Assembly (NCBI GenBank): GCA_045631225.1
Contig: JAZQUG010000044.1
Coordinates: 46,700 to 110,699 of the forward strand
Reading direction: 5' to 3'
Length of the DNA: 64,000 nt
From: Candidatus Fimenecus sp.
GTDB lineage: Bacteria > Bacillota > Clostridia > Oscillospirales > Acutalibacteraceae
Made by a program: the position numbers and the translations under genes. Under the pieces are notes generated by a model. It ran no database searches. It had not been told where the DNA came from and worked only from the letters and a program-made list of their open reading frames with translations. How positions within the stretch are numbered: position 1 is the first letter of the stretch; every line of letters begins with the position of its first letter. This document shows positions 1 through 64,000 of the stretch, in pieces.

Positions 1-68
1 GCAAAACGAATGGCCTGCGACGCTAAATTTTATATTCGTTTTCCACTTTCAACTTTCCATTTTCCACT

Positions 69-99
69 AAAAAAAGTGGCAGGGATATTTCCCCACCAC
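69..99 (-). terminator. Intrinsic terminator downstream of the small Cys-rich ORF
   Basis: Hairpin at 76-99 (GTGG/CCAC and GGGA/TCCC around TATT). On the minus strand it is followed by a U-run (A-run 69-75 on +). Confidence 0.5.
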
Positions 100-136
100 C
101 AAAGCCTTTTTATCCTTTATCTTCACTTATTTAATT

Positions 137-286
137 TTAGCAGCAGCAATCATAATCCTTGCGCTGACAACCGCAACCGTCATTTCTGCCGTTGTTGCAA
201 CCACAACCATTGTTGTTATTATCAGAGAGAAGAATTAAGATGATTATGATAATTAACCAAGTGTTGTTACCGAAGAAGTTACACAT
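137..286 (-). CDS. 49-aa Cys-rich small membrane peptide (MCNFFGNNTWLIIIIILILLSDNNNNGCGCNNGRNDGCGCQRKDYDCCC)
   Basis: Hand-translated; it is below the ORF-track size cutoff. ATG at 286 is preceded by GGAGG (296-300) with a 9-nt spacer. The peptide has one hydrophobic helix, then GCGC repeats and a CCC tail. A terminator follows. The + strand ORF 10-243 is its antisense shadow. Confidence 0.6.
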   Translation of the reverse strand: MCNFFGNNTWLIIIIILILLSDNNNNGCGCNNGRNDGCGCQRKDYDCCC

Positions 287-361
287 TTATTATTTCCTCC
301 TTCCCATTTTGTAATTACATTACATATTATGGGAATTGAGAAAATGTGTTACATTTTGCAC

Positions 362-841
362 TTATTTAAGTGATGCTAACAATCCACCCTTAGAAATAAT
401 ATTCTGGATAAACTCTGGGAATGGCTGAGCTTTATAGCTTGTGCCTTTTGTAACATTTGTGATTACGCCTGTATCAAAGTCAACTGAAACCTCATCACCT
501 GCCGCAATATCATCACAAGCCTCAGGACATTCAAGAATCGGAAGTCCGATGTTAAGTGAGTTTCTGTAGAAAATTCTTGCAAATGTTTTTGCGATAACGC
601 ATGAAACACCAGCAGCCTTAATAGCAATAGGAGCATGTTCACGGGATGAGCCACAGCCGAAATTCACGCCTGCAACCATAATATCTCCATCTTTAACTTT
701 ATTAACAAATTCCTTGTCGATATCTTCCATACAGTGTGAAGCCAATTCCTTATGGTCGGCAGTATTCAAATATCTTGCAGGAATAATAACGTCTGTATCA
801 ACGTGGTCACCATATTTATGTACTAAACCTTGAATTTTCAT
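362..841 (-). CDS. leuD: 3-isopropylmalate dehydratase small subunit
   Basis: 159 aa. Aconitase swivel-domain signature ([22 protein letters not shown]). Lies immediately downstream of leuC. Confidence 0.93.
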
Positions 842-843
842 TA

Positions 844-2106
844 TTAGAGTACCTCCTCTGGTGTGCAGATATAACCTGCGATTGCACTTGCAGCAGCCAC
901 ATATGGACTTGCAAGATAAACTTCACTTGTAGGATGTCCCATACGACCTACAAAGTTACGGTTTGTAGTAGAAATTGCCTTTTCCTCAGCTGCGAGAATA
1001 CCCATATGGCCACCAAGGCAAGGACCACAAGTTGGTGTTGAGAATACAGCACCTGCTTCAACAAAAATTTCAGCAAGACCTTCTCTTACACACTGGAGAT
1101 AAACATTCTGTGTTGCAGGAATAACAATACAACGAACATTTTCGTTAACCTTTTTACCCTTAAGCACTTCAGCAGCAGCACGCATATCTTCAATTCTACC
1201 GTTTGTACATGAACCGATAACTGACTGATCAACATAAATCTTATCGAATTCACCAACGATATGAGCATTTTCCGGAAGATGAGGGAAAGCAACTGTTGAT
1301 TTGAGTTCACCTAAATCAATATTGATTACTTCATCATAAACAGCATCTTCGTCAGCCTCGAAAATTACAGGAGTACGGTCAGTTCTGCCCTTCATATACT
1401 CAAGTGTTTTTTCATCAACAGGGAAAATACCGTTCTTTGCACCACATTCAATAGCCATATTAGCAATACAGAATCTGTCATCCATTGAAAGATTTGCGAT
1501 TCCGTCACCTGTGAATTCAAGTGAACGATACAATGCACCGTCAACACCGATTTTACCGATTAAGTGAAGAATTAAATCCTTACCGCTTACCCATTTATTA
1601 AACTTACCTGTAACATTAACCTTGATTGCAGATGGAACTTTGAACCAAGCCATACCTGAAATCATACCGGCTGCCATATCAGTTGAACCAACACCTGTTG
1701 AGAATGCACCGAGTGCACCGTATGTACAAGTGTGAGAGTCAGCACCGATAACTGTGTCACCTGAAATTACAATTCCTTTTTCAGGAAGAAGAGCGTGTTC
1801 AATACCCATCTGTCCTACATCAAAGAAATTCTTGATTTTATATTCTCTTGCAAACTGACGAACCTGTTTACAATGTTCAGCAGATTTGATGTCCTTGTTA
1901 GGTGTAAAATGGTCCATAACAAGAGCAATTTTTTCTCTGTCGAAAACATCAGTAAAGCCTTTTGCTTTCATTTCGTTGATTGCAACAGGGCTTGTAACGT
2001 CGTTACCCATAACAAGGTCAAGACGAACATTGATAAGCTGTCCTGCTTCCACCTTTTCTAATCCTGCGTGAGCAGCCAGGATTTTTTGTGTCATTGTCAT
2101 TCCCAT
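844..2106 (-). CDS. leuC: 3-isopropylmalate dehydratase large subunit
   Basis: Aconitase-family sequence (MTQKILAAH..., GADSHT, GSCTNGR, CGPCLG). I chose the internal ATG at 2106, which has a GGGAG RBS. The longer 535-aa ORF extension merely overlaps ilvN in another frame. Confidence 0.92.
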
Positions 2107-2107
2107 A

Positions 2108-2617
2108 TTATTCAACTCCCTTAATGTTTCTGTCGCCACTTTCAAGAGCAGTAACACCTGAACGAGAAAGCTCACAGATTCCGTGTTTTTCCATTTTGTC
2201 GATAAATTTATCAATAAGGCCAGGAAGACCTGTAAGTTCAGCAGTAATTGTTGTGTGACCAATATCCATAACACGAGCACCGAAACCGTTAATTGTCTTA
2301 AGAACCTTTTTTCTGTCCTTGTTAAGTGCGTGAACCTTAATAAGAAGAATTTCTGACTGAATTGTGTTACTTTCGTCAAGGTTAATAACCTTGATAACTT
2401 CTTCCAGACGAGATAACTGCTGTTCAACCATTGTAACCTTGTATTCCTCAACGTCGGAAACGATAGTCATACGAGAAAATTCAGGACTTTCAGTTTCAGA
2501 AACTGTAAGAGAAACAACGTTGTATCCACGACGGGCAAAAAGTCCCGCAACTCTTAACAACACACCTGTACGGTTATAAACAAGTGCTGATAAATAAACT
2601 CTTTTAATATTTTCCAT
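2108..2617 (-). CDS. ilvN: Acetolactate synthase small (regulatory) subunit
   Basis: ACT-domain sequence ([26 protein letters not shown]). Start taken at ATG 2617 (MENIKR), which has an AAAGGA RBS. Confidence 0.88.
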
Positions 2618-2651
2618 AGTGTTTTTCCTTTCATTACGCACCGCAAGGTGC

Positions 2652-2753
2652 ATATCGCAATCGAGTAGAACGAGATTATATCGCAATTATGAAATAATTA
2701 TATCGCGTGACTTGTCACATATCGCGATATACAAGCTGACGCTTGTGCGATAT
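2652..2753. promoter_or_regulatory. Array of six ATATCGC/GCGATAT half-sites upstream of ilvN-leuCD
   Basis: ATATCGC at 2652, 2678, 2700 and 2719; GCGATAT at 2724 and 2747. The array includes the perfect 12-bp palindrome ATATCGCGATAT (2719-2730). It fills the 160-bp galM-ilvN intergenic region. Confidence 0.4.
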
Positions 2754-2777
2754 ATTCACTTCGTGAATGCAATGTCA

Positions 2778-3815
2778 TTAAACTGTAATCTTATAAATTG
2801 TAGTTGTCTTAACAACCTCATCCTTATCAAACACACAGTTATAAAAACTTGGTGTATTTGTAGCATTCGGATAATACTGAGTTTCAAGGCAGAAGCCAGT
2901 TCTGAATTCCATTGGAGTATTGTTCTTACCGATTTTACCCTCAAGGAAATTACCTACATATAACTGCATACCAGGTAAATCTGTAAGGCAGTCAAGTCTT
3001 ACGCCATTTGGAGCAGTAACAGTAGCTGCAAGACGAAGTTCCTTATTGTAATCATTGATACAGAAATTGTGGTCATAGCCGTTACCTGCATCCAATTGCT
3101 CATAGTCAGCACCGATATCCTGACCGATTGTTTTAGGAGTTCTGAAATCAAAAGGAGTACCGGTAACATCTCTGATTTCACCTGTCGGAACAAGTCCCTC
3201 ACCCATTGGAGTAAATGCATCAGCATTTATATAAAGTGTATGGTCGAGAATATCACCGTTCTGGTAGCCCTTAAGATTAAAGTAAGCATGATTAGTAAGG
3301 TTGAATGCAGTCTTTTTGTCAGAAACTGCTGTGTAATCCATAACAATCTCATTCTTATCAGTAAGAGTATATTTTACAGTAACCTTTTTGTTACCCGGAA
3401 ATCCTTCTGTACCGTCAGCACTGAAATATGAAAACTCAACTGAATCAGAGTCCACTATAATTGCATCCCAGACTGCTGTTGAAAATTCTCCGTTACTGTG
3501 TAATGTCACATCACCGTGAGTTGTTGTAACAGGAACTTTTTCACCATCAATTGTAAGTCCGCCTGCTGAAATTCTGTTAGCAACAGGACCTACTATCATG
3601 CCCTGGTAATCGTGACGATTTTCGAAACCTTCCATATCGTCAAAACCGAGTAACAAATCGATTTCGTTTTCGTCCTTATCCTTTACGAGAATGCTCTGCA
3701 AAGTAGCACCATAAGTGATAAGGTTAATCTTCATATTATTGTTGTTCTCGATAAGAAAAGCGTCAACTTGTTTGCCATCTTTTGTCATACCAAAAACTGA
3801 TTTTGTAATGCTCAT
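2778..3815 (-). CDS. galM: Aldose 1-epimerase (galactose mutarotase family)
   Basis: About 345 aa with a mutarotase-like sequence (LTNHAYFNL, GYDHNF, CLETQ). ATG at 3815 has a GGAG RBS 8 nt upstream. Confidence 0.85.
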   Translation of the reverse strand: MSITKSVFGMTKDGKQVDAFLIENNNNMKINLITYGATLQSILVKDKDENEIDLLLGFDDMEGFENRHDYQGMIVGPVANRISAGGLTIDGEKVPVTTTHGDVTLHSNGEFSTAVWDAIIVDSDSVEFSYFSADGTEGFPGNKKVTVKYTLTDKNEIVMDYTAVSDKKTAFNLTNHAYFNLKGYQNGDILDHTLYINADAFTPMGEGLVPTGEIRDVTGTPFDFRTPKTIGQDIGADYEQLDAGNGYDHNFCINDYNKELRLAATVTAPNGVRLDCLTDLPGMQLYVGNFLEGKIGKNNTPMEFRTGFCLETQYYPNATNTPSFYNCVFDKDEVVKTTTIYKITV

Positions 3816-3944
3816 AAATTCCACTCCAAACCATATTTTATTTAGAAATTTATATATAAATATAATTATATTATTTTAATGCGATAAAGTCAACAATTAT
3901 TTAAGTACAGAATGAATAATAAATCGGAGTTTGTAGGGATAAAG

Positions 3945-3960
3945 ACAAATTATAATTTGT
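3945..3960. repeat. Perfect 16-bp palindrome ACAAATTATAATTTGT (copy 1 of a recurrent intergenic motif)
   Basis: Read directly. GGAGTTTGTAGGGAT (3926-3940) lies 4 bp to its left and resembles the ends of the elements at 25496 and 53046. Confidence 0.7.
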
Positions 3961-3993
3961 TCAAATCCCACTCACTCATCAAAACAAAAAATA

Positions 3994-4385
3994 AGACCAC
4001 AGGCACTTCCGATGGTCTTTTACGGCTGGGGAATAGGGATTCGAATTATAGCTTCACAATGCAAATCTCCATTCGCATTGTGCTCTTCGCTAAAAACAGT
4101 CCACCGGACTGTTTTCTTAACGCTCAGACCCTCCCAGGTTCGAATCCTATAACTTATCAAAAAACAAAAATAAAACCACCGGATATTTCCGATGGTCTTT
4201 TATGGCTGGGGAATAGGGATTCGAATTATAGCTTCACAATGCGAATCTCCATTCGCATTGTGCTCTTCACTAAAAACAGTCCACCGGACTGTTTTCTTAA
4301 CGCTCAGACCCTCCCGGGTTCGAATCCTATTAACTTATCAAAAAATAAAAAATAAAAACCACCGGATATTTCCGATGGTCTTTTA
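3994..4385 (-). repeat. Two tandem ~180-bp units: terminator + tRNA-Gln 3' end + 120-nt structured module
   Basis: Unit A is roughly 4011-4190 and unit B roughly 4191-4373; they are nearly identical. The 35-bp block GATGGTCTTTTAYGGCTGGGGAATAGGGATTCGAA occurs at 4011, 4191 and 4374. The module (4212-4331 in B) is closed by the inverted repeat AATAGGGATTCGAA/TTCGAATCCTATT. It contains two perfect hairpins (4235-4262 and 4273-4295). Confidence 0.8.
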
Positions 4386-4459
4386 TGGCTGGGGAATAGG
4401 GATTCGAACCCCAACAAACAGAGTCAGAGTCTGTCGTGCTACCGTTACACTATTCCCCA
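4386..4459 (-). tRNA. tRNA-Gln (anticodon CUG)
   Basis: Hand-folded cloverleaf. Acceptor stem TGGGGAA/TTCCCCA. D-arm GTGT-AACGGTA-GCAC. Anticodon arm ACAGA-CTCTGAC-TCTGT. T-arm TGGGG-TTCGAAT-CCCTA. Discriminator G plus an encoded CCA. Confidence 0.9.
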
Positions 4460-4471
4460 ACGGCAAAAGCA

Positions 4472-4500
4472 ATTATATAGCAATGTTTTGGAATTGTCAA
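4472..4500 (-). promoter_or_regulatory. SigA-type promoter of tRNA-Gln
   Basis: On the minus strand: TTGACA (4500-4495), 17-nt spacer, TATAAT (4477-4472), about 12 nt before the tRNA 5' end. Confidence 0.6.
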
Positions 4501-4517
4501 GTGTTTTTTTATAAAAA

Positions 4518-6161
4518 CTAAAAATCTTTTATAAAATTAGTGATATTTCTTGTAATTAGTTTTTCAGGACAGTCACCAATGCTGTTATTTTTTATAATTA
4601 TATTGTCACTATCCTTTATGTCAAAACACGTTCTTTCACATTTTTTGAACGTATTACCCTCTATTGTGATATTTTTATGCACTGCGCCTGCATATCTCTT
4701 GTTTTCAGGCTTAATGAGAATACCGTTTTCACCACAATAATCAAACTTATTATTTTTGATTGTCATATCCAAACACATTCCGCTTTCATACCAGTTATCT
4801 GCATCATCAGAAAGAAGAATTCCACTCATTGTTGTGCTATAAAAATGATTATTTTCGATATTTGTTTTGCCTCTTGTTGTCAAAAGTAATCCTCGGGTTA
4901 TTATTCTGTCAATTTCATTGTTAACAAACTCAACCTGTGGACAAGCTGTTGCATTTTCAACATATTTTCCAACAACTGCACCGTCAGCTATATCAAGCTT
5001 CAGCTCAACATCATATTCACTAATCATCGCTGAACCAACAACACACGCACTACCCTTTGGCAACAATGTTTCAGGATGAATAAACTCTATTGTGTCACCG
5101 ATTTCAAAAGCATTGTATCCGTGGGACTGAGGATGCATAAATCTTACTGTAATCTTATCATTCTTTTTATCCACAATCTTAAAATGGAATCCGTGAACAT
5201 TCATACAGTCATCACCTGCACCACTGAAATAACAATCCTTGACCGTCACCTTTCCACGGCACATACAAATCTGAATAAAATCAGCAACAGAACACATAAC
5301 TCTTTCTTTTTCAGGTGAAAAATCAAGATTTGTCAATGTAATATTTTCTGTATTCTGTGCTACAAATGCAAGAGAATAATTAAAGCGCTGCTTAACATTA
5401 TGAAGAGTGACATTTTTACTGTTCTGAACAAAAATTCCAGCATATTGACGACGCACATCATAAAGATAATACTTATCTCCCACCTGAAATTTATTTGCAG
5501 TAAAAGTATATGCCCTTATACTTCTTTTTCCTATTTCCGATACCTTAAAAGTATCTCGCAACGGATGATATGTTCGCTGACAGAAATGAGGCTTGTCCTT
5601 TGGGAAATGTGCAATCCACCAAGCAGTTTTTGATTTATCTTTAAATTTTCGCTTATAATCGTGGCCAACAAAATAAAGTTTTCCTTTTTCGTTTACATAT
5701 TTTGTCTGTTCATCAATCTCATAATCAACATAAAACAGACCTTTATTAATAACTTTCAATTCATGCATTTCAGGGTTATCTGCCGTAATTGTAAGATTCT
5801 GGATTGTTATATTTTCACAAGCATCTATTACTGCATTTGTTGATTTTCCATGAATAATGAATTTTGCACCATTACCATCAACTGTCACATTTTTAAGTCC
5901 GCTAAACCACAAGGGTGCACGATTAAGGTGAGGTGTTTCATCACCTGAAAATTCCTTATCACCTACTGTATTTGTAATATACAATTTTTCTGTACGAAGT
6001 TTTGTGGCATCAATTAAATATGTACCATTTTCGAAAACAATAGTTTTTTCTTCCTCGTCCTGTGGAATAGAGGAAAGAAAATTCTCAAGTTCTGTTTCAC
6101 AATATGTATAAGGTTTTACACCGAAATCTAAAGCATTATAAATCTTCAATTTATTCACCAT
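4518..6161 (-). CDS. Right-handed parallel beta-helix repeat protein (pectin-lyase fold, possible glycosidase)
   Basis: 547 aa with repeated NITI/NVT-type beta-helix rungs and no signal peptide. The family call is by fold-type resemblance only. Confidence 0.55.
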   Translation of the reverse strand: MVNKLKIYNALDFGVKPYTYCETELENFLSSIPQDEEEKTIVFENGTYLIDATKLRTEKLYITNTVGDKEFSGDETPHLNRAPLWFSGLKNVTVDGNGAKFIIHGKSTNAVIDACENITIQNLTITADNPEMHELKVINKGLFYVDYEIDEQTKYVNEKGKLYFVGHDYKRKFKDKSKTAWWIAHFPKDKPHFCQRTYHPLRDTFKVSEIGKRSIRAYTFTANKFQVGDKYYLYDVRRQYAGIFVQNSKNVTLHNVKQRFNYSLAFVAQNTENITLTNLDFSPEKERVMCSVADFIQICMCRGKVTVKDCYFSGAGDDCMNVHGFHFKIVDKKNDKITVRFMHPQSHGYNAFEIGDTIEFIHPETLLPKGSACVVGSAMISEYDVELKLDIADGAVVGKYVENATACPQVEFVNNEIDRIITRGLLLTTRGKTNIENNHFYSTTMSGILLSDDADNWYESGMCLDMTIKNNKFDYCGENGILIKPENKRYAGAVHKNITIEGNTFKKCERTCFDIKDSDNIIIKNNSIGDCPEKLITRNITNFIKDF

Positions 6162-6870
6162 TCATTTCTTTTAATGTCATTTCTATTCCGTCGGCTATGG
6201 CTTTGGCATAATCATTCAGATACTTATCGTATTTTTCATTATCCTCTTTGCTTGAGATAAAACCTATTTCTGCAAGTACAGACGGCATTTTCGTGTTTCG
6301 GTTTATGTAATAATTCATAGTTTCACCATCACGATATCCTATATAGATTCCACGATTTTTCATAATATCAAGTGTATCAAAACAATCGAGGATATTTTGT
6401 GCTAACAGATTGTCATCGGTAGGATTTGAGGAATGAACCCACATTTCAACACCTGTTGCAGATGAAGAACTACTTGAATTTCTGTGAACAGAAACAAAAA
6501 GCGACGCTCTCGCCTTATTTGCAATTTTGCATCTTTCGGCAAGGGACACGTCGCTGTCATCATCACGAGTCATAACAACCGTGTAGCCTCTTTCCTCAAG
6601 AATATCTCTGACAAGAAGTGAAAGACGCAAAGTATCGTCCTTTTCAAATCTTGTCCCGAGCACTGCCCCTGAACTGCTTCCGCCATGGCCAGGGTCAATG
6701 CATACAGTTTTCTTATCCGGTATAAAATTCAACTGATTAAGATAGTAAACAGTTTCGTCGCCACCAACCACAATCAGTGCAAAAACCACGCAGATTGCTA
6801 CGGTAAACAGTGCAAATATCGGAAAAATAAATGTTTTTCGGTTGTTACGTTTCTTTTTGATTTTTTTCAT
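6151..6870 (-). CDS. N-acetylmuramoyl-L-alanine amidase (Amidase_3 family), membrane anchored
   Basis: N-terminal TM helix. Motifs CIDPGHGG, VSVHRNS and AEIGFIS are typical of Amidase_3/CwlD-like enzymes. Confidence 0.85.
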   Translation of the reverse strand: MKKIKKKRNNRKTFIFPIFALFTVAICVVFALIVVGGDETVYYLNQLNFIPDKKTVCIDPGHGGSSSGAVLGTRFEKDDTLRLSLLVRDILEERGYTVVMTRDDDSDVSLAERCKIANKARASLFVSVHRNSSSSSSATGVEMWVHSSNPTDDNLLAQNILDCFDTLDIMKNRGIYIGYRDGETMNYYINRNTKMPSVLAEIGFISSKEDNEKYDKYLNDYAKAIADGIEMTLKEMNGE

Positions 6871-6885
6871 ATTATGTCTTTGGAT

Positions 6886-8262
6886 TTATTTAAGATTTGA
6901 GAATTTCTCCTTGATTTCTAATGCTCTTCCACAAGTCATTCTTCCTTCAGGACAAGCACCTACAAAACAGCTTGGACCATAGAAATTGAAAATCACAGGC
7001 TCGATTTCACGAAGCTTTTTAAGTGCATCAACAGCATATTCCTGAATTTCCCACTGAGCACGAGTACATGAACGAAGACGCATAAACAACATAAGCTGTC
7101 TTGCATTCATTGTTGTTACAATATCAAGTGTATTACCTGAAAGCTGATAATATACCAGAATTTCTTCTGATATACCAAGTTTTTTGAGTCTTTCATATTC
7201 TTCTGCAGTTTCCTTGAAAGCATTTTCATATTTTACCAGAAGCTCAGGCTTATCCTTTAAAACAGGAGGAATGATATAGCTCATTCTGTCCGTTTTTATA
7301 AGTTCAGGGATTTCGATTGACTGAATTCTGTGACGAGCAAAATGAGTGATACAAGAAAGTGAAACATTGTTAAATCTTAATGTGTAATTCACACATTCCA
7401 ATGGCCTTGGTCGTTTGCATTTAACAACTGCTTCAACGATTTTCTTTGTTGTATCCTCGTCAGAAATAATGCTTTCAATCTGTTCTGTGGCAAGGTTTTT
7501 GCCTGAAATCAAAGCATTTCTCGCAACACATTTTGCAGCATCAGGAGTATATGCTAACAATTCAACAGGAGTAGCTGTGTGTTCAGGCTTAATATCGATA
7601 AATGAAAGGTCAGGAACATCGTTCACCTGTCTTTCAGGGTTAAAACTTGCCATAATTCCGGGAGCTCGTGTCTTTGCCTGTTCATAAAGCTCAAGACCTA
7701 ATTTTTTGATTTCAGGGTAACGGGCACCTCTGCCACAAATCATAGCAGTAAGCATATTTAAAAATTCTCTGCCATTTACTGAACAGAAGAAATTACTATA
7801 AAGACAATATGGCAACACAAAACGAGCATCCTCACGAAGAACACCGTTAGCACAAAGTTCATCATAAAGTGCGAACATCTTACCCATATGCTCTTTGTAT
7901 GATTTTTCGATTTCTTCATCGTTAAATTCAGGCACATAAAATCCTGCATCACTGAAGTTTACATATCGTCTTGACTTAACTGTATATGAAGCAAGTCGGA
8001 ATTCGATAATGAACTGTTCAACAACAGCTGTAACATTCTGGAAAGCAAGCTGAAAATATGTATGCTCGACTGTACTTGTATGACCGGAAGCAGTTACTTT
8101 TCCGATAAGATTTGCATTTTTCTCTCTGTCCTGAGACTTATCCCAAATTGATAGTGCAGTACCCTCCTGAGTTGAAATTCTGCCACTTGCAGCAGTAACC
8201 TTTTCATCAGTATCTGTCATACCAATAATGAGTGCTGTGCTTTTATTGTAATCGCATACCAT
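6886..8262 (-). CDS. thyX: FAD-dependent thymidylate synthase ThyX, tandem two-domain fusion
   Basis: 458 aa, about twice the usual ThyX length. The N half has GHTSTVEH...EFRLASYTVKSRRY. The C half has THFARHRIQS (RHR motif). RBS is AGAGGGA. Confidence 0.75.
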   Translation of the reverse strand: MVCDYNKSTALIIGMTDTDEKVTAASGRISTQEGTALSIWDKSQDREKNANLIGKVTASGHTSTVEHTYFQLAFQNVTAVVEQFIIEFRLASYTVKSRRYVNFSDAGFYVPEFNDEEIEKSYKEHMGKMFALYDELCANGVLREDARFVLPYCLYSNFFCSVNGREFLNMLTAMICGRGARYPEIKKLGLELYEQAKTRAPGIMASFNPERQVNDVPDLSFIDIKPEHTATPVELLAYTPDAAKCVARNALISGKNLATEQIESIISDEDTTKKIVEAVVKCKRPRPLECVNYTLRFNNVSLSCITHFARHRIQSIEIPELIKTDRMSYIIPPVLKDKPELLVKYENAFKETAEEYERLKKLGISEEILVYYQLSGNTLDIVTTMNARQLMLFMRLRSCTRAQWEIQEYAVDALKKLREIEPVIFNFYGPSCFVGACPEGRMTCGRALEIKEKFSNLK

Positions 8263-8294
8263 AGTAATCCCTCTTTAAAATCAATACTGTATAA

Positions 8295-8323
8295 ATTGTA
8301 ACATAAAAAAGAATGGTATGCAA
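8295..8323 (-). promoter_or_regulatory. Candidate promoter of the thyX operon
   Basis: On the minus strand: TTGCAT, 17-nt spacer, TACAAT. Confidence 0.45.
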
Positions 8324-8342
8324 TAACTGTTTTATCCACGGC

Positions 8343-8354
8343 AAATTATAATTT
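8343..8354. repeat. AAATTATAATTT palindrome (copy 2), between the divergent thyX and tmk promoters
   Basis: Perfect 12-mer with no attached GGGG-type element (a naked copy). Confidence 0.6.
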
Positions 8355-8370
8355 TTATTTGCAATTATTA

Positions 8371-8399
8371 TTGTATTATTAAAAGTTTTTTGTTATAAT
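8371..8399 (+). promoter_or_regulatory. Candidate promoter of the tmk operon
   Basis: TTGTAT, 17-nt spacer, TATAAT with extended -10 TGT (8391-8399). Confidence 0.45.
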
Positions 8400-8436
8400 G
8401 TATTTTGTATAATTATGAATAGTGGTGCATTATATT

Positions 8437-9102
8437 ATGAACAAAAAAATGATTGTAATTGAAGGTCTTGACGGAAGCGGAAAATCAACTCAGGTTGAGT
8501 TTCTTAAAAGCAGACTTCTTGAAAATAATATAAGTCTTCGTCAGATTAAACTTCCTGATTATGACAACAAGTCAAGTACACTTGTAAAAATGTATCTTAA
8601 CGGTGAATTCGGCAGTAATCCCGCTGATGTAAACATCTATTCAGCATCCCTTTTTTATGCTGTTGACAGATATGCAAGTTACAAGAACATCTGGGGTGAT
8701 GATTACAACAACGGTACACTTATTCTTGCTGACAGATACACAACATCAAACGCTGTTCACCAGACCGTAAAGCTTCCGAAAGAAGAATGGGACAAGTATC
8801 TCCAGTGGCTTTTCCACACAGAATATGAAATGATGGAAATTCCAAAACCTGATGCAGTAATTTATCTTGATATGGATGTTGACATTTCACAACGCCTTAT
8901 GTCAAAAAGATACAATGGTGAGGAAACTAAAAAGGACGTTCACGAGGCTAATGTAGGCTACCTTAAATCCTGTCGTGAGGCTGCACTTTATACTGCTGAT
9001 AAGTTCGGTTGGAATGTAGTTAAGTGTTTTGATGGTGACGAACCACTTTCAATCGAAGAAATCGGAAACAAAATTTACAACATTGTTGAGGAGATTTTAT
9101 AA
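8437..9102 (+). CDS. tmk: Thymidylate (dTMP) kinase
   Basis: P-loop EGLDGSGKST and the DRY motif (ADRYTTSN). I prefer ATG 8437 to the GTG at 8422. Confidence 0.8.
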   Translation: MNKKMIVIEGLDGSGKSTQVEFLKSRLLENNISLRQIKLPDYDNKSSTLVKMYLNGEFGSNPADVNIYSASLFYAVDRYASYKNIWGDDYNNGTLILADRYTTSNAVHQTVKLPKEEWDKYLQWLFHTEYEMMEIPKPDAVIYLDMDVDISQRLMSKRYNGEETKKDVHEANVGYLKSCREAALYTADKFGWNVVKCFDGDEPLSIEEIGNKIYNIVEEIL

Positions 9103-9986
9103 TGGAGTTTCGCTCTCCTGCTTTAACCGATAAACAATGGGTTGAAGAAGCATTTTTAAACGGAAATACAGATTGCTGTGAATACTGTTTCGGCAATATT
9201 TATATGTGGTCTGATATTTATGATAATAAAATATTCAATGATAACGGAATTTTTGTTTCTGCCGATTTTACGGATAAACCTATTTTCTGCTATCCTATCG
9301 GCGATGGCAACAAAAAATCAACTATCGAAAAGCTCATTGAATACGCAAAAGATAATAATATTGAATTGGAATTTTTCGGTATGACAGAAAAGGATAAGGA
9401 TGAACTGAATTCCCTTTTCCCCGACCAATTCCACATAGAAGAAACACGTGACTTTTTCGATTATGTTTACCGTTCGGAGGATTTAGCAAACTTGTCCGGC
9501 CGAAAATATCACAGCAAGAAAAATCACGCTTCATATTTCGAAAAAAACTTCGATTGGAAATATGAGCCCATAAATGAGAACAATATCGAACAATGCTTGC
9601 TTCTCAACAGTCATTGGGAGGGCTTGAATTTACAGAAAAACCCCGAGGAAATCTCTGAGGAAAGTCTTGCGATTCAAAAAGCACTGAAAAATTATTTTCA
9701 GTTAGACTTTGAAGGTGGCGTGCTGACAATTCAGGGTGAAATTGTTGCTTTCACCTTTGGTGAAAGACTTAACCACAACACATTCTGTACTCACGTTGAA
9801 AAGGCTTATGGAAATGTTCGTGGTGCTTATCAGATGATTAATCGTGAATTCGCACGACAACTCAAAGACAGATATGAATTTATAAACCGTGAAGAGGATA
9901 CGGGAAGTGAGGGCCTCAGACGAGCAAAGCTTTCTTATCATCCTCATAGATTGGTAATTAAATATTCGGCAATTTACAAAGGATAG
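9102..9986 (+). CDS. DUF2156 (MprF C-terminal-like, GNAT-fold) domain protein
   Basis: 294 aa with a typical N-terminal region (CEYCFGNIYMW). The start overlaps the tmk stop (TAATG). Confidence 0.65.
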   Translation: MEFRSPALTDKQWVEEAFLNGNTDCCEYCFGNIYMWSDIYDNKIFNDNGIFVSADFTDKPIFCYPIGDGNKKSTIEKLIEYAKDNNIELEFFGMTEKDKDELNSLFPDQFHIEETRDFFDYVYRSEDLANLSGRKYHSKKNHASYFEKNFDWKYEPINENNIEQCLLLNSHWEGLNLQKNPEEISEESLAIQKALKNYFQLDFEGGVLTIQGEIVAFTFGERLNHNTFCTHVEKAYGNVRGAYQMINREFARQLKDRYEFINREEDTGSEGLRRAKLSYHPHRLVIKYSAIYKG

Positions 9987-9989
9987 TTT

Positions 9990-10709
9990 ATGATTACTTT
10001 TGCTGACAGAAACGATAAAACTCAATTAGAAAAAATGTGGCAGAGCATTTTCCTTGAAGAGCCGCAGGTTGTGGAGAGCTTTTTTGAAAATGTATTTGAT
10101 TTCACAGTAACGCCTGTTATAAAAATCGATAATGAAATTGTTTCATCATTATTCTTATTGGACTGCAAAATCGGTGATTATAAAGGCAAATGTGTTTACT
10201 GTGCTATGACGAAATATGCTCACAGAGGCAAGGGTTATATGAAAAAACTTCTTGATTTTTCATATAACTACTGTAAAGAGAATAGTTTTGATTTTCTTTT
10301 TCTTGTTCCTGCTGAAAAGTCACTTTTTGATTATTACAAAACTTGTGGTTTTATTACATTTGGCGTCAGCAGAGTTCACACTATAAATGATACAATTCCA
10401 CCTGAAAGAGAATTGTTGAAATGTGAATACGAAATAAAATTTGACGATTCTGTTGTAGAATACTGGAAAAACACTTGTACAGTTTACGGTGGAGAAGTTG
10501 CCGAGTTCGGACTTGTTTTTTCTGATGAAGAAACCTTTATCAGAAATGCAAAAGGAAATTATGAAAACATTCCTGAAAAATACAAAAAATCAGGAACAAC
10601 AATCAAAGGCAACATAAGCTTTGGTGAAAATTACTCACCTGCTATGATAAAAACTGAAACCACAGAACTTAAAAATGTTATTTGTTATATTGGAATTACA
10701 TTAGAATAG
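9990..10709 (+). CDS. GNAT-family N-acetyltransferase
   Basis: Acetyl-CoA-binding-like segment AHRGKGYMKKLL. Confidence 0.65.
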   Translation: MITFADRNDKTQLEKMWQSIFLEEPQVVESFFENVFDFTVTPVIKIDNEIVSSLFLLDCKIGDYKGKCVYCAMTKYAHRGKGYMKKLLDFSYNYCKENSFDFLFLVPAEKSLFDYYKTCGFITFGVSRVHTINDTIPPERELLKCEYEIKFDDSVVEYWKNTCTVYGGEVAEFGLVFSDEETFIRNAKGNYENIPEKYKKSGTTIKGNISFGENYSPAMIKTETTELKNVICYIGITLE

Positions 10710-10719
10710 GAGCAGAATT

Positions 10720-11268
10720 ATGATTTATGTTTTTTTAGCACCGGGATTTGAAGAAATTGAAGCATTGGCAGTTGTCGACGTGTTAAGACGAGTAGAACTC
10801 AAGGTTTTAACAGTTGGCGTGGGTGAAGATTTTGTGATTGGTTCACATCAAATTCCTGTTGCTGCTGATATCAGTGAAAAGGCTCTTGTCCTTGACGATA
10901 CAGTTGAGGCTATTGTTCTCCCCGGTGGTATGCCGGGAACTTTAAACCTTGAAAAAAGTCCTGTTGTGCAAAAAGCAATTGATTGGGCTGTAGAAAACGA
11001 CAAATTAATCTGTGCAATCTGTGCTGCTCCGTCAATTTTAGGTCACAAAGGTCTCTTGGATGGCAAAAAAGCAACCTGCTTCCCGGGATTTCAGGATGAG
11101 CTTTTCGGTGCAGATGTTACAAATGATTTTGTTGAAACAGATGGTAACTTCATCACTGCAAAAGGCATGGGTAGTGCAGTTGAATTTGGTCTCAGGATTG
11201 CTGAAGCTCTTGCAAATCCTCTTGAAATAAAGAAAATCCGTGCATCTTTACAGATTTATAATGGATAA
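10720..11268 (+). CDS. DJ-1/PfpI/ThiJ family protein
   Basis: 182 aa with the nucleophile-elbow motif AICAAPSILG. Confidence 0.85.
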   Translation: MIYVFLAPGFEEIEALAVVDVLRRVELKVLTVGVGEDFVIGSHQIPVAADISEKALVLDDTVEAIVLPGGMPGTLNLEKSPVVQKAIDWAVENDKLICAICAAPSILGHKGLLDGKKATCFPGFQDELFGADVTNDFVETDGNFITAKGMGSAVEFGLRIAEALANPLEIKKIRASLQIYNG

Positions 11269-11824
11269 AAAAGATATTAGAAAAACGCTGAAAGAAAAGC
11301 GTAAAAATATTTCCAAAGAAAAAAAGATAATATACGATAAGGCGATAAGTGAAACAATCACTGCTTCCGATTACTTTAAAAATGCAAAGCAAGTTCTGGT
11401 GTTTTCTTCAACTGATGACGAATTTGACACAAGCTATATAATTGAGCGTTGTCGCAATGATGGAAAATCAATTTTCTATCCTGTTTGTACTGACAGCAAC
11501 GGAAATATGAAGTTTTTTAAAGTTGATTCCAAGAACGACTTAACAGTTGGAATGTATGGTATTTCAGAACCGAAGCCTTATTGTAAAGAGTATACACCAA
11601 AAGAAAATGATATTATCATTGTGCCGTGCCTTTCCGTTGATAAAAACGGATATCGAATCGGTTACGGCAAAGGATATTACGACAGATTCTTAAAAAATTT
11701 TAATGGTGTTAGTATTTGTCCGTGTCACGAAGAAATGTTGACAGATACTTTGCCCACAGACGAATATGATATTAAAGTAAATATTATCGTGACACAAAAT
11801 TCAACAAAGGAGGTAATCCTGTGA
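11261..11824 (+). CDS. 5-formyltetrahydrofolate cyclo-ligase
   Basis: GYGKGYYDRFL motif. ATG at 11261 overlaps the upstream stop. Confidence 0.85.
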   Translation: MDKKDIRKTLKEKRKNISKEKKIIYDKAISETITASDYFKNAKQVLVFSSTDDEFDTSYIIERCRNDGKSIFYPVCTDSNGNMKFFKVDSKNDLTVGMYGISEPKPYCKEYTPKENDIIIVPCLSVDKNGYRIGYGKGYYDRFLKNFNGVSICPCHEEMLTDTLPTDEYDIKVNIIVTQNSTKEVIL

Positions 11825-13395
11825 GTAAATTTCAAGATGAATTTTCAAACAATTCTTATGAAGACCTTTTAAATGAATACGCAGGGAACTCTATTACAAG
11901 CAAACCAATCAAAAATCCTGAAGAAAGAAAAAGTGCTCCTGTTTACCGTGAACAACCGGATTCAAGCCGTGACATTTCTTCATTCAGTGATAATTTTCCT
12001 GCAGACGAAAAGAAAAAGGCTCAATCTTTTGATATTGACTTATTAAAAGCTTACGAAGAGCCTGTTCAAAGACGACCTGTAAAAAAGGAAGAACCACAGA
12101 ATAAAGGCAAGTTCACAGTTAACGCTGACAATGCCAAAACTTTTGCAATCGGTGTTGTTAACAAAGTGAGAACTGTTGCTGACAATATAAGAGAAAATGC
12201 AAATGCAGCTGCTGAGCAAGTTAAAGAACAAAATGCAGAGCAAATATCAGAAGATATTGAAAACAACAATAAAAAGAAGAAAAAGAAAATTACTTTTGCA
12301 GATGTTGTTGGTCATACTGTAAACTCATTTCGTGAAAATAAACAGCAATTTGTAGCATTTGGTTGCTGTCTTCTTGTATCATTTATACTCGCAGGCTTTG
12401 CCATCAGTTGTGTCAACGATGTTTTTGCCATAAACCGTGACGGTGAAGAAACAATTGAAGTTGTTTTACCTGATAACGCTGATACGGCTGAAGCAATAAA
12501 AGTTCTTGATAAAGCAGGACTTATCAAAAACAGCATTTTCTGTAATTTATTTGCCAAGGTTATGGGTGTCAGTGATGACAATTATCTTGCAGGTATTTAC
12601 TATTTTACAGATGATATGGGTATTGAAAAAATGCTCACTCGGTTTAAGACAAGTAGTACAAGAGGCACTATTATAAGCATCACAATTCCTGAGGGCTATA
12701 CTGTTGACCAGGTATTTGAAAGACTTGAAAAGAATAATATCTGTACAAAAGAATCTCTTTACAGAATTCTCGATACTGTTGATTTCGGTAACGAATATGA
12801 CTTCATTGCAAAAATCGATAACAAAGATGAACGATACTGTATTCTTGAGGGTTATCTTTTCCCTGCTACCTACGAATTTGAGCAAGGTGCTGAACCGGGT
12901 TCTGTTATCCGTAAATTCCTTAACACTTTTAACTCACGCTGGTCAGAGGAATATGCTGCAAAGGCTACAGAGCTTGGAATGAGTGTTGACGAAATAATCA
13001 CACTTGCATCAATTCTTGAAAAAGAAGGTACAGGTGAAGGTCAGTTCCTCCAGATTTCTTCTGTTCTTCACAACAGACTTAACCGTTCAGGACTTTATCC
13101 GACACTTGACTGTAACTCAACCAAGGACTATGTAAAAAACACTATTGCAAAGCGTATTACAACTCCTGAAATCAACAAATATGTTGTAAGCTATAACACT
13201 TATGAAATTGCAGGTTTGCCACCAAGTGCTATCTGTAATCCCGGATTAGATGCTATTGAATCAGCTCTTTTCCCTACTCCATCACAGAATTATTTCTTCA
13301 GACACGATAAAAACAACAAAATTTACCTTGCTGAAACTATTGAAGAGCATAATGCAAACGGTAGAGAAGTTCAGCGTGTAAATTCAGGAGGTTAA
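11821..13395 (+). CDS. mltG: Endolytic murein transglycosylase MltG (YceG-like) with a long disordered N-terminus
   Basis: One TM helix, then the YceG domain (LEGYLFPATYEF). GTG start has a GGAGG RBS. Confidence 0.85.
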   Translation: MSKFQDEFSNNSYEDLLNEYAGNSITSKPIKNPEERKSAPVYREQPDSSRDISSFSDNFPADEKKKAQSFDIDLLKAYEEPVQRRPVKKEEPQNKGKFTVNADNAKTFAIGVVNKVRTVADNIRENANAAAEQVKEQNAEQISEDIENNNKKKKKKITFADVVGHTVNSFRENKQQFVAFGCCLLVSFILAGFAISCVNDVFAINRDGEETIEVVLPDNADTAEAIKVLDKAGLIKNSIFCNLFAKVMGVSDDNYLAGIYYFTDDMGIEKMLTRFKTSSTRGTIISITIPEGYTVDQVFERLEKNNICTKESLYRILDTVDFGNEYDFIAKIDNKDERYCILEGYLFPATYEFEQGAEPGSVIRKFLNTFNSRWSEEYAAKATELGMSVDEIITLASILEKEGTGEGQFLQISSVLHNRLNRSGLYPTLDCNSTKDYVKNTIAKRITTPEINKYVVSYNTYEIAGLPPSAICNPGLDAIESALFPTPSQNYFFRHDKNNKIYLAETIEEHNANGREVQRVNSGG

Positions 13396-13396
13396 A

Positions 13397-14617
13397 ATGA
13401 TTATACCTGAATTATTAGCTCCTGCCGGTGACAGAGAGCGACTTGAAGCCGCTTTAATGTATGGTGCAGATGCAGTTTATCTCGGTGGTGACGCTTTTGG
13501 TATGCGTGCAGCACCACAGAATTTCAATTTTGAACAATTAAAAGAAGCCGTTGACCTTTGCCATGCAAAGGGGGTTAAGGTTTATCTGACTTGCAATACA
13601 TTAGCTCGTAATGATGAGATTTTAAAATTACCCGAATACCTTGAGAGATGGGCTGACATTGGCGTTGATGCATTTATTGTTGCAGATATCGGTGTATTGT
13701 CACTTTGTAAAAAATATGCACCAAATGTACCTATTCACATCTCAACTCAGGCCGGTATCGTAAACCACGTTACTGCAAATGAGTTTTATAATATGGGAGC
13801 TTCACGAGTTGTTACTGCACGAGAATTATCAATGACAGAAATTGCTGAAATCCGAGCAAAAGTACCAAAGGAACTTGAAATCGAATGTTTCGTTCACGGT
13901 GCTATGTGCGTGTCGTTCTCAGGCAGATGCTTACTTTCAAACTATCTTGTAAACCGTGATGCTAACCGTGGCGAGTGTGCTCAGCCATGTCGTTGGGAAT
14001 ACGCTATTATGGAAGTTAAGCGTGATGGAATGTACTTCCCTATTCAGGACTCAAAGGAAGGTACATATATTCTCAACTCAAAGGATATGTGTATGATTGA
14101 ACACATCCCTGAAATGGTCAAGGCAGGTATCAGTAGCTTTAAAATCGAAGGCAGAGCAAAATCTGCATATTATGCTGCAGTTGTCACAAATGCTTACAGA
14201 GTTGCTATTGACGAATATCTTAAGAATCCGTCAGATGACTTTAAACCATCTCAATGGGTTATTGATGAGGTTTATAAGGTAAGCTATCGTGACTATTGCA
14301 CAGGATTTTACTTCAATGCTCCTAACGAAGATGCTAATATCAGCTTTGAGGGTAGATATAAGCGTCATTATGATGTAATGGCAGAGGTTAAGGAGTGTAA
14401 AGACGGATATATCATAGCAGAGCAGAGAAACAAATTCTCCCGTGGTGATGTGCTTGATGCACTTCAACCGTCAACTGAGCCTGTTGTTTTCACAGCAGAC
14501 GAGCTTTTTGACGGAAATGACAATGAAATCGAGTCAGCACCACATCCGATGATGACAGTTAAAATCAAGAGTGATTTGGTATTCCCAAAAGGAACACTTT
14601 TGAGAAAAGAGAAATAG
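13397..14617 (+). CDS. Peptidase U32 family protein
   Basis: PELLAPAGD N-terminus and the U32 signature E.F.HGAMC.S.SGRC. Confidence 0.85.
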   Translation: MIIPELLAPAGDRERLEAALMYGADAVYLGGDAFGMRAAPQNFNFEQLKEAVDLCHAKGVKVYLTCNTLARNDEILKLPEYLERWADIGVDAFIVADIGVLSLCKKYAPNVPIHISTQAGIVNHVTANEFYNMGASRVVTARELSMTEIAEIRAKVPKELEIECFVHGAMCVSFSGRCLLSNYLVNRDANRGECAQPCRWEYAIMEVKRDGMYFPIQDSKEGTYILNSKDMCMIEHIPEMVKAGISSFKIEGRAKSAYYAAVVTNAYRVAIDEYLKNPSDDFKPSQWVIDEVYKVSYRDYCTGFYFNAPNEDANISFEGRYKRHYDVMAEVKECKDGYIIAEQRNKFSRGDVLDALQPSTEPVVFTADELFDGNDNEIESAPHPMMTVKIKSDLVFPKGTLLRKEK

Positions 14618-14626
14618 GGTTGTTTT

Positions 14627-15367
14627 ATGGTATTAAAATTACTATTAGCACTTTGTTATGTTCTGTTCTTTATATTTTTACCGCTTTATGACAAAGCATA
14701 TTGGCCGGAACCAACAAAGAAATCACTTTCATTTAAAATAGTTGCTGCTACCATGTTCGTTGCTATCGGTTTTATCGGTATGCTTATAACAGGTAATAAG
14801 ACTCCGTTTGCATATACAATGATTATAGGACTTATCTGTGGTTGGTTTGGTGATATACTGATGCATATCCCATCCAAAAAGAATATGACTTGCCTTTACA
14901 TAGGTGCAGCAGGATTCCTTGTAGGACACATTTTCTATGTTGCAGCTTTTGTAAATGCTACAAAAGCACTTGTGACTGATTATAAAATCATCACTATGCC
15001 TGAACTTATTGCATTCTTAATTGTTTATTTAGCATTTATATTAATGCTTAAGCCAGTTTTCAAATTTAATTTTGATTCTAAATTTCTGCAATATGGATTG
15101 TATATTTACGGAATTTTCCTTATAGGGATGTTATTTAAAGTTATCGGATTTGCAATTACATATTTTAAATACGGTGCAACAAACAACATGATTTCAATGA
15201 TTATACTTATTGTTGCAGGATTCAGCTTCTTTACTTCCGACTTAACACTTGGTATAAGACTTTTAGGTGGAAGAAAAGACAGTAAATTCATTAAATCATT
15301 AAGTTTATATACATATTTCTTTGCACAGTTACTACTTTCAACATCAATTTTATTTATCAAAGCATAG
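14627..15367 (+). CDS. YhhN-family (lysoplasmalogenase-like) integral membrane protein
   Basis: 246 aa, about 8 TM helices, WFGDILMH motif. Confidence 0.55.
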   Translation: MVLKLLLALCYVLFFIFLPLYDKAYWPEPTKKSLSFKIVAATMFVAIGFIGMLITGNKTPFAYTMIIGLICGWFGDILMHIPSKKNMTCLYIGAAGFLVGHIFYVAAFVNATKALVTDYKIITMPELIAFLIVYLAFILMLKPVFKFNFDSKFLQYGLYIYGIFLIGMLFKVIGFAITYFKYGATNNMISMIILIVAGFSFFTSDLTLGIRLLGGRKDSKFIKSLSLYTYFFAQLLLSTSILFIKA

Positions 15368-15379
15368 GATGAAACATAT

Positions 15380-16051
15380 ATGAGACCAAGAAAAATCAGA
15401 AACCTTACAACAAGACGAGAAAACTGTACAGATTTAAGAATTCCATATACACTTGAATCTTTTGATTTTCGTACAAACGAAAAAAATGAAAACCTTTTTG
15501 ACCTTGACGAAATTTTTGGAAGAAAAGCTCCGCTCGTAATGGAAATTGGCTGTGGTAAAGGACAGTTTGTTTGCGAATATGCAAAACGCAATCCTGACAA
15601 AAATATTATCGCAGTTGAATGTGTACCAACGGTTTTAGTTGAAGCTTGTGAAAGAGTTAAGAAAGAAAATATTGAAAACATCCGTTTTCTTGAAATGAAA
15701 GCAGAATATCTTCCTTTATTTATGGAGGATAATACAGTTTGTGAAATTTATCTTAATTTCAGTACACCATATCCAAAATCCCGCCACGAAAGTCACCGAC
15801 TCACAAGCAAAGGATTTTTAGATATTTACAAGAAGCTTCTTTGTGACGACGGATTTATTGCACAAAAAACTGACAGCCAATGTTTATTTGAGTATTCGCT
15901 TGAAAGCTTTTCACAAAACGGATTCCGTCTTTCTGAAATCTCACTTGATTTACATAAAAGTGATTTTGAAGATAATATTGTTACAGAATATGAAGAGAAG
16001 TTTGTAAATCAAGGTTTACCAATTTACAGACTTGTTGCTCGACTTAAATAA
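15380..16051 (+). CDS. trmB: tRNA (guanine46-N7)-methyltransferase
   Basis: SAM-binding motif EIGCGKGQF plus family-typical length and sequence. Confidence 0.9.
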   Translation: MRPRKIRNLTTRRENCTDLRIPYTLESFDFRTNEKNENLFDLDEIFGRKAPLVMEIGCGKGQFVCEYAKRNPDKNIIAVECVPTVLVEACERVKKENIENIRFLEMKAEYLPLFMEDNTVCEIYLNFSTPYPKSRHESHRLTSKGFLDIYKKLLCDDGFIAQKTDSQCLFEYSLESFSQNGFRLSEISLDLHKSDFEDNIVTEYEEKFVNQGLPIYRLVARLK

Positions 16052-16071
16052 ACAAACTTGTTGAATAACTC

Positions 16072-16083
16072 AAATTATAATAG
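16072..16083. repeat. Imperfect copy (AAATTATAATAG) of the palindrome, just after the trmB stop
   Basis: 10 of 12 positions match AAATTATAATTT. Confidence 0.35.
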
Positions 16084-16097
16084 TCAATATAACCAAC

Positions 16098-16136
16098 AGA
16101 CCATTTGTTTTTTCGTGAAATAAATGGTCTTTTTTA
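16098..16136 (+). terminator. Intrinsic terminator of the tmk-trmB operon
   Basis: AGACCATTT ... AAATGGTCT stem followed by TTTTT. Confidence 0.7.
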
Positions 16137-16187
16137 TTATATATTCATATGGTATAATTATATGAATAATATTTAAGGTGGGATCTT

Positions 16188-17663
16188 ATGAGTAACACAG
16201 TTACAAAAACCAATGAACAAAAACACGTTGGTAAAAGTGAATTTGTTCTGTACTTAATGGGTGTATTCTTCTACACCACAATGACAGGTATGGTAGGCGG
16301 TAACAGAAACGCATATCTCGTTAACGTTTTGAGACTTCCTGAAGAACAGACTTCTCTCTTCAACCTGCTCACATCAATCATTCCATTTGTTCTCAACTTC
16401 TTTATCGTTATGTATATCGACGGAAGAAGAATGGGTAAGGGTGGAAAATTCAGACCTATTGCAATGCTTGTTGCAATTCCAATGGCAATCGTTATGGTAC
16501 TTTCTTTCTGGGCACCTTCAGGACTTACAGGTACTATTCTCTTTATTTACATTATTACTCTTGCAGTATTATGGAGTGTATTCGGTACATTTGGTAACTC
16601 AATCAATATGGTTGCAAATGTTATGACTCCAAACCTTAAAGAACGTGACCAGGTACTTTCTTTCCGTAGTATTTCAAGTGCGGTCGGCAACTCAGCACCT
16701 GTAGTTATTGTTCTTGTTGTTGGTCTTATCTGGAGTAAGGACAACCCTGCACTTATTGAAGCAGTTACAGGCACAAGTATCCGAAGCGTTGAAGGTCTTC
16801 AGTATATAATTTCAGCAGCACTTTGCAGTGTTGTTGGTGTTATTACAGTTCTTCTTGGTATGAAAATGGTTCGTGAAAGAACAGTTTATACCGCTGAAAA
16901 GAAAAATCCACTTGTTGGCTTTGTTGACATTATCAAGAACAAGTATGCATGGACAATTATCGTTTCAGAATTCTTAAAGAGCTTCCGTGGTATTGCTACA
17001 TATATGGAAGCATTTATTGCAGCTGCTGTTCTCGGAGATATTTCAAAGAAGATTCTCTTTGTTCTTCCTGTTGGTATCGGTACAGCTGTTGGTATGCTTG
17101 TAGTTAATTTCCTTTTAAAGAAATTCGATGCAAGACAGCTTTACATTGCATCCGGTATTTATTCACTTTGTGCAAACTGTGCTGCATTTGGTGTCGGTTA
17201 TGCTTATTTCACAACAGGAAATGGTATTTTACAGATTATTTTTATCGTATTCTTGTTCCTTATCGGTTTACAATTCGGTGCTTCAAACCTTCTTCCTTCT
17301 ATGTTCCAGGCAGACGTTCTTGAAGTAATTGAACTTAAAACAGGCAAACGTCTTGACGCATCTTTCCCGTTTGTTATCGGTATCGGTACACTTATCAGTG
17401 GTACAATCGCAAGTACAGTTGCACCACTCATCCTCTACGGTGATGGTTCAATCATCGGCTACATTCAGCCAACAGACCTTATACCAAACCCTGTTCAGAG
17501 TCTTGAAACAAAAGTTACTCTCCTCTTCTTCTACACAATTATGCACGGTATTATGATGTTCCTTGCAGGTGTTCCGTTCTTCTTCTACAAGCTTACAGGC
17601 AAAACTAAGGAAGATTTCCACAATGCACTTTTAGAAAAGCGTGCTGAAATGGAAAATAAATAA
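16188..17663 (+). CDS. GPH/MFS-family glycoside-cation symporter
   Basis: 491 aa, about 12 TM helices, resembles MelB/GPH-type transporters. Confidence 0.75.
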   Translation: MSNTVTKTNEQKHVGKSEFVLYLMGVFFYTTMTGMVGGNRNAYLVNVLRLPEEQTSLFNLLTSIIPFVLNFFIVMYIDGRRMGKGGKFRPIAMLVAIPMAIVMVLSFWAPSGLTGTILFIYIITLAVLWSVFGTFGNSINMVANVMTPNLKERDQVLSFRSISSAVGNSAPVVIVLVVGLIWSKDNPALIEAVTGTSIRSVEGLQYIISAALCSVVGVITVLLGMKMVRERTVYTAEKKNPLVGFVDIIKNKYAWTIIVSEFLKSFRGIATYMEAFIAAAVLGDISKKILFVLPVGIGTAVGMLVVNFLLKKFDARQLYIASGIYSLCANCAAFGVGYAYFTTGNGILQIIFIVFLFLIGLQFGASNLLPSMFQADVLEVIELKTGKRLDASFPFVIGIGTLISGTIASTVAPLILYGDGSIIGYIQPTDLIPNPVQSLETKVTLLFFYTIMHGIMMFLAGVPFFFYKLTGKTKEDFHNALLEKRAEMENK

Positions 17664-17682
17664 AACTGAACAGTTCATATAA

Positions 17683-17717
17683 ATACACTTGTCATAATTG
17701 GCAGGTGTATTTTTTTA
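17683..17717 (+). terminator. Intrinsic terminator
   Basis: ATACAC...GTGTAT hairpin followed by TTTTTTT. Confidence 0.6.
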
Positions 17718-17931
17718 TCTTTTAAAAAAACTGCACAAACTTTTTGACATTTCTCACAGTTTTTCAACTTTTAATTGTTACTTATTACCATAACATGCAA
17801 TTATATTTGTACATATTGAACAAAAATACATTTTTACTTTGTGAAATATTACACACCATGCAAAATTTTTTATTCACACTTTATTTGTGCAATATTAACA
17901 AATAATTAATAATTTTATTGTGCAAAAATAC

Positions 17932-17960
17932 TTGACATTTTGAATTTTTTCTGTTATTAT
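17932..17960 (+). promoter_or_regulatory. Near-consensus SigA promoter with no annotated gene downstream
   Basis: TTGACA (17932-17937), exactly 17 nt of spacer, then TATTAT (17955-17960). Confidence 0.65.
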
Positions 17961-17992
17961 ATAGCCACAACAGAATAAAGGAGGCGGTAATA

Positions 17993-18103
17993 GTGTATAA
18001 CGCCGAACAGGAGCAGATGAAAATCGCTGTTGAGTTACTTAGCGAAAAGTTCTCAATCAAGTCAATGCTCAAAGTTGTTCAGTTACTTAGCTTCGCAGCA
18101 TAA
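17993..18103 (+). CDS. Candidate 36-aa sORF (VYNAEQEQMKIAVELLSEKFSIKSMLKVVQLLSFAA)
   Basis: Hand-found and below the track cutoff. AAAGGAGG (17977-17984) lies 8 nt before GTG 17993. Stop is TAA at 18101-18103. The peptide is predicted to be amphipathic and helical. Confidence 0.45.
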   Translation: MYNAEQEQMKIAVELLSEKFSIKSMLKVVQLLSFAA

Positions 18104-18137
18104 AAGCTGAACAAAATTTTTCCTTTAGTTTGTTTAT

Positions 18138-18234
18138 AATTTCTGTGTGGTGGTTTTTCCAATCCCCAACAAATTTTCCCTTTCCTTTTTCATAAAGTAT
18201 AACACCAATCCCTATTTTCCACTACACAGAAATT
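18138..18234 (+). ncRNA. Candidate structured RNA: 16-bp stem enclosing a 65-nt C-rich, almost G-free loop
   Basis: AATTTCTGTGTGGTGG (18138-18153) pairs with CCACTACACAGAAATT (18219-18234), with one G-U pair. The loop carries CCAATCCCC, TTTTCCCTTTCC and CCAATCCCT. Confidence 0.3.
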
Positions 18235-18308
18235 TTTAATATATAGACTTCAAACAGTGAAGTCGCTTAATTCAGGTTTTTTCATAATAATTTTTCTCAT
18301 AAAAAGAA

Positions 18309-18339
18309 GGCTGTCACCTCGGTGACAGTTTTCTTTTTT
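18309..18339. terminator. Bidirectional intrinsic terminator
   Basis: CTGTCAC-CTCG-GTGACAG hairpin with a T-run on + and an A-run upstream. Confidence 0.65.
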
Positions 18340-18360
18340 GCCTTATTAACTTTCAAAGTA

Positions 18361-18402
18361 AAAAAGGTGCTTACGCAACATCAGAAATTGCTAAAGCACC
18401 TT
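18361..18402 (-). terminator. Intrinsic terminator of the rnf operon
   Basis: AAGGTGCTT...AAGCACCTT stem, followed by a U-run on the minus strand. Confidence 0.6.
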
Positions 18403-18435
18403 TTATTTTATTCTGCACTTATCAGAGCAGTTCTG

Positions 18436-19242
18436 TTATACTTTTTTCATATCTACAAGATCAATAACTCCCACAGGACAAACCTCGTGACATTTGCCAC
18501 AGCCAATACATTTCTGGTAATCAACATGAGCTACAAAGTTTTCAACCTTAACGGCATCATACTCACAGGCCTTAACGCACTTCATACAACCGATACAACC
18601 TGCGGTACATTCTTTCCTTGTAACTGCACCCTTATTATGGTTTTTACAAAGTACGGCAGCTGTAACACGATGAAGCGGCATCATTTCAATAAGTCCCTTA
18701 GGACAGGTATTTACGCACATTTTACAAGCACGACATTCAATAGGATTAATTCTTGCAACACCGTTGCAGATGTGAATTGCATCGTAAGGACAAGCCTTGA
18801 CACAATCACCAAGTCCCAAGCAACCATATACACATTCTTTAGGGCCACTGTAAAGCTGTGTAGCCATTCGACAACTATCAACTCCCTGATAGTCATATTT
18901 AAGCTTTGCATTTCCGTCATGCCCCATACAAAGCACAACAGCAGCTTCAGGCATAACCTCACCAGCCTGCAACCCTAATATAGTCGCAATATCCTTTGAC
19001 ACTGCATTACCACCCGGTGAACAAAGAGCAGTATTGTCAGTTTCACCTTTTGCCAAAGCAGCAGCATAACCGTCACATCCTGAAAATCCGCAAGCACCAC
19101 AGTTAGCACCGGGAAGACATTCACGGACAGCCTCTGCTTTTTCATCCTTTGGAACAGCAAAGACGATTGAGGCAATTGCAAGTCCAAGTCCGAGAACAAG
19201 ACCAATTACAGATACAATAACTACAGCAGTTAAAATTTCCAT
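18436..19242 (-). CDS. rnfB: Rnf complex subunit B (polyferredoxin)
   Basis: N-terminal TM helix, a CGACGFSGC cluster, and several CxxCxxCxxxCP 4Fe-4S motifs. Confidence 0.92.
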   Translation of the reverse strand: MEILTAVVIVSVIGLVLGLGLAIASIVFAVPKDEKAEAVRECLPGANCGACGFSGCDGYAAALAKGETDNTALCSPGGNAVSKDIATILGLQAGEVMPEAAVVLCMGHDGNAKLKYDYQGVDSCRMATQLYSGPKECVYGCLGLGDCVKACPYDAIHICNGVARINPIECRACKMCVNTCPKGLIEMMPLHRVTAAVLCKNHNKGAVTRKECTAGCIGCMKCVKACEYDAVKVENFVAHVDYQKCIGCGKCHEVCPVGVIDLVDMKKV

Positions 19243-19254
19243 CTTATTCCCTCC

Positions 19255-19845
19255 TTAACCGAAAATTCCATCAACAAGTCCTGTGAAGCCTAAGAATGAC
19301 ATTGAAACAAGAGATGCTGAAACAAGAGTGATTGGAAGTCCTTGTAAGCTCTTTGGAATATCTGCACCCTCAAGTCGTTCACGGACACCTGCGAACATAA
19401 TCATGGCAACCATAAAACCGAAACCTGCGCCCAGTGAAGAAACGATTGATTCGCCGAAGTTATAACCATTATCAATATTAAGAAGAACAACACCAAGTAC
19501 AGCACAGTTTGTTGTTATGAGCGGAAGATAAATACCCAACGAGTTATAAAGAGCCACCATATACTTTTTAAGTATAATTTCAACAAGCTGAACAAGTGCT
19601 GCGATTACAAGGATAAATACGATTGTCTGAAGATACTCCATCCCATTTTTCACAAGTAATGTGTTGATAGGATATGTAACAGCAGTAGCTAACACCATAA
19701 CGAAGATTACGGCAGCACTCATACCAACAGCAGTATTTACCTTTTTAGAAACTCCGAGGAACGGACAGATACCCAAGAATTTTGAAAGAATAAAGTTGTC
19801 AGTTAAAATTCCTGTAAGAAGAATTGCTAAAAATACTTTAATCAT
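19255..19845 (-). CDS. rnfA: Rnf complex subunit A
   Basis: 196-aa polytopic membrane protein, paralogous to RnfE, in the conserved operon position. Confidence 0.92.
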   Translation of the reverse strand: MIKVFLAILLTGILTDNFILSKFLGICPFLGVSKKVNTAVGMSAAVIFVMVLATAVTYPINTLLVKNGMEYLQTIVFILVIAALVQLVEIILKKYMVALYNSLGIYLPLITTNCAVLGVVLLNIDNGYNFGESIVSSLGAGFGFMVAMIMFAGVRERLEGADIPKSLQGLPITLVSASLVSMSFLGFTGLVDGIFG

Positions 19846-20543
19846 TTTGTTTCCTCCTTACACGCATCATTTGTACCGATAAGTGAGCATGATGAAGCCA
19901 TCGGACAAGCCGAACAGCCCTTAAGCTCTGCCTTTGGCTTACCGTTGCTTTCAGCAACCTTATTTGCAAGAGCTATAAGAATACCGAATACAAAGAAGCC
20001 ACCCGGTGCCAAAACGAAGATTGTCATTGGTGGAATTGCTTCCGGTAAAACAGTAAATCCTGCAAGTGACCCTGCACCAAGAAGCTCACGGATACCACCC
20101 ATAAGGAGAAGTGCGGCAGTAAAGCCAACACCCATACCTACACCGTCGATAGCTGAATAAAGAACTGTATTTTTACTTGCAAATGCTTCAGCACGGCCAA
20201 GAATGATACAGTTAACAACGATAAGAGGAAGATAAACACCGAGCATTTCGTCAATCTGTGGTAAAAACGCCTTAACAAGCATCTGAACGATTGACACGAA
20301 GCCTGCGATAATAACAACATATGCAGGAATACGAACCTTTGACGGGATAACCTTACGAAGTGCTGAAATAACAATATTTGAGCACACAAGAACAACAGTA
20401 GCAGCAAGTCCCATACCGATTGCACTTTCAACAGATGTGGAGGTTGCAAGAGTCGGACAAGTACCGAGAACGAGTCTTAAAACAGGGTTTTCCAGAATAA
20501 GACCTTTAGTAAATTCTTTTCCGAGAGATTTTTTCTCAGCCAT
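19842..20543 (-). CDS. rnfE: Rnf complex subunit E
   Basis: Polytopic RnfA/E family protein in the conserved operon position. Confidence 0.92.
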   Translation of the reverse strand: MAEKKSLGKEFTKGLILENPVLRLVLGTCPTLATSTSVESAIGMGLAATVVLVCSNIVISALRKVIPSKVRIPAYVVIIAGFVSIVQMLVKAFLPQIDEMLGVYLPLIVVNCIILGRAEAFASKNTVLYSAIDGVGMGVGFTAALLLMGGIRELLGAGSLAGFTVLPEAIPPMTIFVLAPGGFFVFGILIALANKVAESNGKPKAELKGCSACPMASSCSLIGTNDACKEETK

Positions 20544-20545
20544 TC

Positions 20546-21109
20546 TTAAGCCACCTCCTCATAAAGCTCTAACGCAATATTAACAGCCTCTGTAACTGCC
20601 TTTGATGTGATTGTTGCACCTGTAAGTGCCTGAATTTCGTTTTCAGAAGGTGCATTTTTGTTAACTGCAATTTCTCCTGATTTACCTACATACTGATTTT
20701 TGAACTCATCAGCATCAGCATTCATACCAAGACCTGCAGTTTCGGAAATAGTGAGGAAATCCATTCCGCTGACTGTACCGTCACTTAACACACCCACCAT
20801 TGTTACAATGTCACCGCCATAACCCTTGGCTGATGTTGTGAACACGTAACCATTGACATTATTTTCCTTGTCATAGCCTTCAAAGTATGTATAAGCAACA
20901 CCGTTTAATTCAACTGTTTTTTCCTCTGAAAAGCTTTCTGCAGTTGAAAGCACCTGTGCCTTTGTTTTATTGGCAGTTTCAATCTGAAGCTTTTCAATCT
21001 GTGGCTTCGTTACTGAATTTGTCAGGGCTAACAGCATTGTCACAACTGCACAGATAAGGAAAAGTGAAAGAGTAGGAACGAGAACTTCTTTTATATCGAA
21101 TTTCTTCAT
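20546..21109 (-). CDS. rnfG: Rnf complex subunit G (FMN-binding)
   Basis: N-terminal TM helix and an FMN_bind domain with the TGATITS flavinylation motif. Confidence 0.9.
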   Translation of the reverse strand: MKKFDIKEVLVPTLSLFLICAVVTMLLALTNSVTKPQIEKLQIETANKTKAQVLSTAESFSEEKTVELNGVAYTYFEGYDKENNVNGYVFTTSAKGYGGDIVTMVGVLSDGTVSGMDFLTISETAGLGMNADADEFKNQYVGKSGEIAVNKNAPSENEIQALTGATITSKAVTEAVNIALELYEEVA

Positions 21110-22125
21110 TTTGCAGCTACCTCCTTCTTTTTCTTCTCCTTAATCTCACCGAACGGTCTTGCAGTAGTGAGATGCTCAATATGAGGAACGAGAATATTCA
21201 TAATGATAATTGAGAATGAAACACCCTCAGGTAATGAACCGAAAATTCTGATAAGTGATGTTAAAACACCACAGCCGATTGCATAAATGATTTTACCCTT
21301 AAAGGAAACAGGAGATGTTGTGTAGTCAGTAGCCATAAATACAGCACCAAGAACAAGACCGCCTGCCATAAGCTGATATGCAACAAATGTGAAGTCACCC
21401 TTACCTGCTACAAGCATTGCAACAGCAACAGTACCCACATAAACAAGAGGAATCACAGGAGAAATCACCTTACGGATTACAAGGTAAACAAAGCCTAAAA
21501 CAAGGGCTAAGATACAAACCTCACCAAGACAACCACCCTTGACACCAAGGAACATATCGAGAAGTGAAGGAAGTCCCGCTGTATCAATAGCAGCACCCAT
21601 ATCCTCTGCAGAATAAACTGAAGTCATCTGTGCCAACGGAGTTGCAGTTGTTACTGCATCAACACTGTCCTTATGTGAGAACGGTGCTACGAAATTGCCG
21701 ATTTGTGACGGATAGGAAGCCATAAGAACGATTCGTCCGATTAAAGCAGGGTTTACAAAGTTATTACCGATACCGCCAAAGAACTGTTTTGCAATTACTA
21801 TAGCAGTAAATGCGCCGATTACAACCATCCACACAGGCATTGTTGACGGTAAATTGAATGCTAAAAGCATACCTGTTACAACGGCACTCAAATCTCCGAT
21901 TGTGTTATGTCTTTTCATAACCTTTCTTGAAAGATATTCAAATACCACACAGGAAATAACGGAAACAGCCGTTAAAATAAGAGAATTCAATCCGAAAAGG
22001 ACTACTGATGCTATCAAGGCAGGTATCATTGCGATTATAACATCAAGCATAATAGATGTCGTTGTTGTCTTTGAACGGAAATGTGGTGATGCACTGACAA
22101 CAAGCTTTTTAGTTATTTCACTCAT
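21106..22125 (-). CDS. rnfD: Rnf complex subunit D
   Basis: 339-aa polytopic NqrB/RnfD family protein. Confidence 0.92.
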   Translation of the reverse strand: MSEITKKLVVSASPHFRSKTTTTSIMLDVIIAMIPALIASVVLFGLNSLILTAVSVISCVVFEYLSRKVMKRHNTIGDLSAVVTGMLLAFNLPSTMPVWMVVIGAFTAIVIAKQFFGGIGNNFVNPALIGRIVLMASYPSQIGNFVAPFSHKDSVDAVTTATPLAQMTSVYSAEDMGAAIDTAGLPSLLDMFLGVKGGCLGEVCILALVLGFVYLVIRKVISPVIPLVYVGTVAVAMLVAGKGDFTFVAYQLMAGGLVLGAVFMATDYTTSPVSFKGKIIYAIGCGVLTSLIRIFGSLPEGVSFSIIIMNILVPHIEHLTTARPFGEIKEKKKKEVAAK

Positions 22126-23474
22126 TTCTTTGCCTCCTTTTCACGAATTGTAGCCTTTGCAAGTCTCATATGCTGAACCAAAGGCTTACCTGCAGGACAA
22201 CTGTATGCACAGGAACCACATTCCATACACACCATTGCACCCGAATGCTTAAGCTTTTCAATGTCACCGATTTTAGTGAACTTTTCAATGTTTGTAGGAA
22301 CAAGATTAAGCGGACACGCTGCTGCACAACGACCGCAACGGATACAATCTGTTTCCTTTTTTATACTTAAATCGCCTTTTTTGAATGCGAGTAAGGCGTT
22401 GTTACCCTTAAGCACAGGATAATTGATATCTGTTATTGCAGCACCCATCATAGGACCACCGCAAACCACCTTTTCAGGTTCTTCAACAAAGCCACCACAG
22501 TAATCAATAATATAGTCCATCATAGTACCCACAGGAACACGGATATTTTTAGGATTTTTGATTGCTGAGCCGTCGATTGTCATACTACGACTTACAAGCG
22601 GCTTACCTGTTTCAACATAACGACCTACAAAAGCAATACTTGCAACATTCATTACAACACAGCCAACATCAGACGGTAATTTTCCAGGTGGCATTTTTCT
22701 ACCTGTTGCTGACTGGATAATCATTTTTTCAGCACCCTGAGGATACTTTGATTTAAGTGCCATAACCTTGACCTTGTCACCTTGAGCAGCACTATCTGCA
22801 ATTTCCTTAAGGATTTGTAATGCCATCGGTTTATTATCCTCAACAGCGATAATAACATTATCAATATTAAGATATTTGCTGACAACATCAACGCCAAGCA
22901 TAATATTACCACTATTTTCAACACATTCACGATAGTCAACTGTGATATACGGCTCACATTCAGCAGCATTGATAATAAGCGTGTCAATCTTTGCCTCCTG
23001 TGGAAGATTAAGCTTTACATGAGCAGGGAAACCGGCACCGCCAAGTCCCACAAGACCTGATTTACGGACAGCAGCAACAAGGCTTTTTGCATCTGTTACC
23101 ACAGGTGGTGTAAATTCATCAGGAGTCATAAGACCGTCACTTTCAATAACAACAGCCTTTGAAGTAACACCTGTTGAAAGTTTGATGTCCTTGATTTCAG
23201 TAACTGTACCTGAAATTGAAGCGTAAATCGGTGCGCTGATATAAGCATCACTATCGCCTATAAGCTGACCCACCTTAACATAGTCACCAACGTTAACCAC
23301 AGGTGTACACGGTGCACCAATGCCCTGAGTCATAGCTATCTGAACAAATGGTGGTGTTGGGATTTTCACAACACGCATTTCAGCAGTATTCTTATGATGG
23401 GCAATGCTTACACCACCACGACCCTTTTTAACTGCCTTAAGAACGCCTTTTACTTTAAACTTTAAAGGTTTCAC
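22122..23474 (-). CDS. rnfC: Rnf complex subunit C
   Basis: GLGGAGFP nucleotide/FMN-binding motif and two C-terminal 4Fe-4S motifs (CIRCGRCAAACP, CMECGSCAYSCP). Confidence 0.92.
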   Translation of the reverse strand: MKPLKFKVKGVLKAVKKGRGGVSIAHHKNTAEMRVVKIPTPPFVQIAMTQGIGAPCTPVVNVGDYVKVGQLIGDSDAYISAPIYASISGTVTEIKDIKLSTGVTSKAVVIESDGLMTPDEFTPPVVTDAKSLVAAVRKSGLVGLGGAGFPAHVKLNLPQEAKIDTLIINAAECEPYITVDYRECVENSGNIMLGVDVVSKYLNIDNVIIAVEDNKPMALQILKEIADSAAQGDKVKVMALKSKYPQGAEKMIIQSATGRKMPPGKLPSDVGCVVMNVASIAFVGRYVETGKPLVSRSMTIDGSAIKNPKNIRVPVGTMMDYIIDYCGGFVEEPEKVVCGGPMMGAAITDINYPVLKGNNALLAFKKGDLSIKKETDCIRCGRCAAACPLNLVPTNIEKFTKIGDIEKLKHSGAMVCMECGSCAYSCPAGKPLVQHMRLAKATIREKEAKK

Positions 23475-23995
23475 TTTTCCATCTCCTTTAAATTTATCAT
23501 TTTTGAAAAATACGGCATTGTTAACCGTAATAATGTACCTGTTAAAATTCCTGTAACCACCGATGCAACAAGCATTACAGGAGCATAACCAATAATCGCA
23601 CTGCTCTGTACCAGAAAAAACGATACGGACAGCTGACCTAAATTATGAAATATTGCAGACAAAATGCCGATTCCGGCATATCCGAAGCCTGTTTTATTCC
23701 GCAAAAGAATTATCATACAGATTGCACTGAGAATTCCGCCTGCAAGACTCATACAGAATGCTGTAAAGCCTCTTGTGATAAACACAAACACAGATTTTGC
23801 AAGAACTATAAACAGCGTTTCACCCATACTCAGCCTTGATGCCGAAAACATTACGGGAATATTGGAAAGTCCGAGCTTACTACCCGGTGGCATAAAATAT
23901 GCTGTGGGCAAAAGTCCCTCCACAAATGACAACACAAGGGAAATTGCAGTCATTAGTGCTGTGAATGTAATTCTTTTAATCTTTTCTCTTCTCAT
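23471..23995 (-). CDS. Gx transporter family membrane protein (heptaprenyl-diphosphate-synthase-component-I-like)
   Basis: 174 aa, 5 TM helices, typical neighbour of NusG_II and ApbE. Confidence 0.7.
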   Translation of the reverse strand: MRREKIKRITFTALMTAISLVLSFVEGLLPTAYFMPPGSKLGLSNIPVMFSASRLSMGETLFIVLAKSVFVFITRGFTAFCMSLAGGILSAICMIILLRNKTGFGYAGIGILSAIFHNLGQLSVSFFLVQSSAIIGYAPVMLVASVVTGILTGTLLRLTMPYFSKMINLKEMEK

Positions 23996-23999
23996 ACAT

Positions 24000-24356
24000 T
24001 CACCCTGTCAACGCATCAAGCTGACCTTCACCGCTTATCTCAACAGCAACTCTGTTGGGAGCACAGATAATACCCTCACCTGCTTTTGAGATTTTACCGC
24101 TCCTGACACAAACCTTGTCAGGACAGCTCGAGTCCTTCACATAAATTTCACCATTTTCACGACAGACAGTAACACCGTTAATTTCCTTTTCAAGGTATTC
24201 ACCATTAAGTGATACAGTCTCAACAGCCTTACCGTCAACCTTTATCTGAGCCATTGTGCCCTTTGGGGAGGAATTCATCAAAATCATTCCTGCAACACCA
24301 ATAATCAGCACAAGGACAAGCAATATAAAGTCCTTTTTTGTTATAAGCTTTTTCAT
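24000..24356 (-). CDS. NusG domain II-containing (DUF1312) membrane-anchored protein
   Basis: 118 aa, N-terminal TM helix, family-typical C-terminal region. Confidence 0.7.
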   Translation of the reverse strand: MKKLITKKDFILLVLVLIIGVAGMILMNSSPKGTMAQIKVDGKAVETVSLNGEYLEKEINGVTVCRENGEIYVKDSSCPDKVCVRSGKISKAGEGIICAPNRVAVEISGEGQLDALTG

Positions 24357-25363
24357 TCAATCACCGAAATTGAGAAATCCTCATTCTGAATTGTCAATTT
24401 ATCCACTAAGCCATCCGTAATGAGGACTGATTTGTCCTTTTTTACAATAATCACTTCTGCATCATATTCCTCTGCAAGCTTAAGACCCTTTTCAATCCCC
24501 TCGCAGAAAATTGCAGTTGAAAGAAAATCGCTTAATGTACCGTTATTTACAACAACAGTTACGGAGGTAATGTCGTTTTGTACAGGCTTACCTGTTCTTG
24601 CATCGAAAATGTGAGAATATCGTACTCCGTTCTTTTCGAAATACTTTTCGTAATCACCCGAAGTGGAAATAAAGCAATCGGTAGCATTAAGAATTGCAAA
24701 ATAGTCATTCTGACCGCCAAAAGGATTACGGATACCGATTTTATAAGGCTCCTTACCTATCACACCGATTGAACCGCCAACCGTCACGAGAGCGTTTTCC
24801 ACATTCTGCCCTTTAAGATACTCAATTACCTCATCACAGGCAGTACCCTTACCCAAAGCACCCAAATCGAGAATACCGTCAGTTACGGAAACTGTGCTAC
24901 CGTCAACACTTATTGACGCTTTTTTAAGTTTTTCCACGGTTTTTGCAATCTCTTCATCAGTGGGCACATATCCGCCGTCTTCGATTTTCCACAAGGTCTT
25001 CATTTCACCACTGAAAAGAGTAAATCCGTCACTTTTTCCGGAAAGAGTCATACATTCAGCAATATAATCAACAAACCATTTGTCGGCAGTTATGCTCTTA
25101 TTTGCATTTAATAGGGAAACAGATGATGATGCACTGTTATGAGAAAGAAAAGCTCTGTCGATAAGGCTGATTCTTTCAAATGCATTACTGCAAAGCTCGT
25201 CACCGTCACGCTCACCGTAAACCTTTATGTTCACAGGGCTTCCCATAGCGTAATTAGACAAGGAGGCATCCCTCATACCGCTGTTGATAAGTGAAACAAG
25301 AAAAATCAGAGCAACAAGAACAACACCCAGAACGGGAACAATATTCTTTATTTTTTTCACCAT
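24353..25363 (-). CDS. apbE: FAD:protein FMN transferase
   Basis: ApbE signature (ISTSGDYEKYF, HIFDARTGKP) and an N-terminal anchor. Confidence 0.9.
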   Translation of the reverse strand: MVKKIKNIVPVLGVVLVALIFLVSLINSGMRDASLSNYAMGSPVNIKVYGERDGDELCSNAFERISLIDRAFLSHNSASSSVSLLNANKSITADKWFVDYIAECMTLSGKSDGFTLFSGEMKTLWKIEDGGYVPTDEEIAKTVEKLKKASISVDGSTVSVTDGILDLGALGKGTACDEVIEYLKGQNVENALVTVGGSIGVIGKEPYKIGIRNPFGGQNDYFAILNATDCFISTSGDYEKYFEKNGVRYSHIFDARTGKPVQNDITSVTVVVNNGTLSDFLSTAIFCEGIEKGLKLAEEYDAEVIIVKKDKSVLITDGLVDKLTIQNEDFSISVIE

Positions 25364-25391
25364 TTCACCACCTATTTTTCCATACTATAAT

Positions 25392-25420
25392 ATAATACAA
25401 CATTTTAGCACTTTAATCAA
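25392..25420 (-). promoter_or_regulatory. Candidate promoter of the apbE-rnf operon
   Basis: On the minus strand: TTGATT, 17-nt spacer, TATTAT. Confidence 0.45.
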
Positions 25421-25495
25421 TTGGTAAATATATTGAAATAATGGCAAATAAATGATACAAAATGACGATAAAGCAAACTTTCCGTTCGACAAATA

Positions 25496-25716
25496 GGAGT
25501 TTATCGGGATGAATAATGAAGTATTGCTACGCAATATGAAGTAATCTACGATTATTAAGTATTTATCGTTGATAAATATGAAGTAAAGTAAATCCTTTCA
25601 TATGCCGTAAGGCATACTTCATAGCAACGCTACTTCATATCCGTCAGGATACTTCATAAATCAAACGGATTTACTTCATTGTGGCGAAGCCACATCTCCC
25701 CGATAAATTATAATTT
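25496..25716. mobile_element. MITE/REP-like non-coding element with an internal iteron-like array (E1)
   Basis: Terminal inverted repeat TTTATCGGG (25500-25508) / CCCCGATAAA (25698-25707). Seven ATGAAGTA/TACTTCAT octamers inside. Ends in AAATTATAATTT (25705-25716). Confidence 0.5.
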
Positions 25717-25724
25717 ACATACAC

Positions 25725-25757
25725 AAACAACAAAAGCAGGGTCGAAACCCTGCTTTG
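25725..25757 (-). terminator. Intrinsic terminator of the M23 peptidase gene
   Basis: AAAGCAGGGT-CGAA-ACCCTGCTTT hairpin at 25733-25756, followed by a T-rich tract on the minus strand. Confidence 0.7.
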
Positions 25758-25775
25758 TTAAGTTGATATATTTAA

Positions 25776-27959
25776 TTAATAGTGTGCTACACCGCAACCA
25801 CAAGTTTTATTTGCTCTAAAAATCTTTTGGAAGAAAAGTGCAAACTTGAAGAAGAAATTTGCTATACCCTTCTTATGACAATTGCAATCACAATTCTTTG
25901 TTGGATCAAGAAGCTCGTTATCACTATCGCAATATCCGTCATCATTATTATCGTTATGTCCTATTGCATCAACATAATCACCAACATAGCTATATCCACA
26001 AGAGCATGTATAAGTTGTATAGCCCTGTGCTGTACAAGTTGGAGCTGTTACAACAGTCTGATAATTATGTCCTGTTGCAGGAATTTCTTCACTCTTAAGT
26101 TCTTCACCACAATAATAACAATCCTGAACCTTAACACCAGCTTCTTCACAAGTAGGCTCAACAATTACTAACCATTCTCCATTAACATGGTCAGCAGTAG
26201 GAATTTCTTCTACATCAATAACTTCACCACATACTGTACACTTTTGGAGTTTCATTCCTTCTGTTTTGCACGTTGCTTCAGTTGTTGTTTCCCACGCACC
26301 TGCTGTATGTCCTGTTGCTGAAACCTCTTCAATTGCAATTATTTCACCACAAACAGTACATTTCTTTTGACGAAGTCCGTCAGTAGTACATGTTTCTTTT
26401 TCAACAGTTTCCCACACACCTGCTGTGTGTTCTGTCATTGGAATTTCTTTTTCAGCAATTATTTCGCCACAAGTTGTACAATTTAATCTTGATGAACCGA
26501 CTGTAGTGCATGTAGCAGGTGTTACAACTGTCCACTCTCCTGCAGTATGTACATTCTGACTCCACACAGCATAAAGTGTAATTGTAGCATCATTTGATGC
26601 TGTAAGATTCTTCACAGTCTGCTTATCTGTATATTTAGCAACAGTAGCTGTTGGATTTGTTGACCAACCAAGGAAAGTATAGCCTGTTCTTGTAAATGCA
26701 TTCGCATTTAATGCTTTCGCTGTGTCGTATGTATGACTTGAAGCAGACATTGTACCGCTACCACCATTTGCATCATACGCTATTGTATATGTCTTTGCCT
26801 GCCAGATAGCATACAGTGTTCTTGAACAGCTACCGTCCTTGATACCTGATTTTATGTCTGTTGGTAAAAGAGTTGTATCATTCTGGTCAAATACAGTTCC
26901 ACCTGATGATTTTGTTCCCCAACCCATAAAGGTATAACCAGTTTTTTTGAGCCCAAATGACTTTGGATTAAATAAGCCTGTATCCTTTGCTTTGTTATAT
27001 GCCCAGCTCTGAACAAATTTATCATTATTTTTATATATTAATCCGTTGTTTAATGAGAAATTCTCTTCTGTAACCTCGCCACCATTAGCATTATAGTAAA
27101 CAGACAATGTGTTAGCTTCCCATATTGCATATAATGTGATTGTCTGGTCACCATCACCTATTGTAGGACACAATGTCTTTGCAGTCATAGGGTCGTTTTG
27201 GTTGTAAATTGTTCCACCACTGGACTTTGTTCCCCAACCTACAAATGTGTAACCTTCTTTAGAAAGTCCAAATGTTGTGCGATTGTAAAGTCCACTTTCA
27301 CATATTGTGCCATCAACAATTTCCTGTGTGAAAACTTTATCATTTGATTTTCTACATACAACACCTGAACCATTCAAATAGTACTTTTCGTGAGAAGTAT
27401 CTATTTCTCCACCATTTGCATCGTATTTGATTGAGAGTGTGTATTTAATTTCATCTACATATGTTTCATTTTTAGCATTAACATCTCCATGCCAAGGGTC
27501 TGTTGTATTAATCTGGAAATGAAGATGGTTGCCTGATGAATTACCTGTGCTACCAACTTTACCGATTTTTTGTCCCACAACAACTTTAGCTCCCTTGGTT
27601 ACATTTGAAGGAATACTACCAGCCTTCATATGTGCATACTGATACCATCTACCATCTGTACCACGAATAATAACACCTGTTCCGAAGCCATCACAATCTC
27701 CACGACTTCCATAATGTTTCTCCGTACACTTGTACACATTTGTTACTGTGCCACCTATTGCAGCAACAATATCAGCACCGCCAATAGAACTATCCGCAAT
27801 ATCAATACCTGGATGACTACTGCTATATCCTTGTGATAATGTTTTATGTCCTGGAACCGGCCATAATAATGTTGTTCCTGCACTTGCTGTGATACTTGAC
27901 ATTGGGATAATTGAAATTATCATTATCAATGCCAAGAAAAGTGATAAAGCTTTTTTCAT
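25776..27959 (-). CDS. Secreted M23 (LytM-type) metallopeptidase with Listeria-Bacteroides-type repeats, five Cys-rich 40-aa repeats and a Cys/His-rich amphipathic tail
   Basis: Signal peptide MKKALSLFLALIMI...ASA. M23 motifs HPGIDI and GNHLHFQ. Three GYTF.GW repeats. Repeats of type HTAG.WE....CT..G......C..CGE. ATG at 27959 has an AAAGGAAG RBS. Confidence 0.85.
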   Translation of the reverse strand: MKKALSLFLALIMIISIIPMSSITASAGTTLLWPVPGHKTLSQGYSSSHPGIDIADSSIGGADIVAAIGGTVTNVYKCTEKHYGSRGDCDGFGTGVIIRGTDGRWYQYAHMKAGSIPSNVTKGAKVVVGQKIGKVGSTGNSSGNHLHFQINTTDPWHGDVNAKNETYVDEIKYTLSIKYDANGGEIDTSHEKYYLNGSGVVCRKSNDKVFTQEIVDGTICESGLYNRTTFGLSKEGYTFVGWGTKSSGGTIYNQNDPMTAKTLCPTIGDGDQTITLYAIWEANTLSVYYNANGGEVTEENFSLNNGLIYKNNDKFVQSWAYNKAKDTGLFNPKSFGLKKTGYTFMGWGTKSSGGTVFDQNDTTLLPTDIKSGIKDGSCSRTLYAIWQAKTYTIAYDANGGSGTMSASSHTYDTAKALNANAFTRTGYTFLGWSTNPTATVAKYTDKQTVKNLTASNDATITLYAVWSQNVHTAGEWTVVTPATCTTVGSSRLNCTTCGEIIAEKEIPMTEHTAGVWETVEKETCTTDGLRQKKCTVCGEIIAIEEVSATGHTAGAWETTTEATCKTEGMKLQKCTVCGEVIDVEEIPTADHVNGEWLVIVEPTCEEAGVKVQDCYYCGEELKSEEIPATGHNYQTVVTAPTCTAQGYTTYTCSCGYSYVGDYVDAIGHNDNNDDGYCDSDNELLDPTKNCDCNCHKKGIANFFFKFALFFQKIFRANKTCGCGVAHY
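25956..26549 (-). repeat. Five tandem ~120-bp coding repeats (Cys-rich modules) inside the M23 gene
   Basis: Protein-level periodicity of about 40 aa, from HTAGEWTVV... to ...DAIGH. Confidence 0.7.
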
Positions 27960-27978
27960 AAATATTCTTCCTTTCATT

Positions 27979-28056
27979 TTATAACATTACGTTATAAAAT
28001 TGATTATATAACAATTTGTTATGTAAGTCAATATAGCATTTTGTTATGTGACATAA
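27979..28056. promoter_or_regulatory. Three inverted-repeat operators between the M23 peptidase and XRE genes
   Basis: TTATAAC-ATTAC-GTTATAA (27979-27997), ATAACAA-T-TTGTTAT (28008-28022) and TTATGT-G-ACATAA (28044-28056). All share GTTAT/ATAAC half-sites. Confidence 0.55.
28003..28031 (-). promoter_or_regulatory. SigA-type promoter of the M23 peptidase gene
   Basis: On the minus strand: TTGACT (28031-28026), 17-nt spacer, TATAAT (28008-28003). The middle operator lies almost entirely within the spacer, overlapping the -10 by one base. Confidence 0.6.
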
Positions 28057-28075
28057 TAGCCTTGAGGTGTTTTGT

Positions 28076-28288
28076 ATGTTGCATAACAGATTACGAGATT
28101 TGCGTGAAGACTCTGACCTTTTACAAAAAGATATTGCAAATATTCTGAATTGCTCTCAGGTTTGTTATTCATATTATGAAAATGGATTACGTGACATCCC
28201 AACACAGGTTTTAATCAAACTTGCAAACTATTATGACGTTTCAATCGACTATATTCTTTGTCAGACCGACAATCCTGAACGATTATAA
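28076..28288 (+). CDS. XRE-family helix-turn-helix transcriptional regulator
   Basis: 70 aa with an HTH_3 pattern (LRDLREDSDLLQKDIANILNCSQVCYSYYENG). GAGG RBS 8 nt before ATG 28076. Confidence 0.85.
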   Translation: MLHNRLRDLREDSDLLQKDIANILNCSQVCYSYYENGLRDIPTQVLIKLANYYDVSIDYILCQTDNPERL

Positions 28289-28343
28289 TAAACAAATAAA
28301 TAAAAAATCGCAGTTTTTCGGGATATTAATATGGAACAACATA

Positions 28344-28570
28344 TTTTGTAGGGGACGATGCCCACATCGTCCCGTTCCAATGCCTGCCATTAAACTACAT
28401 CGGATCACTGTGGGCAGCGACCCCTACATTGCGAAGACCCCGACAAATTATAATTTATCTTCATGGAGATTAAAATAATTGTTGATTTTTTATAGTATGA
28501 TGATAAAATAAATTATACAAGAAACTGACACGGGTCGATGTAGGCATCGACCCTTACAAAATTATAATTT
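28344..28570. mobile_element. Nested REP/MITE-like hairpin elements with about 30-bp imperfect terminal inverted repeats
   Basis: Left end: TTTTGTAG + GGGACGATG-CCCA-CATCGTCCC (28344-28373). Right end: GGGTCGATG-TAGG-CATCGACCC + TTACAAAA (28532-28561). Internal inverted copy TGTGGGCAGCGACCCCTACA (28409-28428). Two AAATTATAATTT copies (28445 and 28559). Confidence 0.55.
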
Positions 28571-28583
28571 AAGGATGAATACT

Positions 28584-29693
28584 ATGACCTATAATTTCAG
28601 TTTTTTTATGCCGGTGAATATTCTCGGCGGTAAAAATGCATTACAAAACAACAAAAGTATCTTCTCAACCCTTGGCAAAAAGTGTCTTATTGTAACAGGC
28701 AAAACATCTGCAAAAAAGTCAGGTACACTTGATGAATTGATTGCAGTTTTTAACGAATTGAACATTGAATATTCTGTTTTTGACGAAATTACTGAAAACC
28801 CATTGACCAAGACTTGTTGTGATGGTGGTAAGGTTGCAAGAGAATTCCAGGCTGACTTTGTGGTTGGCATTGGTGGTGGCTCACCTCTTGATGCTTCAAA
28901 AGCAGTTTGTGTTTACGCCACAAATTCACATATTGTTAATGACGATATTTACACAGCAAAAGTCCTGAATGAGCCTTTGCCTCTCGTTGTTATCGGTACA
29001 ACATCGGGAACAGGCAGTGAAGTATCAGGCGTTTCAGTGCTGACTCGTGAAAATGGCAGAAAACAAAGTATCAGTGGTAAGAATTACTATGCTGACTATG
29101 CAATTGCAGACGCTAAATACACATATTCTGTTCCATACAGAACAACTGTTTCAACTGCACTTGATGCTCTTGCTCACGCTGTCGAATCAATGTTTTCACC
29201 TCGTGCAGATTTCCTTACACAGCAATTTGCACTCATTTCTACTAAAATGATTTATCCGATTCTTCTGAAGTTGTACGAAACAAAGGAATTACCGACTGAA
29301 GAAGAAAGAGACACACTTTACTTTGCATCACTTTATGCAGGTTTTGCACTTAACAAAGGTGGAACAGGGTTCCCACACGGTATGGGTTATGCTCTTACTG
29401 AAGATTACAATGTGCCACACGGAATTGCTTGTGCAGTTTTCTTGCCACAGTACCTTACAGAAGCTCAAAGGGCAAATCCGGTTCTTTTCAGTCAGGTGCT
29501 CGACGCTATGAATTGTGACAAATCTTCTGCTGAAAAACTTATTCAGGATTTATGTGATTTACACTTGTCAATTCCTGATGAGAGAATTAATGAATATGTT
29601 ACCCGTTGGGAAACTCTCAAAAACTTCAAAAACTCGCCTACTGAATTCAATAATAAAGATGCAGGTTGTTTAGTTAAAAATCTCTTCCAATAA
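28584..29693 (+). CDS. Iron-containing (group III) alcohol dehydrogenase family protein
   Basis: GGGSPLD, metal-site motifs LDALAHAVE and FPHG...PHG. ATG 28584 has an AAGGA RBS; ATG 28575 is an alternative start. Confidence 0.85.
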   Translation: MTYNFSFFMPVNILGGKNALQNNKSIFSTLGKKCLIVTGKTSAKKSGTLDELIAVFNELNIEYSVFDEITENPLTKTCCDGGKVAREFQADFVVGIGGGSPLDASKAVCVYATNSHIVNDDIYTAKVLNEPLPLVVIGTTSGTGSEVSGVSVLTRENGRKQSISGKNYYADYAIADAKYTYSVPYRTTVSTALDALAHAVESMFSPRADFLTQQFALISTKMIYPILLKLYETKELPTEEERDTLYFASLYAGFALNKGGTGFPHGMGYALTEDYNVPHGIACAVFLPQYLTEAQRANPVLFSQVLDAMNCDKSSAEKLIQDLCDLHLSIPDERINEYVTRWETLKNFKNSPTEFNNKDAGCLVKNLFQ

Positions 29694-29751
29694 TTTATAG
29701 TTACAAACTGTCTAAAGCGTAATAATCCTTAAATTTCTATACTTTCTATAT

Positions 29752-29801
29752 AATATCGTCGTTTCCATTGTCTATTATGACAACAAACGGCGATATTTTT
29801 T
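29752..29801 (+). terminator. Intrinsic terminator after the Fe-ADH gene
   Basis: AATATCGTCGTTT ... AAACGGCGATATT long stem, followed by TTTTT. Confidence 0.65.
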
Positions 29802-29905
29802 CGATTAGAAACAGTTGAATAGATAATTTATAACTATAATTTAGTTGATTTTTAACTTGTAGATAATTTTCAACTATTTGTTTTCGGCTATTTTTCCAAA
29901 AATTG

Positions 29906-29933
29906 TTGACAGAAGGAAAAATAGTGTTATAAT
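29906..29933 (+). promoter_or_regulatory. Consensus SigA promoter of the aminotransferase/aldolase genes
   Basis: TTGACA (29906-29911), 16-nt spacer, TGT-TATAAT extended -10 (29925-29933). Confidence 0.6.
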
Positions 29934-29996
29934 GGTATGTGAACGATTATCTGTATTGACGGATAATAAATCTTTACTTAACGGAGGAGAAAAATT

Positions 29997-31487
29997 ATGG
30001 CAGACACAAGATTCGCTATTACACATTATCATGATGCTGCTCAGATTAACAAACAGCTTGACGAACTTATCAGCAAACCAATTTATTCAATTAAGCCTGA
30101 AGTTCTTAAAGCTTATGAAGAAGAGTATTATGATAAGAAGTGTGCTAAATCAAAGGAAATGATTGCTGAAGCAAAGACAATCATCCCTGGTGGTGTTCAG
30201 CACAACCTTGCTTTCAACTATCCATTCCCACTTGTTTTCACAAAAGCTGAAGGTGCTTACCTTTACGACGTTGACGGAAACAAGTATTTTGACTTCCTTC
30301 AGGCTGGTGGACCTACAGTTCTTGGTTCAAATCCTAAGGTTGTTCGTGACCAGGTTATCGACCTTCTTAACACATGTGGTCCTTCAACAGGTCTTTTCCA
30401 CGAATTTGAATACAAACTTGCTAAGAAGATTTCTGATTCAGTTGAATCAGTTGATATGTTCCGTATGCAGGGTTCAGGTACTGAAGCTTGTATGACAGCT
30501 GTTCGTGTTGCTCGTCTTGCAACAGGTAAGAAGAACATCCTTAAAATGGGTGGTGCTTACCACGGTTGGTCAGACCAGCTCGGTTACGGTATCCGTGTTC
30601 CTGGTTCAAAGTTCACACAGGCAAGTGGTGTTCCACTTTACCTCTTCAAGCACACTCAGGAATTTTTCCCTGGTGACCTTGAAGACCTTGAAAGAAAACT
30701 TTGGCTCAACCAGTTCAACGGCGGTACAGCTGCTGTATTTATGGAACCAATCGGTCCTGAAAGTGGTACAACTCCACTTGATTATGACTTTAACAGAGGC
30801 GTTGAAAGACTTTGCCGTAAATATGGCGCTCTTCTCGTATTCGATGAAGTTGTTACAGGTTTCCGTATCGGTATGGCTGGTGCTCAGGGCTTCTTCGGCG
30901 TATCTCCTGACCTTACAATCTTTGGTAAGGTTATCGCTGGTGGATATCCTGGTGCAGGTGGTGTCGGCGGTAAGAAGCAGTACATGAAGCACCTTGGTGC
31001 TGGTCTTGACGATTCAGGTATGAAGGTTAAGAAGGCATTCACAGGCGGTACAATGACTGCTAACCCACTTTCATGCTGTGCAGGTTACTTCACTCTTGAA
31101 GAAATCGACAAGCAGAACGCATGTCAGAAAGCTGGCGAAATGGGTGACAGACTTACTCAGGGTCTTCAGGAACTCGTTAACAAGCACGGACTTCCATTCG
31201 TTGTTTGGAACGAAGGTTCAGTTTGCCACCTTGAAACAGTTGGTACAATGCACTACTCAATCGACTGGTGCAAACCTTGGAAAATCCCTGGTGTTCTTTC
31301 AGCTACAAGCGAAAGAAAGAAGGAAATGCAGTACATGGGCGCTGCTTACATGGCAGAAGGACTTGTTACTCTTGCTGGTAGCCGTCTCTACACATCAGCT
31401 GCATACACACCTAAGATGATTGACCAGGCTCTTCAGTGCTTCGATAAGGTATTTGCTAACGTTGCTGTTAAGCCATCAAACAAATAA
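29997..31487 (+). CDS. Class-III (GSA-aminomutase-like) PLP-dependent aminotransferase with an N-terminal extension of about 60 aa
   Basis: GSGTEA, FDEVVTGFR, and the PLP-lysine context IFGKVIAGGYP. GGAGGAG RBS. Confidence 0.8.
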   Translation: MADTRFAITHYHDAAQINKQLDELISKPIYSIKPEVLKAYEEEYYDKKCAKSKEMIAEAKTIIPGGVQHNLAFNYPFPLVFTKAEGAYLYDVDGNKYFDFLQAGGPTVLGSNPKVVRDQVIDLLNTCGPSTGLFHEFEYKLAKKISDSVESVDMFRMQGSGTEACMTAVRVARLATGKKNILKMGGAYHGWSDQLGYGIRVPGSKFTQASGVPLYLFKHTQEFFPGDLEDLERKLWLNQFNGGTAAVFMEPIGPESGTTPLDYDFNRGVERLCRKYGALLVFDEVVTGFRIGMAGAQGFFGVSPDLTIFGKVIAGGYPGAGGVGGKKQYMKHLGAGLDDSGMKVKKAFTGGTMTANPLSCCAGYFTLEEIDKQNACQKAGEMGDRLTQGLQELVNKHGLPFVVWNEGSVCHLETVGTMHYSIDWCKPWKIPGVLSATSERKKEMQYMGAAYMAEGLVTLAGSRLYTSAAYTPKMIDQALQCFDKVFANVAVKPSNK

Positions 31488-31502
31488 TCATTGATTTTTT
31501 CG

Positions 31503-31528
31503 GGTGGATGAATTCATCTTCATCCACC
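31503..31528 (+). terminator. Hairpin (possible weak terminator or attenuator) between the aminotransferase and aldolase genes
   Basis: GGTGGATGAA-TTCATC-TTCATCCACC perfect 10-bp stem, followed only by TTTATT. Confidence 0.35.
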
Positions 31529-31562
31529 TTTATTAACCTAATTTAAGAATGAGGTGAATAAT

Positions 31563-32783
31563 ATGGATATTATGCAGGCAAAAGAAACTGTTATAAGAGC
31601 TGGTAAAGAACTTATCGCAGCTGGTCTTATTGCTCGTACTTGGGGTAATATTTCTTGCAGAATCAGTGAGACTCAGTTCGTAATCACACCAAGTGGTCGT
31701 GCATATGAAACTCTCACTCCTGAAGAAATCGTTCTCGTAAACATCGAGGACCTTGAATACGAAGGCGAAATTAAGCCATCAAGTGAAAAAGGTATTCACG
31801 CAGCTTGCTACAAGCTTCGTCCTGAAATAAATTTTGTTATCCATACACATCAGGTAAATGCTTCAATCGTTTCTTCACTTGGTATGGACATTAACAATAT
31901 TGAAGGCGAGAATGCACAGGTTGTTGGTAACAATCTTCCAATCGCTTCATATGGTCTTCCGGGTACAAAGAAACTTCGCAAAGGCGTTATCAACGCTATT
32001 ACTCGTTCTGATGCAAAGGCTGCTGTTATGGCTCACCACGGTGCAGTTTGCATGGGTGTTGACTATGACGATGCTTTCAACGTTGCACAGAAGGTTGAAG
32101 ATATCTGCGAACAGTATGTAATGGATAAATACACATCACTTACAGGTACAGTTGCTGAAAGCCTTACAGCAATCAACGACTATGTTGTTGATAAGTTTGT
32201 TAAGAAGCCATCAACTGCTCCTGAATTTGAGCCTTGTAAGAGTGAACGTGACGGTCCTGTTTTCAACATTTCAGTTATTGACGGTGACGGCACAATCACA
32301 AGAATTGATATTGATTCAGGTGACGTTATTGCAGGTGATGCAAGCAACAGTTCAATCGAGCTTCATCGTGCAGTATATAAAAACCGTGCCGACGTAAACT
32401 TTATTTCTCACACAAAGGACCCATACACAGTTGCTTGTTCAAAGATGGGCAAGACAATGCGTCCGCTTATTGACGACTTTGCACAGATTGTTGGTGTTAC
32501 TGTTAAGAGTGCTAAGTATGACCCTAACAACACACTTGCAACTGCTAAAAAGGTTGTTAAGAAGCTTAAGGGCAGAAACGCAGTTCTCCTTGAGAACAAC
32601 GGTGCTCTTTGTGTGGCAGGTAGTGAATATGATGCAGGGGCTATTGAATTTATCACAAATAAAGGTGCTAAAATTCAGATTAGTGCTCAGATGTTTGAAA
32701 AGGTTGAACCAATCAATCCTCTTGAAACAAGAATTATGAGACTCGTTTACAAGCTCAAGTATTCAAAACAGGCTGGTAAATAA
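31563..32783 (+). CDS. Tandem double-domain class II aldolase/adducin-family protein
   Basis: The N domain keeps the zinc histidines (VIHTHQ, MAHHGAV). The C domain is degenerate (FISHTKD, LENNGAL). GAGG RBS 8 nt before ATG 31563. Confidence 0.8.
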   Translation: MDIMQAKETVIRAGKELIAAGLIARTWGNISCRISETQFVITPSGRAYETLTPEEIVLVNIEDLEYEGEIKPSSEKGIHAACYKLRPEINFVIHTHQVNASIVSSLGMDINNIEGENAQVVGNNLPIASYGLPGTKKLRKGVINAITRSDAKAAVMAHHGAVCMGVDYDDAFNVAQKVEDICEQYVMDKYTSLTGTVAESLTAINDYVVDKFVKKPSTAPEFEPCKSERDGPVFNISVIDGDGTITRIDIDSGDVIAGDASNSSIELHRAVYKNRADVNFISHTKDPYTVACSKMGKTMRPLIDDFAQIVGVTVKSAKYDPNNTLATAKKVVKKLKGRNAVLLENNGALCVAGSEYDAGAIEFITNKGAKIQISAQMFEKVEPINPLETRIMRLVYKLKYSKQAGK

Positions 32784-32799
32784 TTCGGTTTAATACATA

Positions 32800-32840
32800 A
32801 AAAATCCCTCGGAATTAAAACTCCGAGGGTTATTTTTTTT
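32800..32840. terminator. Bidirectional intrinsic terminator
   Basis: CCCTCGGA-ATTAAAAC-TCCGAGGG hairpin flanked by an A-run and a T-run. Confidence 0.7.
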
Positions 32841-32850
32841 GCTGTTTTCT

Positions 32851-33573
32851 TTATGCTACTTTTCCGAACTGGGTGTAATCGTAATATCTGATAACTGTAA
32901 AGTGTCTTAAGAATGTATATTTTGCATTGAGAACCTTCTTCGAAATTCTTGTGTCACAGAATGCAATTACAGGTCCCATACAGAATGCTGTAACAACTGT
33001 GCCAATGCCGATTGGACCATCTAACACTAACGCTATCAAAGTACAGATAAGGTCAGTAATCACCCTGCTCCATTTGTATTTAAGCTTTATATTTTCCTCC
33101 ATTACAAATCCCAATGCATCATATGGTGAAACACCCATATTACAGTTGAAATAAAGCGATGCTGAAAGACTTAAAAGAAAAACGCCAAGTGCCATAAATA
33201 TAAGCTGTGCTGGAAATGAAATTACTGCAGGTAAGATTTCTTCATATATGCCTGTAAAGAATTCGCACACATAACCAACGCCAATCATATTCACAACTGT
33301 ACCAAGGCTGATAAGATGCTTAGATGTGAGCGCTACTAAAACAAGAACAGCTCCGTTCATACACATCTGGAATAATCCAAAACTTACACCAAGTTTTGCA
33401 CTGATGCTCATATTAAGCGCTGTAAACGGGTCAACACCCATACCTGAATATGAAAAAACTGATACGGCAAAGCCCATAAGAATAATGCTCATAAACATTA
33501 TTGCAGTTCTTTTAAATCCGTCTTTCTGTGAGATGATATTTATAGGGTTCATACTTTTAAGAATTTGTGTCAT
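32851..33573 (-). CDS. YczE/YitT-like integral membrane protein
   Basis: 240 aa, polytopic, with the duplicated motif GMGVDPF / NMGVSPYD. Confidence 0.6.
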   Translation of the reverse strand: MTQILKSMNPINIISQKDGFKRTAIMFMSIILMGFAVSVFSYSGMGVDPFTALNMSISAKLGVSFGLFQMCMNGAVLVLVALTSKHLISLGTVVNMIGVGYVCEFFTGIYEEILPAVISFPAQLIFMALGVFLLSLSASLYFNCNMGVSPYDALGFVMEENIKLKYKWSRVITDLICTLIALVLDGPIGIGTVVTAFCMGPVIAFCDTRISKKVLNAKYTFLRHFTVIRYYDYTQFGKVA

Positions 33574-33798
33574 TTATCAATTTCGCCTTTTCTTTGTGTA
33601 TTTTGCACATATATCTCTGCTTTGATTTGTATATATATTACAACAACAAAAAGATGAAGTCAATAAAATGCCAGTAAAATTTTAACTTTCTACCTTTGGT
33701 ACAAATTTACAAATTAGCACAGTTGTTTTTGTGCAAAATGACATATAAAAATAAGGTGAGAGCAAGCCCTCACTTTATTTTTTTAAATTTTAGTTTAT

Positions 33799-33880
33799 TT
33801 TTTTCGCAAGGCAATATGGCAGAGGCGAAGCTGTATCGAGTATACTGCGAGCCGAAAGCCACGACTTATTGCGGAAAAAG
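33799..33880. repeat. Hairpin-rich REP-like remnant carrying a GCGAAGC mini-hairpin
   Basis: Imperfect inverted repeat TTTTTCGCAAGGCAATA / TTATTGCGGAAAAA. GCGAAGC at 33825-33831. Confidence 0.35.
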
Positions 33881-33888
33881 AAACAAAA

Positions 33889-35130
33889 TTATGATAATTT
33901 ATGAATGAATAATCCTGACAACAACTTAGGTTCAAACCATGTTGATTTTGGTGGCATAACCTTTCCTGCATCTGCAATATCCATTAATTCATTCAATGAT
34001 GTCGGATACATTGCAAATGCCAATTTCATACCCTCCTGAACTCTTCTTTCGAGCTCATTAAGCCCACGGATACCACCTACAAAATCAATTCTCTTGTCAG
34101 TTCTTGGGTCTTCAATACCTAAAATAGGTGCAATAAGGTTGTTCTGAAGAATTGAAACATCAAGGCACTCAACAGGGTCGTTTTCATTTATAAACTCTGG
34201 TTTTGCAGTAACCTTATACCATTTGTTATCAAGGAACATACCGAAAGTGTGGCGTTCTTTTGGTGAGTAAGGGCTTTCGTCAGCTTCTTCAACTACGAAT
34301 TTTTCACCCATTTTCTCGATGAATTCGTCACTTGCATTTCCGTTAAGGTCTTTGATTACACGGTTATAGTCCATAATCTTAAGTTGATCACATGGGAAAA
34401 TAACTGAAAGGAAGAAGTTAAATTCAGCGTTTTTATCGTATTCACCCTCACCACGTCTGCGTTCACCAACACGAACTGCAGAAGCACATCTGTGATGTCC
34501 GTCAGCAATATAAAGATAGTCGATATCAGCAAATTCCTTTACAAGAGTATCAATAACTGTATCGTCATCAATTACCCATACTGTCTGTGCAACACCGTCA
34601 TCACTTACAAAGTCATAGCAAGGTGTATGAGTATTTTTCCAGTTTTCTGTAATATCAGAAACGGTCTTGTTTTCCCTGTGAGTAAGGAAAATTGGGCCTG
34701 TGTTTGCATCAAGAGTATCAACATGACGAATTCTGTCTGCTTCCTTGTCTGCTCTTGTGAATTCGTGCTTTTTGATAACGTTGTTAATATAATCGTCAAC
34801 TGCAGTACAACCAACAATACCTGTCTGTTCTCTGCCGTTCATAATCTGACGATAGATATAAAGCATCGGTTTTTCGTCCTGCCCAACAATCCCCTTTTCA
34901 CTTAATGCATCAAGGTTTTCCTTAGCTTTCTGATAAACTTCTGCTGAATAAATATCAATTCCTTGTGGTAAATCTACTTCCGCTTTATCAATATGTAAAA
35001 ATGAGTAAGGTTTGTCCTTTATCATTTCTCGTGCTTCTTCCGAATTCATTACATCATAAGGCAACGCACCAACTGAAGATGCATATTCATCCTTTGGTCT
35101 TACAGCCTTAAATGGTTTTAATACCGCCAT
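33889..35130 (-). CDS. DUF1015 family protein
   Basis: Typical N-terminus MAVLKPFKAVRP...LPYDVM; 413 aa. Confidence 0.8.
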   Translation of the reverse strand: MAVLKPFKAVRPKDEYASSVGALPYDVMNSEEAREMIKDKPYSFLHIDKAEVDLPQGIDIYSAEVYQKAKENLDALSEKGIVGQDEKPMLYIYRQIMNGREQTGIVGCTAVDDYINNVIKKHEFTRADKEADRIRHVDTLDANTGPIFLTHRENKTVSDITENWKNTHTPCYDFVSDDGVAQTVWVIDDDTVIDTLVKEFADIDYLYIADGHHRCASAVRVGERRRGEGEYDKNAEFNFFLSVIFPCDQLKIMDYNRVIKDLNGNASDEFIEKMGEKFVVEEADESPYSPKERHTFGMFLDNKWYKVTAKPEFINENDPVECLDVSILQNNLIAPILGIEDPRTDKRIDFVGGIRGLNELERRVQEGMKLAFAMYPTSLNELMDIADAGKVMPPKSTWFEPKLLSGLFIHKLS

Positions 35131-35569
35131 TTTTATTTCCTCTTTCCTTAATGATAAATATAATTTTTAAAATAATTAACGATGCTATGACACCAATCAA
35201 AGCACCTGTACTGTCAACTAAAATATCTGACAACTGAAACGCTCTGTCGGGAACAAAAATCTGATGAATTTCGTCTGTGACAGCATAAAGTACAGTTCCA
35301 ACAAAAGCAAATACAGGTGTTAACTTCGTTTCAAAGGTGGCATAAACTGCATTGAATATGAGAACGGACAGTCCCATAAATTCAAGACAGTGAGCACAAG
35401 AACGAAGAAAACCTTCATCAATTGTCAATCCTAATCTCTCAAAAAACGCCATTACAAAGGAATGACTTAATTTCGTGGATTCTTCGCCATTCTGTGCAGA
35501 GAGCGAAAAGATAATACCCATACATATTACCACAAGAACCCACGAAATTGCTACATATAACTTTTTCAT
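35108..35569 (-). CDS. VanZ family membrane protein
   Basis: 153 aa, 4 TM helices, DEIHQ.FVP.R motif. Confidence 0.8.
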   Translation of the reverse strand: MKKLYVAISWVLVVICMGIIFSLSAQNGEESTKLSHSFVMAFFERLGLTIDEGFLRSCAHCLEFMGLSVLIFNAVYATFETKLTPVFAFVGTVLYAVTDEIHQIFVPDRAFQLSDILVDSTGALIGVIASLIILKIIFIIKERGNKNGGIKTI

Positions 35570-37146
35570 TATTTCTGTCCTTTATAGAAATATATATTTG
35601 CTCTGTCCCCTGCTGAATAAACTCCGCTTGTGTCTTTTGCAACTGCAAAAACTGTATTCTTATAATTCAGAGGCACTGCAATTGCATTTTTCAACAAATG
35701 ACTTTCACAGGAAACAACCTTTTTATGTGTTGCATTTCCATTTAAATCTTCTATCATTCTGTCAAATTCTTCTGATGAATAGCCAAAAACATTTAAATTG
35801 CTGTAAGACTTGAAAATTGATAAGAAATCTGCTGATTTATTTGAGTCAACTGTCATGTCATAAATCACGAGGCTATATTCACCCGATTTGATTTTCGAAT
35901 AATACTCATCATCTTCTGCAACAGTTACTTTACCGTTAAGCTCAACACCAATATTTGTCTGCCAGCAATTGACAATAGATTTTGCCAATTCTTCATTTTC
36001 TTTTGTGCAAAGGATACTTATTGTAAGATTGTCAATTTCAAGTTCTTCAAATGCTGAAATCATATTTTCTCTTGCATTCTCGATATTGTAGTTTACTGTT
36101 TCAACCTTACCACCTGACAACTTATATCCCGATGGAATAAGATTTATGTGGACTGTTTCCACAACAGATGTCATATCAATACTTGAAATCAATCCTATTC
36201 GAAGCTTTACATTCTGAAGAGCCTCTTTATTCATATTGAAAACAAGTGCAGTTGTGATGTTTTCGATATTTGTCTTTTGTGTTTTTCTGCCAAGCTCATC
36301 TATTGCCTCTTCACTTGCAAAAAAGCCTAAATCATAAGTCTTGTCATCAACTTTTTTAGCAATATCAATCTGGTCAGAATTTACATGAAGTCTTACCGAT
36401 GTAACAGTTGTAGCAAAGTCACCTGCATATTCTTCATTTTTAGAAAAACGGACTGATTCACCATCTTTGATGTCAGAAAGATAGAAACAACCATTTGAAA
36501 TTATGTACTCTTCATCAAGTCCATATCTACCCTCTGTAAGATTAAAGAATTCCTCATCACAAGGGAATGAAACCGGTTGGCTGAGGGAATAAAGGAAATC
36601 TGTGGTTTTCTCTTCAAGAGTAATTTCAAGAGTATAATCATTTATAGCTTTTATTCCAAGTTCATCTGAAGAAGCTTCACCACTATGTACTTTATCAGCA
36701 TTTTTTATAATACTTAATAAACTGTAATTCTGGGAATTGGTTTCAGGGAGAATTGCTCTTGTTATACCAAACACAAAGTCTTTTGCAGTAACTTTACCTT
36801 CAATTGTTTTTTCATTCTCCTCAAGAAAATCTTCAACTTCACCTGAAATATAATATTTCATATTTTCTTTAAGGTAAAAAGTATAAACGAGTCCGTCAGC
36901 AGAAACTTTATAGTCCTTGACCATACATTTCTGTGGTTCGCCGTTTTCGTCGAGCTTAAAAAGACCGTCAAAAATATTAACAGCCACTATTTTCTCACTT
37001 GTGCTACCAGATACCTGTGGGTCAAAATATCGAGGCATCTCATCGACTGCACTTGCGAGATATATTTCGCTTTCTTCTGAACAACCTGCAAAACAAGTTA
37101 CAAGCAGAATTGTAGCTATAAAAATTGCAATAATTCGTTTAATCAT
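35569..37146 (-). CDS. ABC transporter substrate-binding lipoprotein, family 5 (peptide/oligosaccharide type), orphan
   Basis: Lipobox LVTCFAGC and SBP_bac_5-like sequence. No permease or ATPase gene adjacent. Confidence 0.75.
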   Translation of the reverse strand: MIKRIIAIFIATILLVTCFAGCSEESEIYLASAVDEMPRYFDPQVSGSTSEKIVAVNIFDGLFKLDENGEPQKCMVKDYKVSADGLVYTFYLKENMKYYISGEVEDFLEENEKTIEGKVTAKDFVFGITRAILPETNSQNYSLLSIIKNADKVHSGEASSDELGIKAINDYTLEITLEEKTTDFLYSLSQPVSFPCDEEFFNLTEGRYGLDEEYIISNGCFYLSDIKDGESVRFSKNEEYAGDFATTVTSVRLHVNSDQIDIAKKVDDKTYDLGFFASEEAIDELGRKTQKTNIENITTALVFNMNKEALQNVKLRIGLISSIDMTSVVETVHINLIPSGYKLSGGKVETVNYNIENARENMISAFEELEIDNLTISILCTKENEELAKSIVNCWQTNIGVELNGKVTVAEDDEYYSKIKSGEYSLVIYDMTVDSNKSADFLSIFKSYSNLNVFGYSSEEFDRMIEDLNGNATHKKVVSCESHLLKNAIAVPLNYKNTVFAVAKDTSGVYSAGDRANIYFYKGQK

Positions 37147-37282
37147 TTTATCACCGTTTATAATTATATCAAATAATAAGACATAAGGCTATATTTTAAG
37201 AAAAAAATTTTATAAAAAACTCGCATTTATTCTATTCTTTTGTTATAATGAAATATATATTTATATGTATAAGGAGAAAAAT

Positions 37283-38599
37283 ATGCCTCAGAATGATATT
37301 TTATTGATGATTTCTATTGTCTTGTCAATTATTTCTATCTCAATTATGTTTGTTGTTCTTAAAAATTCTAAAAACAACAAGTTCGATGATGCTGTTCAGC
37401 AAAAAATCGATTATATGAACAAAAATATCGGTGACGAATTTCACCGTGTTCGTTTGGAAAACCAAAATTCAAATAAGGAAATTCGCCATGATATGCAAAA
37501 GAGTCTTGAAGATATGTCACAGCGAATCGACAATATGAATAAAGGCAATTATGAGCATCGTGAAAAAATGAATGAGATGCTTCTTTCTATCCGTGATAAA
37601 AATGCTGAACAGAATGAAAAGCAGAACAGAGTTCTTGAATCTTCAATTACAAAAATGCAGGAATCAAACGAAAAGAAACTTGAAGAAATGAGAGTAACTG
37701 TTGATGAAAAGCTTACTTCAACTCTTACAACACGACTTGATTCTTCATTCAAAACAGTTTCCGAACAACTGGAAAATCTTTACAAATCTCTTGGCGAAAT
37801 GCAGACTCTCTCAACAGGTGTAACAGAAAATGTAACTGCTCTTAACCGTGTACTTACCAATGTCAAGGCAAGAGGTACTTGGGCTGAAGTTCAGCTTGAA
37901 GGCATTTTGAACCAAACAATTCCTAACATGTTTGAAAAGAATGTGGCAACTGTTCCAAATTCACTTGACCGAGTTGAATTTGCTATCCGAATTCCATCAA
38001 GCGAAAAGGATGGCAAGGATATTTTCCTTCCTGTTGACTCAAAGTTCCCGATGGAAGACTATGTCCGTCTTTGTGACGCCGCTGACAGAGCAGATGCAGA
38101 AGCCGTAAAGCAAGCTCGAAAAGAACTTGAAAACAGAGTACTCAGTGAAGCAAAATCAATCGCAAAATACATACATGTTCCTGACACAACTCCATTTGCA
38201 ATTATGTACCTTGCAACTGAGGGTCTTTATGCTGAAATCGCATCTTCACGAACAGGATTACCTGAAAAAATTCAGAATGAATACAACATTATGATTGCAG
38301 GACCTACAACAGTTACTGCACTTCTCAATTCACTTTCAATGGGCTTTAAAACAGTTGCTATCAATGAAAAGGCAAATGAAGTACGCCAGCTTCTCGGTGC
38401 TGCAAAGGTTCAGTATGAAAAATTCGGTGACCTTCTTGCAAAGGCAAAGAAAAAGGTTGACGAAGCAGGAAAAACACTTGAGGATGCTGAAAGAAAGAAC
38501 CTCTTTATCCGCAGAAAGCTTAAAAATATTGAAGAGATTGACGTTACGACTGCCGATAAGCTTTTATTTGACGGATTACAAGAAGAAAGTGATGAATAA
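37283..38599 (+). CDS. rmuC: DNA recombination protein RmuC
   Basis: N-terminal TM helix, coiled coil, then the RmuC nuclease-like domain (RGTWAEVQLE). ATG 37283 has an AAGGAG RBS. Confidence 0.85.
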   Translation: MPQNDILLMISIVLSIISISIMFVVLKNSKNNKFDDAVQQKIDYMNKNIGDEFHRVRLENQNSNKEIRHDMQKSLEDMSQRIDNMNKGNYEHREKMNEMLLSIRDKNAEQNEKQNRVLESSITKMQESNEKKLEEMRVTVDEKLTSTLTTRLDSSFKTVSEQLENLYKSLGEMQTLSTGVTENVTALNRVLTNVKARGTWAEVQLEGILNQTIPNMFEKNVATVPNSLDRVEFAIRIPSSEKDGKDIFLPVDSKFPMEDYVRLCDAADRADAEAVKQARKELENRVLSEAKSIAKYIHVPDTTPFAIMYLATEGLYAEIASSRTGLPEKIQNEYNIMIAGPTTVTALLNSLSMGFKTVAINEKANEVRQLLGAAKVQYEKFGDLLAKAKKKVDEAGKTLEDAERKNLFIRRKLKNIEEIDVTTADKLLFDGLQEESDE

Positions 38600-38680
38600 T
38601 ACTTGCAACAATTACCAAATTATTGTATTATATAAGTTGGTATTAAACTAATATATTATACTTTTTAGGAGGATAAGGAA

Positions 38681-41119
38681 ATGGCTCTTAAACATGCTGA
38701 TATTATCGCAAAGATGACACTTGAAGAAAAAGCAAGTCTTTGCGACGGTCTTGATTACTGGCACTCACAACCAGTTGAGAGAGTTGGTATCAAATCATTC
38801 AGCCTTAACGACGGACCTCACGGTATCCGTAAAAAAGGTGACCCTGGTGACACACCAAAGGGTGAAACAAATCTTTTGAAAGGTGTTCCTGCTATCTGTT
38901 TCCCAACAGCTTCTGCAACTGCTTGTTCATGGGATACTGACCTTCTTTACAAAATGGGTGAAGCACTCGGTGAAGAATGTCTTAAAGAAAAGGTTTCTGT
39001 TCTTTTAGGACCTGGTACAAACATTAAGCGTTCACCTCTTTGCGGAAGAAACTTTGAATATTTCTCAGAAGACGGTGTTCTTGCCGGTGAAATGTCTGCT
39101 GCATTCGTAAACGGTGTTCAGAGCAAGGGTGTTGGTACATCTCTTAAGCACTATGCTGCAAACAATCAGGAAACACGTCGTATGACTGTCAATTCAGTTG
39201 TTGACGAAAGAACACTTCGTGAAACATATCTTCTCCCATTTGAAATCGCAGTTAAAAAAGCTCAGCCTTGGACAATCATGAACTCGTACAACAGAGTTAA
39301 CGGTACATACGCAGCTGAAAACAAGTGGCTTCTTACTGATGTTCTTCGTGACGATTGGGGATTTGAAGGTATTGTTATTACCGACTGGGGCGCAGAAAAC
39401 GAAAGAGTTCCAGGACTTATTGCAGGTCAGGAAATTGAAATGCCTACTTCTTCAGGCATCGGCACAAAGCTTATCATTGATGCTGTAAAAGACGGTTCTC
39501 TTGATGAAGCTGTTCTTGATGCTGCTTGTGATAAGATTATTGAAATTTCAAAGAGAGCTGAAAAAGTAACAGGTAATTATACATACGACAGTGATGCTCA
39601 CCATAATCTTGCTCGTGAAATCGCAGGTCAGTGCATGGTACTTATGAAGAACGACAACAACCTTCTTCCTCTTAAAAAGGATGCAAAGATTGCTGTTATC
39701 GGTGAAATGGCTCATACACCTCGTTATCAGGGTGCCGGTTCATCACTTATCAACCCAATCAAGCTTGATTCTGCTTATGACACAATGAAGGAAATGGGAA
39801 TTAACTTCTCATTTGCACCGGGTTATACACTCAAGGGCAAGAACAAGAAAGAAATGGAAATGGTTATCGAAGCAAAGAATAAGGCTAAGGATGCTGATGT
39901 TGCTCTTGTATTCGTTGGTCTTACTGACGAATACGAAACAGAAGGTAACGACAGAAGCCACATCAACCTTCCACCTATTCACAACACTCTTGTTGAAGAA
40001 GTTCTTAAGGTTAATCCTAACACAATCGTTGTTCTTTCAGGTGGTGCATCAGTTGCACTTCCTTGGGCTGATAAGGTTCCTGCTATCCTCAACATGTTCC
40101 TTACAGGTCAGGCTGGTGGCAGTGCTGTTTGTGACATCATCTTCGGTGATGTAAATCCAAGTGGTAAGCTCAGCGAAACATATCCACTTGCACTTGAAGA
40201 CAATTCAAGCTACAACTTCTTCCCTGGCACATCAGTTTCAGTTGAATACAGAGAAAGCGTTTATGTTGGTTACAAATACTATGACACAGCAAACAAAGCG
40301 GTTGCATTCCCATTCGGTCATGGTCTTTCATACACAACTTTCGAATACAGTGACGTAAAGGTTTCTGCAGATAAGATTAAGGATACTGATACAGTTACAG
40401 TTTCATTCAAGGTTAAGAACACAGGTGCTGTTGACGGTGCTGAGGTTGCTCAGGTTTATGTAAACGATGTAGAGAGCACAATTTATCGTCCTGTTAAGGA
40501 ACTTCGTGGCTTTAAGAAGGTATTCTTAAATGCAGGTGAAGAAAAGGAAGTTTCTGTTGAACTCGACAAACGTGCATTTGCATACTATAACGTTGACCTC
40601 GGTGACTGGCACGTTGAAAGCGGCGACTTCAAGATTCTCGTTGGCGCATCAAGCCGTGATATCAGACTTGAAGCTTCAGTTTATGTTGAATCAACTGTTG
40701 ATGCTAAAGTTCCTGATTACAGCAAAACTGCTCCATCATACTATGGTGCAAACATTATGAATGTTTCTGCTGACGAATTCCAGGTTATTTATGGTAAGGA
40801 ATTACCACCATCAGTAAGAGATAAGAATGCTCCATTCACATTACTTAACACAATTGAAGATTCACAGGACAGCAAATGGGGCGGTAGAATCTACAGACTT
40901 CTCATTAAGATGCTTGGTGCTGACACAATGGCAGGTGCTGTTGCAACTCAGCTTCCAATCAAGAACTTCATCTCAATGAGCTTTGGTCTTTTCAGCCCTG
41001 AAATGGCAGAAGGTCTTATCCTTATTCTTCACGAAGATAAGATGGGTGCAGGTCTTAAGGCTATATTCAAGGGTATTCCGAATCTTATCAAGAATCTTGG
41101 CAAATTAAAGCAAATCTAA
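38681..41119 (+). CDS. GH3 beta-glucosidase with a C-terminal Fn3-like domain
   Basis: KHYAANNQE, nucleophile context GIVITDWGA, and the Fn3-like segment AEVAQVYV. Confidence 0.9.
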   Translation: MALKHADIIAKMTLEEKASLCDGLDYWHSQPVERVGIKSFSLNDGPHGIRKKGDPGDTPKGETNLLKGVPAICFPTASATACSWDTDLLYKMGEALGEECLKEKVSVLLGPGTNIKRSPLCGRNFEYFSEDGVLAGEMSAAFVNGVQSKGVGTSLKHYAANNQETRRMTVNSVVDERTLRETYLLPFEIAVKKAQPWTIMNSYNRVNGTYAAENKWLLTDVLRDDWGFEGIVITDWGAENERVPGLIAGQEIEMPTSSGIGTKLIIDAVKDGSLDEAVLDAACDKIIEISKRAEKVTGNYTYDSDAHHNLAREIAGQCMVLMKNDNNLLPLKKDAKIAVIGEMAHTPRYQGAGSSLINPIKLDSAYDTMKEMGINFSFAPGYTLKGKNKKEMEMVIEAKNKAKDADVALVFVGLTDEYETEGNDRSHINLPPIHNTLVEEVLKVNPNTIVVLSGGASVALPWADKVPAILNMFLTGQAGGSAVCDIIFGDVNPSGKLSETYPLALEDNSSYNFFPGTSVSVEYRESVYVGYKYYDTANKAVAFPFGHGLSYTTFEYSDVKVSADKIKDTDTVTVSFKVKNTGAVDGAEVAQVYVNDVESTIYRPVKELRGFKKVFLNAGEEKEVSVELDKRAFAYYNVDLGDWHVESGDFKILVGASSRDIRLEASVYVESTVDAKVPDYSKTAPSYYGANIMNVSADEFQVIYGKELPPSVRDKNAPFTLLNTIEDSQDSKWGGRIYRLLIKMLGADTMAGAVATQLPIKNFISMSFGLFSPEMAEGLILILHEDKMGAGLKAIFKGIPNLIKNLGKLKQI

Positions 41120-41132
41120 TTAAATATAAAAT

Positions 41133-41165
41133 AAGGTGAGAGTAAAATCTCACCTTTATTTTTTA
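41133..41165 (+). terminator. Intrinsic terminator after GH3
   Basis: AAGGTGAGA-GTAAAA-TCTCACCTT followed by TTATTTTTT. Confidence 0.75.
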
Positions 41166-41189
41166 CATACAAAGCTAAAAAAGACACGA

Positions 41190-41222
41190 GCAAAAAGAAA
41201 GCGAGGATTTTTACGTCCTCGC
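41190..41222 (-). terminator. Intrinsic terminator of the GntR-ABC operon
   Basis: GCGAGGA-TTTTTACG-TCCTCGC hairpin followed by a U-rich tract on the minus strand. Confidence 0.6.
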
Positions 41223-41234
41223 CTTTTTGTTTAA

Positions 41235-43661
41235 TTATTTAATTACACTCATATTTGCTTCCGGGAGATAGTAGCAGACGATTGGTCCTTCTTCATAAAT
41301 CACATAAACATATCTTCCATTGTCGTTTAATGTGAGATACTGTGAGGTTGTTTTATCAACGATTTTCTGTATCTTTTCTGCATCTGTTACTGATTCAAGA
41401 GAATGGCCTGCATCTTTATATACCCTCTTAATTAAGTCATATTCAGTTGTAGGCTCGTCAATAAAGTACTGAACAACGTCACATGCATAAAGACTGACAT
41501 CCAACTGTCTGAACATTGTTTGAACATAAAGCGGTAACATTTCTGTTGCTGAGCCCCAGCCCCTGTTATTTTTCTCATTTGCCTTTGCAAATTCGTGTTT
41601 TGCTTCCGGAAGCGACATTGTAGCATCAGAATACAGAACCTCTTTAATTTTCATCGGTTCTTCCTTGAGCTCATAACCATTTTTCTTAAGGAAATTAACA
41701 GTATTTGTCATATTTTCATAGACAGGGATAAAATCATCAACCAAAGCATGATTATAATCAGGCTCTTCAACAATTTTATCAACTATGATTTCCATTCCGC
41801 CTCTTGTGTTTTCCGGATAATACATCTCATTAGTATATGCTGGTGTTTGTCCCGGATAGTCAGCATCTGCTGACATTTTCACAAGCACACCGACAGGCTG
41901 ATTGTTGTTTCTGAAAAGCTCGTCAACGCTCATTTTTGAAAGGTCCTTATAGAGTGCTTCGCAAAGTCCGTCAACATCAGCAATGCAATCCATTCCTTCG
42001 CCGATTTCTATAAGCATATCGTTGTCAGTATATGCCCAGTTAAAGTTTTTAAGATGTCCTGTTGAATCGTACTGTATATTTTCGGGAACAGGGTCAATAA
42101 GGTAATTTTTGAGAATTGCGTCGAAATACTCAGAGCCATAGATAAGCTGAATATATTTCATATATGTTTCATCGCTATAAATATCAAAGTTACGATATTT
42201 AATCTTACCGTCATTGTTTCTTATACCGAGAGTAATTGATGTCAGGCATTCTTCATCATGCTTACCCTTTTCATTTTTGAGAAGTTCAAAAGCATCAAGA
42301 ACAGTCTGTTTGCTCTCGTCAGTTGAACTTTCAACAAAATCTTCACCAGGTTGCCACGGATAAACGCAATGTTCGTAACCTCTGATTTCAAAAGCTTCAA
42401 TTGTAACACTTTTAACATCTGCTTTGTCAGGAATTTTGTTATATGTGCCAAGGAGTCCCGTGTTAAATACGATACAGCATACTGCAAATGCACCGATAAG
42501 CGCATAGCACCACTTAAGTGATTTAATTGCTGTTTTTGGTTTCCTTGTGAGAATAAGCTGAATAAGGAAATATGCAAGCAAGCATACAGCTGTAATTACA
42601 ACAAAGAGTGCGTAGAGATTAAATTCACCACCAAACCACTCTGTAAACACCCATGTGATTCCTGTGAATGCACAAGTACCGAGCACAGCTCTTGAAACAG
42701 GGAATTTACCGAGAGAATTTGCATGTTCTGCTTTCCTCTTATTGAAAAGGTAATAAGTAACACCGATTAAAACAACAGAAATTACAAGCCACATTACAAC
42801 AGGGAACATAAAGCCCCAATCAACATGGTATTCCGCAGGGACCTTATACTTATCTGCAGGTACGGTTCTTTGTAACATGTTTAAAATAACCCTTGGTGTA
42901 ATCCGGTCAACATAGTCATAAATGTCACCCATATATACATATTCTTCCTGCATATTGATTGCCATTGTCCAAGGAGTGAACACCTGCATTACTCTTGATA
43001 TATCATAGCTTCCGATGTATCCGTTAAGATAGCTGTATGCAAGTGAACTGATTGTACTGATTGTGCAGAATGGAATTAATGATAATGCAATTGAAGAACC
43101 TACTGCTTCAAAAATATTACCTGATACCACTATCATTGCAGATATAAGTGAATATCCTATAAGACCACAGACAAAAAGCAATGAAGTAAAATAAAGGAAA
43201 AGACTTGTCTGATGAGAGTTGTAGCCAAAAGCTGCAATATTTGTAATATAAATTATAAAAATCGGTAAAAATACTGCAACAAAAAGTGCTACAACACCTG
43301 AAATCAAACGGTTCGTTACCATTGTATTTCGTTTAATGCCAAGGCTTAAAAACACATTAACCTGCTTTTTTGAAAGCATAAAGTAAAATGATTTTAATGC
43401 TGTGAGAATACCACAGAAAACCATTCCAACAGGAAGTAAGTCAAAAGAATAAAAGAATGTTGAATGTGGTGCTAAAAACATTGATACTTCAAGATGTTCA
43501 GTTGTTCTTACAAATTCTTCTGATGTTACATATGAAATAACAGGTATTGTAACCATCGTAAAAAGCACTAAAAATGCTATTACAGGAAATGGAAGTGCGC
43601 CTAAAAAACTACGCTTGAAATCGTTTTTGTTCACATTATTCAAAGATTTTTGTGATGTCAT
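41235..43661 (-). CDS. Large (808 aa) ABC-2-type permease-like membrane protein with a soluble C-terminal domain of about 400 aa
   Basis: The N-terminal half has many hydrophobic helices and the C-terminal half is hydrophilic. Overlaps the upstream ATPase gene by 26 nt. Confidence 0.55.
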   Translation of the reverse strand: MTSQKSLNNVNKNDFKRSFLGALPFPVIAFLVLFTMVTIPVISYVTSEEFVRTTEHLEVSMFLAPHSTFFYSFDLLPVGMVFCGILTALKSFYFMLSKKQVNVFLSLGIKRNTMVTNRLISGVVALFVAVFLPIFIIYITNIAAFGYNSHQTSLFLYFTSLLFVCGLIGYSLISAMIVVSGNIFEAVGSSIALSLIPFCTISTISSLAYSYLNGYIGSYDISRVMQVFTPWTMAINMQEEYVYMGDIYDYVDRITPRVILNMLQRTVPADKYKVPAEYHVDWGFMFPVVMWLVISVVLIGVTYYLFNKRKAEHANSLGKFPVSRAVLGTCAFTGITWVFTEWFGGEFNLYALFVVITAVCLLAYFLIQLILTRKPKTAIKSLKWCYALIGAFAVCCIVFNTGLLGTYNKIPDKADVKSVTIEAFEIRGYEHCVYPWQPGEDFVESSTDESKQTVLDAFELLKNEKGKHDEECLTSITLGIRNNDGKIKYRNFDIYSDETYMKYIQLIYGSEYFDAILKNYLIDPVPENIQYDSTGHLKNFNWAYTDNDMLIEIGEGMDCIADVDGLCEALYKDLSKMSVDELFRNNNQPVGVLVKMSADADYPGQTPAYTNEMYYPENTRGGMEIIVDKIVEEPDYNHALVDDFIPVYENMTNTVNFLKKNGYELKEEPMKIKEVLYSDATMSLPEAKHEFAKANEKNNRGWGSATEMLPLYVQTMFRQLDVSLYACDVVQYFIDEPTTEYDLIKRVYKDAGHSLESVTDAEKIQKIVDKTTSQYLTLNDNGRYVYVIYEEGPIVCYYLPEANMSVIK

Positions 43662-44535
43662 ATTTCTTATCCTCCATTTCGTTTAAGAATACCTCTTCCA
43701 TTGTAAGCTGATATTCGTCAATTGCCATAGGAAGAAGTGCGTTCAGCTTATGTCTTTGCTCATCTGCATTTTTCTCAAAGATAATCATTGCAACTCTGCC
43801 GTCAATATCAAGTGACTTATAACTGATGCCCTTGAAATCATTTTCAGTAATCTGACGGTCAAAAATAAGTCTGAATTTACTGTAATTCTTTGAAATATCA
43901 TAAACTGAACAGTCCATTGTGAGTTTTTTACCGTTTATAAGACCTACATTGTCACAAAGGTCAGAAAGCTCTGACAAATTGTGTGATGAAATAATAAGCG
44001 AAGCTTCTGTTTCAGCCATATATTCCATAAAAAGCTTCTTTGTAATCTCTTTTTTCTGTGGGTCAAGTCCGTCGAAAGTTTCGTCAAGAAGTAAATACTT
44101 TGGTCGGGACGCAAGTGCTAAAATAAGCTCAGCCTGTCTTTGCATACCCTTTGAAAAACCTCTTATTTTCTTTTTTCCGTCAAGACCATACACATCCAAA
44201 AGGTTTTCAAGTGTCTTTTTGCTGAAATTCGGATGATAGTCAGCATAAAAATTTGCCATTGAATAAATTGAAGCATTCATCGGGAAATAAAGGTCATCAG
44301 GGATATAGAATAAATCTTTTCTGACTGTGTCGTTGTCGAATGTTTCTTCTCCATCCATCAAAACTTTGCCACCGTCTGCTTTATATATTCCTGCTGCTGT
44401 TTTTAAAAGTGTTGTCTTACCTGCACCATTGTATCCAATTAGACCATAAATTGATGATGGCTGAACTTTAAACGATACATCCTCAACTGCTGTAAAATCG
44501 CCGAATTTTTTCGTAACATTTATAAATTCAATCAT
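43636..44535 (-). CDS. ABC transporter ATP-binding protein
   Basis: Walker A GYNGAGKTT, signature FSKGMQRQ, Walker B LLLDE. Start chosen at ATG 44535 (MIEFINV). Confidence 0.88.
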   Translation of the reverse strand: MIEFINVTKKFGDFTAVEDVSFKVQPSSIYGLIGYNGAGKTTLLKTAAGIYKADGGKVLMDGEETFDNDTVRKDLFYIPDDLYFPMNASIYSMANFYADYHPNFSKKTLENLLDVYGLDGKKKIRGFSKGMQRQAELILALASRPKYLLLDETFDGLDPQKKEITKKLFMEYMAETEASLIISSHNLSELSDLCDNVGLINGKKLTMDCSVYDISKNYSKFRLIFDRQITENDFKGISYKSLDIDGRVAMIIFEKNADEQRHKLNALLPMAIDEYQLTMEEVFLNEMEDKKYDITKIFE

Positions 44536-44539
44536 TTTA

Positions 44540-44911
44540 TTAGTCATCTCCTTTGAAAAGTTCATTGAGAAGACCTTCAAGCTGTTCTCTGTCAGCACCC
44601 ATAGCCTTGGCATTAATCAGAGAAGTCTTTACTGCATCTAAAGACTGCTGAAGGAAAATGTTTTGAGATTCTGTGTCACCGCTTATGAATACACCTTTTC
44701 CTGCGATTGTGTAGATAACTCCCTGAGCCTCCAACTCCGACAACGCGCGCTTGACGGTGTTGATATTCAAGCCCAGTTGCGCTGAGAGTTGTCTTAAAGA
44801 CGGTAGCTGGTCGTCTTTTTTCAACACTCCCCTACTTATATCAAGGACAATCTGTTCCTTAATCTGTTCATAAATAGGTGTTCTGGAATGATAATCAAGA
44901 AAAATATTCAC
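44540..44911 (-). CDS. GntR-family (YtrA-subfamily) transcriptional regulator
   Basis: 123 aa with a winged-HTH (LPSLRQLSAQLGLNINTVKRALSELE). GTG start has an AGGAGG RBS. Confidence 0.88.
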   Translation of the reverse strand: MNIFLDYHSRTPIYEQIKEQIVLDISRGVLKKDDQLPSLRQLSAQLGLNINTVKRALSELEAQGVIYTIAGKGVFISGDTESQNIFLQQSLDAVKTSLINAKAMGADREQLEGLLNELFKGDD

Positions 44912-44930
44912 GGTGTATCACCTCCTGTTC

Positions 44931-44966
44931 AACTGTACTAACTGTGCTATTTCAATTAGTACAGTT
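44931..44966. promoter_or_regulatory. Putative YtrA operator
   Basis: Perfect 11-bp inverted repeat AACTGTACTAA (44931-44941) / TTAGTACAGTT (44956-44966), just upstream of the gntR RBS. Confidence 0.55.
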
Positions 44967-45015
44967 AGATAATACAGCATAGTTTTCCTTTTGTCAACAG
45001 TTTTTTGAAAGAAAT

Positions 45016-45031
45016 ACAGATTATAATTTGT
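45016..45031. repeat. ACAGATTATAATTTGT, a one-mismatch copy of the 16-bp palindrome
   Basis: Read directly. Intergenic, with no attached GGGG-type element. Confidence 0.5.
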
Positions 45032-45039
45032 ACATATAA

Positions 45040-45068
45040 ACAACAAAGGCGAGGATTTAACCTCGCCC
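45040..45068 (-). terminator. Intrinsic terminator of the GH51-like gene
   Basis: GGCGAGG-ATTTA-ACCTCGCC hairpin followed by a T-rich tract on the minus strand. Confidence 0.6.
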
Positions 45069-45085
45069 TATCATATCATATTTAA

Positions 45086-47338
45086 TTATTTATTATTTTG
45101 TTTGTCTTTAACTTTCTTATGATGCTTTAATCTTGTTGCAAGGATTACTCCGCCTGTCACAAGGACAAAAGCCACCAACACAACAGAAATAATAACATCA
45201 ACTGATGCAGGAATAAATGGTACTATCAATTCCGTTTTTGGAAGCTTGAAAAGTCCACTTCCGTCGTTTGTGTCGTAAGGAATTCTTATTACATTTATTG
45301 AATAACTGCTTACATCATATAAAATCTGATTATCCTTAAGTATAAGTTCATTCTGCACTGGTGCAACGTGTAAGTCCTCACCAAGTTCATTACGAGCAGA
45401 CTTGAAATTCTCTGACATAACGAGCGCTGACGGATTGTTAACATTTTTGAATCCATCAATATTAATATTGATTTTATACGGTGTTTTTGTACTGTTTACA
45501 AGTTTAACATATATAACTTTCTCATCAGTATCAACTGTTACGGAACGATAAACACCCTCCTGTAACTCGTCCTCAACATTTACATAATGTGTTCCCACAT
45601 TGTTTGAAAAGAGCATCTGCATATAATAATCAGGAGTAAGAAGCACTCTGTGAGAATTGAACCAGATAAGACTTGTATCCCTTACCTGAGCATTAATCTT
45701 CCCAAGCGTTGTTTCATAAGATGACATTTGCACAAGGTCACCGTTTCTCTCAACACCTGTTAAAAATGCAGCATTTTCAATAGCAGACCACATATTATTC
45801 TTTGTAACAGTATCACCCATTGATGTGTCAACAGAATATCTGCCCACACCAATCTGCAATCCGCTACGGTCATTTTCGTCATAGACTGTGGATTTTGCGA
45901 AAAGCTTTCCGCCGTTTACACAATAGCTTTCGTCAACAATAACATCTCTGTAAAGCTCCTTCGCCTTGGCAACAACCTGAGCACTCTGACCGTTATCGTC
46001 TGTACAGATAATAATTCTCACATCAGGATACTGACCCTGAATCGCTTTGTAAAGCTCATCAAAGTTTCTCCAGAAAAGCTCACCGTACTCACAGTTTGCT
46101 ATTGCGATATATCGAAGCTTAAAGCTCTTTTGATGTCCGTCCTCTATTCTTTTTGCACCCCATACGGTTGTTTCGTCACCGTTGGCATATTCAAGAAGGT
46201 CGAGAACATCCTGAAGATACATTTCAAAGCCCTCTGTTTCAGGACGGTATGAAATTGTGTCAAGGAATTCCTGCCACTCCTCTTCAGTTATCTCTTCACT
46301 TTCAAAGGCCTCTTTCTTCTTTTCATAAGCTTCAACCTGTGTTGTTACAATACCACCGTTTATTACAGGGATAGCATCAGCACCGATATCCTCACAAAGG
46401 AGAAGATATTCGTACATACCCATTGAATTTGAGTTTACTGCAAACACATTCTTGTTAAAATGTGTAAAGCTTTGTTTTCTTGCTTCAAGAGGACCTGTTG
46501 TCTTTTTCCAGCTACCGATATTTTCGATAGAGGATGAAGCATCAAGCTCGCCTGCTGAAAATCTTACAAAGGATGGTGAGAGATTATAAATCGCTCTCAT
46601 TATGTCACTTCTCAATGACACATATTTCCATGTGCTGTTACCGAAGCCATAGCTACTCATAGGAACGAGAGTAACCTGGTCAATCTGGAAGCTTCCCGTA
46701 CCCTCAAACTGGAGCTGTAAAGCACCGTCAGCAGTAACGTTTGACTTGATTTCAAGTGTTATCGGCATCCATTGAGCACAATGGTCAATATTGAACTGAT
46801 ATTTCTCCGTATTTCCTTCTGCAGAAAGTGATGCTGTTATTGTACCTGTATAATCAACATTTCTGAAATAGGCAGTAAACTGATAAATCTCATTTTTCTT
46901 GAAGGTCATATCAGGCTTGCCTGCCTTCTGAGAATTCACCTGATATGTTTTGTAGTTGTAAAATTCCGTATAACCGAGGTTTTTCACAGTACCCTTACCG
47001 TCAACTGTAACAGAAAGGTAATTTGTATTATTTTCGTTAAGTGACTCCTCAGTCATTATGCTGTAGGTCTCGGCATCAATATCCCATGCTGCGATAGGAT
47101 TGTTGCTGTACTCAAAGGAATTGTTGTTCACAAGATTTGACACAAGACCGCCGTCAACAGCATTTCCCACATTTTCAAGAGTAAGACCGTAAAGGTCACC
47201 ACTTATGGAATGAGCAATATTTTTTGAGGAAATATTAAGTGACGGGATAATCTTTTGTGACACAGCACTTCCTGTAAGACCGAAAAAAGCAGAAGCAATC
47301 ACCATAACAGATAAAAGCAGGGCTATAATTTTTTTCAT
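45086..47338 (-). CDS. GH51-like alpha-L-arabinofuranosidase-family protein with signal peptide, CBM-like N-domain and C-terminal TM anchor
   Basis: N-terminal SLVNNNSFEY-type motif, catalytic-region resemblance (EYANGDETTVWG...RYIAIANCEYG, IVDESY), and a C-terminal hydrophobic helix plus basic tail. Confidence 0.55.
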   Translation of the reverse strand: MKKIIALLLSVMVIASAFFGLTGSAVSQKIIPSLNISSKNIAHSISGDLYGLTLENVGNAVDGGLVSNLVNNNSFEYSNNPIAAWDIDAETYSIMTEESLNENNTNYLSVTVDGKGTVKNLGYTEFYNYKTYQVNSQKAGKPDMTFKKNEIYQFTAYFRNVDYTGTITASLSAEGNTEKYQFNIDHCAQWMPITLEIKSNVTADGALQLQFEGTGSFQIDQVTLVPMSSYGFGNSTWKYVSLRSDIMRAIYNLSPSFVRFSAGELDASSSIENIGSWKKTTGPLEARKQSFTHFNKNVFAVNSNSMGMYEYLLLCEDIGADAIPVINGGIVTTQVEAYEKKKEAFESEEITEEEWQEFLDTISYRPETEGFEMYLQDVLDLLEYANGDETTVWGAKRIEDGHQKSFKLRYIAIANCEYGELFWRNFDELYKAIQGQYPDVRIIICTDDNGQSAQVVAKAKELYRDVIVDESYCVNGGKLFAKSTVYDENDRSGLQIGVGRYSVDTSMGDTVTKNNMWSAIENAAFLTGVERNGDLVQMSSYETTLGKINAQVRDTSLIWFNSHRVLLTPDYYMQMLFSNNVGTHYVNVEDELQEGVYRSVTVDTDEKVIYVKLVNSTKTPYKININIDGFKNVNNPSALVMSENFKSARNELGEDLHVAPVQNELILKDNQILYDVSSYSINVIRIPYDTNDGSGLFKLPKTELIVPFIPASVDVIISVVLVAFVLVTGGVILATRLKHHKKVKDKQNNK

Positions 47339-47499
47339 TTTTCCGTCACCGTCCTTAACTCGAAATTATACTATTATATATTTTACCAATAAAAATTCAA
47401 TATGTCGAGTATTTTTAGGGATTTTTTTACCTGTTCTGTTGATTTTTTTGTGTATAATCTATATAATCAAATCATACTTGGATTTTTGGGGGATTTTTT

Positions 47500-50400
47500 A
47501 TGGCAAAGAAAAAGGTTTATACTATCTCAAATGCCCATCTTGACACTATCTGGAGCTGGGACTTTGAAACAACCGTAGGCGAATACATACGAAACACACT
47601 TACAGAGAATTTTCAGCATTTCAGAAAATATCCTGATTACAAATTCAATTTTGAGGGCTCATACCGTTATGAGCTTATGAAGGAATACTACCCTGAAATG
47701 TGGGAGCAGATGAAATCATATATTGCACAGGGCAAATGGAATGTGTGCGGTAGTGCCTTTGAAAACGGTGATGTGAATGTACCGTCACCTGAAGCACTTT
47801 TCAGAAATATTCTTTTAGGTAACGAATATTTTGATAAAAATTTCGGAAAGCGCAGCTGTGATATCTTCCTCCCTGACTGCTTCGGCTTCGGATATGCCTT
47901 ACCGTCAATTATGCACCACGCAAACCTTAAGGGCTTCACAACACAGAAGCTTACATGGGGTTCAGCATACGGAATCCCTTTTGACCTTGGTAAATGGTAC
48001 GGTGTTGACGGAAATTACGTTTACGGAAACACAAATCCGGGGTCTTACACAAGCGTTTTGTTAAAGGTTCGTGACAAAAAATTCGTAAAGGATAAATTAA
48101 AATCAAATGAGCAGTACGATTTGCCTATGACTGCTATCTTCCACGGTGTGGGTGACCGTGGCGGTGCACCAAAGGAGCCGTCAGTAAAAACTGTCTGTGA
48201 CGAAATCAAGAAGAATAACACAAGTGATGTTGAGGTTTTATCAGCACCTGCTGACCTGATTTTCCGTGATATTGACGCTTTGCCAGAAAATGTAAAGCAG
48301 AAATTACCTGTATGGAACAACGAGCTTGTTATGACAAACCACGCTGTTGGTGGCTATACATCACGTGCTATAGGTAAGCGTTGGAACAGACGAAACGAAG
48401 AAATCGCAGATATGGCTGAGCGTGCTTGTGTTACTGCTATGGTGACAAAGGGCTATAATTATCCGCAGGAGCCTCTTACAAAGGCTTGGAAACGAGTTAT
48501 TGCTCATCAGTTCCACGACGATTTACCCGGAACATCAGTTCAACGTGCATACAGAAGAAGTTGGAACGACTATGCAATGTCACTCAATCAGTTCGCAAAC
48601 GAATATGAAGGTGCGGTAAAATCAATTGCATCAAAAATTGACACATCTTTTGTAAAAGGTACAGCAGTTGTTGTTAATAATCCAATGGAATACGAAAGAA
48701 CAAGCGTTGTAACAGTTAATATTCCTGCAAAATTCTGTGGTAAAAACATAACTGTTCTTGATGCTGACGGTAAAGAATATGCAGCACAGATTGCAAGTGT
48801 TAAAAATGGCATTGCAACAATTCTTATGTGCGTTACTGTTCCTCCTATGGGTTACAAGGCTTTTGATATCAGAAACAAGAAATGTCAGGTTAAATCAAAG
48901 CTTTTTGCATCAATTATGATGCTTGAAAATGAAAAATATCGAGTAGTACTTAACAGTAACGGTGATATTTCTTCAATTTTCGATAAGGAACTGAAAAAAG
49001 AAGTTTTAAGCAAACCAATCACAACAGGCATTTTCGATTATAACGGTAGTAAAGACTGGCCAGCATGGGAATTGAATTTCGATGAACTTAATCGTGAACC
49101 ACAGAACAGTACAAAAATCAAGACTGTAAAAGTTATTGAAAATGGACCTTGTCGAGTAGCTCTTGAAATTGTAAAAGCATTTGGTGACAGTACATTTACT
49201 TCTGTTGTTGCACTCAGTCGTGGTGGCAAGGTTGTTGAAGTTTACACAGAGACTGAATGGCGTAGTAAACGACATCTTGCAAAGGAAGTTTTCTCATTTT
49301 CTGCTGAAAGTCCTGTGGCAACTTATGACCTTGGTCTTGGCGCAATCAAGCGTGGCAATATGAACGACAAGCTCTTTGAAGTTCCTGCTCAGAAATGGGC
49401 TGATATTACAGATAAAGACGAACAGTTCGGTGTTTCAGTAATCAGTGAATGTAAATACGGTTGGGATAAATTTGACAACAGCACTCTCCGTCTTACTCTT
49501 ATGCATACACCATATAAAAATTACAAGGTTGACAGTATGCAGTCAATGATGGAATTAGGTCTTAACAGATATTCATACGCTATTTACTCTCACGAAGGCA
49601 CCGTTGCACACGATACACAAACAGAGGCACGAAATTTTGTAATGCCTATGGCGTCGTTTGTAGTGTCAAAGCACGACGGTGAATATAGCGAATACTCATT
49701 TGGCTCACTTTCAGGAAATGCAATAATCCGTGCAATGAAAAAAGCTGAAAACAGTGATGAAATCATTGTCCGTATCGGTGAAAGTGAAAAGAAAACACAG
49801 AAAGACATTACTCTTTCATTGAATTGCGATGTTGTTTCTGCAAGAGAAATCTATGCATCGGAAGAACATATTGCTGATGTTCCTCTCACAGACGGAAAAC
49901 TTGTATTTGACTTAAAGCCATATGAAATCAAATCATTTGCAATCAAAGTAAAAACTGGAGAAGCTACAAACAATACTTTGACAAATATTCCTCTTCTTGG
50001 AAACATTGAAGCATTCTCAACAAATGCAAAACCAACAGGTAAGCTTCCTGTTATCAACAAGTCAATTCCAAAGGAAATTGTTCCTCAGACTGTAGCTTCT
50101 GCCGGTGTTGATTTCCCAATTCCGGAAAAAGCAATGCTTTGTTGTGGTCAGAGTCTTCTTTTGCCAACAGACACAAAGAAAGTACATCTTCTCGTAGCCT
50201 CTCTTAATGGTGACAAATACGCTAAAATCAACGACTATGCATATAAAATCAACGACATTACAGAATATTATGCAGGTTGGGATTTATACGATTTCAAGGA
50301 AGTTGCATACACAAAGCAAGGCAAATTGGGTTACGAATTTACTCATTCTCACACTGAGACCGGTGATGCTCAGTGTGCACAGTTGTTCTTCTGGCACATA

Positions 50401-50655
50401 GAAGTTGATACAGAAAACAATGATACGCTCAATTTCCCTATTGATAAGGATATAATTGTTCTTTCTGCTGTTGCAGATACAAATGAACAGTTATGTGAGC
50501 TTTCTTGTGAACTTTATGACAAAATCGAAGGTCGCCAATTCACTTACAAGGAAAACCTCAAAGAAAAGCTTACATATTTAAACTGCAAAAACTCATATCT
50601 TCTCAATGACAAAGGTGGAGCAATTAAACACAGAAATAAGGGAAGGAGAAAATAA
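47500..50655 (+). CDS. GH38 alpha-mannosidase
   Basis: 1051 aa. N-terminal metal-site motif SNAHLDTIWSW and HQFHDDLPGTS. Confidence 0.88.
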   Translation: MAKKKVYTISNAHLDTIWSWDFETTVGEYIRNTLTENFQHFRKYPDYKFNFEGSYRYELMKEYYPEMWEQMKSYIAQGKWNVCGSAFENGDVNVPSPEALFRNILLGNEYFDKNFGKRSCDIFLPDCFGFGYALPSIMHHANLKGFTTQKLTWGSAYGIPFDLGKWYGVDGNYVYGNTNPGSYTSVLLKVRDKKFVKDKLKSNEQYDLPMTAIFHGVGDRGGAPKEPSVKTVCDEIKKNNTSDVEVLSAPADLIFRDIDALPENVKQKLPVWNNELVMTNHAVGGYTSRAIGKRWNRRNEEIADMAERACVTAMVTKGYNYPQEPLTKAWKRVIAHQFHDDLPGTSVQRAYRRSWNDYAMSLNQFANEYEGAVKSIASKIDTSFVKGTAVVVNNPMEYERTSVVTVNIPAKFCGKNITVLDADGKEYAAQIASVKNGIATILMCVTVPPMGYKAFDIRNKKCQVKSKLFASIMMLENEKYRVVLNSNGDISSIFDKELKKEVLSKPITTGIFDYNGSKDWPAWELNFDELNREPQNSTKIKTVKVIENGPCRVALEIVKAFGDSTFTSVVALSRGGKVVEVYTETEWRSKRHLAKEVFSFSAESPVATYDLGLGAIKRGNMNDKLFEVPAQKWADITDKDEQFGVSVISECKYGWDKFDNSTLRLTLMHTPYKNYKVDSMQSMMELGLNRYSYAIYSHEGTVAHDTQTEARNFVMPMASFVVSKHDGEYSEYSFGSLSGNAIIRAMKKAENSDEIIVRIGESEKKTQKDITLSLNCDVVSAREIYASEEHIADVPLTDGKLVFDLKPYEIKSFAIKVKTGEATNNTLTNIPLLGNIEAFSTNAKPTGKLPVINKSIPKEIVPQTVASAGVDFPIPEKAMLCCGQSLLLPTDTKKVHLLVASLNGDKYAKINDYAYKINDITEYYAGWDLYDFKEVAYTKQGKLGYEFTHSHTETGDAQCAQLFFWHIEVDTENNDTLNFPIDKDIIVLSAVADTNEQLCELSCELYDKIEGRQFTYKENLKEKLTYLNCKNSYLLNDKGGAIKHRNKGRRK

Positions 50656-50658
50656 GCG

Positions 50659-52125
50659 ATGGCAGAAAACAAAGGCGACATCCGTTATGTCGGTGTCAAG
50701 GAAACACTTGCCTATGGTATTGCAAATGCCGGACAATGCTTCGGATATAACATTATCGCAGGTAGTTATCTTTCACTTTTCTTCACAAAGGTTTTTGGTG
50801 TTCCTCCTGAAGCCGTTGCAGCAATGATGCTGTTTTTAGGTCTCTGGGACACATTTAACGACCCACTTATGGGTACAATCGTTGACAAGACACGAACAAG
50901 ATACGGAAAACTCCGTCCATATCTCTTAATTATCCCTGTTCCATTAGGTCTTGCAACAATTCTTCTTTTTGCAGGTCCACAGCTTCTTGGTGACAAAGTA
51001 GAGGTAACAGCGAAAATTATTTATATGTTTGTCACCTATTTCTTCTGGGAATTGTTCTACACTTTAGGTGATGTTCCGTTCTGGGGAATGAGTGCTGCTA
51101 TCAGCCCATCACCGTCTGACAGAACAAGAGTAATTTCATCAGCAAGATTCATTTCAGGTATTCTCGGTGGTATTTCAACACCGATTCTTACAGTTCTTAT
51201 GGACTTAAGCAATAACGGTACAATCCCGCTTTCACTTTCTCAGGTTTTCTTGCTTATGTCAATTATTTCGGCAACCTACGGAATGGGACTTTTCTCATTG
51301 GCAGGCTTCTGCACAAAAGAAAGAGTCGTACAAACAGTTAAAGAACCAAGCGTTCTCGACGGATTCAAAGCATTACTCAGAAATAAACCTCTTCTTTTAA
51401 TTGTTATCGGAAATGTATTGTCAGCAATCAGCGGTATCGGTAATTTCTTCCAGGCATACTATTATTCCGAAGTTGTTCAGATGAATTCACTTACAATCAT
51501 CATTACACTTCCGGGAACAATTTTAGGCTTTATTACATATCTTCTTATTCCAAAGGTTAAGGAAAAGTTTGACAACAGACAGATTATCTTCCTTAACGGT
51601 TTTGTAAGACTTGTAGTTGGCATTATTGTTTTCCTTGTGGGTGTAACCTGCTTTACAAACCTTTGGGTTGTTGTGCCGCTTCTTATGATTCAGAATTTCC
51701 TTTTCAGCTTCTTTAACACAATCAATATGGTTATTCCTACTGAAATGATTGGTGACACAATCGACTATATGGAATGGAAAACAGGCGAAAGAAATGAAGG
51801 CGTTTCATTCTCTGTGCTTACATTTGTTGGTAAGCTTACAGGTTCAATTTCAGGAACTTTAGGTAATCTCTTACTTCCTTTGATTGGTCTTTCATTCGTT
51901 CAAATCAGTGCAACAGAAACAATGACTGTAAAAGCTTATGATTACACAGATACTCTTATCTGGGGTATGTTCACATTAGCTCCTGCTATTTTAGGTCTTC
52001 TTCCACTTATTCCATATATCTGGTATGACCTTACAGGTGAAAAACTCAAGCAAGTTCGTGAAGAAATGGCTGAACGCAGAACTGTGCTTTCAGCTGAAGT
52101 TTCAGGAGGTGGCAAAAATGAGTAA
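50659..52125 (+). CDS. GPH/MFS-family glycoside-cation symporter
   Basis: 488 aa, about 12 TM helices, GPH-type motif LWDTFNDPLMGTIVDKTRTRYGKLRPY. Confidence 0.85.
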   Translation: MAENKGDIRYVGVKETLAYGIANAGQCFGYNIIAGSYLSLFFTKVFGVPPEAVAAMMLFLGLWDTFNDPLMGTIVDKTRTRYGKLRPYLLIIPVPLGLATILLFAGPQLLGDKVEVTAKIIYMFVTYFFWELFYTLGDVPFWGMSAAISPSPSDRTRVISSARFISGILGGISTPILTVLMDLSNNGTIPLSLSQVFLLMSIISATYGMGLFSLAGFCTKERVVQTVKEPSVLDGFKALLRNKPLLLIVIGNVLSAISGIGNFFQAYYYSEVVQMNSLTIIITLPGTILGFITYLLIPKVKEKFDNRQIIFLNGFVRLVVGIIVFLVGVTCFTNLWVVVPLLMIQNFLFSFFNTINMVIPTEMIGDTIDYMEWKTGERNEGVSFSVLTFVGKLTGSISGTLGNLLLPLIGLSFVQISATETMTVKAYDYTDTLIWGMFTLAPAILGLLPLIPYIWYDLTGEKLKQVREEMAERRTVLSAEVSGGGKNE

Positions 52126-52735
52126 CAGATGTCCGAAATGCAACGAAAAACTCTCTCCACTCTATATGAAACAGAACTGTCCGAAATGCAACACAAATCT
52201 TGTGTATTATGATTTGGATAACCGTCTCAAATCAGACCACGAACAGGCAATGCGTGAACAAGAAGCAGTTGATAAGGTTTTAAATAACATTAAAACCTCT
52301 GCATTTGGCGGACCATTACAGATAGCTCGTTTTATCCTTATGTTTTCCCCTCTTTTGTGGATGTGCTTACCAACATTCAAGGCGGTTGACGGCGAAAACA
52401 TAACACTTATAAGTGTTATTATGGGAATCATTAATGGTGAATTAGCATTTGATAAAATTTTGAGTGATAAATCATTTTTATTCCCAGTTATCACAATGGC
52501 TTGTGTTATAATTTTCTCCATTCCTGTGATTATCTCAACGCTGTTTTCAATTGGTGAAAAATCATACAAACGCATTAAGATTTTTAAATATATATACGGA
52601 TTTGTTCTCTTAATTTGTCTTGCATTGTGTTATTGGGGTGGCTCATACATTTCCTTTGGTTTTATCCTTATTGTAATTACCTTTGGTATAGTAAATACAC
52701 TTCATAAAAAGATTGACAACAAGCTTAACAAATAA
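52118..52735 (+). CDS. Zinc-ribbon (2x CPKCN) membrane protein of unknown function
   Basis: ATG 52118 has a GGAGGTG RBS and overlaps the transporter stop by 8 nt. N-terminus CPKCNEKL...CPKCNTNL, followed by about 4 TM helices. Confidence 0.6.
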   Translation: MSNRCPKCNEKLSPLYMKQNCPKCNTNLVYYDLDNRLKSDHEQAMREQEAVDKVLNNIKTSAFGGPLQIARFILMFSPLLWMCLPTFKAVDGENITLISVIMGIINGELAFDKILSDKSFLFPVITMACVIIFSIPVIISTLFSIGEKSYKRIKIFKYIYGFVLLICLALCYWGGSYISFGFILIVITFGIVNTLHKKIDNKLNK

Positions 52736-52741
52736 AACCTC

Positions 52742-53046
52742 AAATTATAATTTGTAGGGGAGAAATGAAGTGCAAAATGTAAAACGCAAAGTGCAAAGTG
52801 TCGGAACTGCGTTGCTGATTTATAATTGGCTCCCCTTGTCAGGGTGCGGGTGTCCGGTGGACACCTCTGCGAAGCAGAAGCACCGATCGAACCGGCAGGT
52901 GAGACTTAGCTGTCAACGAAGTTGACTGAGGGGTAGTCAAAAACATTGATTTTATTTATCTCTCCCTCCGTCAAAACCTGCGGTTTCGCCACCTCCCTCG
53001 TCAGAGGGAGGCAGGAGTACGCCATCTATTCACCCCGATAAACTCC
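52742..53046. mobile_element. MITE/REP-like non-coding element (E2), same family as 25496-25716, inverted orientation
   Basis: Starts AAATTATAATTTGTAGGGGAGAAATGAAGT and ends CACCCCGATAAACTCC. GC-rich hairpins at 52849-52865, 52912-52926 and 52992-53011. GCGAAGC at 52869-52875. Confidence 0.5.
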
Positions 53047-53067
53047 AATTTAATAAATAAAAAAAAC

Positions 53068-53091
53068 AAAGGAGTTTTTACTCCTTTTTTA
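53068..53091. terminator. Bidirectional intrinsic terminator
   Basis: AAAGGAG-TTTTTA-CTCCTTT hairpin flanked by an A-run and a T-run. Confidence 0.65.
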
Positions 53092-53155
53092 TTGCAATAT
53101 TTTCATATTATGGTAAAATAAAACTTAACAAAATTTAAAGAGAAGGTGCAGATAA

Positions 53156-53875
53156 ATGAATTTACACATTTTTGATACTGCAGAACAGATTGCAGTAGCA
53201 GTAGGTAATATGATGATTGAACAAGTAAATGCAAAACCTGACTCTGTTATGGGCTTTGCAACAGGTGCTTCTCCTGTTCCTACATACCAATATTTAATCA
53301 AATGCTTTAACGAAGGTAAGGTTAGCTTCAAGGATATGACAACATTCAACCTTGACGAATACTGCGACCTTCCTGTTGAAGATAAAAACAGCTATTTTAC
53401 ATTTATGCACGAAAATCTTTTCAATCATATTGATGTGAATGAAGACAATGTTAACTTCCTTAACGGTAATGCAGCTGACAGCGAAGCAGAATGCATTCGT
53501 TACGACAACCTTATCGATGAAAAGAAAATTGATGTTCAGCTTTTAGGCATCGGTCAGAACGGTCACATCGGATTTAATGAGCCGGCTGACAAATTTACAA
53601 AAGGTTCATTCAAAGTTCAGCTCACACAGAGCACTATTGATGCTAATTCAATCTACTTTGATGAAAACCCAATGCCACACTATGCACTTACAATGGGCAC
53701 AGTTTCAATTATGAAGTCAAAGAAAATTATTCTTATTGCAACAGGCAAAAGCAAAGCAGACGCTATCTACGGTCTTGTAAACGGTGACATCTCACCTGCT
53801 TGCCCTGCATCAATTTTACAGGTTCACCCTGATGTTCATATCTTTATGGACAAAGCTGCAGCAGCAAAATTATAA
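53156..53875 (+). CDS. nagB: Glucosamine-6-phosphate deaminase
   Basis: GFATGASP and LLGIGQNGHIGFNEP motifs. Confidence 0.92.
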   Translation: MNLHIFDTAEQIAVAVGNMMIEQVNAKPDSVMGFATGASPVPTYQYLIKCFNEGKVSFKDMTTFNLDEYCDLPVEDKNSYFTFMHENLFNHIDVNEDNVNFLNGNAADSEAECIRYDNLIDEKKIDVQLLGIGQNGHIGFNEPADKFTKGSFKVQLTQSTIDANSIYFDENPMPHYALTMGTVSIMKSKKIILIATGKSKADAIYGLVNGDISPACPASILQVHPDVHIFMDKAAAAKL

Positions 53876-53898
53876 TTCAAAACCAAATAATCATAAAA

Positions 53899-53936
53899 AT
53901 CCACCCCGCAGTAATTGCGAGGTGGATAATTTTTTG
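53899..53936. terminator. Bidirectional intrinsic terminator
   Basis: ATCCACC...GGTGGAT hairpin followed by a T-run. Confidence 0.65.
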
Positions 53937-53941
53937 TTGTT

Positions 53942-55342
53942 TTAGTTATTCTTTTCTTTCAATGCCTTTTCTTTATCTTTTTTCAAGAATGCGAGCATAG
54001 GGATGAAAATGAGTATTGCAACGATTGCTGCATAAAGGAACATTGCCTCTGTTGGGAGAACCTTTTCTGCACCATTTTCAATATATGTAACGTTTGAATT
54101 TTTTGTTGCAATATTGCCAAGAGTCGGACCAACAATCATTGGAATCATAACAAGGAAAATCATTCTTACACCCTGGAAAAGACCAACTTTATCCTGTGGG
54201 ATATTATCACGTACAGTTGCTGCAAACTGAATCATAATTACGATATAACCGATAAGCACAAGTGCAACACCGATAATCATACCATAAAGGTTCGTCTTTG
54301 CAAAGAATACTGTGAAAAGACCAACAATCAGGAAGAGTACACTTGGAATAAATGCTGCAGCCTTGTTCTTTGGATAAACCTTCATAAGAACTACAATTCC
54401 TGCCACAGCTACTACAATTGAAATAACTGCTACAACAATAAGGCTGATTGGAATTGATTTCAACATTTCTTCGTTTGCAGGAACAATAACTGAACCGAGA
54501 TAAATGAAGAGATATGGGAAGAACACCTGGAACGCACTGTTAAATGTACAACCTGATGCAAGAATCAAGTAAAGGTTGCTGTTTTCCTTAACAACATCCG
54601 GTCTGAAACCATAGAATAGGTCTGCCCAGTAACTTGTTTTTGGAGCGGTTTTATCTTTTTTAGCATCCTCAAGCTTCTTTGGATTTTCAACCAAGAAAAG
54701 AGCAGCAATACCAGCTAATGTAACAACTACACCAAGACCTATAAAAAATGTGCTATATGGAATTGCACCACCCTGTGCCATTGAACCAACAACCATAATC
54801 ACAGCCATTGAAATAAAGCCTACAAATGTAAATGCTGTCTCAACCTTTGCAGTTGTTTCAGGAGTTGTAACGTCAGTTACCCACGCCTGGAATGCAGAGT
54901 CGTTACTTGTTGAACCCATAAAAGTCATTACCATATCCATAATGATAACTACCCATGCAGTTGCAGTAACAATTTTAGCATTATCAGAAAGGCCAAGAAC
55001 ACTTGCAACATTTTCCTTTGTGATAAAACCGAAAAGGGCTGTTATAATACCCCAAGCAATATATCCGAAAGAAATAAACGCTTTACGGTTTTTCATTTTT
55101 TCACTGAGTGTACCCATAATAAATGTGGTAACAACCGCAGTGATTGCAGACAATGTAACCATAATGTTAACAGCATCTGTAAGAACCATTTTAGAACCAA
55201 ATGCACCGGCATCATAAACACAGTCATTCAAGAATGTGTTGAAATACATATTTTCCACATTCCATGCAAGGCCACCTATGAATGAACACATAAGCATACC
55301 TATCCAAAGACGTGCAGAAAGTTTTCCGTTATTTTTATTCAT
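53942..55342 (-). CDS. MFS transporter
   Basis: 466 aa, about 12 TM helices, upstream of nothing else on this strand and downstream of the GH13 gene. Confidence 0.75.
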   Translation of the reverse strand: MNKNNGKLSARLWIGMLMCSFIGGLAWNVENMYFNTFLNDCVYDAGAFGSKMVLTDAVNIMVTLSAITAVVTTFIMGTLSEKMKNRKAFISFGYIAWGIITALFGFITKENVASVLGLSDNAKIVTATAWVVIIMDMVMTFMGSTSNDSAFQAWVTDVTTPETTAKVETAFTFVGFISMAVIMVVGSMAQGGAIPYSTFFIGLGVVVTLAGIAALFLVENPKKLEDAKKDKTAPKTSYWADLFYGFRPDVVKENSNLYLILASGCTFNSAFQVFFPYLFIYLGSVIVPANEEMLKSIPISLIVVAVISIVVAVAGIVVLMKVYPKNKAAAFIPSVLFLIVGLFTVFFAKTNLYGMIIGVALVLIGYIVIMIQFAATVRDNIPQDKVGLFQGVRMIFLVMIPMIVGPTLGNIATKNSNVTYIENGAEKVLPTEAMFLYAAIVAILIFIPMLAFLKKDKEKALKEKNN

Positions 55343-55354
55343 TGTTTTTACCTC

Positions 55355-57028
55355 TTATTTAAAATAATATACACGAGCCTCATAAGGTCTTGTTACAAAA
55401 GAATTGTTTGTTAATGGGTTAAGTTTGTAGTTTGAAAGAACAAGTTCTCCCTTCGAAAGGTCAATTCCTGCAGGAGCTTCAAAATTCACACACTTTTCAG
55501 AGAATGAGCAAACTACAAGAAGCTTTTCACCATCAAGATTTCTTTCGTAAACAAAGAGTTTATCGCTGTCTTTATAATACTGCTTGAAATCACCATAAAT
55601 TGCAACTTCATGCTCTTTACGGAATTTAAGAAGTTTACGATAGTAATTAAGAATTGAGTTTTCGTCAGCTTCAGCCTGTGCCACATTGATTTCTGTATAA
55701 TTCGGATTAAGGCTGAACCAAGGTTCAGCTGTTGAGAAACCTGCATATTCACTATCATCCCACTGAACCGGTGTTCTTGAATTTTCACGTGAACCTGCAT
55801 TAGCCATCTTGATAAACTTATCACCCTTAATACCAAGTTTATTGAACATAATCTGATTATTAAAAGTAATCATATCCTTGAATTCATCAATTGAATGGAG
55901 CTCGATATTTGTCATACCGATTTCCTGACCCTGATAAATAAACGGAGTACCCTTTTGAAGATAGCACATTGTTGCAAGCATCTTACCGCTTTCTACTCTG
56001 TATTTAAGGCTACCGTAACGGTCAATAATTCTTGGATGGTCGTGGTTTTCAAGATAAAGAGTATGCCATCCTTTGCCATCCATAGCATCATACCATTTTT
56101 GGTAGCATTTTTTCATTTTCTTAAGATTAAACGGAGTCTTAATCCAGTCTGTCATAAAGCAGTCTGCTTCAAGATGGTCAAAGCTGAACATAGTCTTAAG
56201 AACCTGAGTATCGTCTTCCTTAACGAAACGAAGAACCTTTTCAGGAGTGATAAGCGGACCTTCACCTACTGTAAAGCAATCGTACTTTGAAAGGACATCA
56301 TCGTGGAATTCCTTAAGATATTTATAAAGATGAGGACCACAATTATAATGTTCCATACCTGCAGCTACAGGAATTGGAATAGCATTTGGAAGACCCTCTC
56401 TCTTTGAAATATATGTAATAACATCTTCACGGAATCCGTCAACACCCATATCAAGCCAGAATTTCATAATATCCTTGACTTCCTGACGAACTTTAGGGTT
56501 ATCCATATTAAGGTCAGGCTGACCCTTTGTAAATACGTGAAGATAATATTCGTCAACTGCCGGAACATACTCCCATGCACCACCCTCAAATGTTGACATC
56601 CAGTTGTTAGGTGGTCTCTTACCGTTTTTACCCTTACCTTTTCTCCAGATATAGTAATCATGATAAGGATTATCTATGCTCTTACAAGCCTCTTTGAACC
56701 AACGGTGTTCAGTTGAAGTGTGATTAACAACAAGGTCCATAAACACCTTCATTCCACGTTCATGACAACCTGCAAGAACTTTTTTGAAGGTTTCCATATC
56801 ACCATATTCAGGATTGATATCCATATAGTCTGCGATGTCGTAACCGTAGTCAGCATTAGGTGATTTGAAAAGTGGTGAGAACCAGATAGCATCAACACCA
56901 ATAGACTTAACATAGTCAAGCTTTGAGTAAATACCCTCAAGGTCACCGATACCGTCGCCATTTGAGTCTTTAAAACTTCTTGGCCAAATCTGATAAACTA
57001 CCATTTCCTTATACCAAGTTTTTTTCAT
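55355..57028 (-). CDS. GH13 alpha-glucosidase (oligo-1,6-glucosidase-like)
   Basis: DLVVNHTS, VDGFREDVI, TVGEG and YLENHDHPR conserved regions. ATG 57028 has an AAGGGGTG RBS. Confidence 0.9.
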   Translation of the reverse strand: MKKTWYKEMVVYQIWPRSFKDSNGDGIGDLEGIYSKLDYVKSIGVDAIWFSPLFKSPNADYGYDIADYMDINPEYGDMETFKKVLAGCHERGMKVFMDLVVNHTSTEHRWFKEACKSIDNPYHDYYIWRKGKGKNGKRPPNNWMSTFEGGAWEYVPAVDEYYLHVFTKGQPDLNMDNPKVRQEVKDIMKFWLDMGVDGFREDVITYISKREGLPNAIPIPVAAGMEHYNCGPHLYKYLKEFHDDVLSKYDCFTVGEGPLITPEKVLRFVKEDDTQVLKTMFSFDHLEADCFMTDWIKTPFNLKKMKKCYQKWYDAMDGKGWHTLYLENHDHPRIIDRYGSLKYRVESGKMLATMCYLQKGTPFIYQGQEIGMTNIELHSIDEFKDMITFNNQIMFNKLGIKGDKFIKMANAGSRENSRTPVQWDDSEYAGFSTAEPWFSLNPNYTEINVAQAEADENSILNYYRKLLKFRKEHEVAIYGDFKQYYKDSDKLFVYERNLDGEKLLVVCSFSEKCVNFEAPAGIDLSKGELVLSNYKLNPLTNNSFVTRPYEARVYYFK

Positions 57029-57057
57029 AAAATAACACCCCTTCATATAAATGTTTT

Positions 57058-57098
57058 CATACGTAATACATTATAACATACGTACAATTGAAAAACAA
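57058..57098 (-). promoter_or_regulatory. Candidate promoter of the GH13-MFS operon, bracketed by direct repeats
   Basis: On the minus strand: TTGTTT (57098-57093), 17-nt spacer, TATAAT (57075-57070). TACGTATG direct repeats (CATACGTA on + at 57058-57065 and 57077-57084) flank the -10. Confidence 0.45.
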
Positions 57099-57164
57099 TT
57101 ATTATTATAATGTTTTTAAGTTTCTACTGACAAAAAATACTTTAAATTTTTATGTAATTTGACA

Positions 57165-57197
57165 TAAAAAAGCGGGAGAAACCTTGCGATTTCTCCC
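57165..57197 (-). terminator. Intrinsic terminator of the lipoprotein gene
   Basis: GGGAGAAA-CCTTGCGA-TTTCTCCC hairpin followed by a U-run on the minus strand. Confidence 0.65.
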
Positions 57198-57214
57198 ACC
57201 TTGTATGCTTTGTC

Positions 57215-58084
57215 TTATTTCACTTCAAAGATACAACTCTGAAGTTCTACTTCACCTGTTGCTTTATCTTCATAAGAAACTGATAATGTCCATGTTTCAT
57301 TGCCAATCTTCTGCTCGAAAATCATAGCAACCTTAGAATGAGTGTAGTCATTTCCCTTATAGTATTCCGAAACATTAATGCTTATTGGTTTACCAAAAGT
57401 ATTAACAAAATCTGCATATGTCGAACCTGTTGTTCCTGCCTTACCATCAATTGTAAATTCAGCCCAAACTTGTTCTGTAATTGTTTTGAGAATACCAATT
57501 TCAGTAATCACGCAATCAGCAAGAGCCATACTTGTTGAAGTTTTGTTTGTAACAACAAGTTTTGTTGTCTTACCGGCATTGTTTTTAAGAATAACGCTTG
57601 TTTCATCACCTGCTTCTATTGCAGCATTAGCATCCTTTTTACTGATTATTGTCCAACCGTTTGCTACAAAGTCCTTAAGAAGTGTTTCGTTAAGAACAAA
57701 CTTTGTACCTTCTGTATCAACATTTGCTGAAAGTGTATTGCCTGTAGAATTTTTAATCTCGTATCTCTTTATAATAAATGTAACACCTGATGACGCTGTT
57801 GTATTCGGAGCTGCACTTTTTAAATTATAATTATCGAAACCAACAACCTTAAAGAGTGCTGCAGGTTCAGTAAGATTTGGATTTTCAAAAGGTGCCGCAG
57901 TTGTTGTTTCAGGTCTTGGCTTTCTCTTTGTTGTATCTTCCTCACCATCTGTTGTCTGTTCATCAGCCTGATTTTCAGTTGTTTTGTTAACATCTTCGCC
58001 AGCATCAGGAGTTTCGTTCTTATTACAAGCAGCAAACGAGAACAAAAGAGTGAGAACTAAAAATATTGCTAAAAATCTTTTCAT
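57215..58084 (-). CDS. Lipoprotein of unknown function
   Basis: Lipobox LLFSFAAC, a low-complexity acidic linker, and an AAGGAG RBS. Confidence 0.7.
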   Translation of the reverse strand: MKRFLAIFLVLTLLFSFAACNKNETPDAGEDVNKTTENQADEQTTDGEEDTTKRKPRPETTTAAPFENPNLTEPAALFKVVGFDNYNLKSAAPNTTASSGVTFIIKRYEIKNSTGNTLSANVDTEGTKFVLNETLLKDFVANGWTIISKKDANAAIEAGDETSVILKNNAGKTTKLVVTNKTSTSMALADCVITEIGILKTITEQVWAEFTIDGKAGTTGSTYADFVNTFGKPISINVSEYYKGNDYTHSKVAMIFEQKIGNETWTLSVSYEDKATGEVELQSCIFEVK

Positions 58085-58158
58085 AATTAATTGTCTCCTT
58101 GATTTTAATATCTAACCAATATATTATATCATACTTTTTTTATATGTACAAGTGTAAA

Positions 58159-59061
58159 TTACTTTATTCCAAGATTCGATTCTATCATATAGTGGTCAGA
58201 AACATTGGTTTTTGCACCTGTTTCTGTTACAACCCTATAACTGTTTACACTAAAATTGTCATTCACAAAAATATAGTCAATTGGTCTGCCGACAGTTTCT
58301 TTCGTCCAACCATTGTATGTAACCATATTGTCGCCATTCTCTACTGTCTTGTTAGCGTTTTTATAGCCTTTTTCTTCCAGCGCCAAGCATCCCGGTGCAT
58401 CACTGTACTGATTAAAGTCACCTGTTATAACAACAGGAATATCACCATATTTTGATACGATTTCCTTTGACTTTTCACCAACAAGCTTTCCTCCCAATTC
58501 CTGCGCATCCTCACTTGTATTATCAAAATGAGTATTGAAATGAGCAAAAACTTTTCCTGTCACCTTATTTTTAAGAATCACATAAGAACATATTCTGTAA
58601 CAACCTGCATCCTTGTATTTTGATTCCACTTCCAGTGTTTCTGAAATCCAGAAAGTATTACAATCAACAAGTTCAAACTTATCTTTAAGATAAAAGATAC
58701 CATTCATTTCTGACTGTTTTTCGTTGCTATCTCCACCTCGTTTTACACCATAGTAGTCATACTGTGGCAAAAACTCCTCCATTTTTTTCACCCAATTACT
58801 GTTGATTTCCTGAACACCAAGAACATCAGGTAAATTATCGTTAATCTGTTGTGCAAAAAGCTTTGCTCGTTTATTAGTACCTGTACCTTCGAGAACATTT
58901 CCCCAAGGTGCTGCAGTATTGTATGATGCAACGATTATATTTTCATTATCTTTGACTCTTTCGTCTGTTGTTTTAATCACAACATCACCTCCAAAAAATG
59001 ATGGAACTGCTATTACTGCTACCGCAATGGCACAGATAACTGTTATAAGGATTTTCTTCAT
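58159..59061 (-). CDS. Endonuclease/exonuclease/phosphatase (EEP) family protein, N-terminally anchored or secreted
   Basis: ATG 59061 (MKKILITV...) has a GAGGTG RBS. EEP motifs LGVQE, TGDFN and SDHYMI. Confidence 0.8.
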   Translation of the reverse strand: MKKILITVICAIAVAVIAVPSFFGGDVVIKTTDERVKDNENIIVASYNTAAPWGNVLEGTGTNKRAKLFAQQINDNLPDVLGVQEINSNWVKKMEEFLPQYDYYGVKRGGDSNEKQSEMNGIFYLKDKFELVDCNTFWISETLEVESKYKDAGCYRICSYVILKNKVTGKVFAHFNTHFDNTSEDAQELGGKLVGEKSKEIVSKYGDIPVVITGDFNQYSDAPGCLALEEKGYKNANKTVENGDNMVTYNGWTKETVGRPIDYIFVNDNFSVNSYRVVTETGAKTNVSDHYMIESNLGIK

Positions 59062-59189
59062 TAAAATCACCTCTTTACATAATTTATCACAAAAATACTT
59101 ATCGGTCAATTCTGTATTGTAAAATTAAATATAATGTGATAATATATTATTTGGTATATTATCATCAATTTGAAATATAGGTGAATGGT

Positions 59190-60548
59190 ATGAATATTGT
59201 AATTGTAGGTGACGGTAAAGTCGGTGCAACACTTGTTGAGCATCTTTCGACTGAGGGACACGACGTTGTTGTCATTGACCGCGACCAGAAAATTGTTGAG
59301 CAGATGGTAAACTCATTTGATGTAATGGGTATTTGCGGAAACGGTGCTAACTGTGAAGTGCAGCTTGAAGCAGGTGTCCAATCCGCTGACCTTTTTATCG
59401 CAGCAACATCATCTGATGAACTGAATATATTAAGTTGTCTTATGGCTAAAAAAGCAGGTGCAGCTCATACAATTGCAAGAGTGAGAAATCCTGATTACCT
59501 TAATCAGCTCCCATTCTTTAAAGATGCACTGGGGCTTAGTATGATTGTAAACCCTGAACTTGACGCTGCAAACGAAATCGCAAAAGTGCTTCGTTTTCCT
59601 AATGCCACAAATATCGAAACTTTTTATCGTGGGCTTGTTGACCTTGTTGAGCTTAAAATTGACTCAGGAAACCCACTTTGCAATATGCAATTGACAGACA
59701 TTTTTAACAAGTTTGATGTTAAAATCCTTGTTTGTGCTGTTCAAAGAAAAAATGAAGTTATCATTCCTCGTGGTGATTTTATTCTTCAGGCCGGAGACAA
59801 AATTCACGTTACTGCACCAAGAGGCGTTCTTGTCAGTTTCTTAAAGCAACTTAAAATTTATAAACATCGCACAAGAGATATTATGATTATTGGTGGCGGT
59901 AAGATGGGTTATTATCTTGCTCGTCAGCTTTGTGAAACAGGTGGATACAATGTAAAAATCATTGAGAATAACCTTGAACGTTGCGAAAAACTCTGCGAAC
60001 TACTTCCACAAGCAGATATTATTCACGGTGATGGTACTGACAGAAGTATCCTGATGGAACAAGGAATTGAGGGACAAGATGCCTTTGTTGCCCTTACAAC
60101 AATCGACGAAGAAAATATTATTTCTACAATGTACGCTTCATCACTTGGTGTGAGTAAAACTGTTGCAAAGGTTAATCGTGTTTCATATGAAGTGCTTGAA
60201 AGCATCGGTATGGACAGTGCAATTTCGTCAAAGGCGATTGCAGCAAACAGAATTCTTGCCTATGCCCGAGCACTCGAAAACTCAGGTGAAGAATCAAGTG
60301 TTCAGACACTCTACAAACTTGTTGGTGGTCAGGTTGAAGCTCTTGAATTTAAAATCGAAACAGATTTCTCTCAGATTGATGTTCCTCTTCGTGATTTAAA
60401 ACTTAAACACGATACGCTGATTGCTTGCATAATCAGGAATCACAAAGTTATTTATCCGGGTGGTAATGATTGCATTGAATTAAACGACCGTGTTGTAATT
60501 GTTACAAAAAGTAATCATATAAGCAGTATCAACGAAATTTTTGAGTAA
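59190..60548 (+). CDS. trkA: Trk system potassium uptake protein TrkA (double RCK/NAD-binding)
   Basis: Two GxGxxG Rossmann motifs (IVGDGKVG, IIGGGKMG) and two RCK_C regions. Confidence 0.9.
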   Translation: MNIVIVGDGKVGATLVEHLSTEGHDVVVIDRDQKIVEQMVNSFDVMGICGNGANCEVQLEAGVQSADLFIAATSSDELNILSCLMAKKAGAAHTIARVRNPDYLNQLPFFKDALGLSMIVNPELDAANEIAKVLRFPNATNIETFYRGLVDLVELKIDSGNPLCNMQLTDIFNKFDVKILVCAVQRKNEVIIPRGDFILQAGDKIHVTAPRGVLVSFLKQLKIYKHRTRDIMIIGGGKMGYYLARQLCETGGYNVKIIENNLERCEKLCELLPQADIIHGDGTDRSILMEQGIEGQDAFVALTTIDEENIISTMYASSLGVSKTVAKVNRVSYEVLESIGMDSAISSKAIAANRILAYARALENSGEESSVQTLYKLVGGQVEALEFKIETDFSQIDVPLRDLKLKHDTLIACIIRNHKVIYPGGNDCIELNDRVVIVTKSNHISSINEIFE

Positions 60549-60559
60549 GGCGAAAATAA

Positions 60560-62005
60560 ATGAATTACAAAATTGTCTCAAAAACAGTAGGCAGACTTTT
60601 GTGGGCAGAAGCTGCACTTCTTTGCTTACCATTGTTTGTTTCACTGTACTATAAAGAAAATCTTTTCCACATTTATTTAATAGTAATCGGACTTTTGCTC
60701 GGTGTCGGAGCTATAATGAATGTACCAAAGCTTGAAAAGAGAACTGTATATGCCCGTGAAGGCTTTGTTATTGTATCTATTTCCTGGATTATGCTCTCAT
60801 TCTTCGGTGCATTACCATTTGTCTTTTCAGGTGAAATTCCATCACTAATCGATGCTATGTTTGAAGTTGTTTCAGGATTCACCACAACAGGTGCCACAAT
60901 CCTCAATGACATTGAATCAATGTCAAAAAGTCTTCTTTTCTGGCGAGCATTCACCCATTGGATTGGCGGTATGGGAATACTTATGTTCGTTCTCGCCTTT
61001 CTTCCGCAGAAGGATATGCAGTCTATGCATATTATGCGAGCTGAAGTTCCCGGACCAAGCGTAGGTAAGCTTGTTTCAAAAACAACCGTGACGGCACGAA
61101 TTCTTTATATTATCTATGCAGCATTCACAGTTGCTGAAATCATTGCGTTGCTCTGCTGTAAAATGCCTCTTTTTGATAGTGTAACAACCGCATTTGCAAC
61201 AGCAGGTACCGGTGGTTTTTCTGTAAAAAATGCAAGTATTGCTGCGTACAACAGTCTCTCCATTGAAGTTGTATGTACACTCTTTATGTTGCTCTTCGGA
61301 ATAAACTTTAACTTGTTCTATCTGATTTTAATCAAACAATTTAAACGAGCAATAAAAAGTGAAGAACTTTGGACATATCTTGGCATAATCGCTGTATCAA
61401 TCGGAATCATTACTCTTAACATTGCTCCACTTGTTAACTCTTTTGGCACAGCATTAAGACAAGCTGCGTTTCAGGTTGTTTCGGTAATTACAACAACAGG
61501 TTTTATTACTGCCGATTTTAACAATTGGCCAATGATTTCGCAGATTATTATTATTTCATTGATGTTTATCGGTGCTTGTGGAGGTTCAACAGGTGGCGGC
61601 TTAAAGGTCGGACGAATTATTATTCTTTTCAAATCCTGTGTGCGAGAATTAAAAAGAGCACTTAATCCAAGACGTGTTAAGAGTATTCGTCTTGATAGTG
61701 CAGTTCTCGAAAAAGAAACAGCATCTGCAACTTGTGTTTATTTTGTTGTTTATATGTTTGTTATAGCAGCTTCAATATTGCTTGTTTCAATTAACAATCA
61801 CGACTTCGCAACAACTTTTTCTTCCGTTATAACTTGTATTAACAACGTTGGTCCCGGCTTATCTCTTGTGGGTCCTGTTGAAAACTTCACAGTAATGTCA
61901 TCACTATCAAAAATTGTTCTTACACTTGATATGCTCATCGGCAGACTTGAAGTTCTTCCTATGATGATATTGTTTCTTCCATCTACATGGAGAAAAAACA
62001 GTTAA
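60560..62005 (+). CDS. trkH: TrkH-family potassium uptake membrane protein
   Basis: 481 aa, polytopic, with repeated selectivity-filter-like GFTTTGA/TAGTGG/TTTGF/STGGG motifs. Confidence 0.9.
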   Translation: MNYKIVSKTVGRLLWAEAALLCLPLFVSLYYKENLFHIYLIVIGLLLGVGAIMNVPKLEKRTVYAREGFVIVSISWIMLSFFGALPFVFSGEIPSLIDAMFEVVSGFTTTGATILNDIESMSKSLLFWRAFTHWIGGMGILMFVLAFLPQKDMQSMHIMRAEVPGPSVGKLVSKTTVTARILYIIYAAFTVAEIIALLCCKMPLFDSVTTAFATAGTGGFSVKNASIAAYNSLSIEVVCTLFMLLFGINFNLFYLILIKQFKRAIKSEELWTYLGIIAVSIGIITLNIAPLVNSFGTALRQAAFQVVSVITTTGFITADFNNWPMISQIIIISLMFIGACGGSTGGGLKVGRIIILFKSCVRELKRALNPRRVKSIRLDSAVLEKETASATCVYFVVYMFVIAASILLVSINNHDFATTFSSVITCINNVGPGLSLVGPVENFTVMSSLSKIVLTLDMLIGRLEVLPMMILFLPSTWRKNS

Positions 62006-62020
62006 TAAACATAAAAACAG

Positions 62021-62060
62021 AAAAGAGTTAACACTGTAATTTTTGTGTTAACTCTTTTTT
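62021..62060. terminator. Bidirectional intrinsic terminator between the convergent K+ uptake operons
   Basis: GAGTTAACAC-TGTAATTTTT-GTGTTAACTC hairpin flanked by an A-run and a T-run. Confidence 0.75.
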
Positions 62061-62061
62061 C

Positions 62062-62712
62062 TTATCTCATTTTTTCAAGTTTATTCCGATTGGCAACAAC
62101 AATCAATTTCATATCAGACTCCAATGGTTTATTAGGGTCTATTTCTGTTGTAACATTGTTATCCTGTTGAATAGCGATAACATTAATTGAATATTTTTTT
62201 CTTAAATTCAAATCAACAAGCGTTTTTCCAATCCATTCTTCCTTAATATCAAATTCCACAAGTGAAATATTATTTGTCAATTCAAGAATATCCACAAAGC
62301 CTGAACTCAAAAGATTTTTTGCAAGACGCACACCTGCTTCAAATTCAGGTAAAACAACTTTATCTGCACCAATTTTGCTTAAAATCTTGCACTGTCTTTC
62401 ATTGGCACACTTAACAATCACATTTTTCACTCCGGCATCTTTGCACAAAGTTGTAGCCATAACACTTGTTTCAAGATTGCTTGCGACGGCAATAATCACA
62501 ACATCAATGTTTGAAATTCCCAGTTGCATTATTGCATCTTCATCTGTAATATCTGCACATTTACAAAGTGGGAACTCATCAACCACATCATTTATAACAT
62601 CTTCCTGCAAATCCACAACAAGAACTTCTGCACCACTATCAACAAGCTCCTTTGCAACAGCATATCCGTATCTTCCTAAACCAAGAACAGCATAAGAATA
62701 ATTTGTTTTCAT
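62062..62712 (-). CDS. TrkA/KtrA-type RCK potassium uptake regulatory subunit
   Basis: 216 aa, with GLGRYG Rossmann motif and an RCK_C region. Confidence 0.88.
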   Translation of the reverse strand: MKTNYSYAVLGLGRYGYAVAKELVDSGAEVLVVDLQEDVINDVVDEFPLCKCADITDEDAIMQLGISNIDVVIIAVASNLETSVMATTLCKDAGVKNVIVKCANERQCKILSKIGADKVVLPEFEAGVRLAKNLLSSGFVDILELTNNISLVEFDIKEEWIGKTLVDLNLRKKYSINVIAIQQDNNVTTEIDPNKPLESDMKLIVVANRNKLEKMR

Positions 62713-62733
62713 AATATTCCTTTCCGGGTATAA

Positions 62734-64000
62734 TTAACCCACACTGATATCCTCATAAGGTGTTTTAACTACATTTCGTTTTTCTTTTTTTGTGTTGAGT
62801 GCAATTGCAAGAGTTATCGGACCTATTCTTCCTAAATACATGGTCACAATAATAATAAGTTTTCCCCATATATCAAGTGACGAGGTCAGGTTTCTCGTAA
62901 GTCCTACTGTCGCCGTAGCACTTACAGTCTCATAGAGAATATCAATAACACTTGCATCTGTTACAAAAGAAAGAAGTACTGTTGAAATAAACATAATCGC
63001 AAAGGATGTTCCAACAACTGCTATAGATTTTTTTACAGCTTTTTGTGAAATCGCACGATTAAAAACCGTTATTTCGTCTTTATCTCTTACCATAGAATAA
63101 GCAGTTATGACAAGAACAGCAATAGTTACCGTTTTAACACCACCTGCTGTTCCGACCGGTGAACCGCCTATAAACATTAACAACAATGAAACAATCGCAG
63201 AAGAGTTTGTAAAATTTTCTTGTGGAATTGTTGCAAATCCCGCAGTTCTTGTTGTAACGGACTGAAAAAGAGAAATTTGAATCTTATCAAACAAATCCTG
63301 GTTGCCTATAGTCAAAGGATTGTTGTACTCAAATATAAAATACAACACTCCACCAGTGAAAACTAACAAAACCGTCATATATATAGCAATCTTACTATGC
63401 AGAGTCATTCTCTTAAAGCAATTCATTCTATGGGTTTTGTATAGTTTTACAACACGAATCAAGTCCCACCATACAACATAACCTATGCCACCTGTCACAA
63501 TAAGAAATGAGGTGACAATATTGATTATAGGATTTGTGGCATATTCGCACAAACTGTTTTCTGAAATAATATCAATTCCGGCATTGCAGAATGCAGAAAC
63601 AGAATTAAAAATCGAAATCCACACACCTTTTGCACCATATTGTGGCACAAAAACCATCATATACAGAAGTGCTCCGATTCCCTCAATAATAAATGTACCT
63701 GTAATCACTTTTTTTACAAACCTAACAAGTCCCGACAATGTGTTAAGATTAAAAGCATCCTGAAGAAGCAACCTGTCAGAAATTCCGATTTTTTTGTGAA
63801 GTACAATCATAAATCCTGATATTACTGTAATAATACCTAACCCACCGAGCTGAATAAGGCATAAAATTACTACTTGTCCGAAAACACTCCAGGTAGTTAC
63901 TGTCGGCAATGTAACAAGTCCCGTTACGCAGGTAGCTGTTGTCGCTGTAAAAAGAGCATCCACATAGGATACAGACTTTCCGTCTGCTGCACTTATCGGT
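62734..64000 (-). CDS. TrkH/KtrB-family potassium transporter membrane subunit (N-terminus probably beyond the window edge)
   Basis: Polytopic, with filter-like motifs TATCVTG/NAGID/TRTAGF/GTAGG. The reading frame stays open to the end of the window. Confidence 0.85.
   Translation of the reverse strand, partial: PISAADGKSVSYVDALFTATTATCVTGLVTLPTVTTWSVFGQVVILCLIQLGGLGIITVISGFMIVLHKKIGISDRLLLQDAFNLNTLSGLVRFVKKVITGTFIIEGIGALLYMMVFVPQYGAKGVWISIFNSVSAFCNAGIDIISENSLCEYATNPIINIVTSFLIVTGGIGYVVWWDLIRVVKLYKTHRMNCFKRMTLHSKIAIYMTVLLVFTGGVLYFIFEYNNPLTIGNQDLFDKIQISLFQSVTTRTAGFATIPQENFTNSSAIVSLLLMFIGGSPVGTAGGVKTVTIAVLVITAYSMVRDKDEITVFNRAISQKAVKKSIAVVGTSFAIMFISTVLLSFVTDASVIDILYETVSATATVGLTRNLTSSLDIWGKLIIIVTMYLGRIGPITLAIALNTKKEKRNVVKTPYEDISVG

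Follow-up and report, generated by a model that had tools for sequence, protein, structure and literature searches.

What is the AT-rich, self-palindromic 12-mer AAATTATAATTT that recurs between the genes of this locus: a target into which mobile elements insert, the terminus of such elements, or a boundary site bound by a protein? The window (i.e., the whole 64-kb stretch of DNA that was analyzed) is a 37% GC segment from an anaerobic Firmicute, Candidatus Fimenecus, a member of Clostridia, with an Rnf operon, sugar-utilization genes and one tRNA-Gln. Perfect copies of the 12-mer start at 3947, 8343, 25705, 28445, 28559 and 52742, exactly the six positions named in the original prediction, which had guessed that such a sequence should occur well under once per 64 kb. 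The computed expectation is 0.08 copies and not one of 100 shuffles reached six, confirming for the window the enrichment that the prediction had proposed to check against shuffled controls. The perfect 16-mer that it had described around AAATTATAATTT is likewise present at 3945-3960, as are the extended forms CCCCGAYAAATTATAATTT and AAATTATAATTTGTAGGGG. The claim that all copies are intergenic holds for the six perfect ones when set against the window ORFs; two previously unlisted one-mismatch copies lie inside genes. There are three such one-mismatch copies in all (45018, 53867 and 57822) as against about 1.3 expected by chance, and the copy at 16072 has two mismatches; as the one-mismatch count is at chance level, the near-copies at 45018 and 16072, listed in the original prediction, carry no weight on their own. 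The intergenic region orthologous to the 45018 site in one related locus (L098) contains a complete element about 35 nt away; a candidate 'A-end-like' similarity at 45018 (repeat family D12) proved to be conserved GntR gene promoter sequence in L098 and not an element end.

In every context in the window, the 12-mer forms the outer part of a polar motif, AAATTATAATTT-RT(C/A)GGG; some hundreds of bases off, and facing it, lies AAATnGGAGTTT-RTMGGG, the second motif. The conserved unit is not the 16-bp palindrome as originally proposed but a polar 20-mer, in which AAATTATAATTT is followed by RTCGGGAT on one side only. We show that a family of short palindromic elements without ORFs has AAATTATAATTT as the outermost 12 nt of one terminus, the B end (AAATTATAATTT-RTCGGGAT); when inverted, the opposite terminus, the A end (AAATTGGAGTTT-RTMGGGAT), matches the B end imperfectly. 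The A-end motif GGAGTTTNTNGGGR occurs four times in the window as against 0.43 expected. Altogether, the window holds four A..B shells and two decayed B-end remnants, roughly one shell or remnant per 8-16 kb, listed here with the doubtful one-mismatch copy:

3921-3958, plus strand: cargo-less shell; A end AAATCGGAGTTTGTAGGGAT at 3921-3940, joined directly to the B end AAAGAC-AAATTATAATTT at 3941-3958, with the 12-mer at 3947-3958.
8339-8354, minus strand: solo remnant of a B end, CGGC-AAATTATAATTT, whose inner sequence TATCCACGGC is degenerate; nhmmer B-end match 8354-8339, E = 0.018.
25491-25716, plus strand: element E1, 226 bp; A end 25491-25510, B end 25697-25716, 12-mer 25705-25716.
28305-28456, plus strand: element E28, 152 bp; A end AAATCGCAGTTTTTCGGGAT, B-end 12-mer 28445-28456.
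28532-28570, plus strand: element remnant; REP hairpin GGGTCGATG-TAGG-CATCGACCC, followed by TTAC and A-AAATTATAATTT; 12-mer 28559-28570.
45018-45029, no strand assigned: one-mismatch copy AGATTATAATTT, of doubtful family membership as the match is at chance level; B-end HMM E = 6.6.
52742-53051, minus strand: element E2, 310 bp; B end 52742-52761, 12-mer 52742-52753, A end 53032-53051.

In the cargo-less shell, nhmmer matches the A end at 3921-3943 (E = 2e-5) and the B end at 3958-3944, and the two end motifs that had been described as adjoining at 3926-3960 are indeed back to back within it. The remnant at 8339-8354 lies in the divergent thyX/tmk intergenic region, lacks an A end and bears a GRY signature on its inner side; thus, the 8343 copy, formerly taken as a 'naked', element-free site, retains inner B-end sequence and is a remnant, and the 28559 copy likewise keeps its REP. 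E1 is situated between a peptidase terminator and the apbE promoter region, and E28 between the stop codon of an HTH gene and the alcohol dehydrogenase (ADH) promoter. E2, whose A-to-B direction follows the minus strand, separates the stop codon of the upstream ORF from that ORF's terminator. The span 28344-28570, previously treated as a single element, resolves into the complete element at 28305-28456 and the remnant at 28532-28570, with the predicted ADH promoter (TTGATT at 28482-28487 and TAAAAT at 28504-28509, spacing 16), which is conserved, downstream of the E28 B end. Since this promoter lies between E28 and the remnant, the 28559 copy sits in the ADH 5′ UTR, and the AAGGA ribosome-binding site follows the remnant after 4 nt.

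The two ends can be compared using the consensus sequences from 33 complete elements, AAATTGGAGTTTRTMGGGAT for the A end and AAATTATAATTTRTCGGGAT for the B end, which are terminal inverted repeats identical at 16 of 20 positions, with differences at positions 6, 7 and 9. They are asymmetric in sequence, with GGAG in one as against ATAA in the other, and share an end tetranucleotide of the form RTMG that comes in four variants (GTAG, GTCG, ATCG and ATAG), often as GTAG. Immediately outside the element, R followed by T is preferred at both the A end (86% and 79%, respectively) and the B end (88% and 42%). Each end thereby becomes a 16-nt near-palindrome, which accounts for the perfect 16-mer of the original prediction.

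A scan of species-representative genomes (one per species) with the pattern CCCNANAAATTATAATTT recovered at least 115 loci. Among the matches listed, Candidatus Fimenecus and related uncultured clostridial MAGs have many loci per genome, and other taxa only single unpaired matches, which we read as chance. More than 30 times in the Fimenecus-like loci, an A end is oriented toward a B end located 130-450 bp from it, and complete A..A pairs are absent; the set, which first comprised 33 elements, reached at least 56 distinct ones once a metagenome scan was added. These 56 or more A..B elements, from Ca. Fimenecus and other clostridial MAGs as well as metagenome contigs, span 67-451 bp without an ORF of their own (38-451 bp for the family overall, with a median of about 183 bp), and are multi-copy at non-homologous loci in many genomes. 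For example, full-length E1-type copies, 88-91% identical, are found at the non-homologous loci L013 (2858-3066) and L247 (1343-1570), and type-1 units are near-identical at many different loci of one MAG. Hence, of the interpretations offered at the outset, the terminus of a non-autonomous MITE/REP-like family is the one upheld by over 50 ORF-less A..B elements at non-homologous loci. In viral contigs, 84 loci matched the B-end or A-end patterns with no paired element among them; being single unpaired matches, these are chance hits. The plasmid collection gave no match, Rfam 15 gave nothing at the gathering threshold in the window and nothing with E ≤ 1 over E2, and literature searches on the 12-mer and on Fimenecus repeats returned nothing relevant. 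The kind of element, namely REP/REPIN, BIME/BOX-like mosaic repeats and MITEs, is already well known; what appears undescribed is this family, with its asymmetric self-palindromic ends and host lineage. A terminator is often found 6-45 nt from an element, which may precede or follow it in either orientation, and convergent genes frequently flank the elements. A dedicated boundary site, as put forward at the outset, is not supported, the elements being just intergenic and often near terminators.

Exactly one side bears the inner signature, either (CCC)GAY or a degenerate version (RY), in 55 of the 56 perfect 12-mers in Fimenecus-like DNA, and one of the 56 is common to two elements. This one-sidedness, along with the inner sequence kept by solo copies, identifies the 12-mer as an element end; the sequence retained shows the solo 12-mers to be decayed B ends and not virgin sites. 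A dedicated pre-existing insertion target, as implied by the earlier statement that the site also exists without elements, is thus not supported. What survives of that idea is its weak form, given a small number of abutting elements in which the 12-mer is shared or repeated: there are arrays with single 12-mers between adjoining modules in L095, L054, L050/L057 and L035, which might reflect a weak preference for insertion at an existing end. A few elements, as in L095 and L051, bear a B-type or intermediate 12-mer at each end.

Inside these ends, the interiors are heterogeneous, modular and nested. One type of cargo consists of head-to-head GC-rich hairpins with a GTAG tag, typified by the REP dimer of E28, which has GTAGGGG at 28348 on the plus strand and 28421 on the minus strand (GTAGGGGACGATGCCCACATCGTCCC at 28348 ... 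CCCCTAC). GTAG-tagged REPs of this kind are numerous in the loci, and the REPIN-like inverted pair is also found in L077, L102, L108 and L112. Other types include the GGCTCCCTCTGACGAGGGAGC type, the GTGCAAAATGCAAAACGC type, the E1 type with mini-hairpins tagged ATGAAGTA/TACTTCAT, and a GTCATTCTGAGG...CCTCAGAATGAC module; the cargo of E2 comprises several GC-rich hairpin modules. In one MAG, the GTCATTCTGAGG...CCTCAGAATGAC module is almost invariant between copies and the approximately 30 nt of shell on each side are much more diverged, implying that a young module is nested in older shells; another module is located inside a REP loop. The elements fold far better than shuffled sequence, with E1 forming a long hairpin (z about -5), and in 28 of the 33 elements it is the A-to-B strand that folds more stably. 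The mismatches between the ends become G.T wobbles on the A-to-B strand only, an asymmetry that counts as one inherited feature and not as many independent observations. With its visible nesting and an empty shell, the family offers a good natural system for studying how palindromic elements pick hairpin apices as targets.

Two further features of the cargo were observed. In E1 (25511-25696), the tag ATGAAGTA is found in the mini-hairpins of the left half and TACTTCAT in those of the right half, a REP-like layout in which another tag takes the place of GTAG. One Fimenecus MAG has almost identical copies of a roughly 120-nt module bounded by inverted ends of its own, GTCATTCTGAGGAACGAAGTGACGAAGAATCTC ... 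GAGATTCTTCGCTACGCTCAGAATGAC (L011, L055, L062, L072, L091 and L109); the module also occurs in L204, L058, L074 and L098. All the copies examined lie within a shell or REP dimer, and the module has the appearance of a younger MITE targeting hairpin apices.

The turnover of elements among relatives is best seen upstream of ADH, where eight relatives, whose contigs were taken via alcohol dehydrogenase homologues (85-91% identical), provide an unbiased sample. At a distance of 25-28 nt upstream of the -35 hexamer, the E28 B end together with its flank is present in the window, L117/L118, L204, L119 (as a solo copy) and L205 (with one mismatch), and absent from L116, L206 and L207. The cargo at this site differs with each carrier (a REP dimer, the GGCTTCTCC type or a type-1 module), as do the A ends. 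The 5′ UTR remnant (28532-28570) is present in L117 and L118, and both its REP and its 12-mer are missing from L116, L119, L204, L205 and L206; L207 has the REP in the 5′ UTR and lacks exactly the 12-mer. The suggested comparison of orthologous intergenic regions thus bore fruit in the form of both presence/absence and cargo differences, in a dataset of fragmented MAGs that are 10-20% apart in sequence and include no clean filled-versus-empty pair. Elsewhere, a B end that stays fixed as cargo and A end vary is likewise seen in L015/L112, L045/L109 and L048/L101, and the locus orthologous to that of E2 (L087, 81% identical) has the B end in the same place with related cargo; most orthologous pairs with a fixed B end were, however, ascertained by that very pattern.

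The adjoining segment at 25717-28304, coding for an M23/InlB-repeat peptidase and a small XRE-type HTH protein and bounded by two directly oriented B ends, is itself variable. It is present in the window, L117 and L207 and absent from L116, L119, L204 and L206, and in relatives without it apbE lies directly beside the alcohol dehydrogenase gene; the next homologue of the window peptidase is only 67% identical. Additionally, L119 has a palindromic insertion of about 135 bp (7960-8093; TCAGCGAGATAGTTTTTCGTCAGAGCCGTCAAAAAC ...) between aminotransferase and aldolase genes that is absent from the window, L116 and L117. As it has no 12-mer, this insertion belongs to a different small repeat family in the same genus.

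We propose, with a probability of roughly 0.55, that these are non-autonomous MITE/REPIN-like elements mobilized in trans, most likely by a tyrosine HUH transposase of the RAYT/TIRYT-like kind related to IS200/IS605. The substrate of such an enzyme would be the A-to-B strand as folded single-stranded DNA, in which it would recognize the ends along with the GTAG-tagged hairpins. New palindromic modules would land preferentially in the apex of resident hairpins, building 'Russian-doll' elements in which the oldest, outermost layer would be the shell with the 12-mer, and TATAAT and GGAG would be parts of the end-recognition sequence rather than a working promoter or ribosome-binding site. We favor an HUH enzyme on account of the lack of duplications, the GTAG-tagged REP dimers, the GTAG-like end tetranucleotides, the apex nesting and the one-strand G.T pairing. 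There are precedents for several of these aspects: REP dimers lie within longer palindromes in Anabaena and Halothiobacillus (PMC3733652), self-complementary TIR families flank Y1 transposases (PMC3733652), and TnpAREP acts on single-stranded folded REP hairpins with a conserved motif before them (PMC8266576).

No target-site duplication of 2-12 bp abuts the ends, with flank pairs having on average 7.3 matches per 10 positions as against 7.2 in shuffled controls. Repeats of GATTAWAATAA around E28 and TTTTATTTRTT around E2 were considered and set aside because they neither abut the ends nor are general, and an AATT duplication was ruled out given that A-end position 5, which is T or C, shows no covariation with the B end. 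Insertion of the IS200/IS605 type into the lagging strand predicts an orientation bias. We found none, using two proxies for replication direction, with ratios of 9:11 relative to the majority gene strand and 10:12 relative to GC skew. Nor is there covariation of the A and B ends at variable positions 13 (Fisher p = 0.57) or 15 (Fisher p = 0.64); hence, pairing of the two ends is not demonstrably selected. The A..B elements contain no ORF between their ends: two candidates for autonomous elements, identified as long A..B or B..B pairs in L084 (1.7 kb) and L035 (2.6 kb), each turned out to be two elements flanking ordinary lipoprotein or surface-protein genes. There is no ORF with HUH plus YxxxNP motifs among the 1710 ORFs of the collected loci, no multi-copy ORF family near the elements, and no parent IS encoding a transposase with the same ends in about 1.3 Mb of related loci. 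A transposase flanked by the same termini, which the original prediction had proposed to seek, was thus found neither between the ends nor beside the elements in this DNA, and the mobilizing enzyme is accordingly one that we purely infer.

These results also bear on other accounts of the elements. A classical MITE, with 20-bp imperfect TIRs bound by a DDE transposase from a full-length IS elsewhere and moved by double-stranded cut-and-paste, would suit TIRs identical at 16 of 20 positions on small, ORF-less elements dispersed between genes in both orientations equally, and ends that lack covariation suit separate protein recognition of each end. However, nearly all DDE families produce a target-site duplication, and none of any length was found at these ends; no parent IS with the ends AAATTGGAGTTT.../...AAATTATAATTT was seen in about 1.3 Mb of related DNA, and the GTAG-tagged REP cargo and hairpin-apex nesting point to structure-specific enzymes, so that we regard such an origin as somewhat unlikely. 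A very different role is that of TATAAT as a bidirectional -10 element on both strands, or of the GGAG end as a ribosome-binding site, such that the elements, in spreading it, would rewire the expression of neighboring genes. The hexamer is perfect, an ATG follows GGAG after 9 nt in many copies, and promoter-bearing ends are known from Correia elements. Against this, a -35 match (at least 4/6 at 16-18 nt) accompanies the hexamer in only 4% and 10% of cases in the two directions, as compared to a background of 15%, so that a promoter role for TATAAT is not supported; the extended -10 TG is absent, ADH has its separate, conserved TTGATT-16-TAAAAT promoter downstream of the B end, numerous copies point toward the 3′ ends of genes or have convergent genes on their two sides, and the ORFs after GGAG...ATG run to 4-10 codons and are not conserved. 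We find this account very unlikely.

The fixed B ends described above invite the thought that the 12-mer with its RTCGGG arm is functional in itself, as a recombinase crossover or a site for a nucleoid or regulatory protein, with cassette-like exchange of non-coding modules at a resident anchor in place of transposition. It would be in keeping with the ADH-upstream B end and flank that are conserved as cargo and A end change from relative to relative, the same pattern in L015/L112, L045/L109 and L048/L101, a 12-mer perfectly kept amid diverged flanks, the single 12-mers between adjoining modules (L095, L054, L050/L057 and L035), and the peptidase-HTH segment as an indel bounded by two directly oriented B ends. 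On the other hand, a 12-mer common to two elements is rare (1/56), it was the pattern itself that brought most of the orthologous pairs to light, a tyrosine-recombinase site does not normally have a 4-6 nt core and a single conserved arm, there is no association with a recombinase gene, and nested insertion followed by decay is a simpler account of cargo turnover; on this balance a self-sufficient anchor seems distinctly unlikely. Conservation of the 12-mer at orthologous sites with diverged flanks could alternatively reflect a host function. More specifically, the B-end palindrome might be a resident attachment site at which a dedicated recombinase exchanges whole non-coding hairpin modules, in an integron-like or dif-module-like cassette system. 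This would explain the fixed B end and flank, the swapped cargo and A end, and the single 12-mers between modules, and we deem it highly improbable.

On insertion, Correia (NEMIS) and RUP elements give rise to a TA duplication, and a DDE partner is known or suspected for them. The Fimenecus elements resemble these MITEs (PMC3184786, PMC10969869) in their size range (about 100-300 bp in the latter), TIRs, intergenic placement, often near terminators or promoters, and promoter-like hexamers in the ends, but differ in having no duplication and no sign of promoter action by TATAAT. With the BOX elements of S. pneumoniae (PMC3049150) and the BIMEs of E. coli, they share an organization of conserved end modules around internal modules of variable number and kind, folding of the whole to a long hairpin, an intergenic location, frequent transcription with neighboring genes and a mobilizing enzyme that is likewise not known; unlike in these, the cargo is far more heterogeneous and visibly nested, and sequence similarity is neither expected nor seen, there being no Rfam or database match.

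The closest parallels to the HUH-mobilized elements that we propose are with the REP/REPIN-RAYT systems (PMC3116915, PMC3733652, PMC8266576). As in these, the cargo includes GC-rich, GTAG-tagged hairpins arranged head-to-head as in REPINs, the shell ends carry a GTAG-like RTMG beside GGG, and the elements are intergenic, of high copy number, clustered or nested, and without target duplication; the REP dimers of Anabaena and Halothiobacillus are also inside longer palindromes (PMC3733652). In contrast to these systems, the Fimenecus ends are extended by an AT-rich, self-palindromic 12-mer and show asymmetry (GGAG vs ATAA), the position of GTAG in the ends is variable, no RAYT gene was found in the collected loci, and the host is a Firmicute. 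A 2013 survey recorded GTAG repeats in phyla including Proteobacteria, Cyanobacteria, Chloroflexi and the PVC group, and its text makes no mention of Firmicutes or Clostridia (PMC3733652); the present family extends GTAG-tagged REP-like elements to Clostridia. The TIRtrons, or TIRYT, are moderately abundant inverted-repeat families, some of them self-complementary and occurring as dimers or clusters, which are thought to be mobilized by the Y1 transposases that they flank (PMC3733652). The Fimenecus elements have similar self-complementary inverted-repeat ends, but no Y1 gene flanked by them was seen and their sequences are unrelated to the GGGGWSAS-type TIRs.

An abundant repeat family is now defined in an uncultured gut genus that serves as a microbiome marker. 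Such repeats break assemblies and seed indels, as exemplified by the peptidase-HTH segment flanked by two of them, and some copies lie in UTRs of metabolic genes, making them relevant to MAG quality, strain typing and expression models.

Several other features of the window were noted. Beside the tRNA-Gln gene (4386-4459, minus strand) are two tandem 180-bp units (3981-4340). Each unit terminates in the final approximately 23 nt of the tRNA-Gln gene (TTCGAATCCCTATTCCCCAGCCA, minus strand), and within it are an 11-bp hairpin and a second GGTTCGAATCC-like motif; ARAGORN and Rfam both did not call the units tRNAs. Similar units, 80-88% identical, adjoin shell elements in the metagenome loci L216 (6119-6227) and L230 (1959-2117), and the units may be att-site remnants or another repeat family. 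Upstream of rnfB, an AT-rich region of about 770 bp (17664-18435) is devoid of ORFs reaching 65 aa, apart from the flanking genes, and matches nothing in Rfam at the gathering threshold. Two 41-nt terminator-like hairpins (AAAATAAGGTGAGAG...CTCAC...TTTTT; 33748-33788 and 41128-41168), mutually 80% identical, are located downstream of unrelated genes. Finally, the ThyX homologue at 6886-8262 (minus strand) is, at 458 aa, about twice the usual length and has two matched Thy1 stretches, which suggests a tandem-domain ThyX.

Follow-up and report, generated by a model that had tools for sequence, protein, structure and literature searches.

We describe a large family of small cassettes, absent from Rfam 15 and from the literature that we searched, which fold strand-specifically and lie at a fixed place behind tRNA genes. 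All of the tRNA-linked members repeat one architecture, with arms that fit the local tRNA. The window, i.e. the whole 64,000-nt stretch of Candidatus Fimenecus sp. DNA analysed here, holds an array of two full 180/183-nt units and a truncated third, behind a tRNA-Gln(CTG) gene.

This locus had been singled out in a first-pass annotation made from the letters alone, and all of its sequence statements hold. A 35-nt block occurs at 4011, 4191 and 4374 and includes the reverse complement of the last 23 nt of tRNA-Gln(CTG), TTCGAATCCCTATTCCCCAGCCA. There is one complete tRNA only, at 4386-4459 on the minus strand (ARAGORN and Rfam). The two perfect hairpins, of 12 bp (4235-4262) and 10 bp (4273-4295 and 4093-4115), are present and did not occur once in 100 shuffles; the copy of the 12-bp hairpin at 4055-4082 has one mismatch. 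The features of the locus are given below, in the order in which the tRNA strand is read.

4472-4500, minus strand: sigma-70 promoter of the tRNA gene, TTGACA-17-TATAAT (12/12)
4386-4459, minus strand: complete tRNA-Gln(CTG) gene with its CCA encoded (ARAGORN; Rfam, 64.5 bits)
4355-4383, minus strand: terminator 1, AAAGACCATCGG-AAAT-ATCCGGTGGTTTT, immediately 3' of the CCA and also present in the orthologous locus L185
4319-4331, minus strand: 5' arm A' of unit B, AAUAGGAUUCGAA, complementary to tRNA positions ~54-67; its partner is the 3' copy A
4309-4318, minus strand: mini-hairpin P2 of unit B, CCC-GGGA-GGG, the loop being of GNRA type in the tRNA sense only
4264-4308, minus strand: head domain of unit B, i.e. 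stem2, an internal loop and the conserved hairpin (4273-4295)
4235-4262, minus strand: variable hairpin of unit B, 12 bp with a GGAG loop, of a subtype not found elsewhere
4203-4225, minus strand: 3' copy A of unit B, equal to tRNA positions 54-76, TTCGAATCCCTATTCCCCAGCCA
4172-4200, minus strand: terminator 2, a copy of terminator 1
4139-4150, minus strand: 5' arm A' of unit A, AUAGGAUUCGAA
4129-4138, minus strand: P2 of unit A, CCU-GGGA-GGG, with a U.G wobble where unit B has C-G
4084-4128, minus strand: head domain of unit A, with the conserved hairpin at 4093-4115 and GCGAAGA as the 3' strand of stem2
4055-4082, minus strand: variable hairpin of unit A, with a single G.U in the tRNA sense
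4023-4045, minus strand: 3' copy A of unit A, which ends in CCG, not CCA
3993-4020, minus strand: terminator 3, a diverged copy
3959-3980, minus strand: degenerate third anti-T-arm, GATGAGTGAGTGGGATTTGAAC, homologous to the solo arm of L185

Tandem Repeats Finder reports a period of 180 nt with 2.5 copies over 3959-4408 (score 752). Units A and B are 92% alike, and a 67-nt direct repeat, made of the terminator and the last 23 nt of the tRNA, occurs three times in the window; we infer that unequal recombination between these repeats produced the array. The degenerate third arm beyond terminator 3 had been missed in the first-pass annotation. Terminator 1 directly follows the CCA of the tRNA, and each 3' copy likewise has a terminator behind it. 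The units have no promoter of their own on either strand, and the tRNA promoter is the only promoter-like candidate driver. Within 4-7 kb of the array there is neither an integrase nor a transposase gene; the annotation had likewise noted the absence of an integrase. The neighbouring genes encode leuCD-type aconitase subunits, an AHAS small subunit, an aldose epimerase, a beta-helix protein, an amidase, ThyX and Tmk. The two plus-strand ORFs that overlie the repeat, called artefacts in the annotation, have no Pfam match.

Read in the tRNA sense, a cassette consists of a terminator, a T-rich spacer, arm A', P2, stem2 with its near-invariant hairpin, a variable hairpin or hairpins that differ from lineage to lineage, a linker and copy A. 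The inverted repeat that had been read as closing the module, AATAGG(G)ATTCGAA / TTCGAATCCTATT, is present, with a one-base bulge. Stem2 encloses the conserved hairpin AAAACAGTCCGGTGGACTGTTTT, whose 10-bp stem and apex are AAAACAGUCC-GGU-GGACUGUUUU. In unit B, stem2 joins UCUGAGC and GUGAAGA with tandem G.A pairs and is accompanied by an asymmetric internal loop, GUUAAG/UA; a linker of 9 nt separates the 12-bp hairpin, with its GGAG loop, from copy A. At minimum free energy, unit B folds into a four-way junction that the A'/A helix closes, and the 3' tail CCCCAGCCA stays free. Both strands fold well beyond shuffles (z = -4.2 and -5.9). Neither unit is called as a tRNA by ARAGORN or by Rfam, including a scan at E <= 10, and 4386-4459 alone scores as one. 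The Rfam 15 scan of 3850-4560 at that threshold gave nothing above chance, with no YrlA/Y-RNA or other family over the units. The predicted unit RNA would arise from read-through of the tRNA terminator and would form a cloverleaf-like four-way junction with a free acceptor-strand/NCCA tail.

The module is neither unique to this locus nor, within the resources searched, part of a described family. Its conserved 23-nt hairpin has more than 120 exact matches among contigs taken at one genome per species. This count is a lower bound, and the following tallies of tRNA-linked loci and anticodons come from the matches listed. At least 33 loci have a tRNA gene at a distance of 65-120 nt from the hairpin, and the relative orientation of the two never varies. 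The tRNAs concerned cover at least 17 anticodons (Glu, three for Arg, two for Ala, Tyr, Trp, three for Leu, two for Ser, Pro, Gln, Thr and Met). Among the matches listed the hosts are mostly Ruminococcus, Oscillospiraceae, Acutalibacteraceae and other Clostridia from gut and rumen, many of them uncultured, with a few further matches in Treponema, a Prevotella MAG, Paracoccus, another Pseudomonadota MAG and Streptococcus sobrinus. Sixteen more exact matches are found in viral contigs. Many of the matches sit at contig ends, as is typical of repeats.

Five features characterize the tRNA-linked members: a tRNA on the same strand 65-120 nt away, an anti-T-arm, a covarying stem around the hairpin, a 3' tRNA copy running to the CCA, and a terminator behind it. 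Both window units show all five, the CCG end of the copy in unit A being the sole deviation. The cassettes are ~120-200 nt long and have no ORF. They come in two flavours: the repeat is either the tRNA copy alone, with two unlike terminators, or the copy plus the terminator (60-67 nt), as in the window. The apex loop of the conserved hairpin varies between GGU, UGC and AGU.

Searches for an existing description of the family were negative throughout. At the gathering score and at E <= 10, Rfam finds only tRNAs and one tmRNA in this region and in 38 related loci, and no family over the modules. A blastn search with one unit against phage and plasmid collections gave no match, the 12-bp hairpin subtype of the window has no exact match in metagenomes, and a literature search for the hairpin sequence and related topics found no description. 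When all ORFs of 120 loci were clustered, no enzyme gene, be it for a recombinase, a transposase or a reverse transcriptase, recurred near the hairpin; the only recurrent neighbour families in 8-kb flanks were ABC transporters and rpsI/rplM.

The arms are derived from the target. Across the family the direct copy comprises the last 18-23 nt of the local tRNA. In 23 of 27 modules its last base is tRNA position 76, and its first is position 59 (nine modules), 58 (five), 56 (four), 55 (two) or 54 (the window). The inverted arm, complementary to the T-loop, to the 3' strand of the T-stem and to the start of the acceptor strand, covers positions 50-54 to 62-68, reaching 72 in two cases, and is absent at all ten module-free tRNAs that were compared. 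Arm and copy pair at positions 59-64 in at least 21 of 26 modules. Beyond position 68 pairing is only at background level, so in most members the acceptor 3' strand and the NCCA are unpaired. One of the longer arms belongs to the tRNA-Ser locus of Ruminococcus sp. JE7B6 (L014), which holds at least three tandem 198-nt units. This arm extends to position 72 and is paired along the entire T-stem and acceptor 3' strand, so that a 12-bp minihelix is formed from which GCCA overhangs.

The first-pass annotation had offered, among three alternatives, a miniature tRNA-targeting element present in tandem. This comes closest to what we find, given a family behind at least 17 kinds of tRNA and a filled/empty polymorphism in related members (see below). 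A classical MITE bears terminal inverted repeats of its own, common to all copies. The cassette does not qualify as one, since the local tRNA is the source of its terminal arms, which differ from one tRNA to the next beside a conserved core.

An origin by reverse transcription was also considered, as an 18-nt copy resembles a PBS or a tRF-3. The CCA is gene-encoded in every tRNA gene examined, so its presence in the copies is uninformative.

Which strand of the cassette folds? In an alignment of 43 head-domain sequences all seven pairs of stem2 vary on both sides. Their covariation is 0.228 vs 0.098 in shuffles, none of 500 reaching it, and 0.05-0.08 when the partners are slid. The conserved hairpin is closed by G:U in 22 of the 43 sequences, by A:U in 15 and by G:C in two, and a G:U pair becomes a C.A mismatch on the opposite strand. 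Of 22 distinct full modules, 19 gain stability in the sense fold relative to the antisense fold (mean -4.3 kcal/mol; Wilcoxon p = 6e-4), and GNRA accounts for 7 of 19 tetraloops in the sense fold vs 0 of 19 in the antisense fold. Inside the module, the window units A and B differ by three substitutions (CCC->CCU in P2, GCGAAG->GUGAAG in stem2 and C->U in the variable hairpin), all of which fall in stems and give G:U in the tRNA sense. It is the tRNA-sense strand that folds, and these signals are compatible both with RNA and with single-stranded DNA. The GNRA loops and tandem G.A pairs point to a function as RNA at least as much as to DNA mobility. The earlier suggestion of a tRNA-like structured RNA finds partial support in the cloverleaf-like junction, the covariation and the GNRA loops, but by Rfam and ARAGORN the unit is neither a tRNA nor a YrlA/Y-RNA.

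The history of the window locus can be followed through its relatives. The downstream gene encodes a mutarotase. In its closest homologues (95% and 90% identity) the upstream neighbour is another gene and a tRNA is lacking, and the same is true of its orthologues at 79-95% identity; homology with the relatives of the downstream gene resumes near 3895. L185 is the tRNA locus orthologous to that of the window: the upstream beta-helix gene, the promoter and the terminator are shared, and the tRNA is identical. Behind its terminator are a spacer and a solo arm, GAAGAGTGACGGGATTCGAACCCGTGAG, only. This solo arm and the degenerate third arm of the window (3980-3959) resemble the 3' part of tRNA-Leu. 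The matching stretch in both full window units is GATAAGTTAATAGGATTCGAAC, and its differences from L185 create complementarity to CCCTATT of tRNA-Gln. The aligned arms suggest that the A'/A helix has undergone compensatory change, or that gene conversion took place. Neither the mutarotase orthologues nor L185 presents a naive empty site, and the proteins that flank the array have no exact sequence on record.

Related members do provide filled and empty sites. Among 109 metagenomic tRNA-Gln loci with the exact 23-nt 3' end and at least 250 nt downstream, 100 are empty behind the terminator and about eight (~8%) have a module-like frame. For example, the filled locus L204 has a 140-nt insert ending in TTATTCCCCAGCCA, and in the empty locus L246 the same flank, 92% identical, directly follows the CCA. 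Three further filled loci (L151, L200 and L212) have ~195 nt, comprising terminator, spacer, arm, core and copy, ahead of a second terminator, which is the one found directly behind the tRNA in the empty loci L228, L224 and L145. The terminator that adjoins the tRNA therefore came with the cassette, and the ancestral one is displaced behind the copy. At the level of sequence comparison, these pairs show that family cassettes were inserted behind the CCA end, ahead of the ancestral terminator; in principle, precise deletion between the direct repeats could also have produced the empty loci.

The core varies in a manner of its own. Members of the L151 type share the tail of the family, with the canonical hairpin replaced by others, the hairpin stem of L155 shows a compensated change, and cores differ widely at the same tRNA. 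One core lineage, GAAGGCGACCGTTAAG-hairpin-TAGGGAGAG..GTTGATGAAA, occupies different tRNA genes. It is found at tRNA-Ala and tRNA-Ser in one complete genome (Ruminococcus sp. JE7B6), and elsewhere at tRNA-Pro, at a tRNA-Leu-like fragment and at one further tRNA. Its arms fit each host tRNA, and conservation starts right behind the anti-T-loop.

The hairpin also occurs away from tRNA genes. In L258 an IS5 transposase gene, of which a Pseudosulfitobacter plasmid carries an intact copy for comparison, is interrupted by ~70 nt made up of stem2, loop and hairpin, with a second hairpin of ~40 nt adjoining. In L099, ~47 nt break the frame of an IS630-type gene. The IS5 and IS630 junctions leave room for a target duplication of ~3 nt at most. 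To judge from these alignments, the head-plus-hairpin unit is mobile on its own. The 23-mer is also found within long intergenic arrays of unrelated GC-rich hairpins, including in other phyla. At four loci it adjoins rpsI at its 3' end. There the head end of the core borders on a duplicate of the final 17 nt of the gene, the core is opposite in orientation to the gene, and no inverted arm is seen. One mechanism may not serve for all of these classes, the rpsI-linked one included. Finally, five viral contigs carry, in this order, a tyrosine integrase, a partial tRNA, two to three tandem units and host genes; the modules of these prophage-bearing contigs lie on the host side of attR.

Several of these properties are known from other systems. 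The cassette is most like a small non-autonomous repeat or insertion element, a cross between REP/BIME-type repeats and tRNA att duplication. REP/BIME, BOX/RUP and Correia-type repeats are also short, ORF-less, multi-copy 3' extragenic hairpins, built as mosaics of interchangeable motifs and often near terminators, and such hairpin units can land inside the genes of other mobile elements. The cassettes resemble these mosaics in having more than 120 matches and varied hairpins around the same 23-mer. Unlike them, the cassettes carry an inverted and a direct copy of the adjoining tRNA 3' end in fixed position and orientation, their arms derive from the target and are not element-borne TIRs, and the 23-mer crosses phyla. 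Nor was any association with a RAYT or other transposase, as known for REP/BIME, seen in the 8-kb flanks of 120 loci. The duplicated att sites of phages and ICEs, and CIMEs, share with the cassettes the flanking direct repeat of a tRNA 3' end, a restored tRNA, an element-borne terminator, tandem accretion and filled/empty polymorphism; in the window the direct repeat beside the restored tRNA is 23 nt, or 67 nt including the terminator. The cassettes differ in that the insert is gene-less and of 120-200 nt, one core family serves at least 17 anticodons, there is an extra inverted arm, the copy mostly lacks the T-loop crossover region, and no integrase is nearby.

Two further comparisons are instructive. 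The integron attC site and CTXphi attP(+), recombined by XerCD, resemble the cassettes by analogy only: they too show strand-specific folding, a target-like duplex made from imperfect inverted repeats, tandem arrays and partly unconserved stems. However, the cassettes have no dif-like site, cassette ORF, linked IntI or phage genes, their target is a tRNA 3' end, and single-stranded DNA intermediates are hypothetical for them. In alignments judged by eye, the flanks GUUAAG, GUAAAG and GGAAG fit GTTRRRY inconsistently, and no GTTRRRY/RYYYAAC boxes as in attC were seen. With tRNA-like RNAs (YrlA/Y-RNA-like RNAs, the tRNA domain of tmRNA, viral TLS, minihelices) the cassettes have in common a tRNA-identical 3' end with NCCA, a T-stem/acceptor helix and a four-way junction. 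In contrast to these RNAs, there is no mimic of the T-loop or D-arm, a core of 90-150 nt takes the place of the T-loop, the acceptor strand is mostly unpaired, and no Rfam match appears even at E <= 10.

Some other candidate identities were set aside. The CUGA...GAA core of a hammerhead ribozyme is incomplete. As read from the alignments, the sequence requirements of a C/D-box-like guide RNA, a MOBQ-type oriT and an IS91 GTTC target are inconsistently met. Binding of CCA by the GGU apex is weakened by the UGC and AGU loops, and for an IscB/TnpB omega-RNA no such genes lie nearby and the copy masks the 5' arm.

How, then, did the 180-nt unit come to lie behind the tRNA? The explanation that we put forward, at about even odds, is that it is a non-autonomous insertion cassette, which recombines by way of the duplicated 3' end of the tRNA and whose copies multiplied here through unequal recombination. 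The entering unit would be [tRNA 3' end - terminator - arm - core], as a circle or a donor fragment, and recombination within the duplicated tRNA 3' end would give exactly the order observed. This might be ordinary recombination, with the universally conserved tRNA gene and the copy serving as homology arms, or, by analogy with CTXphi and attC, the work of a recombinase whose substrate is the folded arm/copy stem; the 2.5-unit array would afterwards result from unequal exchange between the 67-nt repeats. Several points count against such a cassette. The closest relatives of the window locus offer no empty site for comparison, no recombinase, transposase or reverse transcriptase gene recurs beside the modules of the 120 loci, and the re-specification of the arms for a new tRNA is left unaccounted for. 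The possible deletions at the empty loci, the opposite orientation at rpsI and the RNA-like GNRA loops and tandem G.A pairs weigh in the same direction. A more speculative proposal, which we regard as unlikely, addresses the arms directly. The attachment site would be programmable by copying: the arm/copy duplex, as single-stranded DNA or RNA, would imitate the T-stem/acceptor, the hairpin would be a handle for an enzyme acting in trans, and the arms would be rewritten for each tRNA; or else the cassettes would act at the RNA level as mimics of, or guides to, tRNA 3' ends. That target-copying folded arms amount to a mechanism not yet described is, in our view, similarly unlikely, though a real chance.

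The insertion cassette and a functional non-coding RNA are not mutually exclusive. We consider the latter, which is the main rival, possible, though on balance improbable. Such an RNA would be made by read-through from the strong tRNA promoter, end at its own terminator and fold into the four-way junction, with a closing helix of tRNA origin and the acceptor 3' strand and NCCA as a free tail. It would serve as a mimic, decoy or guide for factors that recognise tRNA 3' ends, its match to the tRNA would be under selection, and its patchy distribution would reflect gain and loss. Much of the structural evidence speaks for it: sense-strand covariation and the G:U closing pair, GNRA loops in the sense fold only, the greater stability of that fold in 19 of 22 modules, the substitutions between units A and B that keep G:U, the apparently compensatory change of the 5' arm relative to L185, the 12-bp tRNA-Ser minihelix of L014 with its GCCA overhang, and the terminator behind each copy. 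However, folding of single-stranded DNA that tolerates G:T would yield the same strand signal. There is no promoter of its own on either strand, and a terminator separates the tRNA from the module. A module of any kind is present at just ~8% of the tRNA-Gln loci that share this 3' end, and cores differ widely at the same tRNA. The hairpin unit turns up inside transposase genes and in unrelated intergenic arrays of other phyla, its apex loop is inconstant (GGU, UGC, AGU), and no Rfam family matches.

A directly repeated tRNA 3' end that runs from T-loop to CCA is the textbook att identity block, and the 3' end of rpsI is another integrase target. Could the modules be scars of tRNA-targeting prophages or integrative elements, with attL and attR side by side in the manner of a CIME, or attP-only mini-circles served by an integrase in trans? 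The repeat itself, an insert about the size of an attP, the element-borne terminator that restores termination, the relatives at rpsI and a prophage with a tyrosine integrase integrated in a module-carrying tRNA would all agree with this. We nevertheless find it quite improbable. An integrase normally has one target, and here the same core lies behind at least 17 anticodons; the stems covary and their sequence is not kept, which does not suit arm-type binding sites. The copy usually begins at 58-59 and so lacks the T-loop crossover region and the 5' half of the T-stem, the modules in the prophage case lie on the host side of attR, and there is no integrase near the modules in general or in the window. 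The remaining alternative of the first-pass annotation was a purely local duplication with hairpin-mediated template switching. The tandem 180-nt units, 92% alike and with common 67-nt direct repeats, agree with a local event, and the forward-inverted-forward arrangement of the tRNA 3' end may be read as a pattern of the template-switching type. This accounts for the tandem copy number and nothing more: modules of the same architecture lie behind many tRNAs in more than 100 other genomes, which refutes it as a full explanation, and that the array has no wider meaning is scarcely credible.

These results have a practical side, as the cassettes break assemblies and yield spurious ORFs and tRNA-fragment calls that annotators should learn to recognise. 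They also bear on how mobile DNA uses tRNA genes, its classic landing sites. A direct repeat of a tRNA 3' end has so far implied an island that bears an integrase, and here the same signature comes from gene-less cassettes of 120-200 nt that fold on one strand. If they move by recombination through the copied tRNA tail, they illustrate how a tiny parasite can turn universally conserved genes into portable homology; as RNAs, they would form a new class of tRNA-end mimics. And if the attachment site should prove to be programmable by copying, this would be a new way to target universally conserved genes.

Comparison of the window with two related loci (L129/L130) places a break in synteny at about position 3895. 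These relatives carry a mutarotase that is 90-95% identical to the one downstream of the window array. Their upstream gene is a different one, with some 150 nt between its end and the shared promoter region. In the window, the position of that gene is taken by the beta-helix gene together with the tRNA-Gln array. Tandem Repeats Finder reports three further short tandem repeats in the window, with periods of 18, 25 and 16 and scores of 51-64:

Window, 25511-25563: short tandem repeat
Window, 28006-28058: short tandem repeat
Window, 50634-50669: short tandem repeat

Cassette relatives are also located behind the 3' end of the ribosomal protein S9 gene, rpsI (L022, L033, L063 and L114), in tandem at L114 and L063. 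The final 17 nt of rpsI, stop codon included, are duplicated directly against the head end of these cassettes, whose core lies in the opposite orientation to that of tRNA-class cassettes.

The 23-nt hairpin of the cassette head domain is also found in intergenic arrays of five to eight different GC-rich hairpins (L005, L009, L017, L029, L036, L086, L100, L110 and others). The order of hairpins is conserved across these arrays (...GGGGTGAAT-hairpin-AGAGGGGACGCCCTGCAAGAGAGGGCGTCCCC...), which match no Rfam family and account for about 40% of the genomic 23-mer matches, among the matches listed. In the Alphaproteobacteria/Pseudomonadota, IS5 and IS630-type transposase genes are interrupted by a unit of about 47-70 nt that consists of the covarying stem 2, the loop and the hairpin. 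One of these loci, L258, has a second insertion 10 nt beyond the first, an unrelated hairpin of ~40 nt. Examples of both settings are:

L017, around 3307: intergenic array, GC-rich hairpins around the 23-nt hairpin
L258 (IMG/VR), 11350-11900: hairpin-unit insertion, by comparison with plasmid NZ_CP085158 (L267)
L099, around 7104: hairpin-unit insertion

Outside the Clostridia, Streptococcus sobrinus DSM 20742 (L051) has tandem CAGTCCGGTGGACTGTTTTAACCCTCGCCTAAAAACTAGAGAGCGAGG repeats with the cassette hairpin apex, directly preceded by the stop codon of a gene that we take to be lepA.

At tRNA loci, arrays of mini-hairpins, each of ~18 nt, lie past the second terminator, which follows the 3' tRNA copy of the cassette, in L071, L094, L024 and L198. 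Their spacers read GTGATGC or AATGATG and are followed by the inverse (CATCAC / CATCAT). At L071, L094 and L024, the second terminator has a common core, ATTTGTCnGATAGACAAAT. Around and upstream of 2437, L079 forms a single long, nearly perfect palindrome with the terminator loop at its centre. It is composed of the tRNA 3' end, the two halves of the terminator and the tRNA 3' end again in full reverse complement (TGG included), with the tRNA tail arranged forward-inverted-forward.

In five IMG/VR 3300045988 contigs (L253, L255, L257, L263 and L266), a tyrosine-integrase prophage is integrated in the cassette-bearing tRNA, with two to three tandem 202-nt cassettes downstream of the occupied tRNA. 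These cassettes lie immediately outside attR and form part of the viral contig calls.
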